A stretch of DNA of 64,000 nt from Myxococcota bacterium (GTDB lineage Bacteria; Myxococcota_A; SURF-8; G963663525). The stretch lies in the NCBI GenBank assembly GCA_963676915.2, contig CAXXVK010000060.1, positions 96,001 to 160,000 of the forward strand, written 5' to 3'. The position numbers and the translations under genes were made by a program. Below, piece by piece: positions 1-64,000 of the stretch. Position 1 is the first letter of the stretch. Every line of letters begins with the position of its first letter. The notes below the pieces were generated by a model. It was not told the origin of the DNA. It worked only from the letters and a program-made list of their open reading frames with translations, and ran no database searches.

Positions 1-1
1 G

Positions 2-223
2 ACACCACCGGAGGAGATCGCCGACAAGGTGCTGCGATTGCTCGAAACCGGGGGCTTTTCGGCCACCGTTCCATGGTTCATGGCAATTCTCTTGTGGTTC
101 CGGGCGCTTGTACCGTCCCTTGGCCGACTCACGACCATGTGGATGGCTCCACCGAAAGATCCGAAGTACCTGGAAGCTCCAAGTTCCGAGAAAGACTCGG
201 AATCTTTTGAAAAGAAAGCATGA
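2..223 (+). CDS. 3' end of a gene starting before the window; resembles an SDR oxidoreductase C-terminus
   Basis: Frame 2 is open from the window edge: TPPEEIADKVLRLLETGGFSATVPWFMAILLWFRALVPSL...KKA*. The pattern resembles SDR C-termini. Confidence 0.45.
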   Translation, partial: TPPEEIADKVLRLLETGGFSATVPWFMAILLWFRALVPSLGRLTTMWMAPPKDPKYLEAPSSEKDSESFEKKA

Positions 224-243
224 AACTTGTAAATAAAAATTTA

Positions 244-272
244 TTGACGCTATCAAGACCCTATGCTAGATC
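244..272 (+). promoter_or_regulatory. Putative sigma70 promoter of the atp F0 operon
   Basis: TTGACG (244-249), 17-bp spacer ending TGC, TAGATC (267-272), about 35 bp before the first ATG. Confidence 0.5.
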
Positions 273-305
273 ATAGCTTCATGTGGTCTGGTTGAATAGG
301 ACCAA

Positions 306-524
306 ATGGATCGAAACGATTCACGAGCTTGGCGAAAAGCTTTGATGTACACCGTCCTCGGATTTGAAGTGTCCGGTGCGGTCGTGGGTTCCGCTGCAAT
401 TGGCTATCTACTTGATAACTGGTTGGATTCGGCTCCCATCGGAATTCTGATCATGCTTTTGCTCGGCAGTGTCGGGGCCATGATTCGACTTGTCAGTTTA
501 GCCCGGACACTGCAGAAAAAATAG
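306..524 (+). CDS. atpZ: AtpZ/AtpI family small membrane protein
   Basis: 72 aa, two hydrophobic helices, GYLLDNWLDSAP motif; first gene of the atp cluster. Confidence 0.85.
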   Translation: MDRNDSRAWRKALMYTVLGFEVSGAVVGSAAIGYLLDNWLDSAPIGILIMLLLGSVGAMIRLVSLARTLQKK

Positions 525-525
525 C

Positions 526-939
526 ATGATGAACTTTCCTCAAGCCCGTCTCAAGCGTATCCTCTCAGCCAGCCTGATTCTTGCCGGAGTTCTGACCATC
601 GCGGCTTTTGCGTTGCCTTCGATGTTCGAAATTTCGGTGGCCGACGGTTTCGCTTTTGGCGTCGCCGCCGGTGGAGCGATTGGCAGTTTCAATTATTTCC
701 TGCTGGTTCGTTTCGGTCGGCAAATCTTTCAGGTCCGACCCGAGCCTTGGAAAATCGCCGGACGTTTCGTGTTGCGTTACGGTCTTTTGGGCTTGCTGAT
801 TGTACTGTTCGTGTTCGTGGTGAAGGTTGACATTATCGGACTTGCATTGGGAATATCCAACATTCCGGCGGCGATTGCCTTAGAAGCGCTCTATCCGCCC
901 GGACAGCCCGATGAATGTGACGAAAATGGTATGGAGTGA
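526..939 (+). CDS. atpI: ATP synthase protein I
   Basis: 137 aa, four TM segments, RFVLRY motif; lies directly before atpB. Confidence 0.8.
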   Translation: MMNFPQARLKRILSASLILAGVLTIAAFALPSMFEISVADGFAFGVAAGGAIGSFNYFLLVRFGRQIFQVRPEPWKIAGRFVLRYGLLGLLIVLFVFVVKVDIIGLALGISNIPAAIALEALYPPGQPDECDENGME

Positions 940-942
940 CGG

Positions 943-1677
943 ATGAGCCATTTCAGTTGGTATGAGCTGTTTCCGGGCTATAGCCACCTTGTAGACATGT
1001 TGAAAGAAGCGGGTATCCTGGGGGAACACCAGGGGCTTACCCACTGCATTTCGTTGACGTTGGTGGTTCTTTTCCTCTTCATTCTCGGCCTGATCGTCAA
1101 AGGACGCTACGGCAAGGGCGATCATACCGTTCCTACCGGCAAAGCGGGCTTGACGGACATCATGGAAGTGTCCGTGGAAAAACTGCGCAATCTGGTGCGC
1201 GGTTTGATCCCTCACGGCGGCGATCATTACTTCCCGCTGCTGGGCGGCATCTTCATTTTCGTATTTTTGAACAACGTGCTGGGACTGTTCCCCGGCGCTC
1301 CGCCCGCAACCACGACCATCGCCACCAACCTGGCCCTCGGTCTGACGGTTTTCGTTTATTACAACTATCGCGGATTCATCACCCATGGCTTCGGCGGATA
1401 CATGAAACATTTCGCCGGTCCGGTTTGGTGGCTCGCCCCGTTGATGTTCGTCATCGAAATCATCGGCCACAGCGTGCGGCCTATCAGCCTCAGCCTTCGT
1501 CTTGGCGGTAACATGACGGGCGACCACATGGTGCTCGGCATCTTCACCGACCTGACCTACGTGATCATTCCTGTGATCTTTTACTTCCTCGGTCTGTTCG
1601 TCTGCTTTGTGCAGGCATTTGTGTTTACGTTACTTTCGGGTGTCTATATCGCAATGGCCACAAGTCACGATCATTAG
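943..1677 (+). CDS. atpB: F0F1 ATP synthase subunit a
   Basis: RPISLSLRLGGNMTGDH containing the essential Arg; QAFVFTLLSGVYI C-terminal motif. Confidence 0.97.
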   Translation: MSHFSWYELFPGYSHLVDMLKEAGILGEHQGLTHCISLTLVVLFLFILGLIVKGRYGKGDHTVPTGKAGLTDIMEVSVEKLRNLVRGLIPHGGDHYFPLLGGIFIFVFLNNVLGLFPGAPPATTTIATNLALGLTVFVYYNYRGFITHGFGGYMKHFAGPVWWLAPLMFVIEIIGHSVRPISLSLRLGGNMTGDHMVLGIFTDLTYVIIPVIFYFLGLFVCFVQAFVFTLLSGVYIAMATSHDH

Positions 1678-1739
1678 GAACTAGTCCGGAATATTGCTCC
1701 TGGCTAATGCTGCGATCCTGATGAAAGGAGAAACAAAGG

Positions 1740-2051
1740 ATGAAGAAAAGTCGCTTGTACTCACTGTTGACCGGTATGGTAGTCTTCCTGTTCGCCATTC
1801 CCGCTTTTGCCGCCGAAGGCGCGGTGGACACGGGATGGGTCGGTCTCGCCGCCGGTCTTGGAATCGGCCTCGCCGCTTTCGGTGGAGCCTTGGGTCAGGG
1901 CCGTGCTGCCGCGGCCGCGCTTGAAGGAATCGCCCGCAATCCCGGCGCCTCCGACAAGCTGTTCACCCCGATGATCATCGGTCTCGCCCTGATCGAGTCC
2001 TTGGTCATTTACGCCTTCGTTATCGCGATCATTCTTGCATTCAAATTCTAG
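1740..2051 (+). CDS. atpE: F0F1 ATP synthase subunit c with an N-terminal extension
   Basis: GLGIGLAAFGGALGQG, ARNP loop, ALIESLVIY with the ion-binding Glu; AAGGA RBS. Confidence 0.97.
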   Translation: MKKSRLYSLLTGMVVFLFAIPAFAAEGAVDTGWVGLAAGLGIGLAAFGGALGQGRAAAAALEGIARNPGASDKLFTPMIIGLALIESLVIYAFVIAIILAFKF

Positions 2052-2080
2052 GGCCAACGACTGCAAATGATCTCAAAGGT

Positions 2081-2112
2081 AGGGCGGTTCCTTCGGGAAC
2101 CGCTCTTTTTTT
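2081..2112 (+). terminator. Intrinsic terminator after atpE
   Basis: AGGGCGGTTCC-TTCG-GGAACCGCTCT hairpin followed by a T run. Confidence 0.85.
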
Positions 2113-2177
2113 GTGCGTTTTTTAGATGGTCGGTTGATTTCATACCATTTCGCTATCACATATCGAAAACATCTCGT

Positions 2178-2223
2178 GTAGACAATGCCAAAAGGTGTCG
2201 GGCAAGAAATTTGCCCGACCTAC
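2178..2223. repeat. REP family A doublet with one arm deleted
   Basis: GTAG-ACAATGCCAAAAGGT-GTCGGGCAAGAAATTTGCCCGAC-CTAC; same unit as at 16672, 39605, 43424 and 54762. Confidence 0.8.
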
Positions 2224-2448
2224 GGTATGTTCCGCTTTCACGAATATATCAGAAGCTTGATTATTGAAGGCGAAATGGTATCCCCCGGCAAATCACTGTA
2301 AAAACCTTTCCTTTTCCAGACGGTTGCGATTGTCGTTTTCAACCCCATGGTATACAACATCCGGGGGAGGTTGAACCGTTGGTTCGGCACCTTGAACCTG
2401 TTGTGTTGGCAGTTTGTTCGAAAAACGAAAATGATAAGGAAAACCGGT

Positions 2449-3228
2449 ATGTTGATCGATAGTCACGCCCATCTTTACATGAGATTCGATCACGATCTTC
2501 CCGAAGTGGTTCAGCGTTGCCGCGAAGAAAACCTGCGGGCGATTGTCGTTATTGGAGCGGGTGAGAAAATCCAATCCAACCTCGATGCTCTGCGGCTTGC
2601 CGAAGAATACGATTTCATCCGGGCCACGGTGGCGGTACATCCCCATGACGCTGCCTTGTGCAACGAGGAGGTCTACGATCAATGCGCTTCCTGGGCGGAA
2701 AAACACCCTGAGGTTGTCGCAATCGGCGAAACCGGTTTGGATTTCCACTACAATCTCTCGCCTCCCGACGACCAGCGTAAAGCGTTTCGGCGCTTTATCG
2801 GCATGGCTCGGGATCTTCACCTGCCTCTCGTGATTCACGACCGCGAAGCCCACGAAGAATGCCTGACGATCCTGAAGGAAGAACACGCCGAGGAAGTAGG
2901 CGGTATCGTGCATTGTTTTTCGGGGGATGTCCGTTTTGCCCGGCAGGTGATCGACCTGGGGTTTTCAATTGGTATGGGTGGCGTTGTAACGTTTAAAAAT
3001 GCCAAGGATTTACAAGAGGTTGCAAAAGAAATCGACCTCGAACAGATGGTTCTCGAAACCGACTGCCCGTTTCTTGCGCCAGTGCCGCACAGAGGAAAGC
3101 GCAACGAGCCGTGGATGATTCGCTATGTGGCGGCGAAAATCGCCCAGTTGAGGGATTGTCCGTTGGAAGAGGTTATTGAAGCGACGGGTGCCAACAGCAA
3201 CCGCATTTATCGCTTAGGGTTGCAATAG
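2449..3228 (+). CDS. tatD: TatD family hydrolase/DNase
   Basis: MLIDSHAHL, VHPHDA, IGETGLDF, VIHDREA, VHCFSG, LETDCPFLAP, GKRNEP. Start placed at ATG 2449 after AAGGA. Confidence 0.95.
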   Translation: MLIDSHAHLYMRFDHDLPEVVQRCREENLRAIVVIGAGEKIQSNLDALRLAEEYDFIRATVAVHPHDAALCNEEVYDQCASWAEKHPEVVAIGETGLDFHYNLSPPDDQRKAFRRFIGMARDLHLPLVIHDREAHEECLTILKEEHAEEVGGIVHCFSGDVRFARQVIDLGFSIGMGGVVTFKNAKDLQEVAKEIDLEQMVLETDCPFLAPVPHRGKRNEPWMIRYVAAKIAQLRDCPLEEVIEATGANSNRIYRLGLQ

Positions 3229-6200
3229 CTTTTCATTTTTCTTCCAGCCGTTATCCACGGGAATGTCCAGATAGAACCTTGTACCGCCTTCCGGGAGGTT
3301 CTCGAACCAGAGTTTTCCATGGTGGTCTTTGGCAATACCGTGACTGATCGACAGTCCAAGCCCCGTACCTCTGTCTCTTGGTTTGGTGGTGAAAAATGGA
3401 TTGAAAATGCGTTCTTTGACTTCGTCGGGAATACCGCGTCCGTTGTCACGAATCGAAATTCGTTGCCACCGACGATTGTCCTTTTTGAAACTCGCCAAGG
3501 AAATCTCGATGGTCTTGTTTTCGTGACCTTCGGGATAGGCTTCGTCCAGTTCATCTTTGGCGTTGTTCAGCACGTTCATTAAAATCTGCATCAGTTGCTG
3601 GGATCGGCATTTGATTTTAGGTAGATCGTCTTCGAGATTCATCACGACATCGATATCCGATTTTTTCAACATTTTTCCGATCAGCGACATGGTGCTGTTG
3701 AGGACGTCCTTAAGGTACGCGGGGCTGTGGGTTTCTTTTTCCTGACGCGAAAAAGCGAGTAAATCCTTTACGATACGTGCGACACGCTCTCCCTCCTCGA
3801 CGATCATCGTGGCATCGCTTTGAATTTGGGATTCTTGCTCCGCATCATCCAAGATCAACCGGGCATAGTTGATGATGATACCGATCGGATTGTTGATTTC
3901 GTGGGCCACACCTCCGGCAAGCGTGCCGATGGCTTCCATTTTCTGCGATTGAAGCAGTTGCCGTTCGAGTTTTTGCCGCTCTTCCTGCATCTGTTTTTGT
4001 TTCGTTATGTCTCGCACGACCATAAGCAGCGTACTTTGTCCCGAGATTGTAATCCGCTTGATGGAAAACAATCCGGTTAGTGTCTCACCGTTTTTCCTAC
4101 GAAAACGAGCTTCGTGCAGTAGCACTTCATTGTGTTTTGCTAGCTCATTCATCATTTCGTGGCGTGCTTCGGGATCGACCCAAAGATTGAGTTCCAAGCC
4201 TGTTTTTCCAATAGCCTCTTCTCTCGACCATCCGGAAAGTTCCTCGAAACCCATATTGACATCGATCAGTGCACCGTCTTTTACGGTGGAAATGATGATG
4301 ACATCGGGCGACAGGGCGAAGGTCTTCGAAAATTTCTCCTCGGAGAAGCGCAGTTTCTCTTCGGCAATTTTACGGTCGGTGATGTCCCGTGCAACCCAAA
4401 TGACTTGATCGTTGGAAATCGGTGAAATTACTGCCGAAAACCATGTTGGTTGCTGGTTGATATCCAGGTTGTAATCGAAAGAAACGGTTTTCTTGCCATC
4501 AAGAGATTCCAGAATCTTCCCGAGAAATTCCTCGGTGATTTCTTGGGTAAAAATGTCCTTTAAACGCTTGTTCAGCAAATCGTTCGGTGGGAGATACAAC
4601 AGATCCGTGTTCGTCGGAGCAACCTCGTTGACAATTCCTTTTCTATCGAGAATCAGAATCACGTCTCTCATAGCCGAGAAGATGGAACGAAGTTTTTTCT
4701 CCGACGTTTTCAAGGCTTCTTCGGTACGTTTTCTTTCTGTGACATCCATCGCGAATTCGAGGCGGACGTTCCGACCGTCCGGCCAACGAATGATCTGGTC
4801 CACGACAGCGACATCCGTATCGGTTCGTGGATTATGGTAGTCCCATCTGTGAGGCTGGCCACCATTGGCTAAAATGATCGGATTCGTGCAAAAATCGCAG
4901 GGCTTGTCCTTCCCCTGAAGCACTTTGTAACAAAGTTTTCCTTTCGGATTGTAACCGATCATCTCCCGCAACCGGCGATTGGCGAAAATCATTTCGTAGG
5001 TTTCAGGGTCGGACACGTAGATGATTTCGTCGAAACTATCGAAAATGGATAACAATTGCCGACGTTCGAAATCGATGGTCCGCTCGATGGTTCTTCTCTC
5101 CGTAATGTCACGGGTAAACCAGACTCGACCTGCTTTATGTTCGTCCATCATCATTGGAGCTGAATATATTTCGTAAATCCGACCATCTTTGAACGTAAGC
5201 TCGAATTTGTTTTGGAGTTGACTTGAGTACAATGTTTCGAGTTGTGAAAGGAAAAACGTTGGATCTTCCAATTGGTCCAGAACGACTTGCCGTAACTTCG
5301 GTTCGTCCTTGCTATGTTGCATCTCGGCGGGAATACGCCACAATTTATAAAACAATGGATTCGCCTGAAGGATTTGCATTTCCTTGTCAACGGCAAGAAT
5401 ACCGTCATTTGTTGTATTGAACGTGGCCCGAAGCAGTTCCATGTTTTCTTTGAGAGCCGCTTCTTTTTCGTTGCGCTCGGTCACATCGAAACAACTAACC
5501 AGCAAGTCGTCACCCATCACGTTCGCTTCGAAGATGACGTATCGTTGTTTGCCATCTTTGCAGGTAACACAGTACTCTTGCGGTTTTACAGGCGTATTGT
5601 CGTTGGCCGCCCGCTCTATATCAGCCGACCAGCTTGAAATCACGGTGTCTCGATACTCGGGATCAGGGTAGGCAAGATCCCACCAGGTACCATGGTCCGG
5701 GATGTCTTCGATCGAATAGCCGAAAAGCTTCGTGAACGTTTTGTTGAATTCAAGATTCTGACCGTCTCTTCTCGAACTTGCCAACGGAATCGGGGAGTTA
5801 TGGAACAAGGAGCGGAAGCGGGCTTCACTTTCCTGAAGGTTTTTCTCAGTCTTTTTCAATTCCGAAATATCGATGGCCATGGAAAGGGCCTGCTTTTTTC
5901 CTTCGAGTTCCAGCAAAACCGTGGAAAACAGCAAATGCTTCTCGCTCCCATCAAGGACTCGAACTTTGGTTTCGATCTCTTTGATATGGCCGACACGATT
6001 CAATTCCTCAATGATTTTCTCGATTTTGTGCCGTGGGGTGAGTGAGAAATCAACAGGTGAATAGGTACTTAGCTTTTCTCGTTCAATACCATATTTTTCC
6101 AAAAAAGCGTTGTTGGCATCGAGATACTGGCCGGTTTCCATATCGGTAATGGAGATCGCATGGGGAGCGTAATCGAATATCGCACGGAATTTCTTTTCGC

Positions 6201-7707
6201 TTTGAATCAAGTTGACCTGGGTTTCTTTGAACTCCTGTACGTTGATGTCCAGACCGATCACTCGTGTCGGCTGACCGTTTTCATCCCATTCCACGGTTTT
6301 TCCAGTGGACAGTACCCAGAAAGACGATCCATCCTGCCGAAGAATGCGGAATTCCACGGTGGCTTGGTTTGACCCCTGCGCTATGCGATAGTTTTGCAGG
6401 GTTTGTTCCACGGCTGCCAGGTCTTTGGGATGGATGTACTGCTTGTAATCGTCCAGGGAAATGTCCCTGCCTTTCATGGGATGATCCGCCATGGTGAACC
6501 ACTGCCGGTTCAAATACATTTTCGATTCCTGCGGGTGGTAATCCCAGATACCGGCTTGTGTTGCTTCCGTTGCGAATTGTAACAATTCGGCCTGTTCGGT
6601 CACTTTCCGGCGGGCTTTTTCGAGCGTTACGATTTTTTCATTCAGTCGACGTTTCAGTAGATAACTGATCAACGCCAGCGATAAAATCATCAGCACGAAG
6701 AACACAGCGACGAGATCGAGAATCATCAGGGTTTTGGGCGACAATTTGTGTTCGAGACTGAGAGTAATCCACTGTTTTCGGATGTCTTCAAGAACTTTCG
6801 GTGAAGTTTTATTTAAAGTTTTCCTAAAAATATCAAATAGTTTTGGGTGCTTTTGGCTGATACCGATGCTAAAGGGAAAGGTATAATCCGTATTGCCTGC
6901 AACGTTTAAGTTGGGGATACCTTCCTTTTCGATGTAGTACGCCGCTACGGCGAGATTACCCAAGAAAGCATCCACCTGACCAAAGGAAACCGCACGTAGC
7001 CCTCGAATGACATCGGGCATGGGAATAATTTCGTACCCTATCCGGTCATGTTTCTTTAAATAGGTTTCGGAGGCGAAACCGGAAACGACGGCTACCCGTT
7101 TTCCTTTGAAATCCTCCAGGGTTTGATCGTGTCGATGATGCTCCGATGTAATCAGCACCACTGGAACGACGGCGTAGGGGTTCGTAAAAGATATGTAGGA
7201 TTCTCTTTCTTCGGTACGAACGATGGTCGGCGAGATGGCACATTCCCCACTTTTCAAGGCGGCAAGTTGTTCGTTCCAGTCCGCGACCATTTTTCGGGGG
7301 AAACGCACCCCGACTTTTTGTTCCAGATATGCTACAAGATCCGCACCCATTCCGATGAATTCCCCCGTATTATCCGCAAATTCCAGCGGCGGGAAATCCG
7401 GATTGAAACAAAGTGTGAGATTCGAAGCCTGTTCCTGCAGCCAGCTTCGTTCCTCTTCGGTCAGAATCGAGGTTTCGGATTCTTCTGCCTGTAGATTGGA
7501 AACCGGAGCCAGAAAAAGCCAAAGGAAAAGCAACGTCAAGAACATGCGGGAAAGCTTTATGAGGCAAACAGAAGGTAATGATTTCTCATGAAAAATTCGT
7601 TTCGTGGCGTTGAACTGCATTGTTTGTGTCGTATCCATGATGTAGTGATCCATTCCAACGTTTTTGAACCCGATCGATGGCTTGTTTTTTCTCAACAGAA
7701 ATACCAT
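3214..7707 (-). CDS. Sensor histidine kinase: periplasmic solute-binding domain, TM, multiple PAS domains, HisKA, HATPase (start codon uncertain)
   Basis: PDFPPLEF solute-binding domain, repeated PAS/PAC units ending DITERK-like, H-box AHEINNP, N-box NVLNNAKD, DNGRGI and GTGLGL. No receiver domain. Overlaps the tatD 3' end by 15 bp. Confidence 0.93.
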   Translation of the reverse strand: MVFLLRKNKPSIGFKNVGMDHYIMDTTQTMQFNATKRIFHEKSLPSVCLIKLSRMFLTLLFLWLFLAPVSNLQAEESETSILTEEERSWLQEQASNLTLCFNPDFPPLEFADNTGEFIGMGADLVAYLEQKVGVRFPRKMVADWNEQLAALKSGECAISPTIVRTEERESYISFTNPYAVVPVVLITSEHHRHDQTLEDFKGKRVAVVSGFASETYLKKHDRIGYEIIPMPDVIRGLRAVSFGQVDAFLGNLAVAAYYIEKEGIPNLNVAGNTDYTFPFSIGISQKHPKLFDIFRKTLNKTSPKVLEDIRKQWITLSLEHKLSPKTLMILDLVAVFFVLMILSLALISYLLKRRLNEKIVTLEKARRKVTEQAELLQFATEATQAGIWDYHPQESKMYLNRQWFTMADHPMKGRDISLDDYKQYIHPKDLAAVEQTLQNYRIAQGSNQATVEFRILRQDGSSFWVLSTGKTVEWDENGQPTRVIGLDINVQEFKETQVNLIQSEKKFRAIFDYAPHAISITDMETGQYLDANNAFLEKYGIEREKLSTYSPVDFSLTPRHKIEKIIEELNRVGHIKEIETKVRVLDGSEKHLLFSTVLLELEGKKQALSMAIDISELKKTEKNLQESEARFRSLFHNSPIPLASSRRDGQNLEFNKTFTKLFGYSIEDIPDHGTWWDLAYPDPEYRDTVISSWSADIERAANDNTPVKPQEYCVTCKDGKQRYVIFEANVMGDDLLVSCFDVTERNEKEAALKENMELLRATFNTTNDGILAVDKEMQILQANPLFYKLWRIPAEMQHSKDEPKLRQVVLDQLEDPTFFLSQLETLYSSQLQNKFELTFKDGRIYEIYSAPMMMDEHKAGRVWFTRDITERRTIERTIDFERRQLLSIFDSFDEIIYVSDPETYEMIFANRRLREMIGYNPKGKLCYKVLQGKDKPCDFCTNPIILANGGQPHRWDYHNPRTDTDVAVVDQIIRWPDGRNVRLEFAMDVTERKRTEEALKTSEKKLRSIFSAMRDVILILDRKGIVNEVAPTNTDLLYLPPNDLLNKRLKDIFTQEITEEFLGKILESLDGKKTVSFDYNLDINQQPTWFSAVISPISNDQVIWVARDITDRKIAEEKLRFSEEKFSKTFALSPDVIIISTVKDGALIDVNMGFEELSGWSREEAIGKTGLELNLWVDPEARHEMMNELAKHNEVLLHEARFRRKNGETLTGLFSIKRITISGQSTLLMVVRDITKQKQMQEERQKLERQLLQSQKMEAIGTLAGGVAHEINNPIGIIINYARLILDDAEQESQIQSDATMIVEEGERVARIVKDLLAFSRQEKETHSPAYLKDVLNSTMSLIGKMLKKSDIDVVMNLEDDLPKIKCRSQQLMQILMNVLNNAKDELDEAYPEGHENKTIEISLASFKKDNRRWQRISIRDNGRGIPDEVKERIFNPFFTTKPRDRGTGLGLSISHGIAKDHHGKLWFENLPEGGTRFYLDIPVDNGWKKNEKLLQP

Positions 7708-8053
7708 CCACGGTAAACAGGACGAATTCCCGTGTGTTTGCCCCTCGTATTCTCTTTTTCCCGTATACCTTTGAAACCATCATCGGTTTCGCAAAAAAGC
7801 GCTCCGCACCCACTCTTTTAATCGGTCGGATTTATCAAAAGGTTAGAATTCTCAAGAAATGCATAGAAGACATGACTCAACTATGGGAGATCTGTAACAG
7901 GAAATCTGTGAAAGATCTGTTGTTTCGAAAAATTCCCCCCTTCGTTGTGGTGTTACCCCGTTTACTTTCGAGGTTTTCGTGTCAACGTCCATACCTAAAA
8001 TAAATCCTAACCTCTACATTTTAGTATATAGTATAGAAATGTATTACTTCCAT

Positions 8054-8084
8054 AAAAAAACCGGAAAACGTTCGTTTCCCGGTT
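8054..8084 (-). terminator. Probable intrinsic terminator of the porin-phosphatase operon
   Basis: On the minus strand, AACCGGGAAACG..CGTTTTCCGGTT followed by a T run. Confidence 0.6.
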
Positions 8085-8106
8085 GTATCTCTAAGCATAA
8101 AAGATG

Positions 8107-9531
8107 TTATTCGCGAGTGACTTCGAAGGATTCGATTTCTTCACCATCGCCGAAATAGGCTGTTCCGGAAATGGTTTTTCCGGCAATATCCAACTTGACG
8201 TAATTGCCTTTGTCGCCGTGCTTGGAAATGGCGGTCCATTGATCGGTACCGTTACTGTAGCCGTCCGAGTAGAAACCGCCCGCAACGATGTAACGCACGC
8301 CGAAGCCATCGGTAACCGGGGTTCCGCTTTTGTTGACGGGGTAGCTGCGTTCGTAGTTGTGATCGTGCCCGGCAAATACGAGATCCACTTCATATTTGTG
8401 GTACAGCGGAACCAAATAGGTCTGAACACGGGGTTCGCTGCCATGATTGGAGGCGGAAAACGCCGGATGATGCTGCAGCACGATGATCCAATCGATATCG
8501 GGATCTTGTCGGGCGTTTTTCAGGTTATTTTCGAACCACTGCACTTGAGCTTCCACAACATCGTCGGTACAGGTATTGAGACCAACGAAATGCACGTTCC
8601 CGTAATCGAAGGAGTATCCGTGCTCCTCGTATTCGCCTAACTCGGCCACACGGGGCAAAGCGAACTGATGGTAATACAGTTCCGCGATGACCTCGTGATT
8701 GCCCTGAACCGGCATCAACACGGTGGATTCTACGACGGGTTTCATGGATTCGAACCAGATATGCCACTGTTCCTGGGAACCGGCATCGGTCATGTCACCG
8801 TTGAACAGCCAAAAGTCGGCGTTCATGTCTTTCAGACGGTCGATATTGTCGCGAATTCCGTCGTATCCGCCCCGGCTATCGCCTGCCAGCATGACACGAA
8901 ACGGCTCGGCCTGACCCTTTGACAACCCGGTGGTGAAGCTCTTCATTTCCCCCAGCGCCGCACCGGAAAACGATTTGTTGTCGAAATCGAAGTCATCCCA
9001 GGTACCTACACGATAGTAGTACAGGGAAGCCGGCTCCAGATGCGTGACTTCAACGGTCCATTGTACCAACGTCGGCTGGGTGCCATCGGAATAGTACGTC
9101 GAGTAATTGAAGCCCTCGCCCTCGCGGGTGAATTGCAGGGCAAACGGCATCGTCGTCTCGTCCTCATCCATTTCATCGGCTTTGACGAGCCAGACTTTCG
9201 GTGTGTAGCCTTCGATATCGGTAAACTCGGTCTGCCACTGGAAGGTGACCGTCGTATCCGCCTGGTGTTGCCAGGTCAAATGAACGTATTTCGGCAACTT
9301 GGGTTCGCCTTCGTCCAACGCTGTGGGTTGCTCGGCATCGTCGATCACTTCGCTGGTTTCAAAGGGAAAGTCCGTTTCCACCATTTCGGTGTCTTCGTTT
9401 ACCGTTTCCTCGTCGCCACCAATCGGAGCGAGATCGCCTACGGTGTCTTCGAATCGCGCACAGGACAGCGGCAAAAGTCCCACAACGAGACCAATGATTA
9501 AGATCCGTCCGAATGTCGAGTTGCTCATCAT
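8107..9531 (-). CDS. Purple acid phosphatase-like metallophosphoesterase lipoprotein with an N-terminal FN3-like domain
   Basis: Lipobox-like LPLSC; motifs GDSR, NGDMT, GNHE, QHHP, GHDHNYERS. Confidence 0.9.
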   Translation of the reverse strand: MMSNSTFGRILIIGLVVGLLPLSCARFEDTVGDLAPIGGDEETVNEDTEMVETDFPFETSEVIDDAEQPTALDEGEPKLPKYVHLTWQHQADTTVTFQWQTEFTDIEGYTPKVWLVKADEMDEDETTMPFALQFTREGEGFNYSTYYSDGTQPTLVQWTVEVTHLEPASLYYYRVGTWDDFDFDNKSFSGAALGEMKSFTTGLSKGQAEPFRVMLAGDSRGGYDGIRDNIDRLKDMNADFWLFNGDMTDAGSQEQWHIWFESMKPVVESTVLMPVQGNHEVIAELYYHQFALPRVAELGEYEEHGYSFDYGNVHFVGLNTCTDDVVEAQVQWFENNLKNARQDPDIDWIIVLQHHPAFSASNHGSEPRVQTYLVPLYHKYEVDLVFAGHDHNYERSYPVNKSGTPVTDGFGVRYIVAGGFYSDGYSNGTDQWTAISKHGDKGNYVKLDIAGKTISGTAYFGDGEEIESFEVTRE

Positions 9532-9596
9532 AGTTCTACTCCCAACAGTGTTTTCTATAGTTTTTCTTCAAATCTTCGTTTCGGCCATGTTGAAAA

Positions 9597-11021
9597 TCAT
9601 AAATCGAACTGAATCATGGTGACGATCATATCGTTATCGTAGTTGTAGCCTTCCAGTTCTTCTCGATGCAGATAGTTCAGGTCCATCCGAACATGGTCCG
9701 ATATATATACTTTGAGCCCGGCAGTGAGCCAACGTTTCTTCTGGGGGGCCAAATCGTCGATATCCGGGTTTTTGGAGAAGCCGTGGGTTTCGTCGTCGCC
9801 CTGCATTTGATCGACCCGGAAGGCCAGATCGAGGATGCCCGGCCAGGCGTGCACGATGAAATCGACGTGATATCCCCACCCTCGGGTTGCCTTGTCGCCA
9901 CCCGTCGCGGTGCCGTTGGCGAAATAATAGTCGTTGACGACGTATTCGCCCTCGACCGTGAAAATGTACAGGTGCATGCGGGCGTCGAAACCGAACCAGC
10001 GATATTCCACGCTGGTGAGGTATTTTTCCTTGGTCCAGGCGTAGCTACCACCGAGATTGAATTCGAAATCCCATAGCCACGTGCTTCTCGTTTTCGAAGT
10101 GGAAAAGCCGTTGCGAATGGCGGCGGTTTCATCGAGCAGTTGCGCCACATCGAAATCCACCCGTCCGGCGTACAGAAGCTGGTCCGTCTTTTTCATCTGC
10201 TCGGCGGCGAATTTCACCGAGTTGAAAACACCACCCGTCAACCGGACGATTTTCCAGGGGTCACCTGTTGCCAGACGAAAACCCAGTTGCCGTTTCGGAG
10301 TCAGGGCGTAGAGGTTGGGTTTGTAAATAAACTGGTTTTCGGAGGTGGATTTCATGTTGGCCTGGGAAAACGGGGCTTTCATCCGACCAATGCGAGCGTC
10401 GAATACCTTATAATAGTCCCAACCGACATAGGCGTCTTTCAGATATTCCTCGGAAGGCGAACCGTTTTTCTCTCGGGGGACGAGATCGAACTTGGCTTTG
10501 TAGTAAAACCCACTGTCGTTGAACCGGCCTTTCATACCCAGTTCCACGTTTTCGAGCACGAACCCGTTGCGGTGACCGAAGTAGGAAGGGTCCATTTTCT
10601 GCGAATCGATCTCCACCCGTTCGTTGGTGGAGGGGTCGGTCACCATGTGCTTGTCCCGGAAGGTGTAGACGAAGGCGGTACGAAGCAGCAGGATCGGTTC
10701 GAAACGCTCGTCCAGAAGCTTGGCTTTGGCCGGAGCGGTACGCCAGAAATCACCCTTCGGTGGCTCGACAGCGGATTCGCTTTCTTTAGCGATTTCATCC
10801 ACTTTAGCGGAAATTTCCTCCGGCGATAGATCGCCTTCGGTCGCTGTTGACTCAGGTTCGGACGAATCGGCGGGTTCTTCGATGGCCGGTTTCGGCTCGG
10901 GCGGCGTTTGAGTCCAACGGACGCTTCCCTGGGTGATTCGTTCGTACAATCCTGCGTGTGCCATGCCTGGCAGCAGCAAAACGACCATCAGTACCGAAAA
11001 GATCATGCCTTGAGTCTTCAC
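9597..11021 (-). CDS. Outer-membrane porin, OprO/OprP-like
   Basis: Signal peptide ending AHA; LKDAYV and RIGRMKAPFSQ motifs typical of phosphate-porin-like barrels; amphipathic C-terminal strand MIQFDL. Confidence 0.7.
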   Translation of the reverse strand: MKTQGMIFSVLMVVLLLPGMAHAGLYERITQGSVRWTQTPPEPKPAIEEPADSSEPESTATEGDLSPEEISAKVDEIAKESESAVEPPKGDFWRTAPAKAKLLDERFEPILLLRTAFVYTFRDKHMVTDPSTNERVEIDSQKMDPSYFGHRNGFVLENVELGMKGRFNDSGFYYKAKFDLVPREKNGSPSEEYLKDAYVGWDYYKVFDARIGRMKAPFSQANMKSTSENQFIYKPNLYALTPKRQLGFRLATGDPWKIVRLTGGVFNSVKFAAEQMKKTDQLLYAGRVDFDVAQLLDETAAIRNGFSTSKTRSTWLWDFEFNLGGSYAWTKEKYLTSVEYRWFGFDARMHLYIFTVEGEYVVNDYYFANGTATGGDKATRGWGYHVDFIVHAWPGILDLAFRVDQMQGDDETHGFSKNPDIDDLAPQKKRWLTAGLKVYISDHVRMDLNYLHREELEGYNYDNDMIVTMIQFDL

Positions 11022-11540
11022 GAATGATTCTCCTTCTTTTGGCGACGATTCCAGCTTAAGAAAATTCGTCTGAAATCGCTTTAAGGATCTGTAAACATTA
11101 CAAATCCGTTGAATTGTATGTTTGATCCTTGCATTGTAAAGTTAGGAACGTGTTAGAACGGCTTAAGGTTTCCATCGATTTCAAAGCGACGGTGTTTGTC
11201 TCTCAGGGTTGAAAACCTGCCCGAAGTGTACGAAATTTCTTGGCAAAGGCAAGGAAAACCGGGGGAGTATTGACGGAAGATTGTAACGTCTCGTGACGAT
11301 CCTTATGAAGAATCCGGGGTGAAGCCATCGACAAAAGCACTCCAAATTCCATCGAATGGCTCCGTTTCGTGAAAAAGGCCAGTGAAAATCTTGTAATATT
11401 TCCGGGGTTCTTCATAATGAAGTGAGGATATCGATTCGATGGACGGCTGGGACGACTTCTCGTGACGCTTTTTCTTTTCCCCATTGCCTCGTCTTTTTCC
11501 GTTTCTCGACGCACGACAACACCTGACTTGGAGTTTTTGA

Positions 11541-14500
11541 ATGAACGGTAGGAATTTCACTTTTTTGTCTTCCCGATCTTTTTCACAACTCGGAATCGCA
11601 ACCTTTGTCTTCGTGACCGTACTTCTTTCATGCACGTTGGCTCAGGCGCAAAGCCTCCAAAAAGCGCCGGTGAATCCGGCTTTTGAGGATTACCGCGACT
11701 CACGGCAGGCCGACAGCCACCGCCGCGATATCAGCACCTCCCGCACGTTGGGTTGGATTCCCTCGCCCGTGTTGCTTCCGCAGGTCGATGTCGCTCCCCC
11801 GGCGGACTGGCCTATTCTGCGCTTCACAACCTCTTACGATCTACGAAGCGAGGGCAGACTGACACCCGTTCGCAACCAGCTCGATTGCGGCGCTTGCTGG
11901 ACTTTCGCGACGTATTCCGCCTTCGAATCCTACCTAATGCCCTCGGAGAGTACTGATTTTAGCGAAAACCACATGAAAAACACCCATGGCTTCGACAACG
12001 CCCCCTGCGACGGTGGTCAGATTCAGATGTCGAGCGCTTACCTCGCCCGCTGGGGCGGTCCGATCAACGAAACGGACGATCCTTACAACGATTGGGATGA
12101 CCGACCCAGCCCCGGTGGAACGGTGCAAAAACACGTTCATGAAATCCTCTGGCTTCCCGACCGCACAGGCAGTTTGGACAATGACGCCATTAAAAGCGCT
12201 CTTATCAATACCGGTGCGGTCATGACCACGATGCGGTGGGAAGACGACTCTTACAACAGCGCTACCCAGAGCTATTACTATTCCGGTTCCGATGTGGGAA
12301 ACCATGGCGTGGCGATCGTCGGTTGGGACGACAATTACAGCAGTGCGAATTTTTCGCCCAGTGCGCCGGGAAACGGCGCGTTTTTGATCCGAAATAGCTG
12401 GGGTGCAGATTTCGGTCTGAGCGGGTATTTTTACATTTCGTATTACGACAGTGTGGTTGGATCGAACTGTGCCGTGTACAAACACGATCTCGATGGCGAG
12501 GTTCCCGAATACGACAATATTTATTCCTACGATCCGTTGGGCATGGTTTCTTCTATTGGATACGGAAACGAAACCGCGTACGGCGGCAACGTATTCACCG
12601 CTGAACGGGACGAAACCATCGGCGGTGTCGGCTTTTTCCTTTCCAGTGCCGGTTCCAGTTATACCGTGTCGATTTACACGTCGGTGACATCGAATCCCAC
12701 CAGCGGAAATCTGGTCGCCACGAAAAGCGGTTCTCAAACCTACGCTGGATTTTACACCGTCGATTTCAGGGACGAGGCGATATCGGTAACGGCGGGTGAG
12801 AAATTCGCCGCCGTCGTGAAATACACCACACCGGAAAACAGTCATCCGGTTCCCATCGAAACCTACTTAGCCGATTATTCCAGCGCGGTTTCCGCCAATG
12901 CGAACGAAAGTTTCATCAGCTACAACGGCACGGCATGGATCGATCTCAACAGCTACGATTCCAACGCCAACATTACGATCAAGGTTTTCACCGATACACC
13001 GGCTGAAGAGCCGCAATGCGATGTCTGCGATGACTCTACCCCTTGCCCGGACGGATACGAATGCGTACAGTACACCAGCGGTGATGGTGGCCTTTTTTGT
13101 GTGAAAGACTGTACGCAGGGTGAAAGCTGCCCGTCGGGCTCTACCTGTTACGAAGCTTGGGAAGATAAAAACCTCTGCGCTCCAAACGTTACTGCCAGTG
13201 AATGCCAGGGCAATGACGCCATGTATACCGATAGCTGCGGTTTCGATTTCGGTATTGAAGACTGTGCCGACGACATCGATTGCACAACCGACAGTTGCAT
13301 CATCGATGGAGGATTCGCCGCCTGCCTTCATGAGAGTGACCATTCTGCCTGTCAGGACGGCTTGTATTGCAACGGCGAGGAAATCTGCGATACCAGAAAT
13401 GGCTGTGAGGGAGGCACATCCCCCGATACGGACGATGGAATCTCCTGCACCGCCGACAGTTGCGAGGAAGGTTCGGATACAGGAGATAACCTCGGCACCA
13501 TCGTCCATACGCCGAATTCCTCGCTGTGTCAGAACGGCTTGTTCTGTGACGGTGAGGAAATTTGCGACGTGACCCAAGGCTGTATCGATGGCGAAGATCC
13601 TTCTACCGAAGACGACGACCTGTGCACCGAGGGAACCTGTCTCGAAGGAAGCAACCTCACCGATAACCTCGGCACCATCGAGCAGAGAAGCACCGCCGCC
13701 GATTGCCTGGACGGTTTGTACTGCAACGGCGCGGAAACCTGCGACCCCAGCCTCGGCTGTCAAGACGGCGTTCCTCCCAACATCAGCGACGGAATTTCCT
13801 GTACCGTCGATATCTGCCATGAAGGAAGCGACCTGACGGATAATACAGGCTTTTTGGAGCACGATCCCGACCCGACCGCCTGCCAGGACGGTCTATACTG
13901 CAACGGCGAAGAAGTTTGCAGCGCTACCCAAGGCTGTATCGCCGGTACGGCTCCGGTTCTGGGCGACGGTATCGATTGCACCGAGGATGATTGCTACGAA
14001 GGAAGCGATACCACCGACAATTACGGCATGGTGCTGCATCACGAAAATTCCGCCCTGTGTCAAGACGGTCTGTTCTGCAACGGCGAGGAAATCTGCAATG
14101 CCAACCAAGGCTGTATCGCGGGTACGGCCGTCGCCACGAACGACGGCATCGACTGCACCTTGGATGGTTGCACCGAAGGAAGCGATACCACCGACAACGT
14201 GGGTGTCATCACGCACACACCCAATATAGCTCGTTGTCAGGACGGTTTGTACTGTAACGGCCAGGAAATCTGTGACGCCGTGCAAGGCTGCTTGGCCGGA
14301 ACGCCGCCGGATACGAACGATGGCATCCCCTGCACCGTCGATCGTTGTGATGAAGGCGCTACTCCCGTCGATGACGCCGGAGCTATCCTGCACGAGCCTG
14401 ATTCCTCTTTCTGTCAGAACGGATTGTTCTGTGACGGTGAGGAAATCTGCGACGCCACCCAGGGTTGTATCGCCGGAACGGCTCCGACAGTAGACGACGG

Positions 14501-16589
14501 TATCATCTGTACCGACGACAGTTGCCGCGAAGGAAGCGACACCACCGACAACTATGGCATGGTGCTGCACTATGAAAATCCGACGCTGTGCCAGAACGGA
14601 TTGTTCTGTGATGGCGAGGAAGTCTGCAACGCTACTCAAGGCTGTATTGCCGGAACATTGCCGAATTTGGACGATGGCATCGGTTGCACCGTCGATAGCT
14701 GTTCCGAAGGCGAAAATCCGAACGACAATGCGGGAAATATCCTGCATTCTCCACAGGATAACCTCTGCAACGATTCCAATTCCTGCACGACGGAAACCTG
14801 CAACGAGTCCCAAGGTTGCGTACCCGAAGCCGTGACGGATGGAACCCTGTGCACCACCACCGACAGCGTATCGGGAACCTGCATGGCCGGGCAATGCATC
14901 TCCGATTGCGCGCAGGACAACGATTGCGACGATGGCTTGGACTGCACTGAGGATCGTTGCGATACCAACGTAGGACAATGCAGGTACACGCCTGTTGATA
15001 CGTATTGCAACGACTCCAATTCCTGTACGACGGAAACCTGCGATATTTTGCAAGGTTGCTTGTTCCAGAACGTGAGCGACGGAATGATATGCACCACCAC
15101 CGACAATGCCGGGGGAACCTGTCAGACCGGGCAATGCGTCTCCGAATGCGCAAACGACAACGATTGCAACGACGATGTGGCTTGCACCGTGGATCAATGC
15201 GACATCACGAGAGGGGCGTGCTCTCACCAACGAAACGACGATGCCTGTAACGATGACAATCCCTGCACCGAGGAACTCTGCGACGTGATTCAGGGATGTT
15301 TGTATAATCCTGTCGAAGGCGACTGCGACGATGGTTTGTACTGCACTGTAGACGACCTCTGCGTCGGTGGCGAATGCCAGGGCGGCTCTCCTTTGGAGTG
15401 CGGTGGAAGTTGCCTGAGTGGTGAATGCAGTGAAGCCGCTCAAGGCTGCACGGGAGAAGTATTGCCCGATGGCACCGAGTGTGATGACGGCAACCTCTGT
15501 ACGATCGATGATGCTTGTCAAGGCGGAACCTGCGAGGGGCAGGACGACGACTGCGACAACGACAATCCCTGCACTGAGGGTCATTGCGATCCCGATCAGG
15601 GCTGCATGCAAACGAATCTAGCCGATTGGACGGCCTGCACGCCTACCGATTCGGACTACGGCTTCTGCTTCGACGGTCTTTGCGAGCCACGAGCCGAAAA
15701 CGATGTGTGCGATCAGGCCCTAACGCTGGAACTGGATGCGTCCGAGGTCGTCGAACTCGATCTTCTGCATTCCACACAAACGGTGGATACTCCCTGTTAT
15801 TCCGGTCAGTTGCAAGGACCGGACGCCTATTTCCGCTTTGATAGCGAAGTCGATTGGACCTACTCCATCGAAGTCTCCACGGGGGATAACGTACGGCTGG
15901 CTGCCGCACTGTGGGGCGATTGTCCCGATGCGGATGGAAGTTGCCTTGGGGCACTGGAAAGCACAATGGAGGGAGAAACGGTTCTTCTTGAAGATATCGA
16001 AGGCGACAGTGAAAGCTACGTGGTGCAGATCCTCGTGACGGAAGGTTTTAGCGCGAATAGCGGACAGGAATTCACGGTGACGGTGACCGGCGAGGAAATT
16101 GTTCCCGTCGATGGCGATGAAGAAATGGACGATGATATCGAAGAAGCCGGCAACGACGACCCCGCAGAAACCGACCTTTGGGAAGAACCGGAAGCCGAAG
16201 AGGCGGATCTTTGGGAAGACGAGCAGGATATCGTGGAAATTGAATACGAGTTCGATGACGAATACCAGCCCGGTGACCAAGACCTGGATCTTCCTGTGGA
16301 AGAAGAAATCGAACTCGAGCCTGGGGATGAAGACGACGAATTTTCCACCGAAGACGAATTTTCCGACGAAGACGAACTTTCCACTGAAGACGAACTTTCG
16401 GAGAACGATATCGTGGAATCGACTGAGGTGCTCTCCGAACTCGAAGAAGCCGTGGTTGAGGAACAACGGTTTTCGACCGAATCTTCCGGTTGTACCGGTA
16501 CCGGAAGTGGGTCATGGCCAGGAGCATTGCTGATGCTCGTGCTATTGGCTCTTGGGAGGCGTACCAGGCAAGGGAAAGTGAATCGATAG
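11541..16589 (+). CDS. Cell-surface papain-family (C1A) cysteine protease with a lectin-like domain, Cys-rich repeats, acidic stalk and MYXO-CTERM-like tail
   Basis: Signal peptide; QLDCGACWTF (Gln/Cys), NHGVAIVGW (His), IRNSWG (Asn); C-terminal SSGC..hydrophobic..RRTR. Confidence 0.9.
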   Translation: MNGRNFTFLSSRSFSQLGIATFVFVTVLLSCTLAQAQSLQKAPVNPAFEDYRDSRQADSHRRDISTSRTLGWIPSPVLLPQVDVAPPADWPILRFTTSYDLRSEGRLTPVRNQLDCGACWTFATYSAFESYLMPSESTDFSENHMKNTHGFDNAPCDGGQIQMSSAYLARWGGPINETDDPYNDWDDRPSPGGTVQKHVHEILWLPDRTGSLDNDAIKSALINTGAVMTTMRWEDDSYNSATQSYYYSGSDVGNHGVAIVGWDDNYSSANFSPSAPGNGAFLIRNSWGADFGLSGYFYISYYDSVVGSNCAVYKHDLDGEVPEYDNIYSYDPLGMVSSIGYGNETAYGGNVFTAERDETIGGVGFFLSSAGSSYTVSIYTSVTSNPTSGNLVATKSGSQTYAGFYTVDFRDEAISVTAGEKFAAVVKYTTPENSHPVPIETYLADYSSAVSANANESFISYNGTAWIDLNSYDSNANITIKVFTDTPAEEPQCDVCDDSTPCPDGYECVQYTSGDGGLFCVKDCTQGESCPSGSTCYEAWEDKNLCAPNVTASECQGNDAMYTDSCGFDFGIEDCADDIDCTTDSCIIDGGFAACLHESDHSACQDGLYCNGEEICDTRNGCEGGTSPDTDDGISCTADSCEEGSDTGDNLGTIVHTPNSSLCQNGLFCDGEEICDVTQGCIDGEDPSTEDDDLCTEGTCLEGSNLTDNLGTIEQRSTAADCLDGLYCNGAETCDPSLGCQDGVPPNISDGISCTVDICHEGSDLTDNTGFLEHDPDPTACQDGLYCNGEEVCSATQGCIAGTAPVLGDGIDCTEDDCYEGSDTTDNYGMVLHHENSALCQDGLFCNGEEICNANQGCIAGTAVATNDGIDCTLDGCTEGSDTTDNVGVITHTPNIARCQDGLYCNGQEICDAVQGCLAGTPPDTNDGIPCTVDRCDEGATPVDDAGAILHEPDSSFCQNGLFCDGEEICDATQGCIAGTAPTVDDGIICTDDSCREGSDTTDNYGMVLHYENPTLCQNGLFCDGEEVCNATQGCIAGTLPNLDDGIGCTVDSCSEGENPNDNAGNILHSPQDNLCNDSNSCTTETCNESQGCVPEAVTDGTLCTTTDSVSGTCMAGQCISDCAQDNDCDDGLDCTEDRCDTNVGQCRYTPVDTYCNDSNSCTTETCDILQGCLFQNVSDGMICTTTDNAGGTCQTGQCVSECANDNDCNDDVACTVDQCDITRGACSHQRNDDACNDDNPCTEELCDVIQGCLYNPVEGDCDDGLYCTVDDLCVGGECQGGSPLECGGSCLSGECSEAAQGCTGEVLPDGTECDDGNLCTIDDACQGGTCEGQDDDCDNDNPCTEGHCDPDQGCMQTNLADWTACTPTDSDYGFCFDGLCEPRAENDVCDQALTLELDASEVVELDLLHSTQTVDTPCYSGQLQGPDAYFRFDSEVDWTYSIEVSTGDNVRLAAALWGDCPDADGSCLGALESTMEGETVLLEDIEGDSESYVVQILVTEGFSANSGQEFTVTVTGEEIVPVDGDEEMDDDIEEAGNDDPAETDLWEEPEAEEADLWEDEQDIVEIEYEFDDEYQPGDQDLDLPVEEEIELEPGDEDDEFSTEDEFSDEDELSTEDELSENDIVESTEVLSELEEAVVEEQRFSTESSGCTGTGSGSWPGALLMLVLLALGRRTRQGKVNR
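13350..14765 (+). repeat. Eight tandem 177-bp (59-aa) Cys-rich coding repeats
   Basis: Units CQ(D/N)GL(Y/F)C(N/D)GEEIC..GC..DDGIxCTxDxCxEG start at 13350, 13527, 13704, 13881, 14058, 14235, 14412 and 14589. Confidence 0.93.
14766..15245 (+). repeat. Two tandem 240-bp (80-aa) Cys-rich coding repeats
   Basis: CNDSNSCTTETC...DG..CTTTD...GTC..GQC starts at 14766 and 15006. Confidence 0.85.
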
Positions 16590-16599
16590 TTTCTAGCGG

Positions 16600-16733
16600 C
16601 AGGTCGGGCAATAAATTTGTCCGACCTGTGTAAACGTTCGGAGTTATTATAAAAATAGGCTTCTAGAAGTAGTAGGTCGGGCTAATTTTTAGCCCGACAC
16701 TTTGGCATTGTCGGGCAAGAAATTTGCCCGACC
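16600..16733. repeat. REP family A cluster: one single palindrome (16600-16628) and one doublet (16672-16733)
   Basis: CAGGTCGGGCAATAAATTTGTCCGACCTG; GTAGGTCGGGCTAATTTTTAGCCCGAC-ACTTTGGCATT-GTCGGGCAAGAAATTTGCCCGACC; between convergent genes. Confidence 0.85.
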
Positions 16734-16785
16734 GATTTTTTCCCAAAAATCACGACTGTTGCGAAATCATTGAAAAATTAAGGTT

Positions 16786-17373
16786 CTAATCATCGTCGAA
16801 AAGGGTCACATCCGAGTCGTCCAGGTGGTTGACGACCTGTTTTCGGAACTGATTCTCTTCGCGCCGGATTTCCGAGAGTTGCGAGCCAAGGCGGTGTACC
16901 CAGACGGTCCATTCCGAGGTGACGTAGTGGATTTTACGTCCCACGAGACCGCCAACGTTCTCGGCAACAATGGGAATGCCTTCGTTTTTCAGGTACCAGC
17001 GGGCGAACCTGACATTGGCCTGACCGATGCTTCCTTCCTCTTTCGCACCGGCCAGCACCACACTTCCACCGAAAATTTTGGCTTGTAAATGGGTTCGCGA
17101 GGCACCGTAGTGCATCATCCGGTTGATCAGTAATTCCGTGGCGTTGATCCCGTAGCGGCCGGATTGGGAAAGCTGATAATCATTGTCGTGGGGCTTTTTC
17201 GGCAGCAGAAAATGGTTCATTCCCGCCACGCCGTTTTTGACGTCTTTCAAACAAATGGCAATACAGGAACCGAGCACCGTTTCGAGAATCATGTCATTGT
17301 TCGTGACATAGAATTCTCCCGGATGCAGAAGCACGCGTGTCCGATCGCCACGAATCCGATTGAATTTGACCAT
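16786..17373 (-). CDS. cheD: Chemoreceptor glutamine deamidase CheD (orphan)
   Basis: LHPGEFYV, TVLGSCIAICL, GMNHFLLP, AKIFGG, IGQANV motifs. Confidence 0.93.
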   Translation of the reverse strand: MVKFNRIRGDRTRVLLHPGEFYVTNNDMILETVLGSCIAICLKDVKNGVAGMNHFLLPKKPHDNDYQLSQSGRYGINATELLINRMMHYGASRTHLQAKIFGGSVVLAGAKEEGSIGQANVRFARWYLKNEGIPIVAENVGGLVGRKIHYVTSEWTVWVHRLGSQLSEIRREENQFRKQVVNHLDDSDVTLFDDD

Positions 17374-17559
17374 CGTCTGTCCGCGTCCTTCCTTCGCAAT
17401 GCATCAACTCTTTCTATACAATCGTTACAATTTCATAAAAGTAAACTCTAAAATCACAATATAGGAAGAATAGATTAATATGCACACTACGGAGTTTTTG
17501 TTTTTACTCGCGAAATACCTGATGGGAATATTCGTGAGTAGAATGCGTCTCACCCGTTT

Positions 17560-19752
17560 TTAGCGTTTTTTCGGTTTTTCCAGCGACAAGATCGGTTGCA
17601 ATTCATCCAGGCCATGCACGTCGGCGTAGCCCTGCCAGACACCGAAACACTGTGCGTCGAAGACACAACGAGCGCATTGGGGAGCTTTGATTTTTTCCCT
17701 TGCCACCATCCTTGTTCCGGCGTCGAGCGATTCTCCCGCCAGTTTCAACGATTGCAGACGCTGATACTCCAGCGAAAGTTCCCAGTGACCGGCGAAACGA
17801 CAGGGCGGAATGGTCAGTGCGTTGGTGATTTCCAGACCGGCGTCAATGGCTTTGTCAAGGGCACGCCCTAACGGTTCTTCGATCTGTGTGAACGTCGGCA
17901 GCAATTCGGGATGCTTTTTTCCTGCACCCATGTGCTGATTGAGCAGCACATCGATTTTCCGCACCCCTTGGAGTTCTCGTACGACGAAATCGACGAAATT
18001 TGGCAAATCCTCGCAATTTCGAGTGGTTATGACATGACTCAGCCCGACTCGGACACCGTGGCTCACTAAATTTCGAATGCCTTGAACTGTTTTTTTCCAG
18101 GTTCCGGGAACCTGGGTCAGTGCATCGGAAATCTCCGGCCTATGGGAATGCAGCGACACCATCGCCTCATCCAGGCCGCTTTCGGCCAACTCCCGAGCCA
18201 GACTTTCGTTTTCGAGTTTGACGGCGTTGGTTTGCAGCGCGACACGTAAGAAGCCTAAATCCTTCGCGAAACGAATCAGTCGGGGGAGGTCTTCGTGCAG
18301 TGTAGGTTCGCCGCCGGTGAGCGTCAGCCGGCGATTACCCAGTGAATACGCACGTTCGAGAACCTGCCGCGACCGTTTCGTATCATGGTGGATTTTCGAA
18401 TGTTTATCCGTTGCTACGTTGCAGAACAAACAACGTTGGTTGCAAACGTTGTCCAGCCGAAACACTTTTTCTTCCATCGAGGCCTGGCCGGGTCGTGGGG
18501 TAAACAGCTCCGCCAGTTCGTCGAGATCTCCGTTCGCTTTGGGAACAAGCTGTACACTGTCCAAAATACCCTGGGCGCTCAACGGATTGTAACGGGTGGC
18601 CTGCATGGCGAAACGGGTGAGCAGCCGGACGTCTTCGTCGAGAAACGTTTCCTTTTCCCATCCCTCCAAAAGCCTTTTGCGGTTTCGATTGAAGCTTTCG
18701 GCAATGGATGCAAGCTGCCGGTTTTCCACGGCTTTTTCCACGGCTTGGCCGTATTCGTCGAAACGCATTCGGGGAAGTGCTTCCCAGAATGCGTGCGAGC
18801 GATCGTCCGTGTCCCGGTAGGAGTCGATCAGACGGTGTGCCGTTCGCATGGCTTCTCGTCCGGCACGAGCGTTTTCCCAGGGGTGTCCCCCGCTACGGAC
18901 TAGCGCGACGAAATGTTGGATCATCGTATCGAAGGCGTTGCCGGATTCGAAAGGTACCGCCAGCGTTCGTCCCTTCGTTTTCAGGGTCAGTCGTTCGCGT
19001 GTTTCTTTCAGCATCCAGGTCAACTCTCCCCGTTCTCCCACCAATCGCAATGAACGCGACAACGGCTCGCCCGGGGTGTGACGAAGGATGAACTCTCCCG
19101 TTCCCCACTCGAAACGCAGCGTTGCCCGGCAACGTTCCCGACCTTCACGGGCGTCCAATTGGGAGGTTCTCAGACTTTCTACAGGCCCGCCGAAACGGTT
19201 GATCAAGTAGGACTGATGAACCAGACGCTGGTAGAGTTGCTCGAAATTCTGTTGGTTTCCTTCGCGTGAATCGCCTTTGGGACTGGACTCGCCCCCACGT
19301 TTTTCCACCGAAAGTTCGACCGGCGAACCGATCGCTCCTTTGGCGAACAACGCCGCCATTTTCAATAAAGCGGGCTGAAAAAGATCCGTATGACCGACCA
19401 GTAAAAATGCGTCGTTGGATTCGACCGCCTCCACGAGTTTTCCGGCCTCTTCGTCGGAATCGGCCAGCGGTTTTTCCACAAGTACCGGGATTCCCGCTTC
19501 AATACACTGCAAGGCTTGTTCGGCGTGCAAACGAGTCGGGGTGCAGAGACTGACGGCATCGGGCCGGAGATCGAGCAGGCGTTCCAGCGAGTCACAGACA
19601 CGGACCTTCCACCGAGCGGCAAAGCGTTCGGTCTTTTCCGTTTTTCCACCGACCACACCGACGAGTTCCACCCCGTCGATTTTGTCATATCCTTCGGCGT
19701 GGCGTGTGGCCGTGTATCCTGCACCGACGATGCCGATTCTCAAGGTTTTCAA
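17560..19752 (-). CDS. Fusion of a Gfo/Idh/MocA NAD(P)-dependent oxidoreductase and a radical SAM domain with a C-terminal Cys cluster
   Basis: TTG start overlapping the upstream stop (TTGA), after AAGGGAG. RIGIVGAG, LCTPTRLH, VLVEKPLA; then CNQRCLFC, LTGGEPTL, LQTNA, IPPC and CARC-x5-CFG. Confidence 0.85.
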   Translation of the reverse strand: MKTLRIGIVGAGYTATRHAEGYDKIDGVELVGVVGGKTEKTERFAARWKVRVCDSLERLLDLRPDAVSLCTPTRLHAEQALQCIEAGIPVLVEKPLADSDEEAGKLVEAVESNDAFLLVGHTDLFQPALLKMAALFAKGAIGSPVELSVEKRGGESSPKGDSREGNQQNFEQLYQRLVHQSYLINRFGGPVESLRTSQLDAREGRERCRATLRFEWGTGEFILRHTPGEPLSRSLRLVGERGELTWMLKETRERLTLKTKGRTLAVPFESGNAFDTMIQHFVALVRSGGHPWENARAGREAMRTAHRLIDSYRDTDDRSHAFWEALPRMRFDEYGQAVEKAVENRQLASIAESFNRNRKRLLEGWEKETFLDEDVRLLTRFAMQATRYNPLSAQGILDSVQLVPKANGDLDELAELFTPRPGQASMEEKVFRLDNVCNQRCLFCNVATDKHSKIHHDTKRSRQVLERAYSLGNRRLTLTGGEPTLHEDLPRLIRFAKDLGFLRVALQTNAVKLENESLARELAESGLDEAMVSLHSHRPEISDALTQVPGTWKKTVQGIRNLVSHGVRVGLSHVITTRNCEDLPNFVDFVVRELQGVRKIDVLLNQHMGAGKKHPELLPTFTQIEEPLGRALDKAIDAGLEITNALTIPPCRFAGHWELSLEYQRLQSLKLAGESLDAGTRMVAREKIKAPQCARCVFDAQCFGVWQGYADVHGLDELQPILSLEKPKKR

Positions 19753-20630
19753 AGGGTACTCCCTTTCTTTCGTGCTTGCAGCCAATCCGAAAGCGCTCGC
19801 CCGGCCAGTTCCAGCGCTGCAATTTGTCCTTGGTGGTCCAAAGGATGGGACGCCGTTTGCCGAAAGACGTTCACACTGTTTTCGAGCATTCGCCGTAGAC
19901 TTGCCTCGTCGGCGTGGAATTCCAGCGCTTGATTCGGAAAAGACATAAACATCGGCCGATCTCGGTTCTCGACGAATTCCACGCGCCAGCGTCCTCCGGT
20001 ACGAAATGCGAGTTCCAGCACCGGCTTGCCGTCGCACAGGCCGACTCGTCCTCCTTCGATCTCCAATGCCGAAGAGACGAGCAGGTTCATCAGTGGCAGA
20101 CAGGTGGCCAGAAAGGCGGGTTTGTCGGGTGGTTCCGGTCCGTTGTCGAACAATGCGGGCCATGCGCCCACCTGCACCACCAAAGGCGAGCCATCGGAAG
20201 CACCACGGAGCAGCGTTTCTATAAGCTCTTGATAATTCTCGTAAAAAAACTCCTGCTGACTGAAAACCAACGGCTTTTTCGATGTCTCGGCCAGGTCGAT
20301 CAGCCCTTTGAGGGCTTTGGTTTTGATCACCGGAGGCGATTCGAGAAACACCCCGATACCGCGTTCCAGCGCGGCCTGGGTAATTTCATGGTGCTTGCGA
20401 ATCGGTACGGCGATAAACACCGCATCGGGTCGTTGGCTGGCCATCATGTCGTGCCAGTCGGTGTACACGGGCATCTTCAAGTCGTCGCTGAGCCGAATTC
20501 CCTTGTGATGGTTCCGGGTAAACGCCGCCGATAAATTTACGTGGGACATTTGTCCCAGCGTTTTGCACAACAGGCGTCCTCTCGGACCCAATCCCAGTAC
20601 GGTTACATTTATCCTTTTGAACTCATTCAT
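19749..20630 (-). CDS. Gfo/Idh/MocA-like Rossmann-fold protein with degenerate motifs
   Basis: VLGLGPRG, PDAVFIAVP..H; the canonical EKP is replaced by ESP. Translationally coupled to the downstream fusion gene. Confidence 0.7.
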   Translation of the reverse strand: MNEFKRINVTVLGLGPRGRLLCKTLGQMSHVNLSAAFTRNHHKGIRLSDDLKMPVYTDWHDMMASQRPDAVFIAVPIRKHHEITQAALERGIGVFLESPPVIKTKALKGLIDLAETSKKPLVFSQQEFFYENYQELIETLLRGASDGSPLVVQVGAWPALFDNGPEPPDKPAFLATCLPLMNLLVSSALEIEGGRVGLCDGKPVLELAFRTGGRWRVEFVENRDRPMFMSFPNQALEFHADEASLRRMLENSVNVFRQTASHPLDHQGQIAALELAGRALSDWLQARKKGSTL

Positions 20631-20757
20631 ATTTTTACATCCGAAAAACTTGTAAAAGTTCCGAAGCAAAAGCTTCGGGGTACCATCGTCTCACGAACTG
20701 AAAAGTCCGGGAGGCTGTGCAACCTGCTGAAAACACAGTCTTTAGCGCTTGACGTGT

Positions 20758-21236
20758 CGTAAAGACCGGTGACATAAGTAACAGGTTGATGATGTCTGCG
20801 AGACCTTTTTTTGCGTTTTTTTGAGGCATGGGCCAATGGGAAGGGGATGCGGATTGTTCCGAGGTCTTCCCGTATCGCGCCGGTTATCCCTGGCAAGTTG
20901 CGCGCCCGCAGAGCCGCTTCCGTTTCACCGGTCTTGTTCATGGTACGACTCCTTCCGTTCCCGGTCAAGGCGTCGCGGATGAAGCACAAGTGGGTTCGGC
21001 CCGCGTCCATCCAGAATCAAGACGCGAAAACGGGAGAAATACACGTTCCACACTCCGTCCGTTCGCTTTTCAAGATGGCGTGGACGGTGCTGGGCACGGA
21101 CCAGGTGATCTCGGGATGCCGTCGTTCGAGCACTCTTTGTAACGTACGTGCTCCCCACTCACGCAAATCAAGCGAACCTCCTTTGACAGACGTTCAGCGT
21201 ACCTGAAAAGTGTTACCTACGTCCCCGAACCAAACA
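20758..21236 (-). mobile_element. Internally deleted IS481-family relic
   Basis: 26-bp imperfect terminal inverted repeats (TGTTTGGTTCGGGGACGTAGGTAACA and CGTAAAGACCGGTGACATAAGTAACA). Minus-strand fragments WGARTLQRVLERRHPEITWSVPSTVHAILK and DGVWNVYFSRFRV resemble IS481 transposase N- and C-terminal segments; the DDE core is absent. Confidence 0.8.
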
Positions 21237-21472
21237 CCTCGCGGAGCAAGGAAGGCTGTGTTTTCCATGTGATGCACTCCTTGAATAACCCGTGACGACA
21301 CGATCCAACTTCTTTTTCGATATTCAAATATTTTGTCGTCTTGGCAGAATGATTGTCCTGTGGCATTGTACGAGAAACATCGGATTTTCCATTGACCGTT
21401 CGTCGGATCGCCTAGATAAATGAGGCACGACCCGTTGACCGTTCACACAAATGTTTTCCTGGAAAGTGACGA

Positions 21473-24019
21473 ATGATGGACGAGATTCAAGCGATGCTCG
21501 ACCGGGCAGTATCCCGGCGCGTGTTTCCCGGTGCGGTGCTTTGGCTGCGTCATGGCTCCCGACAATGGACGTTTTCGGCGGGAAAAACCGGCTATCTTCC
21601 TGATAGCCAGGCCGTCACTCCGGATACCCGCTACGACCTCGCCTCCCTGACCAAATCGCTGGCCACCGCCTCTGTCGCGGCGGCGCTCGTTCAAAACGGC
21701 ACTCTCGATCCTTTCGCCCCGGTGGCGTCGGTCGTCCCCGAATGGCGGGAATCCGACCGAAACGCCTTGAAAATCCACCACTTATTGCAGCACACCTCGG
21801 GGCTTCCCGCCTGGAAACCGCTGTACGAAACCTTGCAGCCGCAAAGAAACGTTCCCTCACCAGACTACGATGAGGAAGAATGGAAAAACGTCCGTGATTC
21901 CAAGCTGTTGCCTTTATTGAACGACCTGGAGCGCCACCATCCTCCAGGGGAGTGCGCTCTCTACAGCGACATGGGATTCCTGCTGTTGCAGATTGTTTTA
22001 GAGCGCCTGGGCAACGCCCGAATGGATGCCTTGTTCGAGACCCATGTGAAAACTCGTTTCAATGAATTGGCACTGACGTATGGTGGCCATTTCCCGAATG
22101 AAATCACGGCTCCCACCGAATTCTGTCCTTATCGCCTACGGATGATCCAAAGCGAAGTCCACGACACCAACGCCTGGTCGCTAGGCGGCATCGCTTCCCA
22201 TGCAGGACTGTTCGGCACGGCCAAAGCCGTGGCCACCGTTCTCGACGAATGGGCCGCCGCCTATCAAGGAAAAAGCAGGATTTTCGAAAGGGAAACCGTC
22301 TGCCGTTTCCTGATTCCCGACGACTACCCGCAGGCGACCTCGATGGTGTGGGGCTGGGATCGTCCCACCTTCAAAACATCATCTGCCGGGTTGCATATCT
22401 CCCCGCATTCGTTCGGTTTTCTCGGATTCACCGGAACGAGCGCATGGCACGATCCCGACCGGGATATCTCCGTCGTGCTGCTCACCAACCGGGTGCATCC
22501 ATCGTCCCAGGCGCTGGCGATTCGCCGCTTCCGACCTTTGTTGCATACGAAAATCTGGGAGATCCTCGGCGCTACCGAGTCCGGTCCCTGGGGTCCGCTG
22601 CCATCGAAAGACGAAACCCGCAGCATTCACTTTATCGGCATCGCCGGAACCGGCATGGGATCGCTGGCCGGACTGGCCAAGGAGGCCGGGTTCGAGGTCA
22701 CGGGTTCGGATGAAAACGTCTACCCGCCGATGTCCGAAGTTTTAGCGGACCAGGGAATCGAGGTCAAAACGCCGTTTTCGGCAGAAAACCTCGACGGTAA
22801 AAGCGACCTCGTGGTGGTGGGTAACGTCTGCACGCGAAATCACGAAGAAGCGCTGACGGTTCGTCGTAAACAACTGGCTTACGACAGCTTCGCAGGGGCA
22901 TTGTCCCGGCTGTTTCTGGTCGAGCGTCGTCCGCTGGTCGTGGCCGGAACCCACGGAAAAACCACCACCAGTTCGATTCTACATTGGTTGTTGCACGAAA
23001 CCGGCGCCGATCCGGGCTACCTTATCGGTGGCCGGGTTCCGCCTTTCAACCGGGGATTCCGTTGGGGTTCTGGAGATTATTTCGTAGTCGAAGGCGACGA
23101 ATACGACAGCGCTTATTTCGATAAAGCCCCGAAATTCCTGCACTATCGTCCGCAACACGCCATCATTACTTCCTGTGAATTCGACCACGCCGACATCTAC
23201 GACGATGCGGACGAAATCGAGGCACGGTTTCGACAATTCGCGAATCTCGTCCCGGCCTCCGGCGTCATCGCCGCTTGCTGGGACTGGCCTCGCGTGCGTC
23301 GAGCCGTTTCCGAGGCACAGGCGCGAATCGTTTCCTACGGACTTCACGCCGACGCCGAGTGGCGTCCCGAAGTGCTGGCTTTCGAGGAAAACGGCACCCG
23401 TTTTCGTATCATCCAGGGAACAAAAGTACGACTTGAAGCCCACTGGCCGCAGGGAGGCATGCACAACCTGCTCAATCTTTGCGCAACGTTGATCCTGCTC
23501 GACGCCATAGGGGTGGATTTCGAGAAACTGCCGAAAGCGCTGGAACGATTCGAAGGAGTGGACCGGCGTCAGCAAGTTCTTGAAATCGTAAACGATATCA
23601 GAATTATAGACGATTTTGCCCACCATCCTACCGCCATTGAGGTAACGCTCGACGCCCTGAAGAACCGCTATCCCAAAGGACGGCTGGTGGCGGTGTTCGA
23701 TCCTCGCACCAACACCACGAGCCGCAACGTGTTGCAGCATGAACTGGAAACCTGCTGGAGCTGTGCGGACGCCGTGTTCGTCGGGCCTCCTTCACGCCCG
23801 GATCGCATCGCCCCGGAGCATCGGCTCGACGTGCACCATCTCGTAACCTCCCTGCGGCAACGCTCGAAACCGGCCTGTGCGGAGGAATCTCCGGATGCCC
23901 TGCTCCCAAAGGTGTTGGAGTTCGTTCATCCCGGTGACACGGTGGCGGTGTTATCCAACGGAGGCTTCGGCGGCTTTCACCGCAAACTGATCGAGGCGCT
24001 TGGAAAAACCAAGGGTTGA
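21473..24019 (+). CDS. mpl: Fusion of a beta-lactamase-family serine hydrolase and murein peptide ligase Mpl
   Basis: N-half: DLASLTK (SxxK), LLQHTSGL, YSDMGF, VHDTNA, GFTGTS, LLTNRVHP. C-half: HFIGIAGTGMG, GSDENVYPPMS, VAGTHGKTTT, EGDEYDSAYFDK, DDFAHHPTAI. Confidence 0.88.
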   Translation: MMDEIQAMLDRAVSRRVFPGAVLWLRHGSRQWTFSAGKTGYLPDSQAVTPDTRYDLASLTKSLATASVAAALVQNGTLDPFAPVASVVPEWRESDRNALKIHHLLQHTSGLPAWKPLYETLQPQRNVPSPDYDEEEWKNVRDSKLLPLLNDLERHHPPGECALYSDMGFLLLQIVLERLGNARMDALFETHVKTRFNELALTYGGHFPNEITAPTEFCPYRLRMIQSEVHDTNAWSLGGIASHAGLFGTAKAVATVLDEWAAAYQGKSRIFERETVCRFLIPDDYPQATSMVWGWDRPTFKTSSAGLHISPHSFGFLGFTGTSAWHDPDRDISVVLLTNRVHPSSQALAIRRFRPLLHTKIWEILGATESGPWGPLPSKDETRSIHFIGIAGTGMGSLAGLAKEAGFEVTGSDENVYPPMSEVLADQGIEVKTPFSAENLDGKSDLVVVGNVCTRNHEEALTVRRKQLAYDSFAGALSRLFLVERRPLVVAGTHGKTTTSSILHWLLHETGADPGYLIGGRVPPFNRGFRWGSGDYFVVEGDEYDSAYFDKAPKFLHYRPQHAIITSCEFDHADIYDDADEIEARFRQFANLVPASGVIAACWDWPRVRRAVSEAQARIVSYGLHADAEWRPEVLAFEENGTRFRIIQGTKVRLEAHWPQGGMHNLLNLCATLILLDAIGVDFEKLPKALERFEGVDRRQQVLEIVNDIRIIDDFAHHPTAIEVTLDALKNRYPKGRLVAVFDPRTNTTSRNVLQHELETCWSCADAVFVGPPSRPDRIAPEHRLDVHHLVTSLRQRSKPACAEESPDALLPKVLEFVHPGDTVAVLSNGGFGGFHRKLIEALGKTKG

Positions 24020-24124
24020 GCTTACCGATAGTTCCGGCTATAGTGATCGTCTTACAGGGAAACGGCGCTTGTTCGTGGTCGAAGGGACCATGTACCCGTT
24101 TCGTTTGCAATTGATACCGGTGCC

Positions 24125-25750
24125 ATGAATCGTTCGATTGTTGCAACTACTATGGCGATGCTTTTGGGGTGCTTCGTCCTGCTTTCCACCGCCTGCTGGG
24201 AAACCGATTCCGGCCTGGGTGTTGTGGACGTTTTCAACGTGACGGTACCCGCCGAGCAGGTTCGGGGAGATATTTCCGTACGCTACGTGCTGCGGGCCGA
24301 TCCGGCGCAACTGGTTCAAATTGCAGTGGAATACTGCCTTTCCGACGATACCTGCCTTGAGGCGACACCCGCCGTTTCCGGTGGTGCCGGTTTCGGCATG
24401 GCCGCTGAACCATCGGGTTCGCGACACGAATTCGTATGGGATAGTTTTGCCGACCTTGGAAACCAAGAGCAGTCGTTGACCGTTCGGGTGCGAGCCGCCA
24501 ACAACCATTTGGAAACACAGGGAATTTCGGTCTCTTTCGTCGTCGTCAACAACAACCTCACCCCAAGTATCGAAGGCAAAATCCCGGAAAATAAAAGCCT
24601 CCCGGCTTCCGTGGCGTTTTCCGTATCCGATCCCGAAGACGATCCCGTATCGGTTCGCGGGGAATACTCGCTGGACTCCGGTTCGACTTGGAAGGATGCA
24701 TCGCTAGTTGGAACGCTCGATGCACTCGATTCCAGTGAAAACGCCGGTTCAACCGAGGTTTTCTGGAATGCCGCCGAAGACTTAGGTACGGCAGGATTCG
24801 ACAACCTGCGCTTGAAACTGATACCCAGCGACACGTTGGGAGACGGAACACCGTGGATCAGCGATTCGTTTTCCCTTCCAAATGAGGCGACTCCGACGCT
24901 CGTTCTCGTTTCGCCTTCCAGCGCCGTCCGGTACGACGTGCCATTGCAGTTCACGCTGTTCGGTAACGCAGATGAGCGCTACTCGGTGTTTTTCCGTTAT
25001 TCGATGGACGGTTCGGAGTATTTCGACGCCAGCCAACAGGCTTCGGCGGTGGATGGCGCGACCCGCTTGAGAGCCGATGCTCGGGGAGTGGAACATCTGT
25101 TTACCTGGGATTCCGTCGCCGACCTCGGGCAAAGCACAGCTCGTGGACTGGTTGTGGAAGCTTCGTTGGCCGATGCGTATGGCAAGTTGCTGGAAGACAT
25201 CTCCGTGCGACGAACAGACGCCTTCGATGTGGTGAACAGCCCGGTGTCCGTTGGACCGCTGATCAGTGAAATCTGCCTGCACGACGCCGACGGTCCTGGT
25301 TTTGTGGAAATCTACGGGCAACCCGGCTACCTGCTCGACGGCATCCGTCTGTTGGAATTCGACCGCCGGGGTGTGGATTACATTCCGATGAACCGGGGGT
25401 ATGTCGATCTCGACGGAATAGAAATTCCCGAAAGCGGGCTGGTGGTCGTCACCGCTCCGGGTGGATACGACGCCGCCGACCTCATCGAGGGCCGTTTCGC
25501 CAGCTTTTTCGAGATCCCGCCGCCGGAAAGTCTCGTTCTGACCCGACCTGCCGTGGACAATAGCTATGACCGCGTGGGAATGGGCAATTTCGCCGATGCG
25601 GGTTACGTCTTCGCGGGGGAAGGCTCACCCGCTCCGTATCCCGGAGACGGCCTCTGCCTGCACCGCGTGTTCAGCAATACCGATTCGGACGACAATTCGG
25701 TGGATTTCGTGCTGGCTCCGCCATCTCCCGGAGAAGGCTTCGTCTGGTAA
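24125..25750 (+). CDS. Lipoprotein with three repeated beta-sandwich modules and a C-terminal lamin-tail-like domain
   Basis: Lipobox STAC; repeated WDS.ADLG/WNAAEDLG motif; LISEI..FVEIYG and DSDDNSVDF...PSPG. Confidence 0.65.
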   Translation: MNRSIVATTMAMLLGCFVLLSTACWETDSGLGVVDVFNVTVPAEQVRGDISVRYVLRADPAQLVQIAVEYCLSDDTCLEATPAVSGGAGFGMAAEPSGSRHEFVWDSFADLGNQEQSLTVRVRAANNHLETQGISVSFVVVNNNLTPSIEGKIPENKSLPASVAFSVSDPEDDPVSVRGEYSLDSGSTWKDASLVGTLDALDSSENAGSTEVFWNAAEDLGTAGFDNLRLKLIPSDTLGDGTPWISDSFSLPNEATPTLVLVSPSSAVRYDVPLQFTLFGNADERYSVFFRYSMDGSEYFDASQQASAVDGATRLRADARGVEHLFTWDSVADLGQSTARGLVVEASLADAYGKLLEDISVRRTDAFDVVNSPVSVGPLISEICLHDADGPGFVEIYGQPGYLLDGIRLLEFDRRGVDYIPMNRGYVDLDGIEIPESGLVVVTAPGGYDAADLIEGRFASFFEIPPPESLVLTRPAVDNSYDRVGMGNFADAGYVFAGEGSPAPYPGDGLCLHRVFSNTDSDDNSVDFVLAPPSPGEGFVW

Positions 25751-25777
25751 CAACCCGTGATCCCAAGGATCGATTAC

Positions 25778-27292
25778 ATGCGTAACATCCCGGTTTCAAA
25801 CGTTTTTGCGATTTTCCTATTGTCGGCTTCGTTGCTGGTCGGCTGGGCCTGTTCGGATGACGGAGACTCCCAAGGACCGTCTGACGAAGATATCGACAAC
25901 TCCGAAGTGGCAGATTCGGACATGGAGCCGGAAACAAGAGGAAGAAGCCTTGCCGACCTGCCAAACCGAAGGATGTACGGGCGGGTGGATCTGCGACGAA
26001 ACCACAGAGATTTGCCGGGAATGCACTACCAACGACGAATGCGCCGCACAGTATACCACCGAAGGTTTTTTGCGTTGCGAACAGGGCGCTTGCGTGACGT
26101 ATTCCTGCTCGGCTCCCGAACTACCCGACCCCTTTCCCGCCGCCTCTCCTTATAGCGGCTGGCCTAATCCCCGGCTGGATGCCGACCGTCAACTGATCGT
26201 GCAATACCTGGATTCTCCCATGCGTCTGTTCCCATTGGGCATCGAGGGAATTTCGATGGACAAAATGGACGAAGCGAAAGAGGCCGGGTTTACATTTATC
26301 AAAGCGAATACCGCTTGTTGCAGCGTGACATCGCTCGATGAACAACTCAATTACCTGCGAAAAGGCAATGCAGAAGGACTATATGTCGTGCTGAAACCTT
26401 TCGATCCTCCCTGGCAGGTCGAAGACCCTTACGACGCTTTCTGTTTTGCAGGCTCTAAGCGACCGTGTCTCAGTGGACAGCCAGTCGTTGCTCTTGTGGC
26501 TCGGGTTCGAGCACCCATCTGTGGTTTTTAAAGGACGAGACGATTTCTCCAGTTATTTCGATAAGATGAAGCAGGCCGTTGTACGAAATCGATGATTCGC
26601 AAAACCGGCCGATGGTCGTGTCGGATCTTCCAGGAACATCGCTGGCTCAACGTGCGTCCGATGCCGCGATTTTATGGCCCACTCTCCCATACGATCCCGC
26701 AGAGGCATATACGGAAATTCTCTCCATGCGCACCGCCCTTCCCAATACGACCATCTGGGCGCGGCTTCCCGTCGTTCCTTCGGAATGGATCGACTGCCTG
26801 CAAAACGATACCTGCCCTCCGGCACAAACCGGGGACGGACCGGACATGGATACCCTGAAACGGCTCGGTATGGCGGCTTTGGCCGCCGGTGCGGACGGCC
26901 TCGTGATGTGGGGTTACGAATACGCCGCCTACACGCTGGACGACCGCCCCGCTCGTTGGGAACAACTCAAAGGGCTGGCCTCGTGGTTCGACGAACGCAG
27001 CGGCGTGTTTATGGCCGGAATTCCCAGTCAGATCATGGCTGTGGATAACACTAGCATAGGTGTTTTTCAGCGTGAAACCGACAAGTTGCATTACGCCTAT
27101 CTCGTCAATCCGACAACCGGGCCGATTTCTGCAAAAGTGACGCTTCCCGGTGACGAAGGCTTGCGCTGTCTTGCGGGAATCGAAGGCTCGGACATGGAAT
27201 TGACCGCAGATCTCGTGCAGGACGTAACGCTGCAAGGTGGGGAAATCAGGCGAATTACCCTTGGAGAACCACGCAGGATAGAGCAGAAATAA
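25778..27292 (+). CDS. Lipoprotein with a Cys-rich segment and a glycoside-hydrolase-like TIM barrel; split by apparent frameshifts
   Basis: Lipobox GWAC and acidic linker; the coding sense continues through ORFs 25806-26531 and 26579-27292 (FPLGI, EAGFT, AGADGLVMWGY). Confidence 0.55.
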
Positions 27293-27463
27293 GTGGTTTC
27301 CGCACGTGTGACGATAACAGACAACGGGTGGCACGGTCCAAGCGGCGTGAAACGTCAGGTTGCCCGTGATCGAACGATGACCATGAGCAACCTGCGGTTC
27401 GCCCATACCACCCACTTAAAGACAAAGTATAACGGCTATAAACAACCCGCGACGATACGATCT

Positions 27464-27500
27464 AAAAAAAAACCGCCGGATCGTTTTGATCCGGCGGTTT
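27464..27500. terminator. Bidirectional intrinsic terminator
   Basis: A run, CCGCCGGATC-GTTTT-GATCCGGCGG, TTTT; between convergent genes. Confidence 0.85.
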
Positions 27501-27539
27501 TCGTTTGTCGAAAATTCGTTCTGCTGTCGTCTTCTCGTT

Positions 27540-27998
27540 CTACCAGACTTCCGGGTAGCCGATATCCACGAACGCCTTTTCCATTTTGTGCTTGTGTTCG
27601 AGTTCCATGGCGGCCAGTTGGGAAAAGGTTTTGTGAATCTGAGCGTTTTCAGTCTTGGCCGCCATTTGCGTGTAAAACTCGTAGGCTGTCTGCTCTTTTT
27701 TCATGGCCAAAGCAATGGCGTCCGCCGGTTTGAGGTCGATACTCAGCTCGGGTTCTTCGGTGATTTCGGCCAGTTTGAAATCAACCTCCGGTCGCGTGAA
27801 CCGGCTGATGACATCCTGGTCGTTCTTGATTCGCTCGAGCGTGTTTTTGTGCCCGAGTTCTTCGTTGGCCAGTTGCTCGAACAGTTCCTTGACGACCGGG
27901 TTTTTCATATACTTGGCCACTTCCAGGTAAAACGTACGAGCTTCCACTTCTCCCTCGATCGCCCAATCGAGGATTTGTTCAAATTCCTTGCGTTCCAT
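27540..27998 (-). CDS. Ferritin-like / rubrerythrin-family di-iron protein
   Basis: Duplicated E...FY...ExxH helices (AIEGEVEARTFY..EELGHK; AMKKEQTAYEFY..MELEHK). Confidence 0.9.
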   Translation of the reverse strand: MERKEFEQILDWAIEGEVEARTFYLEVAKYMKNPVVKELFEQLANEELGHKNTLERIKNDQDVISRFTRPEVDFKLAEITEEPELSIDLKPADAIALAMKKEQTAYEFYTQMAAKTENAQIHKTFSQLAAMELEHKHKMEKAFVDIGYPEVW

Positions 27999-28126
27999 TG
28001 CTATGGCTCCTTCCCTTGGTTCGTTCAGAAATTTTCATCCAGAATATGGAGTATACAGTAAGAACGCTTTGCGGACCAAGCAATGGTAAAAAATATGGAA
28101 TCGTTTCTTTTTAGTGCAGAACGTCG

Positions 28127-28870
28127 TTATCTGACTCGTTTGGACAACATCAGCATCGTCTGGTTGCGGTCTTCCATTTCGAGACAGGCTTCCAGCCCCG
28201 CTGCATCGATGTTCATGTTGATCGCTTCTTTGGTGACCCGCAGACCGAAAGGATCGCGCTTGAGCATCGTCCAGGCCAATTCTTCAGCGGTTTCCAGCAG
28301 TTTTTCGCGGGGAACCCGTCGGCTGGCAAAGCCCAGGTTCATGGCGTCTTCGTCGCTCATCCAATTGCCGGTCATCAGGAATTCGTTGGCCCGACCCGAG
28401 CCGATCAACCTCGGCAAAAAGTAACTGGCCGCCATGTCCGCACCGCCAAGACCGATTTTGATGTACGCGGCGTTGAAGCGGCTACCTTCGGCGATCACCC
28501 GCACGTCCGAAGCCATCGCCATGGAAAATCCCAGCCCGGCTGCGGCCCCATGCACGGCACTGATGATCGGCTGCGGTGCCTGACGCATCGCCAGCAAAGG
28601 ACGAGACAAACGCCGTTGGGCATCGTAGACTTCACGGGGCTGCATAGCGAAAATCTGCGGTCCGAAACTTTCCATATCCAATCCGGCGCAAAATCCTTTG
28701 GCGTTCCCACCATCGAGAAGGATTACACCTACGCTGTCATCGTAACGACGTTCGCGCCAGAACTCGTGGAGTTCGCGGATCATCGTTTCGTTGACGGCGT
28801 TGTATTTGTCGGGACGGTTGAGCGTCAGACGTCCCAGTCGGCCTTCTGTGGTGTATGTCAACGTTTCCAT
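28127..28870 (-). CDS. Enoyl-CoA hydratase/isomerase family protein
   Basis: LTLNRPDKYNAVN, FCAGLDM, PQPIISAVHGAAAGLG, SYFLPRLIG. Confidence 0.92.
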   Translation of the reverse strand: METLTYTTEGRLGRLTLNRPDKYNAVNETMIRELHEFWRERRYDDSVGVILLDGGNAKGFCAGLDMESFGPQIFAMQPREVYDAQRRLSRPLLAMRQAPQPIISAVHGAAAGLGFSMAMASDVRVIAEGSRFNAAYIKIGLGGADMAASYFLPRLIGSGRANEFLMTGNWMSDEDAMNLGFASRRVPREKLLETAEELAWTMLKRDPFGLRVTKEAINMNIDAAGLEACLEMEDRNQTMLMLSKRVR

Positions 28871-28994
28871 GGAAAATCCTCCCTATGGATAAAAAGTGTC
28901 GAGGTTGCCCTTTACTGGAAATCGTCCATCGTGTTTCAAGGTGAAACCAGATGGAAATCAAAGGGTTGGGTTGTATGCTTCGGCTGTTTTCGGA

Positions 28995-29517
28995 TTATTT
29001 GCCTAAATGTTTTTCCACACCCCGATTGACTTTCACGAGGTTTGGCTTGACCAACGCCAGCACCAGTTTTTCGACCTGACCGGTAATGGATTTCGCCAAG
29101 AATTTCGGGATCATCGGATGACGTGCGAGGTCGAGGTTGAGTTCACCCGTCAGCTTTACTTTCGTGCCGTCACCTTCGGCCGTGAAATAGTTGCGCCCAT
29201 GCACGTCGATGTACTCGCTCAGGAAAATCATTTCGTAGGCGGTAATCCACGAAATAACCGTCGTTGTCCCACTGCGCGTGATCGATGTAACCCAACTGTT
29301 CTGGCTTGATAAACTTCGACAGTGCCTTGGGAATCCGGTTTTCCAGCATCCAGCGGTTGACCAGTTTCAGCTTGTTGCCCGGCAATTCCTCGCGCTCGTC
29401 GCAGGAGATCGATTTGACGTCCGGGAGGTACTCGATCAGTTCGGGAAGCTTGTCCCGCATGGTGGAAAACACGTCGTCGAGTGCAAATGGAACCTGGTCG
29501 ATGACTTCGAATTGCAT
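28995..29517 (-). CDS. START/SRPBCC-like (DUF2505-like) protein; one apparent frameshift near 29237
   Basis: ORFs 29170-29517 and 28995-29231 join into one coherent protein of about 174 aa if one base is removed. Confidence 0.6.
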
Positions 29518-29993
29518 GGAGCCTCCTTGCCAAAGAAAATCGATAAGATAGATTCAACGTTTGTTTTCGTCGCTGCCGTCCAGAATAGTCCAAACGCCAG
29601 AAAAAACGGAACGAAATTCTTGTAATTCTTGTTTCGTTGGCAGGATGTAAAACGGAAGAGAAACCGATGCCCTCTTCAAAACGTTGATTCCAGCCGGTCG
29701 GATCATTCTTTGCTTGAATTCTTCCTGACTGTAACATTCCGTATTTAAACGCTTTTTACGATATCTGGACCAAGAAAACATCTCTTTTTTCAACGGAGAC
29801 GAAGAATACACTCCTTAATGTTTGGATGATAAAACACAGTTAAGGACTTGAAATAATGAAAACTATCCTTATCTTAGCGAAACCGAGATGCGCTGCATCA
29901 TGAAAGGAAAAATGGGATTCGGTGAAGGATACGCATAACCAATAGGCAAACAGCTATCGAATCCCCAACAAATGACAACGAAAGGTACGGATC

Positions 29994-30596
29994 ATGAAAA
30001 AATATTTCTCCCTCTTTTTTGCACTGGCGTTGTGGTTTACGGCGGCAGAAGCTTCGGCGATGAATACTACCTGGCAATTGGACAACGCCCACAGCGAGGT
30101 AGGGTTTTCGGTGCGTCACTTGGGAATTTCCAACGTCAAAGGCCGATTCACATCCTTTTCCGCTGAAATCGAAGCCGACAAGCAAACGGGGAAACTCGTG
30201 AAGGTCAAGGCTGTGGCCAAAGCCGATAGCGTCAATACCGGAATCGACGCCCGAGACAATCATCTGCGCGGTGCGGATTTCTTCGACGTGTCGAAATTCC
30301 CGGAAATCAAGATGGTTTCCCGCTCGATCAAGGTCAAAGGCGACGAAGCGACGATGATCGTAGATTTCACAATGAAAGGAATCACGAAAACCGTGACCTT
30401 CAAGGGAGAATATCTGGGGTCGCAAAAAGCGGACTTCGGCAACGGACCGACTTTGCGTGCGGGTTACAGTTTTTCTGGAAAGATCAGTCGTAAAGCGTTC
30501 GGACTGACCTGGAACAACCTGATCGAAGGAACGGCCGCCGTAGGCGATACCGTGAAAATTCACTTCGAGGTGGAGATTTTTCGACCTATGAAATAA
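29994..30596 (+). CDS. yceI: YceI family lipid/polyisoprenoid-binding protein
   Basis: Signal peptide; WQLDNAHSEVGFSVRHLGIS, VNTG...RDNHLRGADFFD. Confidence 0.95.
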   Translation: MKKYFSLFFALALWFTAAEASAMNTTWQLDNAHSEVGFSVRHLGISNVKGRFTSFSAEIEADKQTGKLVKVKAVAKADSVNTGIDARDNHLRGADFFDVSKFPEIKMVSRSIKVKGDEATMIVDFTMKGITKTVTFKGEYLGSQKADFGNGPTLRAGYSFSGKISRKAFGLTWNNLIEGTAAVGDTVKIHFEVEIFRPMK

Positions 30597-30854
30597 TCAC
30601 GAATCCGTTCGAGAGATAATTCCATGGCTACGGCGCTGTCCTCCTTGCCTCCGGTGGAGGACTCGCCGTTGTCCATGAGATTGTGTGAGTCTCAGCACCA
30701 TAGCAAGTCGGAAAACAAGCTTTTCTACATGCAACGAATTCCCAATAAAAGCGTATAATATCTTGTAGTTACATATGATATAACCTCGTTTGAAAGAGCG
30801 ACATCACATCTTTCCACCCTCGCGAGAAAGATAACATTTCTTTCTCTCGCACTA

Positions 30855-31032
30855 ACCCGCATAATTCATGAAGAATCACCTACGACTTGAAAACTCTTGA
30901 TCTTTCATTCGTTTCCCGATTTTTTTAACCTCAACAACCTGTCAAGGTTGCTTCCGTTAAAAAATCACTCCAACGTCATGAAAGTTCTTCGGTTTTCGGC
31001 GTCTCGCTACGATCCTCATGAAGTATGCGGGA
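30855..31032. mobile_element. MITE, copy 1 (about 178 bp)
   Basis: Terminal inverted repeats ACCCGCATAATTCATGA / TCATGAAGTATGCGGG; similar along its length to the reverse complement of 47651-47826. Confidence 0.85.
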
Positions 31033-31217
31033 TAAATTCTTCAAATCCACTTCCCAACGCTATTTTTCCTCCCCCATCCATCGACGGCAAACCATGACTT
31101 CCTTTCTTGGCGAGTCGGGCGAGTTGTGCTAGATTCGAAACAAGTGAAACATACCGCCGAGAAGGATGTTGCGTTTCGTTTTCGGCATGACATCGACCCC
31201 AAGACACGGAAACCGTT

Positions 31218-31886
31218 ATGGAAATCGTCTCCCCCCAAGTCATTGTTGAAACGCCGCCCGAACACATCGAAGAATATGTTCGGATGATCGAGCGATACGG
31301 TCGGGTCTGCTACAAGTCCGAGGAGCGCATCACCGAGGGAACCGCCGAGCCGTTCATCCAGAAATACATGATCGAGCGAGGTCATGAATCCGTGCTGGAG
31401 CATTGTTCCGTCACGGTGCGATTTATCTGCGATCGTTCCGCTTCTCACCAACTGGTGCGGCATCGTCTGGGATCGTTTTCGCAGGAATCCCAACGGTATT
31501 GCAATTATGGAAAGAAAGGGCTTCAGGTTATCTGTCCGCCGTCGATCGCCCGCCGCGCCGCGTTGTATGACCACTGGTGCGCTCACGTCGAACAGGCGGA
31601 AAACGAATACAACTATCTGCTGGAGGCGGGAATTCCTCCCGAGGACGCCCGCAGCGTCCTGCCCAATTGCACGAAAACCGAAATCGTGGCGACCTTCAAT
31701 CTTCGGCAATGGCGGCACGTTTTCCAGCAACGGGCGCTCAACCCGCGGGCGCAGTGGCAGATCCGCGAACTGATGACCGAGTTGCTCAAGCAGTTTTCCA
31801 AGCTGATTCCGGCCGTGTTCGAGGATATGCAACGAAAAATCCTTTACAAGCTGGTATTCGAGCAAAAAGGGGATGTGGACGACTAA
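31218..31886 (+). CDS. thyX: FAD-dependent thymidylate synthase
   Basis: GHESVLEH, HQLVRHRLGSFSQESQRY signature, EDARSVLP, AQWQIR. Confidence 0.96.
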   Translation: MEIVSPQVIVETPPEHIEEYVRMIERYGRVCYKSEERITEGTAEPFIQKYMIERGHESVLEHCSVTVRFICDRSASHQLVRHRLGSFSQESQRYCNYGKKGLQVICPPSIARRAALYDHWCAHVEQAENEYNYLLEAGIPPEDARSVLPNCTKTEIVATFNLRQWRHVFQQRALNPRAQWQIRELMTELLKQFSKLIPAVFEDMQRKILYKLVFEQKGDVDD

Positions 31887-32039
31887 AGCGTCGCTTTCCC
31901 TTTCATGTACGCAGGTTCGAGCGGTTCTTTCTTTTTCCGCTCGAAATTGGATCGGACCTGCGAGCCGGTCCACCATTCCGAAGTCGTTTCGGCGAATTTG
32001 GACGATGTCTTTATTGGTAGTGAAAGAGAAAGCTATAAA

Positions 32040-35000
32040 ATGGTGAAAAATCACTGGTCGGCCTGTCGTAACGTCATCATGAGTTGTTGGCTTCTCGGGG
32101 TGCTGCTGCTCTCCGGAATGGCACGAGCCGAAACGAAGATCGTCAACCCGTGGGAAACCCGTTTCGACCAATACGCCCGTACGGCGCTGAAACAATCCTC
32201 CGGTCCCGAAGGTCTGGCGGCGATGCAAGACGCCGTTCGTATACATGACAAACTCTCGAACGGCGAAAAACTGTTCGACCTCAGTCGAAAACTGCTCGAA
32301 AAGAAAAAAGTCGGCGTCGAATTGCGTCGTTTGGCCCAATGGCAACTCTATCGGAAAGCCTGGACGACCGACAACGGCGCAGAGGTCGAAAAAATTCTGT
32401 CGAAACTGGGAGTTGTCCGTCATTGGCGCTTCGTCGGTCCTTTCGATAACGAGGGCGGAACGGGTCACGATCGAAGTTTTGCGCCGGAAGAGGAATTCAA
32501 CCTTTCGGCCAGCTATTCCGGCAAGGAACGTCCGGTTTCTTGGCGCGATTTCCCGGATTTTCCCAGCAACGGTCGCCTGCGATTCAACCGCGTTATGACG
32601 CCAGCGGAACGAACGACCGTATACGCTCAGTCCTGGGTGCAGTCTAAGAAAAATGTCAATGTCCTGGCGTTTTTCGCTTCGTCCGGTGCGGCCAAGATCT
32701 GGATCAACGGAAAACAGGTTCACGAGCAGGAAAACGGACGAGACTGGGGAACGTCTCAGGATGCTTTTCACATTCGCTTGAAGAAGGGATTCAACGAAAT
32801 CGTCGTCAAAATCTCTTCCAAGGACCGCAGCTCGTCGTTCAGGCTTTCTCTGGCCGACCGGCGACGTGGGATGGTGGTCAAAGGCCTGCATGTTCTGAAT
32901 ACCGACGAACGCACCCGACAGGCGCAAAAACTGAAAACGTCGCGTCCCCTGAAAACAGGGAAAATCCGTGCGTTTCCGCTGATGCATGACAAGGTTGTAA
33001 AAAAAGCCAACAAGGGAAAACATGCCGCGCAAGCCTTGCTCGCCGCGCGCCTGCTGTACGAAAACCGTGATTTTCTGACCGAAAGCAAGCTCGACGAGGA
33101 GTTTTTGCGACAGGCATTGGAGACCAAACGACCCAGTGCGGCCTTGTACGAAGCCTGTATACGGATCGAAGACAACGCCAATCGTCGGCGGCATTGCATC
33201 GAGGATTGGATGTCCCTTGAGCCTACAAATCCCCGTCCCCGATGGCAACTGGCGCGGGAACTTCGAAAAATGCGCCACGATACGTTGGCTCGTAAAGAGT
33301 TGAATCAACTGGTGAAACGTCCCGAAGCCATGGTTATCGCCGAGTTGGAACTGGCACGCCTGGATGCTGCCGACAGCCTGCCGGGTCGTGCGCTCGCTCG
33401 GGTACGAAGGGCACAACAAGCCCTTCCTAAAGTCGTGTACCTTAAGGAAGAACTTCTAAAACGCTACCGCGCCGAAGGCATGACCGCAAACACCCGTGCT
33501 CTGGAAGACGACTTGCTGGAGCGCGACCGTAGGGACCACAACCTGCTTTCTCGTCTGTATCATCGGCAGATTCAATTGGAGCAGCCCGAAAAAGCGCTCG
33601 AAACGCTCAACCGCATGATGGTATTGCGACCCTACAAAATCTATCCTCGTCAACGAAAAGCGGTGTTGTTGGAGTCCCTTGGTAAATCCGAAGAGGCTCG
33701 CTCCGTGCTGCTGGCAGGACTCGAACTGTTTCCCGAATCCCACGAATTGCTTGAAAGCCTGGGACATTTCGAACGGGCGCAGGGAAACATCCCCGAAGCG
33801 ATTCGTTACTTCGAAAACGCTTTGGCTATCGTACCGCAAAATCCCGAATTGAGCCGCTACGTGGCGCAACTAAGTCCGCAGGTTCCCGCTTTCGAAGAGG
33901 AATTCCTCGTGGATGCCGAAGCCTGGATCGCTTCCCATCCGCCCATTGAAAACGACGATACCCTATCGCGCCAATTGCTGTCTTTGAACGTTTATAAAGT
34001 ACATGCCAACGGATTGTTCAGCGTGTTTCACCAATCCCTGGTTCGGGTCAACACCTTCAGCGCCGTGGAAAACTACCGGGTGCAGTACGAAAGTTACTCT
34101 GCCGACAGTCAGTCCTTGACGGTGCAAAAGGCCCGGATTTTCAAACCCGACGGGAGGATCATCGAGCGCTCGGCGATTCGGGAACACGGGATGAACGAGC
34201 GCTATAAAATGTTTTTCGACTACCGCAGCACCTCGATTCATTTCGATGAGCTGGCTCCCGGCGACGTGATCGAAATCCGTTACCGTCTCGACGACACCGC
34301 CCGCAACAATCTTTTCGCCGATTATTTCGGATTTTTGGAACCTCTGCGGAAAACGGAGCCGATAACCCATGCCGAAGTGGTCGTATTGGCTCCGAAAGAC
34401 AAAAAACTGTACTGGAACCACCCGGTCGAAGCTCCCGAACCGCTGGTCGAGGCACGAGGCGACGAAGTCTTGTACCGGTGGTTGGCTCAAGACGTACCGA
34501 AAATCAAAAATGAACCCAACATGCCGAGCCTGTTCGAGATTGCAGCTCCTTTGAAAGTGTCTACGTTCAAAGACTGGCAGCACATGGGTAGCTGGTACTG
34601 GGGATTGATCGAAGACCAGTTGGACGCCGGAGAAGAGTTGCGGAGCAAGGCCAGAGAGATCGCCGCCGGAGCCGAAAGCGTCGAGGAAAAAGTCAAAGCC
34701 GTATACGATTGGGTGGTGCGCAATACCCGGTACATCGGCCTGGAGTTCGGCATTCACAGCTATAAACCCTATCAGGTCAACGACATCTATCAACGAAAGT
34801 TCGGAGATTGCAAAGACAAGGCGTCGCTGATGGTCGCTATGCTGGACGAACTGGGCGTGAAAGCTCAAATGGTGGTGCTGCGCACCAGCAACCTGGGAGC
34901 CATCGAGCCGTATCCCCCGGCGCTCAACATGTTCAACCACGCCATCGCTTACGTTCCGGCCCTGGATCTTTACCTGGACGGTACCGCCCGAATTCGCGGG

Positions 35001-35754
35001 TACCGGCGAGTTGCACGCTTTCGACCGGCGCGGTCAGGCCATGGTGCTCGACTCTGAAAACGTACGATTCACGCAGATTCCCCCACTGGACCCGGAAAAG
35101 AATTTTACGGAACAGGTGCAGGATATCGTCTGGTCGGGCAACGAGGCTGTGACGATGACGGGCGAGTTTATCGTGCATGGCGTGCAGGCTCCTTCGTTAC
35201 GAAGAGCCTTGCAGGATGTCGCCCAGCGGCGGGAAACTCTCGAACGCCTGTTCAACCGCAGTTTCCCGGGCTCCGAGCTTGTGTCCTACGAACTGAAAGA
35301 TCTAGACGACTTCGAGAGACCGCCACGACTGGATTTCGAGTTGAACGTACCGGACATGGCCCGTAAGGAAGGCTCGAACTGGGTGATTCCCGGCAGTTCC
35401 GAAACCCGTTTCGAAAAGAGACTTGCCCCGCAATCCGAGCGGGAGCATCCGTTGGTGATCGCCCAGCCTGATAACGCTACGATTACCACTCTTTTCAAAT
35501 TTCCCGAAGGAGCGCGAACGATTCGATTGCCCGAAAGTGTTTCGATCGACAAACCGTTCGGGCGCTTCAGCTTCGAGGTGAACGTCAAGCCCGAAGGGGT
35601 CGAAATCCAGCGCTCGGTGCAATTCCTGCACCCGAAGATTTCTCCCAAGGACTATCCCGAATTCAAGCGTTTTTGCCAGGAAATCGACAAAGCGACACGA
35701 CAGTTGATCGTACTCGACACCGAGGGAGGGCAGCATGTCCGGGCGAACCCGTAA
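32040..35754 (+). CDS. Large exported TPR + DUF3857 + transglutaminase-like protein (active type); apparent frameshift near 34990
   Basis: Hydrophobic signal; WRFVGPFDN module; TPRs; LAPGDVIEIRY; GDCKDKA, FNHAIAY, YLDGT triad. The C-terminal domain continues in ORF 35011-35754. Confidence 0.85.
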
Positions 35755-38700
35755 CCCGATGACAGGATATCGCGCAATGTTTCGTATTTTAGGAGGAGTT
35801 TGCATCGCGTTTCTCGCGAGTGCATGGATTTTCGGCTGCGCGAAACCGTCCCACGGCGTGTTTTCCGCACCGCCGGATTCCCCGAAGCTGATGGCGGCGA
35901 AAAATCCGCAGAACCCTTCGTATGAAGAACAGGTCATCGCCGGTTGGATCGCCTGGATCTACGACGGGAACCCGCAAGAAGCCGAGCGGAGATTTCGTCT
36001 GGCCGCCGAAATGGAACCTTTCGGGGGAGACGCCTGCTTCGGGCTGTCCTTGCTAGCCTGGACCCAGGGACGCACCAACGATGCGCTGCAATGTTTTCTG
36101 CGGGTGATTCAAAACGATCCCGCCAGCCCGGAAGCGGAGATTTCGGGCCGGTTGGTTCAGCGTCTGTATTCCGAGGTCAAAGGCTATCGCAAGCAGGTTG
36201 CTCCCGTAATGGATTTCGCGTTGGATGATCCCCGGACCTCGCCCGTGCTGCGAACCATCGCAGCCAACCTCAAGTATCGTATCCACGAATCCAAAGGCGA
36301 GTTCGAGCGCGCCCGGAGAACGGAACGCCACCTCGGCACGCAAAACCGCTGGCTCTACGTCGGGCCGTTCGGACGATACGGCTGGCTGGATCTCGACGAA
36401 CCGTTCCTTCCCGAACAGCCGGGGACGGTCAAAGCCGTCTATCCGACGATGCGCGGCGAAGCCGAAACCTACGAGATCGACCGAAAGCAAACCGGTAGCA
36501 ATTTCAGGGATTTTGCGAAAAGCGGCGGTGTATTCTATGCGGCGGCGTATTTTCATCTGCAACGGGCGGAACGGCTTCAATTTTCCTTGGAAAGCAACGA
36601 ACCGGTGGCGGTGTTGCTGGACGATCAACAGGCTTTCATTCGAGACGTACGCACTCAACAGCTCCCACCGGTAACCCGCCGTTCCCTATGGGTCGAAGCG
36701 GGGTGGCACAAGATTCTCGTGAAAGTCGGTTCGGTCTGGACACGGGCCGATTTCGATCTCTCCATTCTTCGACGCGACGGCCTGCCCGTGGTTTTCGACT
36801 GGAAAGCCACGTTGAAGGACCAACCCGCCTATCAACTCGGCAACTGGAAAGCGGACGACCCGATGCCGGATGCCGCCGAGACCTGCACCAAACTTCTCGA
36901 ACGCTATCCGAACGACCGCCTGCTTCGCTTTCAAACTCTTCTGGCGTACTGGTTGAAAAAGGATTTCGAAGCGGTTCAGCGCGTTTTGCCCGACTTCGAA
37001 GCGAGTCTTTCCGAATTTGCAGCGTTTCAAACGATTCGTGGCGAAATGACGCGGGAAAATTCCATGTTTGCCGCAGGGAATGGCCAGGGATCTTTCCCTC
37101 GCGGCCTATCGCAAGGCGGTGGAACTCGATCCGGGTCAGGCGATCGCTCAACAACGACTGGCCGAAACGGAAATCGAGGAAGAACAGATCGATCCGGCGA
37201 TAGAACGTCTGGAAAACCTGAAAAAACAGGCACCGAAAAACTACGCCTGGGGACATGATGCTGTACCGTCTGTACAACGCCAGAAACTGGAAAACCGAAG
37301 CCGACCTTGCATTGGCCTCGGCGCTGGCGATCAACGACGAAAATCCTTCCGTGCTGGAAACCGCCATCATGCAGGCCGAAGGGAAAAATCGCTTCGAAGA
37401 GGTAAAAACTCTCCAGGCCCGGCTATTGGAACTCGATCCCAACCACACCAGTCCGATTCGAAGATTGGAAGAAATGGGCGAAACGGAAAAGGCTCTTGCG
37501 CTATGGCGCGAACGCATCGAGCGAAACCCGGAAAACGCTTGGTATCGTCTGCAATTGGCCAAACTGCTGCTGTCGGTCAATCGCCTGGACGAAGCGCAAA
37601 CCGAGTACACGATGCTGAATCTCTGGCCGGGACGAACCTATTGGTATGCGTTTCAACGTGCCGACCTGGAATTTCTCGATGGCAATCCCGAAGAAGCCTT
37701 GCGGATTCTCGAAGAGGCAATGGGCGACAAGCCCGAATCGTTCAGTATTCGCCGATTTCTGTTCGAAGGACGAAGGCCGGGAGCTACTGGAACGCTACCG
37801 ACTGGACGGCATGGCGATCCTCGACGAATTGAAAGAAGAAACCTACGCCCCCGAAGCCGGGGAACTGCTGGTGTTGGATTCCGTGGTGGAGATTCTCTTC
37901 GAAGACGGCACGGAAGTCAGCCGCGTTCACCACATTACCCGAATGCAAAGCAAGGAATCGGTGGATCGCCACAGCGAGATTAGCCTACCCGGAAATGCCG
38001 CTTTGTATCAGGCACGATTGATCAAGCCGGACGGTCGAACGTTCCAACCTTTGAAATTCGACGGCAAGAAAAGCCTTTCGTTTCCTGAGGCGGCCATCGG
38101 CGATTGTATCGAAATGGATTACGTGATCTCCCGTCATTCGTCCTGGACGTTTGGTCGCCCCCATTTTGAAGGCGGTTTCTATTTCCGTATGCCCGAAACG
38201 CCTGTGTATCGCTCTCGCTTCGTCGCCATTCATCCGGAAAACATGTCCATCGAATTCGCTCCTCGTAATTATTCCGAGGAACCTCCGGTCGAAACGAAAC
38301 AGGACGGCTGGCTCGTTCATACCTGGAAAAACCGAAAAATGGACGAACTCGTGCCCGAACCCATGGGACCGCCAAGCCGCTACTATCAACCGAAAATTAC
38401 AGTCGTCACGCCGATGGAATGGGAAGCTTTGCGCGATTTCTACCGGCAGAAAATTCGTCGTCTGACACGCCCTTCGGCAGCATTGGAACACTACCTCGCC
38501 GAGCATGATCCCGGTGTCGCAACGGGGGAATTCCATCGTGCCGAAACCTTGTTTTACGATCTCGCCGAAACGATCAACGGCGATGGGAAAGCCGGAACTT
38601 TGCGTAGCGACGCCACACAGATTCTTCTTTCGAAAAACGGGAATCGGACGCTGGTACTGGCCGCATTGCTGAACATGGCAGGCATTCGCAACCGCTTCGT

Positions 38701-39593
38701 TCTGGCTCGGCCGCTGACCTTTCCCGAACCCGAGACGGATTGGGTGCTCAACAGTTTGTACGACGACCTGATGCTCGAAGTGTTTCCCGCCGACCACGAA
38801 CCGGTGATCGTCGATTCCGAACGCAAACGTTCCTTTTTCGGACGAACCAGCCCGATTCTCAGTGGAGCCGAAATCCTACCGCTGGAAGACGGACCGGTGT
38901 TTTCGCGCCTGGCGGTGCGAAGTTCGATTCCCGATCTGCGTTGGCTGGAAATGGCGGTGCAGTTGACCCCGGAAGGGCATGCGAAGATCGCTATTGCCGA
39001 ATCCGCCGATGGGTATTATTCCGCAGGCTACCGTAATGTTCTGGAACGCATTCCGCCTGATCGAATGAACATGGCTTTGGAATCGCTGCTGAATACGAAT
39101 TTCTGGGGTGCGAAGCTCAACGAATTCGAAATCCTGAACCTCGAAGAACCCCGTAAACCCTTGCTGCTGAACTACGATTTTTCAGCACTGCAACTTGCGA
39201 GAAAAACCGGCATCGATGCGTTTGCGACTCGAAAAAGGGTTTTACCCGCTGAACCTGACCCGCAGTTACATCAAGCTCCCGATGCGGCGTTATCCGTTGT
39301 ACGTCAATGCGCCCAACAGCTCGGTGATGCAGGTCGAACTTTCTCCACCGGAAGGCTACCGTTTCGAGAGCTATCCCGAAAGCCGAGAGATTCACAGTCG
39401 GTTCGGCGTGGTGCGGTTTTCGATCGAACTGAGAGAGGGCCGCTTGATCCTGCTACGGAGGCACGCCATTCCCGTACAGGTGATTTCTCCCAAAGATTAC
39501 GCGGATTTCTTCACGTTCTGCCAAGAAGTGGACCGCTTCGAGAAACAACCGATCCTGCTGAAGAAGGAAGATCCCATCGCCTTAGCAGACTAG
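35735..39593 (+). CDS. Large TPR + DUF3857 + degenerate transglutaminase-like lipoprotein; about four apparent frameshifts
   Basis: Lipobox IFGC; WLYVGPFG; TPRs; IGDCIEMDY; ends YADFFTFCQEVD like its upstream paralogue. Pieces: 35735-37258, 37068-, 37255-, 37646- and 39195-39593. Confidence 0.75.
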
Positions 39594-39604
39594 TTGTTTA
39601 GGGA

Positions 39605-39735
39605 GTAGGTCGGGCAAATTTCTTGCCCGACAAATCCTTTTCCTATCGATGGAGCAGGATTGTATCCTGCTCCTCACGTTTTGCTATGAGAAGACAAACG
39701 TGTGGACGGGGATACAATCCCCGTCCTTCGATAGG
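39605..39735. repeat. REP family A single (39605-39631) plus REP family B doublet (39642-39735)
   Basis: GTAGGTCGGGCAAATTTCTTGCCCGAC; GATGGAGCAGGAT-TGT-ATCCTGCTCC...GGACGGGGAT-ACA-ATCCCCGTCC. Confidence 0.85.
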
Positions 39736-39780
39736 GAAATTATCGGGTGAAAATTAATTGATTTACGAAAAGGATTTCTT

Positions 39781-40659
39781 CTAGGCTTTTTGGGCGAACA
39801 CGGCTCGGGGTTTGTCGGTCAGGTCGTTTTCGGCACGAACCGATTCCCAGATGTGTGACCGTTGCAACGCTTCGACTGCCAACGGCACCGTGTAGTGATC
39901 CAACTCCAGTGCAAGCCAGCCTTTCGGGGCCATTAGCGGAGCTACTTCGTCGATCAACGTCCCTACCCAGCGGAAACCGTCGGTTCCGCCATCGAGGGCC
40001 AGCGTCGGTTCGAACTCGCGGACTTCGCGGGGTAGAGATTCCATCACGGGACTCGGAATATACGGTAGATTCGCCGCCACCAGATCGAAGAATCCCGTTT
40101 TTTCCGCCACGGGTTGGAGTAGATCGCCTTCGAGAAAATGCACCCGCTCGGCCACACCCGCCGCTTCGGCATTGACTCGCGCCAGGTCGAGGGCGTCACG
40201 AGAAACATCCACGGCCCAGACCTCCGCACGAGGCCAGCCTGCCGCCAACGCACAGGCGATCACACCGGAACCGGTACCGACATCCAGCACATGGAGAGGT
40301 CTTAAAGAACCGGAAGATGCGATGGTTTCGAAGATCCGTTCCACCAACCACTCGGTTTCGGGTCGCGGGATCAACACCCGACGATCCACCTGGACTCTCA
40401 GGTCATGAAACGGTTGTTCTCCGGTGATATATTGGACCGGCTCTCCGGTGGCGCGCCTGCGCACCGCCTCGCGGAAACGGTCGCGTTCTTCCTGCAGAAC
40501 GGGTTGATCCCAGCGGGTGTAGAGTTCCATCCGGCGGCAGTCCAGCACCCAGGCCAGCAGAATTTCCGCATCTACACGGGGAGAAGCGATGTTTTTGGAT
40601 TCGAAATAATCGGTGGTCCACTTGATAAGTTCGATTGTCGTCCAGTGTTTTTCAGTCAT
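39781..40659 (-). CDS. prmC: Release factor glutamine methyltransferase
   Basis: RRATGEPVQYITG, VLIPRPETE, LDVGTGSG, ANLPYI, EPTLALDGG. Confidence 0.95.
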   Translation of the reverse strand: MTEKHWTTIELIKWTTDYFESKNIASPRVDAEILLAWVLDCRRMELYTRWDQPVLQEERDRFREAVRRRATGEPVQYITGEQPFHDLRVQVDRRVLIPRPETEWLVERIFETIASSGSLRPLHVLDVGTGSGVIACALAAGWPRAEVWAVDVSRDALDLARVNAEAAGVAERVHFLEGDLLQPVAEKTGFFDLVAANLPYIPSPVMESLPREVREFEPTLALDGGTDGFRWVGTLIDEVAPLMAPKGWLALELDHYTVPLAVEALQRSHIWESVRAENDLTDKPRAVFAQKA

Positions 40660-40778
40660 TGACCAACAAACCGATAGAAACGAATAACTTGCCAGTTGCA
40701 GCAAGCTACGTTAATAATTGAACAAAGTCCAGCTTTCCCAAAATCGTATCAACTTCTGGACCAACAAGGGGCATCGGC

Positions 40779-41649
40779 ATGACGGAACGGATCGGAATCA
40801 TTGGAGGATCGGGTCTGTATCAGATGGACGGACTCGACATCAAAGAGCGCGTCGAGCTTACCACACCTTTCGGTTCTCCTTCCGACGCCTATATGATCGG
40901 CACATTCGCCGGAAAAGAGGTCGTGTTTCTGCCTCGACATGGCAAAAGACACCGTTTTCCGGCCCATCAGGTGAATTACCGGGCCAATGTATATGGAATG
41001 AAGGCGCTGGGCGTCGGTCGGATTCTGAGCGTCTCGGCCACCGGATCGCTTCGGGAACGGTATGCGCCGGGTGACATTGTGCTGATCGATCAGTTTTTCG
41101 ACCGCACACGCAACCGACCTTCCACGTTCTTCGAAGACGGCATTGCCGCCCACATCCTGTTCGCCGATCCGATCTGCCCTCAGTTGAACGATCTGGTTTT
41201 CGACGTTGCCACGGAGGTCGTAGGGAGGCGTGCGCACAAGGGCGGAGCGTATCTTTGCATGAACGGGCCGCAGCTTTCGACCCCGTTGTGCCGAATCTCT
41301 CGCCTACCGTAGCTGGGGGATGGACATCATCGGCATGACCAACCTCACCGAAGCCAAACTCGCACGGGAAGCGGAAATCTGCTACTGCACGATCGCAATG
41401 GTCACGGATTACGATTGCTGGAAAGAGAGCGACGAGCCGTTCAGCGCCGAGAAAATCGTCGAAACCTTCAACGCCAACATCGGAAACGCCAAGAAAATCG
41501 TTCAACGCACCATCGAAGCGCTTCCCGCCGAACCGGAGGACTGCTCCTGCCGCCATGCGTTGAAAGGCGCATTGATGGCCAATCCGGCGTCCATTCCGGA
41601 GGATATCAAGCAACGTCTGGATGTCATTGCCGGACGCTATTGGAAGTAA
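40779..41649 (+). CDS. mtnP: S-methyl-5'-thioadenosine phosphorylase; apparent frameshift near 41283
   Basis: IGIIGGSGLY, TPFGSPSD, FLPRHG, VNYRAN, then GMTNLTEAKLAREAEICY and VTDYDCW. Confidence 0.9.
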
Positions 41650-41710
41650 TCTGTTTCGAAGCGAAAAGAAGGTCTTTTTCCTTTTTTCGCTCTTTTTTGG
41701 AGAAGAAAAT

Positions 41711-42647
41711 ATGTCCGTATTGATCGTAGGTTCCGTAGCTCTGGACACCGTGGAAACCGTCAAAGGAAAGCGGGAAGAAACCCTGGGAGGTTCGGCCACG
41801 TTCTGTTCTTTGGCGGCGGCTTCGTTTGGCGATGTACAACTTGTGGGTGTTGTGGGCAGTGATTTTCCCGAGCGACACGTCGAGTTGTACCGAAGCCACG
41901 GTATCGATCTGGAAGGATTGGAAACCGCTGAAGGGCGAACGTTTCGCTGGGGTGGAAAATATGCCGATGACTTTTCTTCCCGAGAGACGCTAAATACGGA
42001 ATTGGGTGTTTTCGAGCATTTCGACCCGAAATTGCCGGAACGGTATCGCCGATCTCCTTACGTGTTATTGGGCAACATTCAGCCGGACTTGCAAGCCCGC
42101 GTACTCGACCAGACCGAGGGGAAACCTTTTGTGGTCGGCGATACGATGAACCTCTGGATCGACCTGTTCCCGGAAAAAGTCATCGAGTTGCTGCCTCGCC
42201 TGGACGTGTTGACGATCAACGACGAGGAAGCCCGCCAGTTGAGCGGAAAACACAACTTGTCCCAGGCCGCACGCTGGATTCTGGAGCACGGCGTTCGTAC
42301 CTGGTGATCAAGCGGGGTGAGCACGGCGCCAGCGCGTTTGCAAGCGAAGGGCGGCAATTCCATCTGCCTGCCTATTGCGTGGACGACGTAGCCGACCCCA
42401 CCGGTGCGGGCGATACCTTTGCCGGAGCGCTTACCGGCTACATGGCGGCACGAAAAGCCACGGATTTCGAGTCTTTCAAAAAGCTCTGGTCGCCGGAACG
42501 CTGTGGGCCAGTTTCCTTGTCGAGGGCTTTTCGACCGACGGACTGTTACAGTTGAGCCACGAAGACGTTTTCAAGCGGCTGGCTGCTTTCAAGGACAGCA
42601 CGACGCTGCCCGACATGCAACTGGCTCTACCGAAAACGACGCCCTAG
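41711..42647 (+). CDS. PfkB family carbohydrate/nucleoside kinase; apparent frameshifts near 42300 and 42482
   Basis: VGSVALD, LGGSAT, DTMNLWI, INDEEA, IKRGEHG, DPTGAGDTFAG. Confidence 0.88.
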
Positions 42648-42662
42648 GGGGAAGGGAAAATC

Positions 42663-43351
42663 ATGTCGGACGATACACGCTACTTGTATACCGGATTGTG
42701 GATCTCGGTACTGCTGCTCTATCTTTTGGCCGTGTTCAACTCCTTCCACGTATTTTTCGCTGGCCAACCCGATTTCGCTGGGCGCATTCGTATTGATCAA
42801 TGCCCTTTTCGTCGGGGTTTTGCTGACGCTGCGAAAAAACACGAACAAAGCCGTTGAAACCGCCATGGCGACGGACCCGCAATCTTTGATGTACAACTCG
42901 GCTCATTTTTACAGCAGCGTAGAAGCCGAAATCGACCGCTCCAAACGTCGGGACTATACGTTTTCCATCGTTTTACAGCGATATCGACTATTTCCACCGC
43001 TACAATGAAGACTACGGAATGAAGGCCGGTGACGAAGTGCTGGCCCACATGGGCGAGATTCTCACGGGGATGACGCGTAAATACGATATCGGCTTTCGTT
43101 TCGGCAACGACGAGTTCGTCGTACTGCTTCCCGAAACGGACAAAGTGCAGGCCCGTTTCATCGCCGAACGAATCGGCGAAGCCTTCGGTCGCACGTATGA
43201 GGGTTCCTTGTCGTTAAGCATGGGAATCGCCCAATGGATCGAGGAGGATTCGGTCGATACCCTTCTGAGAAAAGCCGAAGAGGCCATGAACGAAGCCCGT
43301 CGGGGCGGAGGCAACCTGATCCGTACTCACATCGACCGGGGGCAGGTTTGA
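42663..43351 (+). CDS. Membrane-anchored GGDEF-domain protein with a GNDEF variant; apparent frameshifts near 42780 and 42972
   Basis: N-terminal TM segments; reconstructed DIDYFHRYNEDYG; AGDEVL; RKYDIGFRFGNDEFVVLLP; SMGIA. Confidence 0.8.
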
Positions 43352-43423
43352 GCCGAGTAAATTGTCATATCGCAGAGCATTATTGAAGCTGTAAATCGCT
43401 GTCAAGTATCGAAAACATCTCGC

Positions 43424-43596
43424 GTAGGTCGGGCAAATTTCTTGCCCGACAATGCCAAGGTGTAGGACTACAGGCCGTTGACAAACCCCACATTGAACAA
43501 GTTTTTCACCTGTAACTTATTGAAATTATTGAAGCTCAAAAACGACAAAACCACTTGTCAGCAGACTGTGTCGGGCTAAAAATTAGCCCGGCCTAC
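43424..43596. repeat. REP family A doublet interrupted by a MITE
   Basis: GTAGGTCGGGCAAATTTCTTGCCCGACAATGCCAAGGTGT...TGTCGGGCTAAAAATTAGCCCGGCCTAC. Confidence 0.85.
43471..43568. mobile_element. 98-bp AT-rich MITE nested in the REP doublet
   Basis: Ends CAGGCCGTTGACAA and TTGTCAGCAGACTG (reverse complement CAGTCTGCTGACAA, 11/14 match); absent from the intact doublets at 16672 and 54762. Confidence 0.7.
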
Positions 43597-43645
43597 TACT
43601 CCGACAACCCATTTCCTGCCTAGAGTGCTGAAATCATGAACGTCT

Positions 43646-43671
43646 GGACCAGGATACAATCCTGCTCCATC
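43646..43671. repeat. REP family B single copy
   Basis: GGACCAGGATACAATCCTGCTCCATC. Confidence 0.75.
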
Positions 43672-43745
43672 ATTGGGGACTCATTGAAATGAATGAGGTT
43701 TTCAATCTCAAGCTAACACGTTTTACTCGCTCCAGGGCCAGCGAA

Positions 43746-45755
43746 TCAGGTAATCGCCACTGACGATGGTTTTATCCCCAGCCTGGCGTGAATGCGCACG
43801 TAGCTTCGGGTGTCATTCGTTCCCTGTAATACGTATTGACCTTCGGTGGCGGCGGGTGCGTCAACAGTCGCTTCTTGTCCGTAATCGGGAATATCGTCGC
43901 CCCATTCCACACGATAGGTCGCCGCTTCGCTGCATGTCCAGGTGATCGTCGCGGTCAGACCGTCACGCTGGATTTCGATATCCGTAATCAACAACTGGCT
44001 TCGCTCGACGGGCTGGGTGTTGTCCGCTACCAGTTTCTCGGCTTCGTCGGCGAAACGGCGCATGTCCGAAGGTCGAGCCGGATAGGCTTCCCCCACTTCC
44101 GCTTCGGCCTCATCGGCGGTTTCGCGCAGGCGGTCGATGCGTATCGGATCATGCCGTCGTTGTCGTCCAGGTAGCGCACCCAAAGGATTTCCGCCACCCA
44201 TGTCCAGGCACGCAAGGCATAGTGATGCACGCGCAGTCGTTTGTGCAAGTCCTCGTAATCGCTGGCATTCAACGAATCTTTGATGGATTCCAGATCGGCG
44301 AGACTCAAGGCCACGAGACTCAACGCCTCCTGTTTTTCCTGGTGGATTTCCTCGATGGTGGCCATGTCGGGACTTTTCAGCCTGTCGAACCAGCTCTCGT
44401 AGTCGGGATCGTACAGCGCCATGTTGCGGCTATCAATTCGTTGGCTACGATTTTTTCCGGCATGGAAGATCCTTTTTCCAAGGCCCAGAAACCGAGAATG
44501 TAATACATCTTTCGATTGAAATCGTACGATCTTTCCAAGGCTCGCTGTAATACTTTTCCTTCTGTACTATTTTTCGTAATACTATACTTGCTTTCGAGCC
44601 AACTCTGCCAAAGGTCGTCGTGTACGTTTTTATAGCCGTGTTCGTGCAGGTAGGAAATGGCAAAGACGTTGATTTCGTTGGGTTGTCCGATAGCATGGTG
44701 GCTTCCTCTCTCGATACGCGAGACCGTGCCCACCCCCTTGTGATTCCATAAATAGTCCCATCGCTCGATGTAGTATTTCGGAGCCATCCACAACAGATAA
44801 GAAAGTCCCCAGTATTCTCCGGCCAGATCCAGCTCGACCACCGACGGGCGCGGTCCCTACGTCGCCGATCAGCTTGTTGTCCGGGTAGTAGGGTTCCCAG
44901 TCCTGGGGCTGGTCTTTGCTCATACCGTAGAAATTCACATCTTCGCCAATGGCCCGCAGTCCGGTGCCGATGTATTCCAACTCTTGCGGAGAATGGATGA
45001 AGGACCGGACGTACATTCCCTTCCCCAGTTCGTTAACCACGACCCTCACCGACGACACGAGTCACCTGTGCCACCCGGTCTCCACCGTAGGGCCACAGCA
45101 CCGACAATTGATCGTCGGGTACGTCCTCCTCGTCGGGTTTGTTCTCTTCGCACCAGTCGCACGTACAGATGGAGTACCAGATGTCGGGGCTTGCGGAACC
45201 GTACATCAGGACGATGCCGTCGATGTCGGGTTGTTGCTCGAAAAACAGCCGGTAGGCATCACGTCGCTCGTCCCAGAACGGATCTTCGGGATCGAAACAA
45301 ACGGTGAGCCGATTGCCGGTAAACTCATGCGCCCAGGCGAAAACCTCCAAACCTTCCGCTTTGGCCAGGCTCGCCGCGTCGGCCAGACGTTCGCGCTTTT
45401 GCAGGCTCTCCTCGTCGTCGAAAATCACCTCGTCGATATCCATAATCAGGTCGTGGCTCAACTGAACGTGGTTGACGCCGAAATCCTTTGCCATTTTCAC
45501 GACTTCGGCAACGTGTTCCAGGTCGGAGTCCAATAGAATCCATCCGTTGACCGCTTCGTAGCGGCTGCGGTCGAAGGTCCACTGCTCGGTGGTTTCTCCG
45601 TTTTCGGTGGAGTCCGACTCTTCCGAAATCTCCGACAGGTCGGTATCGCTATCTCCTGCTACGGTGGAATCATCCGAGGAGGAACAGGCGATCAGGAAAA
45701 ATCCCAAAAGAACTGCAAGCCACGGTTGAACGTAGAATTTTCGAGAAATATTCAT
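43746..45755 (-). CDS. Lipoprotein with a putative carbohydrate-active TIM-barrel domain and a C-terminal FN3-like domain; about four apparent frameshifts
   Basis: Lipobox LIAC and acidic linker; five consecutive overlapping minus-strand ORF pieces read as one protein (GVNHVQLSH, PDIDGIVL, MSKDQPQDW, VELDLAGEYWG). Confidence 0.55.
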
Positions 45756-46105
45756 AGGTTGAAGCTCCATTCGAAACATGTTTTCTATTTTCGAAAAAAC
45801 GGTTGATTGCGAAATAAATGCCGTTTCTTTGTCTCCGCAGAGTATACCGTGCCGTTCCGAACTTAGACAGGTCAATGGAAAAGTTGAAAAAGTCGAAATT
45901 TTCTGGCACAATACTATAACATTGGGATCGTCTAACGAGGGACTGGACTGCCACACGTGCATTCATAGCGGCGAATCGTGTTTCGTGCAAGGCTCGAATG
46001 AAAAACACATGAAACTCCAGCGGGAGTTGTCGTCCGTTTGAAAGCGAAGAAACCAAGATAAAAATGGGTAAAACGCTCTAAATGAGCGATATTTCCAGCT
46101 TTTGC

Positions 46106-46134
46106 TTGACAGTACAAGACCCCTTCCCTAGACT
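46106..46134 (+). promoter_or_regulatory. Putative sigma70 promoter
   Basis: TTGACA-17 bp-TAGACT about 95 bp upstream of ATG 46228, which has an AAGGAG RBS. Confidence 0.6.
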
Positions 46135-46227
46135 TCGGGGTTGCTTGAGAGCAATGTTGTATTCAGGTTTGGTTTGGTGGCGTATCGAAGCGCTGCACCC
46201 TGTTCGATTTAACAAGGAGATCATCTG

Positions 46228-47540
46228 ATGAAGAAGCTTCACTTTCTGTTCTTAGCGGCGCTGTTCGCTTTTTCTGTCGGCATCGGCGGCTGTCTCGATC
46301 TTGGAGATGACGAGGGAGACAACAACAACGACAACGGCGGCGACGAAGACGTCGATAGCACGGACACCAACCCTTACATAAATCCCAATACTTGCAGCGG
46401 TTCCTGTATCGCCAACGAAACCACCTGCCTGCCCAATGGTGCCGGTGGATATACCTGGTGCATCTGCCCTCCGACCACCCTCGTCTGGAGCCCGCAGGAT
46501 TGCTCTACCCGTTGCGGCGACCAAGCCGTGCTCGGTTGCGCGGACGACCCGGATGATTCTCTTGGAGCCAAAGCCGTATGCATCTGCGGCGAAGAAGCCA
46601 GCCATAATTGCGGAAACGGCACCATCGACGAAGGCGAGGAATGCGAACCCACCGACATCTCCAACTGCGACACCGGTGAAACCTGCAGTTCCACCACGTG
46701 CATGTGCATGAATGAAAGCCAGGGTGACTGCGGCAACGGCACCATCGACGACGATGAGGAATGCGAGCCGACCGATCTCTCCAACTGCGCCACCGGCGAA
46801 ACCTGCAACTCCGTAACCTGCCTGTGCGAAGACGGAACCGATCCCTACTGCGGCGACGGCACGGTCAACGGCACCGAAGAGTGCGAACCCACCGACCTGT
46901 CCAACTGCAACACGGGTGAAACCTGCAACTCGGTGAGCTGCCTGTGCGAAGGCGGAACGGAACCCTACTGCGGCGACGGCACGGTCAACGGCACCGAAGA
47001 GTGCGAACCCACCGATTTGTCCAACTGCAACGCGGGGCGAGTCCTGCAACTCGGCGACCTGCGTGTGCCAGGGTGGCAACACCGGCGACGGCACTTGCAT
47101 CAGCTTCGGAAGCACCCTGGAATGTCGTCAGGGATGCACCCCGCAAGCCAACACCTGTGGTGACGGTTTCCAATGCTACGGCTATGCCGGTTCAACTGGT
47201 TCCGAGCTTGTTCTTGGTGGTGGTCGCTGTGTCCTGCTGGCGGAAACTCAGGCGGAATGGGATAACTGGGTTGCCTCATTGGATTCCTGCACCGACACCT
47301 GCCCCACCGGCTACGTTTGCCTCGGGTAGCAGTGAATCAGGCACTTGCTTCCCGGAATGCAACATCACGAGCGACACCTGCCCGTCGGATTACTTCCCAG
47401 GCTACGAAAACTACAACAAAGTTCCGTGGGCCTGCGTTGGCTACGAAGCCACCGATGGCAGCACCGTGGGTCTGTGCGAGCCGTGGGGCGATGCTCCCAC
47501 CTGCTCTACTGCGGGAGAAGCCTGCGATCCTGTAGACTGA
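46228..47540 (+). CDS. Cys-rich repeat lipoprotein (myxobacterial CGNG/CGDG repeat type); apparent frameshifts near 47036 and 47325
   Basis: Lipobox IGGC; CG(N/D)GT...EECE repeats; the Cys-rich reading continues in ORF 47063-47329 and in the 3' part of 46944-47540. Confidence 0.8.
46609..47070 (+). repeat. Four tandem 120-bp (40-aa) coding repeats
   Basis: Units start at 46609, 46729, 46849 and 46969; the third and fourth are nearly identical at DNA level. Confidence 0.9.
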
Positions 47541-47559
47541 TTCTCTGATTTCTCGAAAT

Positions 47560-47599
47560 AAAAACGCCTCTTCGGTATTTTGCCGGAGAGGCGTTTTTT
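47560..47599. terminator. Bidirectional intrinsic terminator
   Basis: AAAAACGCCTCTTCGGTA..TGCCGGAGAGGCGTTTTTT. Confidence 0.85.
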
Positions 47600-47650
47600 A
47601 TTACGTTCTTACCCCGAATATTTCATGAAAAATGGAAAATCTCTCGTTAA

Positions 47651-47826
47651 ACCCGCATAATTCATGAGGATCGTAGCGAGACGCCGAAAACCGAAGAGCT
47701 TTCATGAAGTTGGAGCGATTTTCACCCGCAGGCATACTGGACAGTCTGTCGAGGATGAAAATCGGGAAACGAGTGAAAGATCGAGAGTTTTCAAGTCGTA
47801 GTAGATTCTTCATGAAGTATGCGGGT
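47651..47826. mobile_element. MITE, copy 2 (176 bp, inverted relative to copy 1)
   Basis: Terminal repeats ACCCGCATAATTCATGA / TCATGAAGTATGCGGGT, flanked by TAA on both sides. Confidence 0.85.
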
Positions 47827-47919
47827 TAAGGTTCACAGTCTCCTGGCTTTCAGTCGTGAAACTGTGGCGCCCAATGATTTGAATGTACAGGTTTTTTTGC
47901 TTTTACCTTACAGCCGGTC

Positions 47920-49254
47920 TCAATCGGAGGCTCGCCGGGCACGTTCCTCGTTGAGCATCCGTTGGATGGAGTCGCGCACCTGTTTCGACAACCGACCGAT
48001 AGCCACTCGATCGTCGGCAGCCTCCGGCCCGAAGCGGTTGACGTAGATCGGTTCGCCGAAACGGATCGTCCATTTCACCGGGAAAGGTACGAGTCCCGCC
48101 GGTCCCAGCCAAGGGAAAGTCGGCGTAACCGGGAAGTACGGCAGCTTGAACAGTCGGGCGATTCCCCGAACGTTGCCCACGATAGGATGGGTTTCCTCCG
48201 AACCGATGACGGCTACGGGAATGACGGGGGCGTCGGTGGTCAGACTGAGCTTGATATACCCACCCCGACCGAAACGCTGAAGCTGATAGCGCATACTGTA
48301 TGGCTTGTTGATACCTTTGATCCCTTCCGGGAATACCAGAACCGCTTCGTCCTGCAACAGCAGACGCTGGGCGTTTTCCTGGCAGGCCCGGATGAATCCC
48401 AGCTTGTTCAGCGACACCCCGAGAATCGGCGGGTAATAGAAAAAGTCTTCGACCATGGGCCAGACGTTACGGGACGCGGCATGCTCCCGATGAACCGCCG
48501 ACATTACCATCAGACCGTCGTAAGGCAGGATTCCCGAATGATTTCCGACCAGTAAAACACGACCGTTTTCCGGAATATTGGAGACGCCACGGACCTGAAC
48601 CCGCCACCAGTACTTGTAAAGAAACGAAACGATGGGGTCTAGTTTCTCGCGGAACTTCGGATCGAAGCCCAGTTCTTCGCCGGGAGTGGTTTCTTCGAGC
48701 CGTAGTTTGTCGTAATAGGCGGGATTGCCAACGAATGCGTGTGGATTTTCGGCATATTTCACGGGAAGCTGCACACTTCCCACTTTCGAATTCGCCGTAT
48801 GAGTTGTACCGCCTTCTGCGGCCAGTACTTCGACGTCCGGTTTTAGGGGTGTGGTTTTCTTTTTCGCAACGGGACGTTTTTTCGCCACCGTTTTTTTGGA
48901 TGACGCTGCGGCCTTTGCCGTCTTTTTCGTTGCGGTTTTTTTCGACGTATCGCTTTTTTTCGCGGTCTTGGACATTTTGGCCGCTGTGGTTTTGGTTTTG
49001 GAAGACGCCGTTTTCTTTTTCGCGGTCGTACTCTTTTTGGCCGTTTTTTTCGGTGCCTTGGAGCTTTTGGTTTGTTTCGTCGCGGTCTTTTTCGACGCCT
49101 TCGGAGAAGAGGCGGCTTTTCTTTTTTGAACGGTCTTTGCGGGTTTTTCCTCGGCCTTTTTCTTCGGCTTGTCGGGATGGTTTTCGTTCAAACGGTTCGA
49201 CAGGGGATCGTTACCCAGTACGCTGTTCTTTTTACTGGCCACGGTTTGCCTCAA
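47920..49254 (-). CDS. PlsC-like lysophospholipid acyltransferase with a Lys/Ala/Thr/Ser-rich histone-H1-like N-terminal region
   Basis: GNHSGILPYD (HxxxxxD), VFPEG, RFGRGG, PVIPVAVIG; TTG start overlaps the upstream stop. Confidence 0.88.
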   Translation of the reverse strand: MRQTVASKKNSVLGNDPLSNRLNENHPDKPKKKAEEKPAKTVQKRKAASSPKASKKTATKQTKSSKAPKKTAKKSTTAKKKTASSKTKTTAAKMSKTAKKSDTSKKTATKKTAKAAASSKKTVAKKRPVAKKKTTPLKPDVEVLAAEGGTTHTANSKVGSVQLPVKYAENPHAFVGNPAYYDKLRLEETTPGEELGFDPKFREKLDPIVSFLYKYWWRVQVRGVSNIPENGRVLLVGNHSGILPYDGLMVMSAVHREHAASRNVWPMVEDFFYYPPILGVSLNKLGFIRACQENAQRLLLQDEAVLVFPEGIKGINKPYSMRYQLQRFGRGGYIKLSLTTDAPVIPVAVIGSEETHPIVGNVRGIARLFKLPYFPVTPTFPWLGPAGLVPFPVKWTIRFGEPIYVNRFGPEAADDRVAIGRLSKQVRDSIQRMLNEERARRASD

Positions 49255-50240
49255 TTCTTCGGTTTCCGGTGAACGTGATGGGCCGCCATCAGGGCGTCTC
49301 GTGAACTGTATTCGGGAACGAACCCGATTTCTTCCGCTGCCTTGGTGCCGTCAGCTACCCAGGGATATTGCAGGTAGCGGGTCAGTTTGTCGGGGATATC
49401 CGACAACTTCAGGCTCCACAACACGCTGGAGAGCGGTTCCCATGCACGTAAAGGAAGGCGAACCGGACGGGTTGCCATCGTTTTCAGGGTTTCGGAATAG
49501 CGCAAGGTGCCTTTTCCAACGATGTTGTAAATTCCCGGATGGTCTTCATCAATCACCTTTTTATAGGCTCTAAACAGGTCGTCTTCGTGAATGAATTGCA
49601 TCAGCGGATCGTAGCCGATCAGTTTGACCGCTCGGGGTTGAATCAGCATGTTGGAAAGGAAATTGATGGCGGTCGGTCCCATGGTGGTACAGGCGCGGAG
49701 GATCGTCACCACCTTGTCGGGGTGACGCTGTGCAAACACCTGGAGTTGACGCTCGGTTTCCAGCTTTTCCGTAACCATGCTGTTGCGGCTGTCGCCGTCC
49801 ACTTTATGATTTTCGGTGTAAAATGCCGGACCTTTGGGTTTTGCACCGTAAATCGCGGTAGTCGAACGAGCCACGACCTTGCGTACGCCCGCCGCTTCGC
49901 AGGCATCGAGCATATGCATCGTGCCGATGGCTTCGATTTCGTGGGCAATGGATCGGCTGCGCGAAAGACCGTAGCTGAAAATCAGGTGGCAGAAGGTGTC
50001 CACGTTTTCGTTCGTCAAAATCTTCGAGATGATCTGCGAGGCCGATGGCAGGGTCATATCGACCTTGTAGTAAACTAGGCGACCATCCTGAGATGGCGGT
50101 TGCCGGGTGTCGAAAAGCACGACTTTGCGCGTATTCGGATCAGCCAGCAGACTGCGTGTCAATCCTGCCCCCAGAAAATTGGCTCCCCCACTGATGGCGA
50201 CTACGCGGCCATCCGTTGTAGGATTCGTTTCCTTCGTCAT
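49251..50240 (-). CDS. NAD-dependent epimerase/dehydratase family protein
   Basis: AISGGANFLG, GTMHML.AC, STTAIYG, GYDPLMQFIHEDD; ATG after GGAGGGG. Confidence 0.88.
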   Translation of the reverse strand: MTKETNPTTDGRVVAISGGANFLGAGLTRSLLADPNTRKVVLFDTRQPPSQDGRLVYYKVDMTLPSASQIISKILTNENVDTFCHLIFSYGLSRSRSIAHEIEAIGTMHMLDACEAAGVRKVVARSTTAIYGAKPKGPAFYTENHKVDGDSRNSMVTEKLETERQLQVFAQRHPDKVVTILRACTTMGPTAINFLSNMLIQPRAVKLIGYDPLMQFIHEDDLFRAYKKVIDEDHPGIYNIVGKGTLRYSETLKTMATRPVRLPLRAWEPLSSVLWSLKLSDIPDKLTRYLQYPWVADGTKAAEEIGFVPEYSSRDALMAAHHVHRKPKN

Positions 50241-50697
50241 GCAATCCCCTCCCGCGTCGTTGATCTTGGATCGCAGCCGTTCAACGGCTTTGTGCGACAT
50301 CGACCCTTCCGGCGAGTTCGAACCTTTTCCCGGTCCGATCCGCAGCAGGTATCGTATGCATTTCACAAAGAGGTTGACGGTTGCTATCCGAAAACGAAGT
50401 ATAGCATACCAAACTGAAAATGGAAGACCTGCAACAGGGATTGCACGACAAGGGCGTGGATTTTATGGAGAAAACGGAATGACAAAGCTGATAAAAACGA
50501 ATTTCACACATGGTCGATAGTTTCTCTGGATTTCCACACAAACGCTCGCCATTCTCCTTGTGAAAAGAGAAGGTTCCATGGTAAGGTCTGCCGTCGAAAG
50601 TGTGTGAATGCAACAAACGGAAAGCGTTCCGGCGCGGCTCGAAAAACTTCGGGCAGACGGAGCGTTGTCCCGTTTCCAGGTCAAAGGAGTCGTATCG

Positions 50698-51903
50698 ATG
50701 AAACGGATTGTACCCGTGTTATTTCTGATACTTGCTCTCACGGTCCATGTGGCCTGCGAGAGCGGTGGCGAAGAATCGTCCACCGCAAAAACGGCAGAAT
50801 CCGGCAAGGCCGTCCTGCCGAAAGCCAAGGTTTCCAACAAGTTGGCGAAACTGAAAAACGCCAAAACCTCCAAGACGAAATCCGCCGCTCCGACCAAGGC
50901 GATGTCGACCAAAGAGATTGCCGCAAAATTCCCGGACGGAAAATACCCGGTGTTGTCCGTAAAGGACCAGGAGTTCGATTTCGGAACGGTGCAACAGGGT
51001 GAAGACGCCAAACACGTCTTCGTCTTGCGCAACAACGGCAAGGCGATGTTGAACATCGAAAAAGCCAAAGGATCTTGAGGCTGCACGGCCGCCATCGTTT
51101 CCGAGGCGGACGTTCCCCCGGGTGGGGAAGCCAAAGTGGAAGTCAAAGTCAGCACTCGTGGCCGCAAAGGCATGTTGAAAAAAAGCATTCGGGTGTATTC
51201 CAACGATCCGGCCAGCCCTGTGACCACCCTGACTATGAAAGGCACGGTGGAAATCGAGTTGGGATTGGATAAAACCTATCTGCGTTTACACGATCTCGAA
51301 ATAGGCAAAACTCAGGAAAACCGCATTCAAATCGTTGCAAAAAGCCTCAAAGGGCTTTCGTTTGGTGCGGTCGATAGCGGAAATCCCGATGTCGTGGCTT
51401 CGATCGTCTGGGACAAAGATGCGAAAGGTCAGCGAACGCCGTTTTTGGAAGTCAAGGTCACGCCTACGAAACTCGGAAGGCTCTCACGTACGGTGAAAGT
51501 CGCCACGAACCGTGAGAATCCCAAAGAACTCGTGCTGCGGATTTCGGGAGAGGTCAGCGGCGACCTGACGATACAGCCGAAAAGCATCACGTTTTACGGA
51601 AGAAACGACAACAAACCGCAAGAACGGTTCATCACGGTTTCTTCGAAGAAAAAATCCTTCAAAGTGGTTTCCGCAAAAGACACCAAAGGCGAATTGAAAA
51701 CCAAGGTTCAGGCGATCGAGAAAGACAAGCAATACAAAATCACCGTATCGCCCCCGGAGAACATCTCGAAGAATTTCAGCACCAAACTGACGGTCACCAC
51801 AAATCATCCCGACCAGCCGACGCTTGAAATTCCCATTCACGTGCGAATTCCGAAACCTCGTCCGCTTCCGAAAAAACCCGGAGTGGGACTCAAAAAGAAG
51901 TAA
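50698..51903 (+). CDS. DUF1573 / Ig-like domain lipoprotein, probable selenoprotein (in-frame UGA at 51076-51078)
   Basis: ORFs 50608-51078 and 51136-51903 are in the same frame. Read-through gives FDFGTV..H.F.LRNNG..L.I.KAKGS-U-GCTAA...VPPGGEAKVEV, matching the DUF1573 S-C-G-C-T motif. Lipobox HVAC; AAGGAG RBS. Confidence 0.85.
51089..51109 (+). promoter_or_regulatory. Candidate bacterial SECIS hairpin
   Basis: CCGCC-A-TCG-TTTC-CGA-GGCGG begins after a 10-nt spacer downstream of the UGA. Confidence 0.55.
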
Positions 51904-51920
51904 CGGTTTTTTAATCGATA

Positions 51921-51956
51921 GAAAAGGGCGGACCCACCACGGTCCGCCTTTTTTTT
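51921..51956 (+). terminator. Intrinsic terminator
   Basis: AAAAGGGCGGACC-CACCAC-GGTCCGCCT followed by a T run. Confidence 0.85.
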
Positions 51957-51972
51957 GTATCGAACCCTACAG

Positions 51973-52051
51973 GATGGAGCAGGATTGTATCCTGCTCCTC
52001 ACGTTTTGCTTTAAGAAAACCATGAGGACGGGGATGCAATCCCCGTCCATC
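51973..52051. repeat. REP family B doublet
   Basis: GATGGAGCAGGATTGTATCCTGCTCCTCACGTTTTGCT...GGACGGGGATGCAATCCCCGTCCATC; the first arm and the start of the spacer are identical to those at 39648. Confidence 0.85.
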
Positions 52052-52184
52052 GATGTTCGAAAATCCGCTGATTTTCAGCTACACTGTTTCTTTGTATTGC
52101 TGTTACAAGTGACAGATTTCACTTGATAAAACAGAAAACTGCCTCGTTTTGTTTCAAGATTGGCGCCATGATTCGAGCTACCTG

Positions 52185-53381
52185 TTATCCCACGATTTTC
52201 CGCAACGTGCGGCAAACGTGTTCTACCTGCTCTTCGGTCATTCCGGGATGATTCGGCAGGTAAAACACCTCGCCCAATGGTTGCCATTCGTCTTGGAAGT
52301 CGAAGAGGGTCATATAGTCTGAACGGCTGTCGATACCGTGTTTCATCAATTGCTGCTGCACGTTTCGTGCACATTGCACCCGAATCGGAAAGGAATTCCA
52401 GGTTCCTTCCGAACCTTCGATCTCTTGCGGTAGGATCACGTTTTTGAGGTCTGCCAGATCGCTCAGGTAACGGGAAGCAATGTCCCGCCGTCGCTGGTTG
52501 CGCCGGTCGAGGCGTTCCAGTTGTTTGCTCCCCAACGCGGCCTGGAGACGACTCAAAGGCTTGAGATCACTTGGTTTATAGGCTTCAACGGATTCTTCGA
52601 ACAGGTTGTCCAGACGTCTGCGGTCAAAGGCATTGAGCAGATAAAACGGTGCGAATGGCCCGAGCCGGTAGCCCCAATGTGTGGTCATGAACCAGTTCCG
52701 CAATCCCTGCCTGGCGCGCCGTCGAATATCCTTGTCCGAGGCCGGTTGGGCCGCAAGGGCGAGACGCATGGCATGGCGATAGATGTCCTCCCGGTCGGTC
52801 AGCACCATGCCTCCGCCAAAGGTCATCAGGTTCTTGCCGTGTACGAGGCTGAAGCAAGCGGCATCGCCCAGCGATCCCACAGGGTTGCCCTGATAGCTCG
52901 CTCCGATGGACTGAGAAGGGTCTTCGATCAACACCACACCATGCTTGTGAGCTATGGCTTTGATGGCGTTCATGTCGACGGCTTGTCCGAACGGATGTTC
53001 CACCAGAATCGCCGCCGTATCTGTCGTGATAAACGCTTCCAAGCGGGTAGGATCTAGAGCGAAGGTTCGAGGATCACAAGGTGCGTAAGCTGTTGTAAAA
53101 TCACAGGTTTTCACGACTTCCGGAATGGAATGAAAACTGTAGGCGGGAACGATGATCTCCCGGCCTTTCAGCCATCCCGGACAGGAAAGAATCGCATACA
53201 GCGCATGGCGTCCCGCGTTGAAAGCCACCGCATGGTTCCTATGATGATAGGCGGCGAAAGCGTCCTCGAAGGTGGCGGTCGCATCTTCGCCCATCGGTTC
53301 GCCCGCCAGACAATGACCAAGGATTTCCGCAACTTCCGCCATATCGAGGTTGATATTGTGCCGGGGCACGATCCGAAACAT
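52185..53381 (-). CDS. DegT/DnrJ/EryC1/StrS PLP-dependent aminotransferase
   Basis: FEDAFA, EHPFGQ, LIEDPSQSIG, FSLVHGKNLMTFGGG (PLP Lys), LPNHPGM. Confidence 0.9.
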   Translation of the reverse strand: MFRIVPRHNINLDMAEVAEILGHCLAGEPMGEDATATFEDAFAAYHHRNHAVAFNAGRHALYAILSCPGWLKGREIIVPAYSFHSIPEVVKTCDFTTAYAPCDPRTFALDPTRLEAFITTDTAAILVEHPFGQAVDMNAIKAIAHKHGVVLIEDPSQSIGASYQGNPVGSLGDAACFSLVHGKNLMTFGGGMVLTDREDIYRHAMRLALAAQPASDKDIRRRARQGLRNWFMTTHWGYRLGPFAPFYLLNAFDRRRLDNLFEESVEAYKPSDLKPLSRLQAALGSKQLERLDRRNQRRRDIASRYLSDLADLKNVILPQEIEGSEGTWNSFPIRVQCARNVQQQLMKHGIDSRSDYMTLFDFQDEWQPLGEVFYLPNHPGMTEEQVEHVCRTLRKIVG

Positions 53382-53390
53382 GCTTTTTCC

Positions 53391-54713
53391 TTATCGTTTG
53401 GTCCGTGGGGAGAATCCCGCCAGATCCATCCAGGTTTTCGCCATCATCGCGGGAGCCAGACCGGGTTCCACCGCGATTTCACCCAACAATTTGAACACCT
53501 GTCCGGGAGTCAGGTAAAATCGCCGATAGGCTCGTTGGGCCATCAGGGAGCGCAGATCGGAACGCTCCGCCGTGCCACGTTGCGAACAGGCAGCGCCCGG
53601 CCATGGTTCGTACACCGAATAATGCGCCAGATCCAAGCCCAGCTTTCGAGACATTCGTACGGTGTAGGTGTCGTCCGCTAGTGTAGCATCCGGCAGACCG
53701 AGCAGAAAATATCCGGTGACCGTCATTCTCGAACGATGGGCCGCCTCCACGAGACGCCGGATGAGGTCCGGTTCGTGTCGCCAAGCCGCGTCCACTGTAT
53801 CGTGGGGAACTCCCAGGGTTTCGATTCCCAACGCGATCCGTCGGCAACCGGACGCCGCCATGGAGGGAAACAAGCCGGGGTCCAATTCTCTGGGGCGTAC
53901 GCCGTTGACGAGTTCCCAAACGAGAGGCGGTGTTTCCTTCAGAAGTTCCTCGCACAACTCGGCCACTTTTTCGGGGCGAGCCGCAAAGGCGTCGTCTTCG
54001 AAATGAACGGCCTGTATACCGTAACGACTTGAAAGAACACGCATTTCATCGGCGACAGCCGCCGAGGAACGATAGGCGATGGTCTGGTTTCGGATGGCCG
54101 GAACGGGACAATGACAACAGGTGGAGAGACAACCCCGGCTGAAAAACGAGGCGGTGAAAGGAAGCGCTACGCTTCGATACGCCCAGCCATAACGCATGAG
54201 CGGAAGAAACTCACGATCCGGCGGGTCCAGGTGTTCCAGATCCGTTTCCAGGTGAATACCTCCCTCTTCGCGGATCAGGCCATCTTCCATCCAAACCACA
54301 CCATTGGGAGCATCCCTGCCTTGCAGAAAGTCGAGCGCTCGGACGACGACCCGTTCGGGATCGCCACGAATCACGAGATTCGCGCCCGTGGCGACGAGGG
54401 AATTTTCGGGTTCGAGCGTGGGAGTATCCCCGACGAGCACCACCGGCAGATCGGGACGCAATACCTTCAGTCTGCGGACCAAAGATGCGGTTTGATCGAG
54501 TTGAAAGTGGGTGACCGAAAGAATGGCCACCCGGATCGTTTCCTTTTGGGCGATGTGCAACACACGGGCGAAGAAATCGAAATCAAGGTCTGACCCGATC
54601 ACATGCCACCCGGCTTGCTTCAGCACGGATGAAAGGCAAGCCAATCCTAATGGAAACGCCGCCTCGTTGCGCCATCCCGGTTTGATCAGCAGTGCGGTTT
54701 GCCGTTCGTTCAC
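53391..54713 (-). CDS. Cobalamin-binding radical SAM protein
   Basis: FPLGLACLSSVL B12-binding N-domain; SRGCLSTCCHC (CxxxCxxC); HFEDDAF; LGIET; YFLLGLP. Confidence 0.88.
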   Translation of the reverse strand: MNERQTALLIKPGWRNEAAFPLGLACLSSVLKQAGWHVIGSDLDFDFFARVLHIAQKETIRVAILSVTHFQLDQTASLVRRLKVLRPDLPVVLVGDTPTLEPENSLVATGANLVIRGDPERVVVRALDFLQGRDAPNGVVWMEDGLIREEGGIHLETDLEHLDPPDREFLPLMRYGWAYRSVALPFTASFFSRGCLSTCCHCPVPAIRNQTIAYRSSAAVADEMRVLSSRYGIQAVHFEDDAFAARPEKVAELCEELLKETPPLVWELVNGVRPRELDPGLFPSMAASGCRRIALGIETLGVPHDTVDAAWRHEPDLIRRLVEAAHRSRMTVTGYFLLGLPDATLADDTYTVRMSRKLGLDLAHYSVYEPWPGAACSQRGTAERSDLRSLMAQRAYRRFYLTPGQVFKLLGEIAVEPGLAPAMMAKTWMDLAGFSPRTKR

Positions 54714-54761
54714 GTCCCCACCCAAAGAAGATTCGAAAATATCGTTACAGCGTCAGTTTGC

Positions 54762-54823
54762 GGTCGGGCAAATTTTTTGCCCGACATTGCCGAAGTGTCG
54801 GGCTAGAAATTAGCCCGACCTAC
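54762..54823. repeat. REP family A doublet
   Basis: GGTCGGGCAAATTTTTTGCCCGAC-ATTGCCGAAGT-GTCGGGCTAGAAATTAGCCCGACCTAC. Confidence 0.85.
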
Positions 54824-54887
54824 TATTTACTGTGCAACAGATTGAAAACACAACGTTTTTACCCTTTGTGCGTAACGTTGTGACAGC

Positions 54888-55430
54888 CTAGAATTCCCAA
54901 ACCAGTTTCAGAGCCAGATCCAAAAAAATCGGGGTATCGGGAAAGTCGGTGACAAGGTAATGGTACCTCGCCGAGCCGCCCAAAGCCCAGGTTTCGCCGA
55001 AAAAATAATGCAGATCGAAGCTGGTTCGAATGCCGAAATCCGTCCGCCACTGGTCCGTCAATCCCGAATGACTCAGGTACGGACCCAAAGCCAGCCCGAA
55101 CGAAGGCACGATGGGCAGACGATCGAACTCGTACTGTACGCCCAACGTCGAATCGATGAAGTGCACCTGCTTGTCATTTCGCACGCCGAACCCGGCATAT
55201 TGCAGATCGAGCCGAAGCTGCGCCTGGTTCCAGAAGCGCCAGGCTCCTCCACCGGTCAACGACAGCCCGCCGTAATCTCGTTCCTGCTGGCGCAGCCACG
55301 AAAAACCGGGACGAACGTCCAGTTGCCATTCGCTGTCCGGGTTCATGGCGTGGGCCGATGTCGGCACCCATAACAAGCCAAGGATGACCCAAACCAGCAG
55401 GAAAAGAATGGTTTTTTCGGTTTTCCACAT
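54888..55430 (-). CDS. Small outer-membrane beta-barrel protein (about 8 strands)
   Basis: Signal peptide ending AHA; alternating amphipathic strands; C-terminal WEF. Confidence 0.75.
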   Translation of the reverse strand: MWKTEKTILFLLVWVILGLLWVPTSAHAMNPDSEWQLDVRPGFSWLRQQERDYGGLSLTGGGAWRFWNQAQLRLDLQYAGFGVRNDKQVHFIDSTLGVQYEFDRLPIVPSFGLALGPYLSHSGLTDQWRTDFGIRTSFDLHYFFGETWALGGSARYHYLVTDFPDTPIFLDLALKLVWEF

Positions 55431-55533
55431 CGGATGCTTGCCCTTTCCCTTTCAACCTATGCTCTGCATGGAGAAGTTGCAAGCAACTTGTGGGTTTCGT
55501 GGCGAAAAGGATGGAATGAAAGTCCGCTTCGTT

Positions 55534-56661
55534 TTACGAATCCTTGTTTTCACCTGCCGCTTTGTTTTGCTGTTGTTTGCGGGCTTGTTCGCACATCAGG
55601 TAGGCGCAACGGTGGGGATCGGAACGGGTGTTTTCGTACAAATGCAGCGCTCCGCCGTGGCAGCGATCGAAGACTTTGCACGAGCTGCAGACGCCTTTTT
55701 TCATCCAGGAACGATCCCGCATGACCTGGTAGCGGTTTTCCCAGACGACCCTGAAACTTTCCTTTCGGATGTCGCCCTGGTCGAAACAATCGCTGATTTC
55801 CGGGCAGGCTCCGATTTTGCCGTTGTGCTTGATGCCACCCACCGTGATACCAGCCCGACACTGGCAGTGGTAGGGACGCACGAGAGTTTCAAACTCGCCG
55901 ACGTAACCTTCCTCGCAGTATTCGGGGATGGGTTTACGGCGATCTTGCCGGGCGGTTTTGATGTACTCCAGGAGGTAGCGCAGGTCTTCTTCGTCGAGCA
56001 ACAGATCTTCGCGCCTGGCGGCCCGACCGATGGGAATTACCGTAGCCAGCCGCCACAACGGAACTTTTAGCGAAGCCACGTAGCGACGCATATCGTCCAG
56101 AGAGGTCAGAGCCGGTTTGGTGACGGTCGAAAGAATCTCCAGTTTGCCTTTGTACCCGGCATTTTGCAGGTTTTTGACCGCCTGTTCCACCTTGGCCGAC
56201 ACCCCTTTGCCGCGCAGCCTATCGTTGATTTCGGGCAAAGCGTCCATCGAGAGCGAAATCGACCCCAGTTTGCTCGCCACGATCCGCCGGGCGGCCTCTT
56301 CGTCGAGCAACTGCCCGTTCGACACCATGCCGAACCGAAATCCCAACTCCCCCAGCAGGTCGAGCAGGTCGAATATCCCCTCTTTCAGCAGCGGTTCGCC
56401 GCCGGTGATGGCGATCATCACCTGTTTCGCAGGAAATTCCCGAGCGATTCGGCGAACGACATCCATCCACTCGTCGATGGTGAGTTCGTTTTTCCAGGCT
56501 TCGGGCGTGCAACTGCTGCCGCAATAGGCACAAGCCAGATTACAGCGGCGGGAGATTTCGAGAAACAGGTATTGTAGGGGATGGCGGTGGCATAAATCTT
56601 CCAGCCGCTTGGCCTGCTTTTTCCATTCGAGGTATTCCGAAAAACGCTCTGAAAGGGACAT
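55534..56661 (-). CDS. Radical SAM/SPASM protein, peptide-maturase type
   Basis: HPLQYLFLEISRRCNLACAYCGS, TGGEPLL, MVSNG; SPASM CRAG...GACP...CSSC....RCHGG...C. Confidence 0.9.
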   Translation of the reverse strand: MSLSERFSEYLEWKKQAKRLEDLCHRHPLQYLFLEISRRCNLACAYCGSSCTPEAWKNELTIDEWMDVVRRIAREFPAKQVMIAITGGEPLLKEGIFDLLDLLGELGFRFGMVSNGQLLDEEAARRIVASKLGSISLSMDALPEINDRLRGKGVSAKVEQAVKNLQNAGYKGKLEILSTVTKPALTSLDDMRRYVASLKVPLWRLATVIPIGRAARREDLLLDEEDLRYLLEYIKTARQDRRKPIPEYCEEGYVGEFETLVRPYHCQCRAGITVGGIKHNGKIGACPEISDCFDQGDIRKESFRVVWENRYQVMRDRSWMKKGVCSSCKVFDRCHGGALHLYENTRSDPHRCAYLMCEQARKQQQNKAAGENKDS

Positions 56662-56903
56662 GGTTTCACTCGTTCGTTTGAAGAATCGATGCACGCTACC
56701 ACATTTTTAGACGAAGGCCAACCGTCGGATTCTTCATGGAATGATCCGACTACATTGTAGAAGGTGAATGAAATAGGGGGAAAGCTGAGGTTTTTTACAA
56801 AACGACGATTCAAACCGTAGCCGGGCTAGAAATTTGATCGACTTTGTGACGGTTCACTGCTTGGATCAATCTCTTTTTAGTTTAAAGAAATCATAGTTGT
56901 CTA

Positions 56904-57770
56904 GACAGTGTCGACACGAGAAAACGATTTATCTGGACAAAATCCTCGGCTTCTCGATATATTTCTATTTACTAGAATATATCGAGAGGAATTACCATGG
57001 AAGCTGCCTACCATCGTCACGATATTTCCGATCACGTATGGAATCTCCTGGAACCCCATCTACCTGGACGCTCCGGCGAGTGGGGAGGCGTGGCGGAAGA
57101 CAATCGACGATTCATCAATGCTGTTTTCTGGATTCTGCGTACCGGTGCGCCGTGGCGTGACCTACCCCCGGATTACGGTGGCTGGAACAACACGAACCGT
57201 CGTTTTTGCCGATGGCGCGACAAGGGAATCTGGGAGAAATTGCTTGAGATCCTCATTGACGATCCCGACTACGAATGGTTGATGATCGACGCCAGCCACG
57301 TCAAAGTGCATCCTGACGCCGCAGGAGCGAAGGGTGGCAATCAAGCGATGGGCCGTACAAAAGGGGGCTCAACAGTAAGATACATTTGGCCGTGGATGCG
57401 CATGGTAATCCAGTCCGAGCGATTGTTACAGAGGGTACCCGAGCAGATTGCAAGGAAGCTTGCGCATTGATCGAAGGAATCGACGCCGAGTATTTATTGG
57501 CTGATCGCGGCTACGATACGAACGTGATCCTTGAAAAAGCCGAAAACGCGGAGATGGTGGCAGTCATTCCTCCGAAAAAGAATCGGAAAGTTCAACGACC
57601 ATACGATAAAGAGCTTTATCGTGTTCGACATCTGGTCGAAAACGCTTTTCTGAAACTGAAACGATGGCGAGGAATCGCTACACGATACGCAAAAAACGCG
57701 GCATCTTTCCTCGCAGCCGTTCATATCAGATGTCTCGCTCTCTGGCTTGATATCTCGTGACGACACTGCC
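56904..57770 (+). mobile_element. IS5-family insertion sequence (IS427-group type), 867 bp
   Basis: Terminal repeats GACAGTGTCGACACGAGA / TCTCGTGACGACACTGCC; TA on both flanks; two-ORF transposase. Confidence 0.95.
56997..57760 (+). CDS. IS5-family transposase, probably expressed through a -1 frameshift at AAAAAGGGGG (about 57359-57368)
   Basis: WILRTGAPWRDLP, MIDASHVKVH, GRTKGG|LNSKIHLAVDAHG, LADRGYD, RHLVENAF.KLKRWRGIATRY. Confidence 0.93.
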
Positions 57771-58265
57771 TAATTTACGTACAATTGCTGGATCAAAACG
57801 TTCTCCAGAAACTTCTTCCATCAGTTGCACATAAGAACCGTAGTTAAGCACTCTGTATTTCGCAACATCGGTAGGTGGGTTTTGGATGTTCACACTGTTG
57901 AAAGCTGGGCAATGAGCATGAATCAGCAATCCTTCAGCAACTGAAATAAGCGTTGCCCATTCTTCATTGGTCAGATCTTTACTTCCATCAACCAGTAACC
58001 GGCCAATGTAAATTTCCAAATTGCATGGATCTGAAGTCCAATCATGAAGATCATGTTGTATCAATCTCTGTCGAAACGTTTGATCACAGGCTTTCCCGAT
58101 GTATAAAAGAACATTTCGACCATAAATAGGATGCGAGCCATATATTTGGTAAACGCCTCTTGCTGTTTCGCTATTGGTAAGTTGTTCAATTTCTGGGATA
58201 TCTTCTCCGAATAACTTGAATGGACCTCTCCAACCGAGACGAATTGAAATAAGTTTTTCACACAT
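57771..58265 (-). CDS. Low-GC GIY-YIG-like nuclease domain protein, interrupted near its 3' end by the IS
   Basis: GVYQIY..LLYIGKA..FRQRL.QH..E.LLI....PAFN. The native tail continues across the IS as DNYDFFKLKRD* with its stop at 56866-56868. Confidence 0.65.
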
Positions 58266-58299
58266 TTTGGTCCCCTTTAAACCAACCCCCGCCCCCGAC

Positions 58300-58464
58300 C
58301 TAAAACAGCGTGTAGATAAACGGGGCCGAGGCTTGGCTTGTGGCGACGAGCAGAGCGATCAGACCGAGCAGCAAGCCTAGCGGAACCATCCAGTAGACCT
58401 TGTTTTCCTTGGCGAAATCCCAGAATTCTTTCAGCAATTTTCCGCTATACCCCAGTTTGCCCAT
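58300..58464 (-). CDS. Small membrane protein, DUF5989 / SxtK-like
   Basis: LLKEFWDFAKENKVYWMVP...APFIYTLF signature. Confidence 0.9.
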   Translation of the reverse strand: MGKLGYSGKLLKEFWDFAKENKVYWMVPLGLLLGLIALLVATSQASAPFIYTLF

Positions 58465-58522
58465 CGTCCTTGTCCTTACTTTCGACCCGGTGTTGCCGGG
58501 TTCGGATGTCTCGCCGTGGCGG

Positions 58523-60355
58523 TCAGTCCAATTCGAATTCGCTGCGCCAGTCTTTCTTTTCCTGCCATTGGGGCTGGCGCGATTTTTCCAGCAGGAACGA
58601 GCCGAGCACCAGATCGTCCATTTCGGTGCGCATGAAACAGCGGTAGGCGTCCTCCGGAGTGCAGACGATCGGTTCACCCCGTACGTTGAAGCTCGTGTTG
58701 ATCACGATACCATATCCCGTGCGTTTTTCGAAAGCCCGAATCAAGGCATGGTACCGGGGATGGGTTTCGGCGCTGACGGTCTGCACCCGCGCCGAGTGGT
58801 CTACATGCGTGATGGCGGGGATATCCGAGCGCGGACGGTTCACCCATTGCAGCAGGTCGTCGGTACGCGGCGGTTCTTCCTCACCGGCCCAGCGGTCCCG
58901 GCGCACGTCGGCCACAAGCAGCATGTAGGGCGAGGGACGATCCAACTCGAAGAAATCGCTTACGCGCTCGACGAGGCAACTTGGCGCAAAGGGCCGGAAC
59001 GACTCGCGATACTTGATTTTCAGGTTCATGATCGACTGCATTTTTTCAGACCGCGCATCGCCGATGATCGAGCGTGCCCCCAGCGCTCGGGGACCGAACT
59101 CCATACGCCCGGTGAACAAACCCAATACATGTTGCTTGTCGATCACCTCGGCCAGCCGGTCCGCCCAGTGCTCTTCCGACAACCGTTCGTAAGGATATCC
59201 CTTTGATTTCAAATAGCTTTCGATGGCGTCATCCGAAAATTCCGGGCCAAGATAACTGCCTCGCATGGCGTCGTGAACGCCGTCCGTCTCGCGGGGAATG
59301 TCGTGCAGGTTGTGGGCCACGGCCAGCGCAGCACCCAGCGCGCCTCCGGCATCGCCTGCCGCCGGTTGAATCCATATGTCCTCGAAAATCCCCGAACGCA
59401 GCAGTTTTCCGTTCGCCACGCAGTTAAGCGCCACACCTCCCGCCATACAAAGATGCTTCATTCCGGTCGTTTCTCGCGCATGTCGCGCCATTCTGAGCAC
59501 GATCTCTTCGGTCACTTCTTGAATCGAGCGGGCGAGATCCATTTCTCGGCGGGTGATCGGCGTCTCCGGTTTGCGGGGCGGTCCGTCGAAAAGTTTTGCG
59601 AAACGACGGTTGGTCATCCGTAGGCCGTCGAGGTAGCCGAAGTAATCGAGATTCATTCGGAACGAGCCGTCCTCTTTGAGATCGATCAGCTTGTCCAGAA
59701 TCACATCTTTGTAGGTCGGTTCACCGTAAGGAGCAAGACCCATCAGCTTGTATTCGCCTGAATTGACACGAAAACCGGTAAAGTAGGTAAAAGCCGAATA
59801 CAGCAGTCCGAGCGAGTGGGGAAAACGCAATTCTTTTAGAATTTCCAAGCGGTTGCCACGTCCGACCGCCAAGGTGGAGGTGGCCCACTCACCTACGCCG
59901 TCCACTGTCAAGACCGCCGCTTCGCGAAACGGCGACGGGAAAAAAGCGCTGGCGGCGTGGGATTCGTGATGTTCGGGAAAATACAGTTTTTCGGGCATGG
60001 AAACGCCCGCCCGCTTCAGCGCGTTTTCGATCTCCACCGGAATCCAGAGCTTTTGTTTGATCCACAACGGCAAAGCCTTGAGATAGGGGCGAAGGCTCCA
60101 GGGCGCGGTTCCGAAATGGGTTTCGATGATACGGTGGAATTTGATCAGCGGCTTGTCGTAAAAGGCCACGGCGTCCAGTTGATCGGGACCGACGCCGCCT
60201 TCAGCCAGGCAATAGCGAATGGCGTGGATCGGGAACGAATGGTCGTGCTTGACGCGAGTGAAACGCTCTTCCTGCGCGGCGGCGACGATCCGCGCCCCGT
60301 CGAGCAGACAGGCGGCGGAATCGTGATAAAACGCGCTGATCCCGAGAATTTTCAT
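58523..60355 (-). CDS. O-carbamoyltransferase (NodU/CmcH/SxtI family)
   Basis: ILGISAFYHDSAA, AAQEERFTR.KHD, EHHESHAASAF, GEYKLMGLAPYG, AGGVALNC, RMEFGPRALGARS, NTSFNVRGEPIV. Confidence 0.96.
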   Translation of the reverse strand: MKILGISAFYHDSAACLLDGARIVAAAQEERFTRVKHDHSFPIHAIRYCLAEGGVGPDQLDAVAFYDKPLIKFHRIIETHFGTAPWSLRPYLKALPLWIKQKLWIPVEIENALKRAGVSMPEKLYFPEHHESHAASAFFPSPFREAAVLTVDGVGEWATSTLAVGRGNRLEILKELRFPHSLGLLYSAFTYFTGFRVNSGEYKLMGLAPYGEPTYKDVILDKLIDLKEDGSFRMNLDYFGYLDGLRMTNRRFAKLFDGPPRKPETPITRREMDLARSIQEVTEEIVLRMARHARETTGMKHLCMAGGVALNCVANGKLLRSGIFEDIWIQPAAGDAGGALGAALAVAHNLHDIPRETDGVHDAMRGSYLGPEFSDDAIESYLKSKGYPYERLSEEHWADRLAEVIDKQHVLGLFTGRMEFGPRALGARSIIGDARSEKMQSIMNLKIKYRESFRPFAPSCLVERVSDFFELDRPSPYMLLVADVRRDRWAGEEEPPRTDDLLQWVNRPRSDIPAITHVDHSARVQTVSAETHPRYHALIRAFEKRTGYGIVINTSFNVRGEPIVCTPEDAYRCFMRTEMDDLVLGSFLLEKSRQPQWQEKKDWRSEFELD

Positions 60356-60398
60356 AGGTCGCGCCAAGCCTCCATCAAGTGAAACCCTTTGAAATTAC

Positions 60399-60875
60399 TT
60401 AGAATTGACGTTCGTACGAAGATTTTTTGCTGTCTCGTTCACACCAGTAACTTTCCTGGTTTCCGGGAAAGCGTCGGGCCAGTCGGTCGCGGTTTCCCCG
60501 TCGGAACAACAAGCCGAAGGGGAGAAAAAACAGCAGATACAGGGGAATCAGCGTCAGCCATCCGGCCAGCGTTCCCAACAGCCACGCCAAAGCGCCCACC
60601 GCTTTTTCGAACACGGCAAAACCGCTCAGAGGCGACAACAGTCCCAACACCAGCGTCAATCCGGTAAACGCGAAAACGAGGATACCCAAGGTTTCGTGAA
60701 CGAACAGAAACAGCAGCGGGGCGGCGATCACTCCGATGAATCCCTGCACCAGCGCCCGGTTGATCCGTCGGGACTTCAGCTCGCGAACCCGTCGCTTCGC
60801 CGTTCTACCGCTTGGATCCCAGACACTGTAAGAGGCTTCATGGCGATCCGAAGGCTGCTCCGAGGAGGAGGACAC
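60399..60875 (-). CDS. SxtJ-like membrane protein
   Basis: Three to four TM segments; P.GLLFR....D.L.R..ESYW..YERQF tail; adjacent to the carbamoyltransferase. Confidence 0.8.
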   Translation of the reverse strand: MSSSSEQPSDRHEASYSVWDPSGRTAKRRVRELKSRRINRALVQGFIGVIAAPLLFLFVHETLGILVFAFTGLTLVLGLLSPLSGFAVFEKAVGALAWLLGTLAGWLTLIPLYLLFFLPFGLLFRRGNRDRLARRFPGNQESYWCERDSKKSSYERQF

Positions 60876-60878
60876 CGG

Positions 60879-61460
60879 TTAACTCGCCGGAACTTCTTGG
60901 TACGTGGATTCGGGAAGTTTTTCGAAAGCTTCCTTGCCGTGCTCGAAAATGTAGGTTTTGACCTTTTCCGGCATGGTTTCGGCCTGACGAATCAACTCGA
61001 CGAAGCGGTCATAGCGGCTGACCGCCCGCGAATACCAGGCGCGGGTTTCTTTTTCCACGTAGCGATCGACGATCGGCGAGCTGGCGGCATCGAGCATGTT
61101 CACGGCCTGATTGGCGGCCTGCCATTCCTCCTCGCTGAGATTCTCGCCCAAATCGCGCACGCCCAACATCAAGGTGTCGATCCACTTGGCGAACAGTGCA
61201 GCCACCTGCTTGCGGCCTTCGTTGTCGGCCTTGCTGCGGGCCAACTGAAGGGCGTGAATATTCTCGACTTTTCCGATGCCCTGCACCACGGGAACGGCCT
61301 GGCCGTCTTTGTCTTCCAGGGTGGTGCGGCCACTGGTCATGACGACCCAGGCCGGGCGATTGCCCAGATTATCCGGGATGGTGTTTTTGGTCGTGCAGGA
61401 CGAGGCCAGAAACAGAATCGAAACGAACCAGACGGTCCAGGCGAGTCTCGCGACGCTCAT
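60879..61460 (-). CDS. LPP20-like lipoprotein
   Basis: Lipobox ASSC; RPAWV; GIG...LARSKADNEGR. Confidence 0.65.
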   Translation of the reverse strand: MSVARLAWTVWFVSILFLASSCTTKNTIPDNLGNRPAWVVMTSGRTTLEDKDGQAVPVVQGIGKVENIHALQLARSKADNEGRKQVAALFAKWIDTLMLGVRDLGENLSEEEWQAANQAVNMLDAASSPIVDRYVEKETRAWYSRAVSRYDRFVELIRQAETMPEKVKTYIFEHGKEAFEKLPESTYQEVPAS

Positions 61461-61637
61461 GCGGTTTTCTCCTTCGCTGACATCTACGAACATTCATGTA
61501 CGTTGCATTGTAGCCAGACGCCGGGGAAGGTCAAGTCGGGTGACACCGGGACTTGTCACGGAGCGGAATATTCTGTAGTTTCAATGGGCTGGTGATTTCG
61601 ATCGTTTGATGAAAACTTCAACCGGGGCAGAGCCATC

Positions 61638-63185
61638 ATGAATCGAATCTTCTTGTTTTTTGGCTTTTTGATCTGTGGAATTCTCCTTGGATGCGGGGGG
61701 AGCGATACCAGCGGTACGCCATTTTCGAACGAGGAGGGGGATTCGGAATCTTCCGGGTACGAAACGGATGAAGATTTTCCTATGGTACATGGTGACATGG
61801 ACTCGGAGGAACACGAGGCCGTGCTTCCAGGAGATGAAGAGACCGTGGAAAACCTGGATGTTTCGGACGACGACCCGGATCATTTCGAAAACGATTCAAC
61901 CGAAGAGTACGACGAAGCCTTTGAAGCGGAAGAAGCCGAGGAGGCTCTCGAAGTCGAAGCCGACGATTCCGGAGATTTCGCCTGCGACCGCCTCGAATTC
62001 TGCCCGAGTAACCATGTGTGCAACCTGGCGTTGGGACGTTGTGAAAAGCGCAGTACTTATGTTGAAACCGGCAATGAGTTCTTTGACTTCCATCCGAAAA
62101 AGGCGCGGAACGGGGATCTCCTGGTGATCGACGGCCAGGCGTTTTACACCACGTTGATGGGCAATTTCTCGGTCAAAGTCTGGATCGGTCCTACGGAATT
62201 GACGTTTTTGCAATACCTCGCCTGGGACGAAAACCGTCTGCTGGTCCGTATTCCCAACGGCGCTTCGGGAAAAATCGGCGTGCAATGCGAAAACGGGTTC
62301 TTTTTGCAAAGTGCCGAAGATTTCGAGTCGGCTCCCGAAGGCGTGCTTACCTGTGACGATTCCTCACCCCAGGCTCGCGGCGTGGCGGCGGAGTTTCCCA
62401 CGCAAAGCGGTCCGTACGCTCCGGCCTACCTGGATTACACCAACGAAGGCATTCGCGTCTTTTATCCGGCGTCTTGCGGATCGTTGCGAAGACCAGGGGT
62501 TGCGGGAAGTTATCCGCTGGTGACGATTCTGCATGGAAACGGAGCGGGACACGTCAATTACGAATACCTGGGGCAGTTGCTCGCCAGTCGGGGGTTCGTG
62601 GTGATCAATCCGCCCAGTACTCACACCAACCAATACGACGAGGAAGTCATCCGGTTGATCAAAACCACGATCGAGACATTCCACGACCGGGATCTTGGAA
62701 CCATCCATCAGGCACTTTCGGGACTTTCCACCAATGGCGATCTGGGCTTCATCTGTCATTCAAGGGGCTGTGGCCGCGAGCAGGAATTGCTCGGCGATTA
62801 TCCAAGCCTTGCCGCCGATACTCTGGCCTCGGTTTATTTGGGACCGGTGGGCAACAATGATGTGGTTCCGGGCGCGATCATGGTGTTCGGTGGAACCGTG
62901 GACGGTCAGAGTTTTGCAAGCTACTACAACGGCGATTACCAACGACAGTCCGCGCCGAAATGGAAGATCGAAATCCAGGGAGGCAATCACAGCTTGTTCG
63001 CCGATGCGAAAACCTATTCGACCATGGACGGCGTCCCCTCGGTTTCACGCCAGAGACAGCTTGCAATCACGGCATCGTTCGCCATTCCATTCATGGAGCG
63101 AGCTTTCGGAAAAATCGAAAATCACGCCGAATGGCTTGATAACCCGCCCGCCAGCTCGCATTACACCGTTGAATCGGACCCGTAA
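61638..63185 (+). CDS. Lipoprotein with an acidic stalk, small Cys module, IPT-like domain and alpha/beta hydrolase (chlorophyllase-like)
   Basis: Lipobox LLGC; YPLVTILHG, LASRGFVV, nucleophile elbow CHSRG, GTVDG, GGNHSLF. Confidence 0.8.
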   Translation: MNRIFLFFGFLICGILLGCGGSDTSGTPFSNEEGDSESSGYETDEDFPMVHGDMDSEEHEAVLPGDEETVENLDVSDDDPDHFENDSTEEYDEAFEAEEAEEALEVEADDSGDFACDRLEFCPSNHVCNLALGRCEKRSTYVETGNEFFDFHPKKARNGDLLVIDGQAFYTTLMGNFSVKVWIGPTELTFLQYLAWDENRLLVRIPNGASGKIGVQCENGFFLQSAEDFESAPEGVLTCDDSSPQARGVAAEFPTQSGPYAPAYLDYTNEGIRVFYPASCGSLRRPGVAGSYPLVTILHGNGAGHVNYEYLGQLLASRGFVVINPPSTHTNQYDEEVIRLIKTTIETFHDRDLGTIHQALSGLSTNGDLGFICHSRGCGREQELLGDYPSLAADTLASVYLGPVGNNDVVPGAIMVFGGTVDGQSFASYYNGDYQRQSAPKWKIEIQGGNHSLFADAKTYSTMDGVPSVSRQRQLAITASFAIPFMERAFGKIENHAEWLDNPPASSHYTVESDP

Positions 63186-63415
63186 GAGGCCGTTTTCGCC
63201 ACACTATTTTGCAAGAAGCGTCTCGGAAGGGTAAATTTCTTTAACCTGTTGATATGTAAGCTTTTTACGGATTCGTCATTGGTTTCTGGCAAAAGACTTT
63301 GACCAAGAACGTTATAGTGTTGGCGGTTTTCCCTTGACTTCGATCCGCTAGATACATAATTATTCCGTAATCGACCATGGGGAGTTTCTGGATTTCCAGG
63401 AGAAAGGTTCAGTTT

Positions 63416-63592
63416 ATGGCCTCCGAGGAACAGTACGAAATATTTAACGATTACTTCTCCGAAGACGCGATTGAAAGCCTCTTCGATAATCTTCCCCAAG
63501 AAACGTTGGATGAGCTTTTACAGGTTGTCCAGCTTGTGGACAAGAAAATGGGGATGTATAAAAAGAAAATCAAGGAGTTAGAGACGAAATAG
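63416..63592 (+). CDS. Small acidic hypothetical protein (58 aa)
   Basis: ATG after AGGAGAAAGG; helical composition; followed by a hairpin at 63615-63648. Confidence 0.6.
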   Translation: MASEEQYEIFNDYFSEDAIESLFDNLPQETLDELLQVVQLVDKKMGMYKKKIKELETK

Positions 63593-63802
63593 ATCGGTTG
63601 AGGATTTTCGCCTACGAACCTCGTAAACGTCGTTTTGCGAGGTTCGTTTCGTTTGGTGACCAGACGTTACGGATAGTTGAATTTCCCATGATTTTGATGA
63701 TGGTCCGATATTGTACCTTATCGGGCTTGGTGATATGCTGAATCGTTTTCTAGGAGCCGCAATCGGCGCCTTTTTTCACTCGATACGACGTGGAGGATAA
63801 CC

Positions 63803-64000
63803 ATGCCTGAACGGCAGTACACATGGAATGACCGACAATGGCAGGCGGAAGAGGGACTCAGCGCGGCGGATATTCTGGCCGCTGGAGGAATCGAACTGAC
63901 CGCCGACACCGTCGCTGCAAAATACAACGATGACCTGATCGAACTTTCCCGCACGCTCACCGAAGGCGGTAGCTTGGAACCGGTGGAACTCGACAGCGAA
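63803..64000 (+). CDS. thrS: 5' part of a TGS-domain protein, probably threonine-tRNA ligase (runs off the window)
   Basis: GGAGG RBS; MPERQY...VAAKYNDDLIELSRTLTEGGSLEPVELDSE resembles the ThrRS N-terminal TGS domain. Confidence 0.6.
   Translation, partial: MPERQYTWNDRQWQAEEGLSAADILAAGGIELTADTVAAKYNDDLIELSRTLTEGGSLEPVELDSE

Follow-up and report, generated by a model that had tools for sequence, protein, structure and literature searches.

Selenoproteins of the OS_HP2 / DUF1573 family were first reported from metagenomes of Olavius symbionts in 2007 (PMC1976440), appeared again in the GOS survey of 2008 (PMC2398784), and are listed in two more recent reviews (PMC9312934, 2022; PMC13188914, 2026). 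The entries for the family in all four sources give DUF1573/PF07610 with a UxC/UGC motif. In the passages on OS_HP2 the reports offer no architecture and no SECIS drawing, Fig. 5 of PMC1976440 being given over to other families, and the 2026 review contains 0 occurrences of 'myxococc'. The family has been catalogued as a selenoprotein since 2007, and the gene described here adds a member to it and no new family. The bacterial SECIS elements that direct selenocysteine insertion are constrained to a loop of 3-9 nt, an upper stem of 4-16 bp, a minimum free energy (MFE) of -7.5 kcal/mol or below, one G or more among the first two loop positions, and an apical loop lying 16-37 nt after the UGA (PMC13188914).

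The window, a stretch of 64,000 nt from a Myxococcota genome (a draft of 74 contigs, 5.18 Mb), contains at 50698-51903 (+) what is, with a probability of about 0.9 as judged from sequence, a genuine Sec-decoding gene of this family. Its UGA at 51076-51078 would be decoded as selenocysteine by the SelA/SelB/SelC/SelD that the genome itself encodes, under the direction of a downstream RNA signal made up of the hairpins at 51089-51109 and 51113-51129. The product would be exported, with a probable lipid anchor at Cys20 and a disordered tether of ~60 residues. The protein shares with OS_HP2 its domain, the U-G-C (UxC) motif at the same column and the many Cys homologues. It belongs, however, to a Myxococcota subfamily of ~400-aa lipoproteins that combine three Ig-like domains with a long disordered tether, features that the published passages on OS_HP2 do not mention.

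A DUF1573 reading frame with one internal TGA

On the plus strand, the ORF list of the window separates 50608/50698-51078 from 51136-51903, yet both share one frame, and the sole stop between 50698 and the TAA at 51901-51903 is the TGA at 51076-51078, just as the original prediction had described two ORFs split by a single TGA. Translation with TGA as U yields 401 aa, in which U127 lies within ...EKAKGS-U-GCTAAIVSEADVPPGGE.... The features of the locus are as follows.

50684..50689 (+): Shine-Dalgarno-like AAGGAG, 8 nt upstream of the start ATG at 50698 (read from the sequence)
50698..51903 (+): full putative selenoprotein coding sequence, 401 codons and TAA with one in-frame TGA (sequence, translation, PF07610 at 104.1 bits, NF041425 at 107.6 bits)
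51076..51078 (+): TGA as putative selenocysteine, U127 (same column in 20/20 TGA-bearing copies, Cys in paralogues)
51082..51084 (+): Cys129, partner of U127 in U-G-C (invariant in alignment A2)
51927..51956 (+): intrinsic-terminator-like hairpin with 8 consecutive T, downstream of the true stop codon (sequence)

The same-genus orthologue carries AAAGGAG at the equivalent place before its start, and a terminator scan reported the stem at 51927..51956 on the minus strand. With C substituted for U, the score against NF041425, "OS_HP2 family (seleno)protein", is 107.6 bits (cut-off 100); a six-frame genome search, in which the stop is not scored as Cys, gave 90.2 bits. The PF07610 (DUF1573) match spans aa 87-184 (E 4.3e-30, 104.1 bits vs 26.1). 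The TGA had been placed at the first Cys of the DUF1573 motif, and Cys paralogues do align there: KGS-U-GCTAA faces SS-C-GCTAA in one of them, the published motif being UxC / UGC, and TS-C-GCTAS, PA-C-SCT and AA-C-QCT occupy the same column in others.

Were the UGA to act as a terminator, as it does without SelB, the product would be a lipoprotein fragment of 126 aa, with the 3' part of the gene a separate or untranslated ORF. Several observations make this very improbable. The TGA-encoded residue falls inside a single beta-sandwich domain of the structural model (aa 86-185). The next candidate start is the GTG at 51136, 20 codons past the TGA, which would halve Ig domain 1 and leave a protein without a signal peptide, and no start codon with a ribosome-binding site occurs just past the TGA. 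The terminator follows the TAA, and none comparable to that at 51927..51956 was found 3' of the TGA. After the TGA, the frame is open for 274-298 codons in 8 aligned orthologues. Comparison with the same-genus orthologue over 274 of these codons gave dN/dS of 0.248/1.151 (~0.22), vs 0.372/0.454 and 0.458/0.174 in the two alternative frames of the same stretch, pointing to in-frame purifying selection on the part downstream of the TGA. Sec forms moreover track SelA. In favour of termination stands a genome discussed below that retains the TGA form and in which SelA, SelB and tRNA-Sec were not found. The gene is very probably intact and translated through the TGA.

Selenocysteine machinery and the alternation of TGA and Cys

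A search of the genome for selA, selB, selC and selD had been proposed as a check, and all four products are present: SelA (334 bits), SelD (359.5 bits), a SelB wing domain within a 653-aa ORF, and a tRNA-Sec (62 bits vs a gathering score of 47) with the anticodon TCA according to ARAGORN. The same genome has an FdhA-type selenoprotein gene (...HCART-U-HAPT...), whose downstream hairpin matches Rfam SECIS_3 with 44 bits (gathering score 63; E 1.9e-9).

Across 41 related genomes (own included), a single TGA occurs in each of the 8 full-length matches, which comprise 7 orthologues and the gene itself; the 17 other matches listed have none. In a phylum sample of 401 genomes, 20 of the 36 matches listed carry one TGA and 16 none, and the TGA stands at the identical column in 20/20 TGA-bearing copies, with Cys in the paralogues, which bears out the expectation that homologues would alternate at this position. 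It is hardly credible that the TGA arose by nonsense mutation or through faulty assembly or sequencing, the locus being either a pseudogene or a Cys-form DUF1573 gene of the ordinary kind, in view of its recurrence at one column in 20 independently assembled genomes, the open and selectively constrained frame behind it, and the retention of RNA hairpins in TGA forms only (see below). What can be said for this view is the draft state of the genome (74 contigs), the splitting of the gene in public gene calls, and the fact that the one identical contig spanning the whole gene has a depth of ~5 and may be the source assembly itself. Contigs from two other sequencing runs (Logan) reach only parts 3' of the TGA.

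The Cys-form DUF1573 proteins resemble the product of this gene in their S-C-G-C-T-A motif and the P-P-G loop downstream of it, and many share the multi-Ig layout at ~340-390 aa. They differ in having Cys for Sec, in lacking both hairpins, and in using varied synonymous codons over the peptide that hairpin 2 encodes. Their public-record labels include Desulfuromonadales, Ignavibacteria, Draconibacterium, Planctomycetota, Candidatus Binatia and others.

The TGA form goes together with SelA, which is found in 18/20 TGA-form genomes vs 247/401 overall. Within one family of 19 genomes, SelA occurs in 6, precisely those 6 that have the TGA form, and a SelA match is found in 0/9 Cys-only genomes; a single genus (g54) contains both the Sec (TGA) and Cys states. 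This correlation may reflect only a few evolutionary events, because related genomes are not independent. Two TGA-form genomes depart from it. In G009 (180 contigs, 94 % complete), SelB and SelD were found and SelA was not, and the best tRNA-Sec match is a tRNA-Ser by ARAGORN. In G005 (3 contigs, 94 % complete), only SelD was found, with no SelA, SelB or tRNA-Sec; its copy of the gene may be unreadable, or its sel genes may be unassembled.

A related-locus search with the single protein found no relative. Repeated with alignment A2, the search returned 80 loci, a sample that favours Cys forms because one of the two search patterns was back-translated from Cys. A loose regular expression found the motif in 50 of these loci, of which 47 have C only and 3 have U. 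Those 3 repeat, over the compared stretch, loci that had already been counted, and the set was therefore excluded from the frequencies given above.

Two hairpins downstream of the UGA

The original prediction had pointed to one SECIS-like hairpin, with its loop about 19 nt after the TGA. This hairpin is present at 51089-51109. It is, however, only half of the conserved signal and lacks the loop guanine of the bacterial SECIS consensus.

51089..51109 (+): hairpin 1, CCGCC-A-UCG-UUUC-CGA-GGCGG, 5 bp, a bulge and 3 bp (folding, compensatory changes)
51113..51129 (+): hairpin 2, UUCCCC-CGGGU-GGGGAA, with a G-rich loop (fixed synonymous sites, pairing counts)

The loop of hairpin 1 (UUUC, 51098-51101) starts 19 nt after the UGA. 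Folded alone, the hairpin has -10.9 kcal/mol (z = -3.9), with 1/200 shuffles as stable. Compensation is seen at synonymous sites, where the pair 21-39 is C-G in 9 sequences and G-C in 7, and the pair 24-36 is C-G in 16 and G-C in 2. The covariation score is 0.147 vs a shuffle mean of 0.048, with 0/500 shuffles as high and slid controls at or below 0.097, and the mean folding energy is -14.2 kcal/mol in Sec forms vs -5.4 kcal/mol in Cys forms. RNAalifold, run on 19 sequences, recovered hairpin 2 and missed hairpin 1, because the inner-stem register of the latter differs between clades; hairpin 1 was retained on the explicit pair counts.

Hairpin 2, whose loop begins 40 nt after the UGA, is marked by codon usage. 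Its stem codons NTT-CCC...GGG-GAA are fixed in 18/18 distinct Sec forms and its loop codon varies (GGT in 10, GGC in 6, GGG in 2), while 5 Cys forms with the identical hairpin-2 peptide use other codons. In all, 96.5 % of its cells are paired, and the motif has one sense-strand occurrence in the 5.18-Mb genome. Mean folding energies are -10.1 kcal/mol in Sec forms vs -7.4 kcal/mol in Cys forms, this copy having a 5-nt loop, 5-6 bp and -7.9 kcal/mol. The stability of wider stretches around the hairpins is unexceptional given their composition (z = -0.10 over 71 nt and -1.11 over 60 nt), and the case for an RNA signal consequently rests on the comparison between genomes, which indicates that RNA structure after the TGA is under selection in Sec forms only.

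Like the bacterial SECIS consensus and the SECIS of FdhA, the structure is a stem-loop directly 3' of the UGA and within the coding sequence. The rules for loop size, stem and MFE are satisfied by both hairpins (hairpin 1: 4-nt loop, 8 bp, -10.9 kcal/mol). For the loop guanine, hairpin 2 (CGGGU) passes and hairpin 1 (UUUC) fails; for the 16-37 nt spacing, hairpin 1 (19 nt) passes and hairpin 2 (40 nt) fails. Neither satisfies all four rules singly. Compared with the consensus, the canonical position (loop 19 nt after the UGA, vs 18 nt in FdhA) and the canonical loop (G-G-(U), vs GGUCU in FdhA) are thus split between two hairpins. Rfam gave 0 matches in the window at gathering thresholds, and the SECIS families gave none over 51040-51180 at E up to 10, where only a chance minus-strand match to a Caulobacter sRNA appeared; the same genome's FdhA, used as a positive control, matched SECIS_3 with 44 bits. 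The conserved RNA structure after the TGA agrees with the original prediction.

Stop-codon read-through can be stimulated by downstream structures, and neither hairpin fits the full bSECIS consensus; both points speak for a reading in which a near-cognate or suppressor tRNA (Trp or Cys) decodes the UGA and the hairpins act as a general stimulator. Only a very slight chance can be given to this explanation: the column is Cys in paralogues, the classic Sec/Cys pair, the TGA form co-occurs with SelA (6/6 vs 0/9 in the family mentioned above), and the family is curated as a selenoprotein family. For selenocysteine insertion, hairpin 2 with its GG loop would be the putative SelB-binding element and hairpin 1 a folded spacer setting its distance, an assignment whose chances we put a little short of even. 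More tentatively, the two may represent a distinct two-hairpin class of SECIS, in which the invariant distal GG-loop hairpin would bind SelB 40 nt from the UGA and the proximal hairpin would bring it into range. It is likewise only a tentative suggestion that, in such a class, the proximal hairpin is kept as structure only, through compensatory synonymous changes.

Protein architecture and proposed chemistry

The original prediction of an Ig-like fold agrees with the AlphaFold2 model, which consists of a disordered tether followed by three beta-sandwich (Ig-like) domains.

50698..50757 (+): signal peptide, aa 1-19, and putative lipobox Cys20 (V-H-V-A-C) (translation, orthologue comparison)
50758..50955 (+): low-complexity, predicted-disordered tether rich in Lys/Ala/Ser/Thr (pLDDT, alignment A2)
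50956..51249 (+): DUF1573 / OS_HP2 Ig-like domain 1, aa 87-184, bearing U-G-C (PF07610, NF041425, model)
51259..51558 (+): Ig-like beta-sandwich domain 2, aa 188-287 (AlphaFold2, pLDDT ~90)
51565..51846 (+): Ig-like beta-sandwich domain 3, aa 290-383 (AlphaFold2; weak Pfam matches to Cep192_D6 and DUF7579)

Lipoprotein signals usually follow the lipobox rule [LVI][ASTVI][GAS]C. The proposal of an exported lipoprotein is supported by a signal peptide ending in a lipobox-type Cys after a hydrophobic N-terminus in 8/8 aligned orthologues, with the lipobox ends LAVGC, SAFGC, SVAGC, LAAC, LASC and YVAC among them; however, the lipobox of this copy, V-H-V-A-C, is itself atypical, with an off-consensus His at -3. 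Residues 1-63 have pLDDT < 50 in the model, and the tether (50758..50955) is weakly conserved and differs in length between sequences in alignment A2.

Structural comparison led to the HYDIN / ASH / PapD-like Ig domains (PF22544, PF15780), with which the protein shares the beta-sandwich fold class; the Pfam match to PF22544 has E 1.4e-22. The best Foldseek matches in the PDB are tandem Ig proteins of the ciliary central apparatus (E 3e-17 to 1e-11). These proteins differ in being eukaryotic and structural, with TM-scores of 0.2-0.27 and the domain type alone in common. The Foldseek search of the PDB returned generic tandem Ig/ASH proteins only and no functional lead, a sequence search of the PDB with the A2 profile gave 0 matches at E up to 0.01, and the HYDIN/ASH matches carry no information on function.

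We know of no enzymology for DUF1573. Besides U127, the only Cys residues of the mature protein are Cys129 and the lipid-anchor Cys20, and U127 and C129 are its only redox-capable residues. In the model they stand at i and i+2 in an exposed turn that connects two strands of domain 1. In C-x-C motifs such as C-G-C, an i/i+2 pair with Gly can close a strained, reactive disulfide or selenylsulfide. The U-G-C of this protein likewise places two chalcogen residues at i, i+2 with Gly between them; the scaffold of C-x-C redox motifs differs from DUF1573, and the likeness is a lead only. The most likely reading, which we favour somewhat beyond an even chance, is a selenol/thiol redox centre, periplasmic or on the cell surface, in which U127 would be the attacking residue and which would cycle via a selenylsulfide between U127 and C129.

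The same exposed i, i+2 geometry would also suit a genuine selenoprotein in which U-G-C supplies two ligands to a soft metal (Cu(I), Hg(II), Zn or Fe, for instance), serving its binding, sensing or trafficking on the cell envelope. Predicted metal-handling selenoproteins (MerP-like, MerT-like, cation ATPase) occur in the same published tables, the protein has no thioredoxin fold, and no partner oxidoreductase gene was found nearby. Those tables, however, also place UxC/UGC beside the UxxC-type motifs of redox selenoproteins, most Sec residues of known role are described as redox-catalytic in the survey's passage on them (PMC2398784), and no metal-related neighbour genes were found; metal binding appears the less likely of the two readings. 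A function other than redox or a soft-metal ligand pair is more improbable still. The four flanking genes of the window had no tblastn match in 20 orthologue loci (flanks of 1.5-2.5 kb), and when flank ORFs from 18 genomes were clustered all against all, nothing was widely shared apart from the two halves of the gene itself and overlapping shadow ORFs. An operon partner was dropped as a candidate, as no neighbour gene is conserved within these flanks, whose shortness limits the comparison.

Public protein records contain the gene and its orthologue from the same genus only as 255-aa C-terminal fragments, which should become one 401-aa selenoprotein in annotation. What the locus offers looks modestly new, namely a gene publicly known only as a 255-aa fragment and a recoding signal that is two-part in appearance, a concrete case of the bacterial SECIS that reviews call off-consensus. 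If a two-hairpin class of SECIS exists, predictors built on a single hairpin would miss or mis-score such genes, and this may partly explain why public gene calls hold only a fragment. For Myxococcota, the gene contributes a well-supported clade of selenoproteins that are exported and probably lipid-anchored, and inside a single family of genomes the switch between Sec and Cys forms goes along with whether SelA is present.

Reading frame and product of the gene

A single frame runs from ATG 50698 to TAA 51901-51903 and, in both the sequence and the ORF list, is broken only by the TGA at 51076-51078, which bears out the original prediction of two same-frame ORFs split by one TGA. With this TGA read as Sec, translation yields 401 residues with Sec at residue 127 (U127; ...EKAKGS-U-GCTAAIVSEADVPPGGE...). 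A Pfam search places DUF1573 (PF07610) on residues 87-184 (E 4.3e-30), and the related HYDIN/VesB Ig-like model also matches (E 1.4e-22). Public gene calls contain only 255-aa fragments, both for this gene and for the same-genus orthologue. The start at 50698 is backed by the same-genus orthologue, which begins MKR... after AAAGGAG. The frame stays open for 30 codons further upstream, to ATG 50608 (50608-50697); no ribosome-binding site is seen in the sequence for that ATG, and the signal peptide would be buried. The elements around the gene are:

50684-50689, plus strand: ribosome-binding-site-like AAGGAG upstream of ATG 50698, read in the sequence
51927-51956, after the TAA stop: hairpin followed by 8 consecutive T, resembling an intrinsic terminator (sequence and terminator scan)
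52185-56694, minus strand: downstream cluster of a DegT/DnrJ-type aminotransferase, a B12-binding radical-SAM protein and a second radical-SAM protein

The sequence and the terminator scan show nothing comparable to the terminator-like element after the TGA. Over the 274 codons that follow it, comparison with the same-genus orthologue gives dN = 0.248 and dS = 1.151, the dN and dS of the other two frames being 0.372/0.454 and 0.458/0.174. The AlphaFold2 model (mean pLDDT 80.7) places the TGA in the turn joining strands 118-125 and 129-133 of a single beta-sandwich (residues 86-185), in agreement with the Ig-like fold proposed around Sec. On this model, stopping at the TGA or restarting at GTG 51136 would leave half a domain. 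A second run from the same study yields one contig (depth 18) in which an additional A follows 51852, close to the gene's 3' end; strain variation, a frameshifted allele or an assembly error could each explain it.

Sec machinery and distribution of the TGA

The search for selA, selB, selC and selD suggested with the original prediction finds the whole pathway encoded in the genome holding the window (G000; 5.18 Mb, 74 contigs, 90.8 % complete): SelA (334 bits), the SelB-specific wing domain within a 653-aa ORF, SelD (359.5 bits) and tRNA-Sec (62 bits; anticodon TCA by ARAGORN). Outside the window, a molybdopterin oxidoreductase (FdhA-type) gene (contig C72, locus L145) contains one TGA at 229982 (...HCART-U-HAPT...). 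Downstream of this TGA, a classical hairpin with stem GUCGCC/GGCGGC has its loop, GGUCU, 18 nt from the UGA and hits Rfam SECIS_3 (E 1.9e-9; 44 bits, under the gathering score of 63). Given the pathway and this TGA gene with its SECIS_3-like hairpin, UGA is evidently decoded as Sec elsewhere in the organism too.

The window protein scores 107.6 bits (cut-off 100) against NF041425, the curated NCBIfam model "OS_HP2 family (seleno)protein". Across 41 related genomes, G000 included, exactly one TGA occurs in all eight full-length matches (the window gene and seven orthologues at 36-66 % identity), and none in 17 weaker ones. When a phylum sample of 401 genomes is searched with NF041425, 33 match at E <= 1e-10; among the 36 matches listed, 20 have one TGA and 16 none. 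The TGA column is identical in 20/20 TGA copies (...[GS][ST]-U-GC[TSA]A...) and holds Cys in the stop-free copies, the alternation for which a homologue search had been proposed. Among named relatives, MAGs labelled Myxococcota or Myxococcales are nearest. G000 also encodes a second, distant DUF1573-like domain (C33:75258-75578, locus L015/L035; 41 bits to NF041425), with no internal stop, in a 294-aa open frame.

SelA is found in 247 of the 401 genomes, in 18 of the 20 with TGA forms and in 3 of the 13 with Cys forms only. The cleanest case of this link is one family of genomes, f19, in which 15 genomes have the gene: the six with TGA are exactly the family's SelA-positive ones, and SelA matches in 0/9 Cys genomes. 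Both states occur inside a single genus, g54. Because the genomes are kin, few independent events lie behind the link. Two related genomes weigh against the Sec reading, as G005 (locus L019) and G009 (locus L022) retain the TGA form together with the two hairpins 3' of it, and no SelA is found in either. In G009 (180 contigs), SelB and SelD are found, SelA is not, and the best tRNA-Sec match is a tRNA-Ser by ARAGORN. G005 (94 % complete) has SelD alone of the Sec machinery; SelA, the SelB wing domain and tRNA-Sec are not found in its 3 contigs. G005 may have lost the pathway recently, with the selenoprotein gene stranded, or its sel genes may be unassembled; the TGA form of G009 may likewise reflect recent pathway loss or missing assembly.

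Two hairpins downstream of the UGA

The GC-rich hairpin originally predicted is present at 51089-51109 (hairpin 1), its loop UUUC beginning 19 nt past the UGA. Folded alone it reaches -10.9 kcal/mol (z = -3.9); the wider 60-71-nt stretch is only as stable as same-composition shuffles (z = -0.10 and -1.11), so folding energy alone is little proof. In an alignment of 66 nt round the TGA (19 Sec forms), synonymous positions of Ala codons in the outer stem change by compensation: C-G and G-C are seen in 9 and 7 sequences at pair 21-39, and in 16 and 2 at pair 24-36. Covariation scores 0.147; shuffles give 0.048 (0/500 as high) and slid partners 0.097 at most. The inner three pairs are not kept across clades because the register differs, and RNAalifold does not call hairpin 1 on this alignment.

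Hairpin 2 (51113-51129; UUCCCC-CGGGY-GGGGAA) is nearly invariant and encodes [V/L/I]-P-P-G-G-E. In the 18 distinct Sec forms its stem codons NTT, CCC, GGG and GAA each occur in 18/18 and the loop codon is free to vary (GGT 10, GGC 6, GGG 2), whereas five Cys forms spell the same peptide with ATC/CTG/GTC, CCG/CCT, GGA/GGC/GGT and mostly GAG. Hairpin 1 has a mean folding energy of -14.2 kcal/mol in Sec forms and -5.4 kcal/mol in Cys forms; the corresponding means of hairpin 2 are -10.1 and -7.4 kcal/mol. This contrast in codons and energies argues that both hairpins are under RNA-level selection solely where the codon is TGA. The Sec orthologue of G145 (locus L133, about 1609-1668) has P-P-E-G-E for P-P-G-G-E, and its hairpin 2 forms in a shifted register with loop CGGA; it is a natural variant with the peptide changed and the structure and G-G loop kept.

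The bacterial SECIS rules, as excerpted from PMC13188914 (2026), are a loop length of 3-9 nt and a stem length of 4-16 bp, MFE <= -7.5 kcal/mol, G in loop positions 1-2 and a UGA-to-loop distance of 16-37 nt. Hairpin 1 departs from these excerpted rules only in the loop G, and hairpin 2 only in spacing (40 nt); each conforms to the remaining three. In the FdhA SECIS of G000, the canonical position of hairpin 1 and the G-G-U loop of hairpin 2 are united on a single hairpin, whereas in the window gene they are split between two. Hairpin 2 is a candidate SelB-binding element, and hairpin 1, when folded, would shorten the effective distance from the UGA to hairpin 2.

Family and putative function

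As far as the consulted portions of the sources go, OS_HP2 was reported as a new selenoprotein family in Olavius symbiont metagenomes (PMC1976440, 2007), and the GOS survey has the entry "OS_HP2, pfam07610, UxC", counting 2 sequences with Sec and 354 Cys homologues (PMC2398784, 2008). DUF1573 occurs in 4 papers by full-text search, and the consulted portions of the two non-selenium ones give no function. U127 and C129 are the only free chalcogen residues of the mature protein and, with G128 and the V-P-P-G-G-E loop, are invariant in the protein alignment. As the main rival to a redox role, the U-G-C pair might bind a soft metal. The favoured role is that of a selenol/thiol redox centre, carried by an Ig-like scaffold that is exported and tethered, since published selenoprotein tables set the UxC/UGC motif beside UxxC-type motifs of redox selenoproteins and PMC2398784 describes Sec residues of known role as mostly redox-catalytic. 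A sequence search of PDB gives 0 hits at E up to 0.01, and the structure matches there are generic and give no functional lead. The gene is solitary: its neighbours, an epimerase gene on one side and the DegT-type aminotransferase gene on the other, are encoded on the opposite strand, and flank comparison among orthologue loci finds no conserved neighbour. The genes on the upstream side encode an NAD-dependent epimerase and an acyltransferase; the flanking genes resemble a cluster for modifying sugars or lipids, with no relation to the selenoprotein gene.

The TGA feature is real and its original interpretation correct: the gene is mis-called and adds a new member to a selenoprotein family that has been catalogued since 2007. 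Its two-hairpin recoding signal and the tight Sec/Cys switching with SelA in f19 may be of specialist interest.
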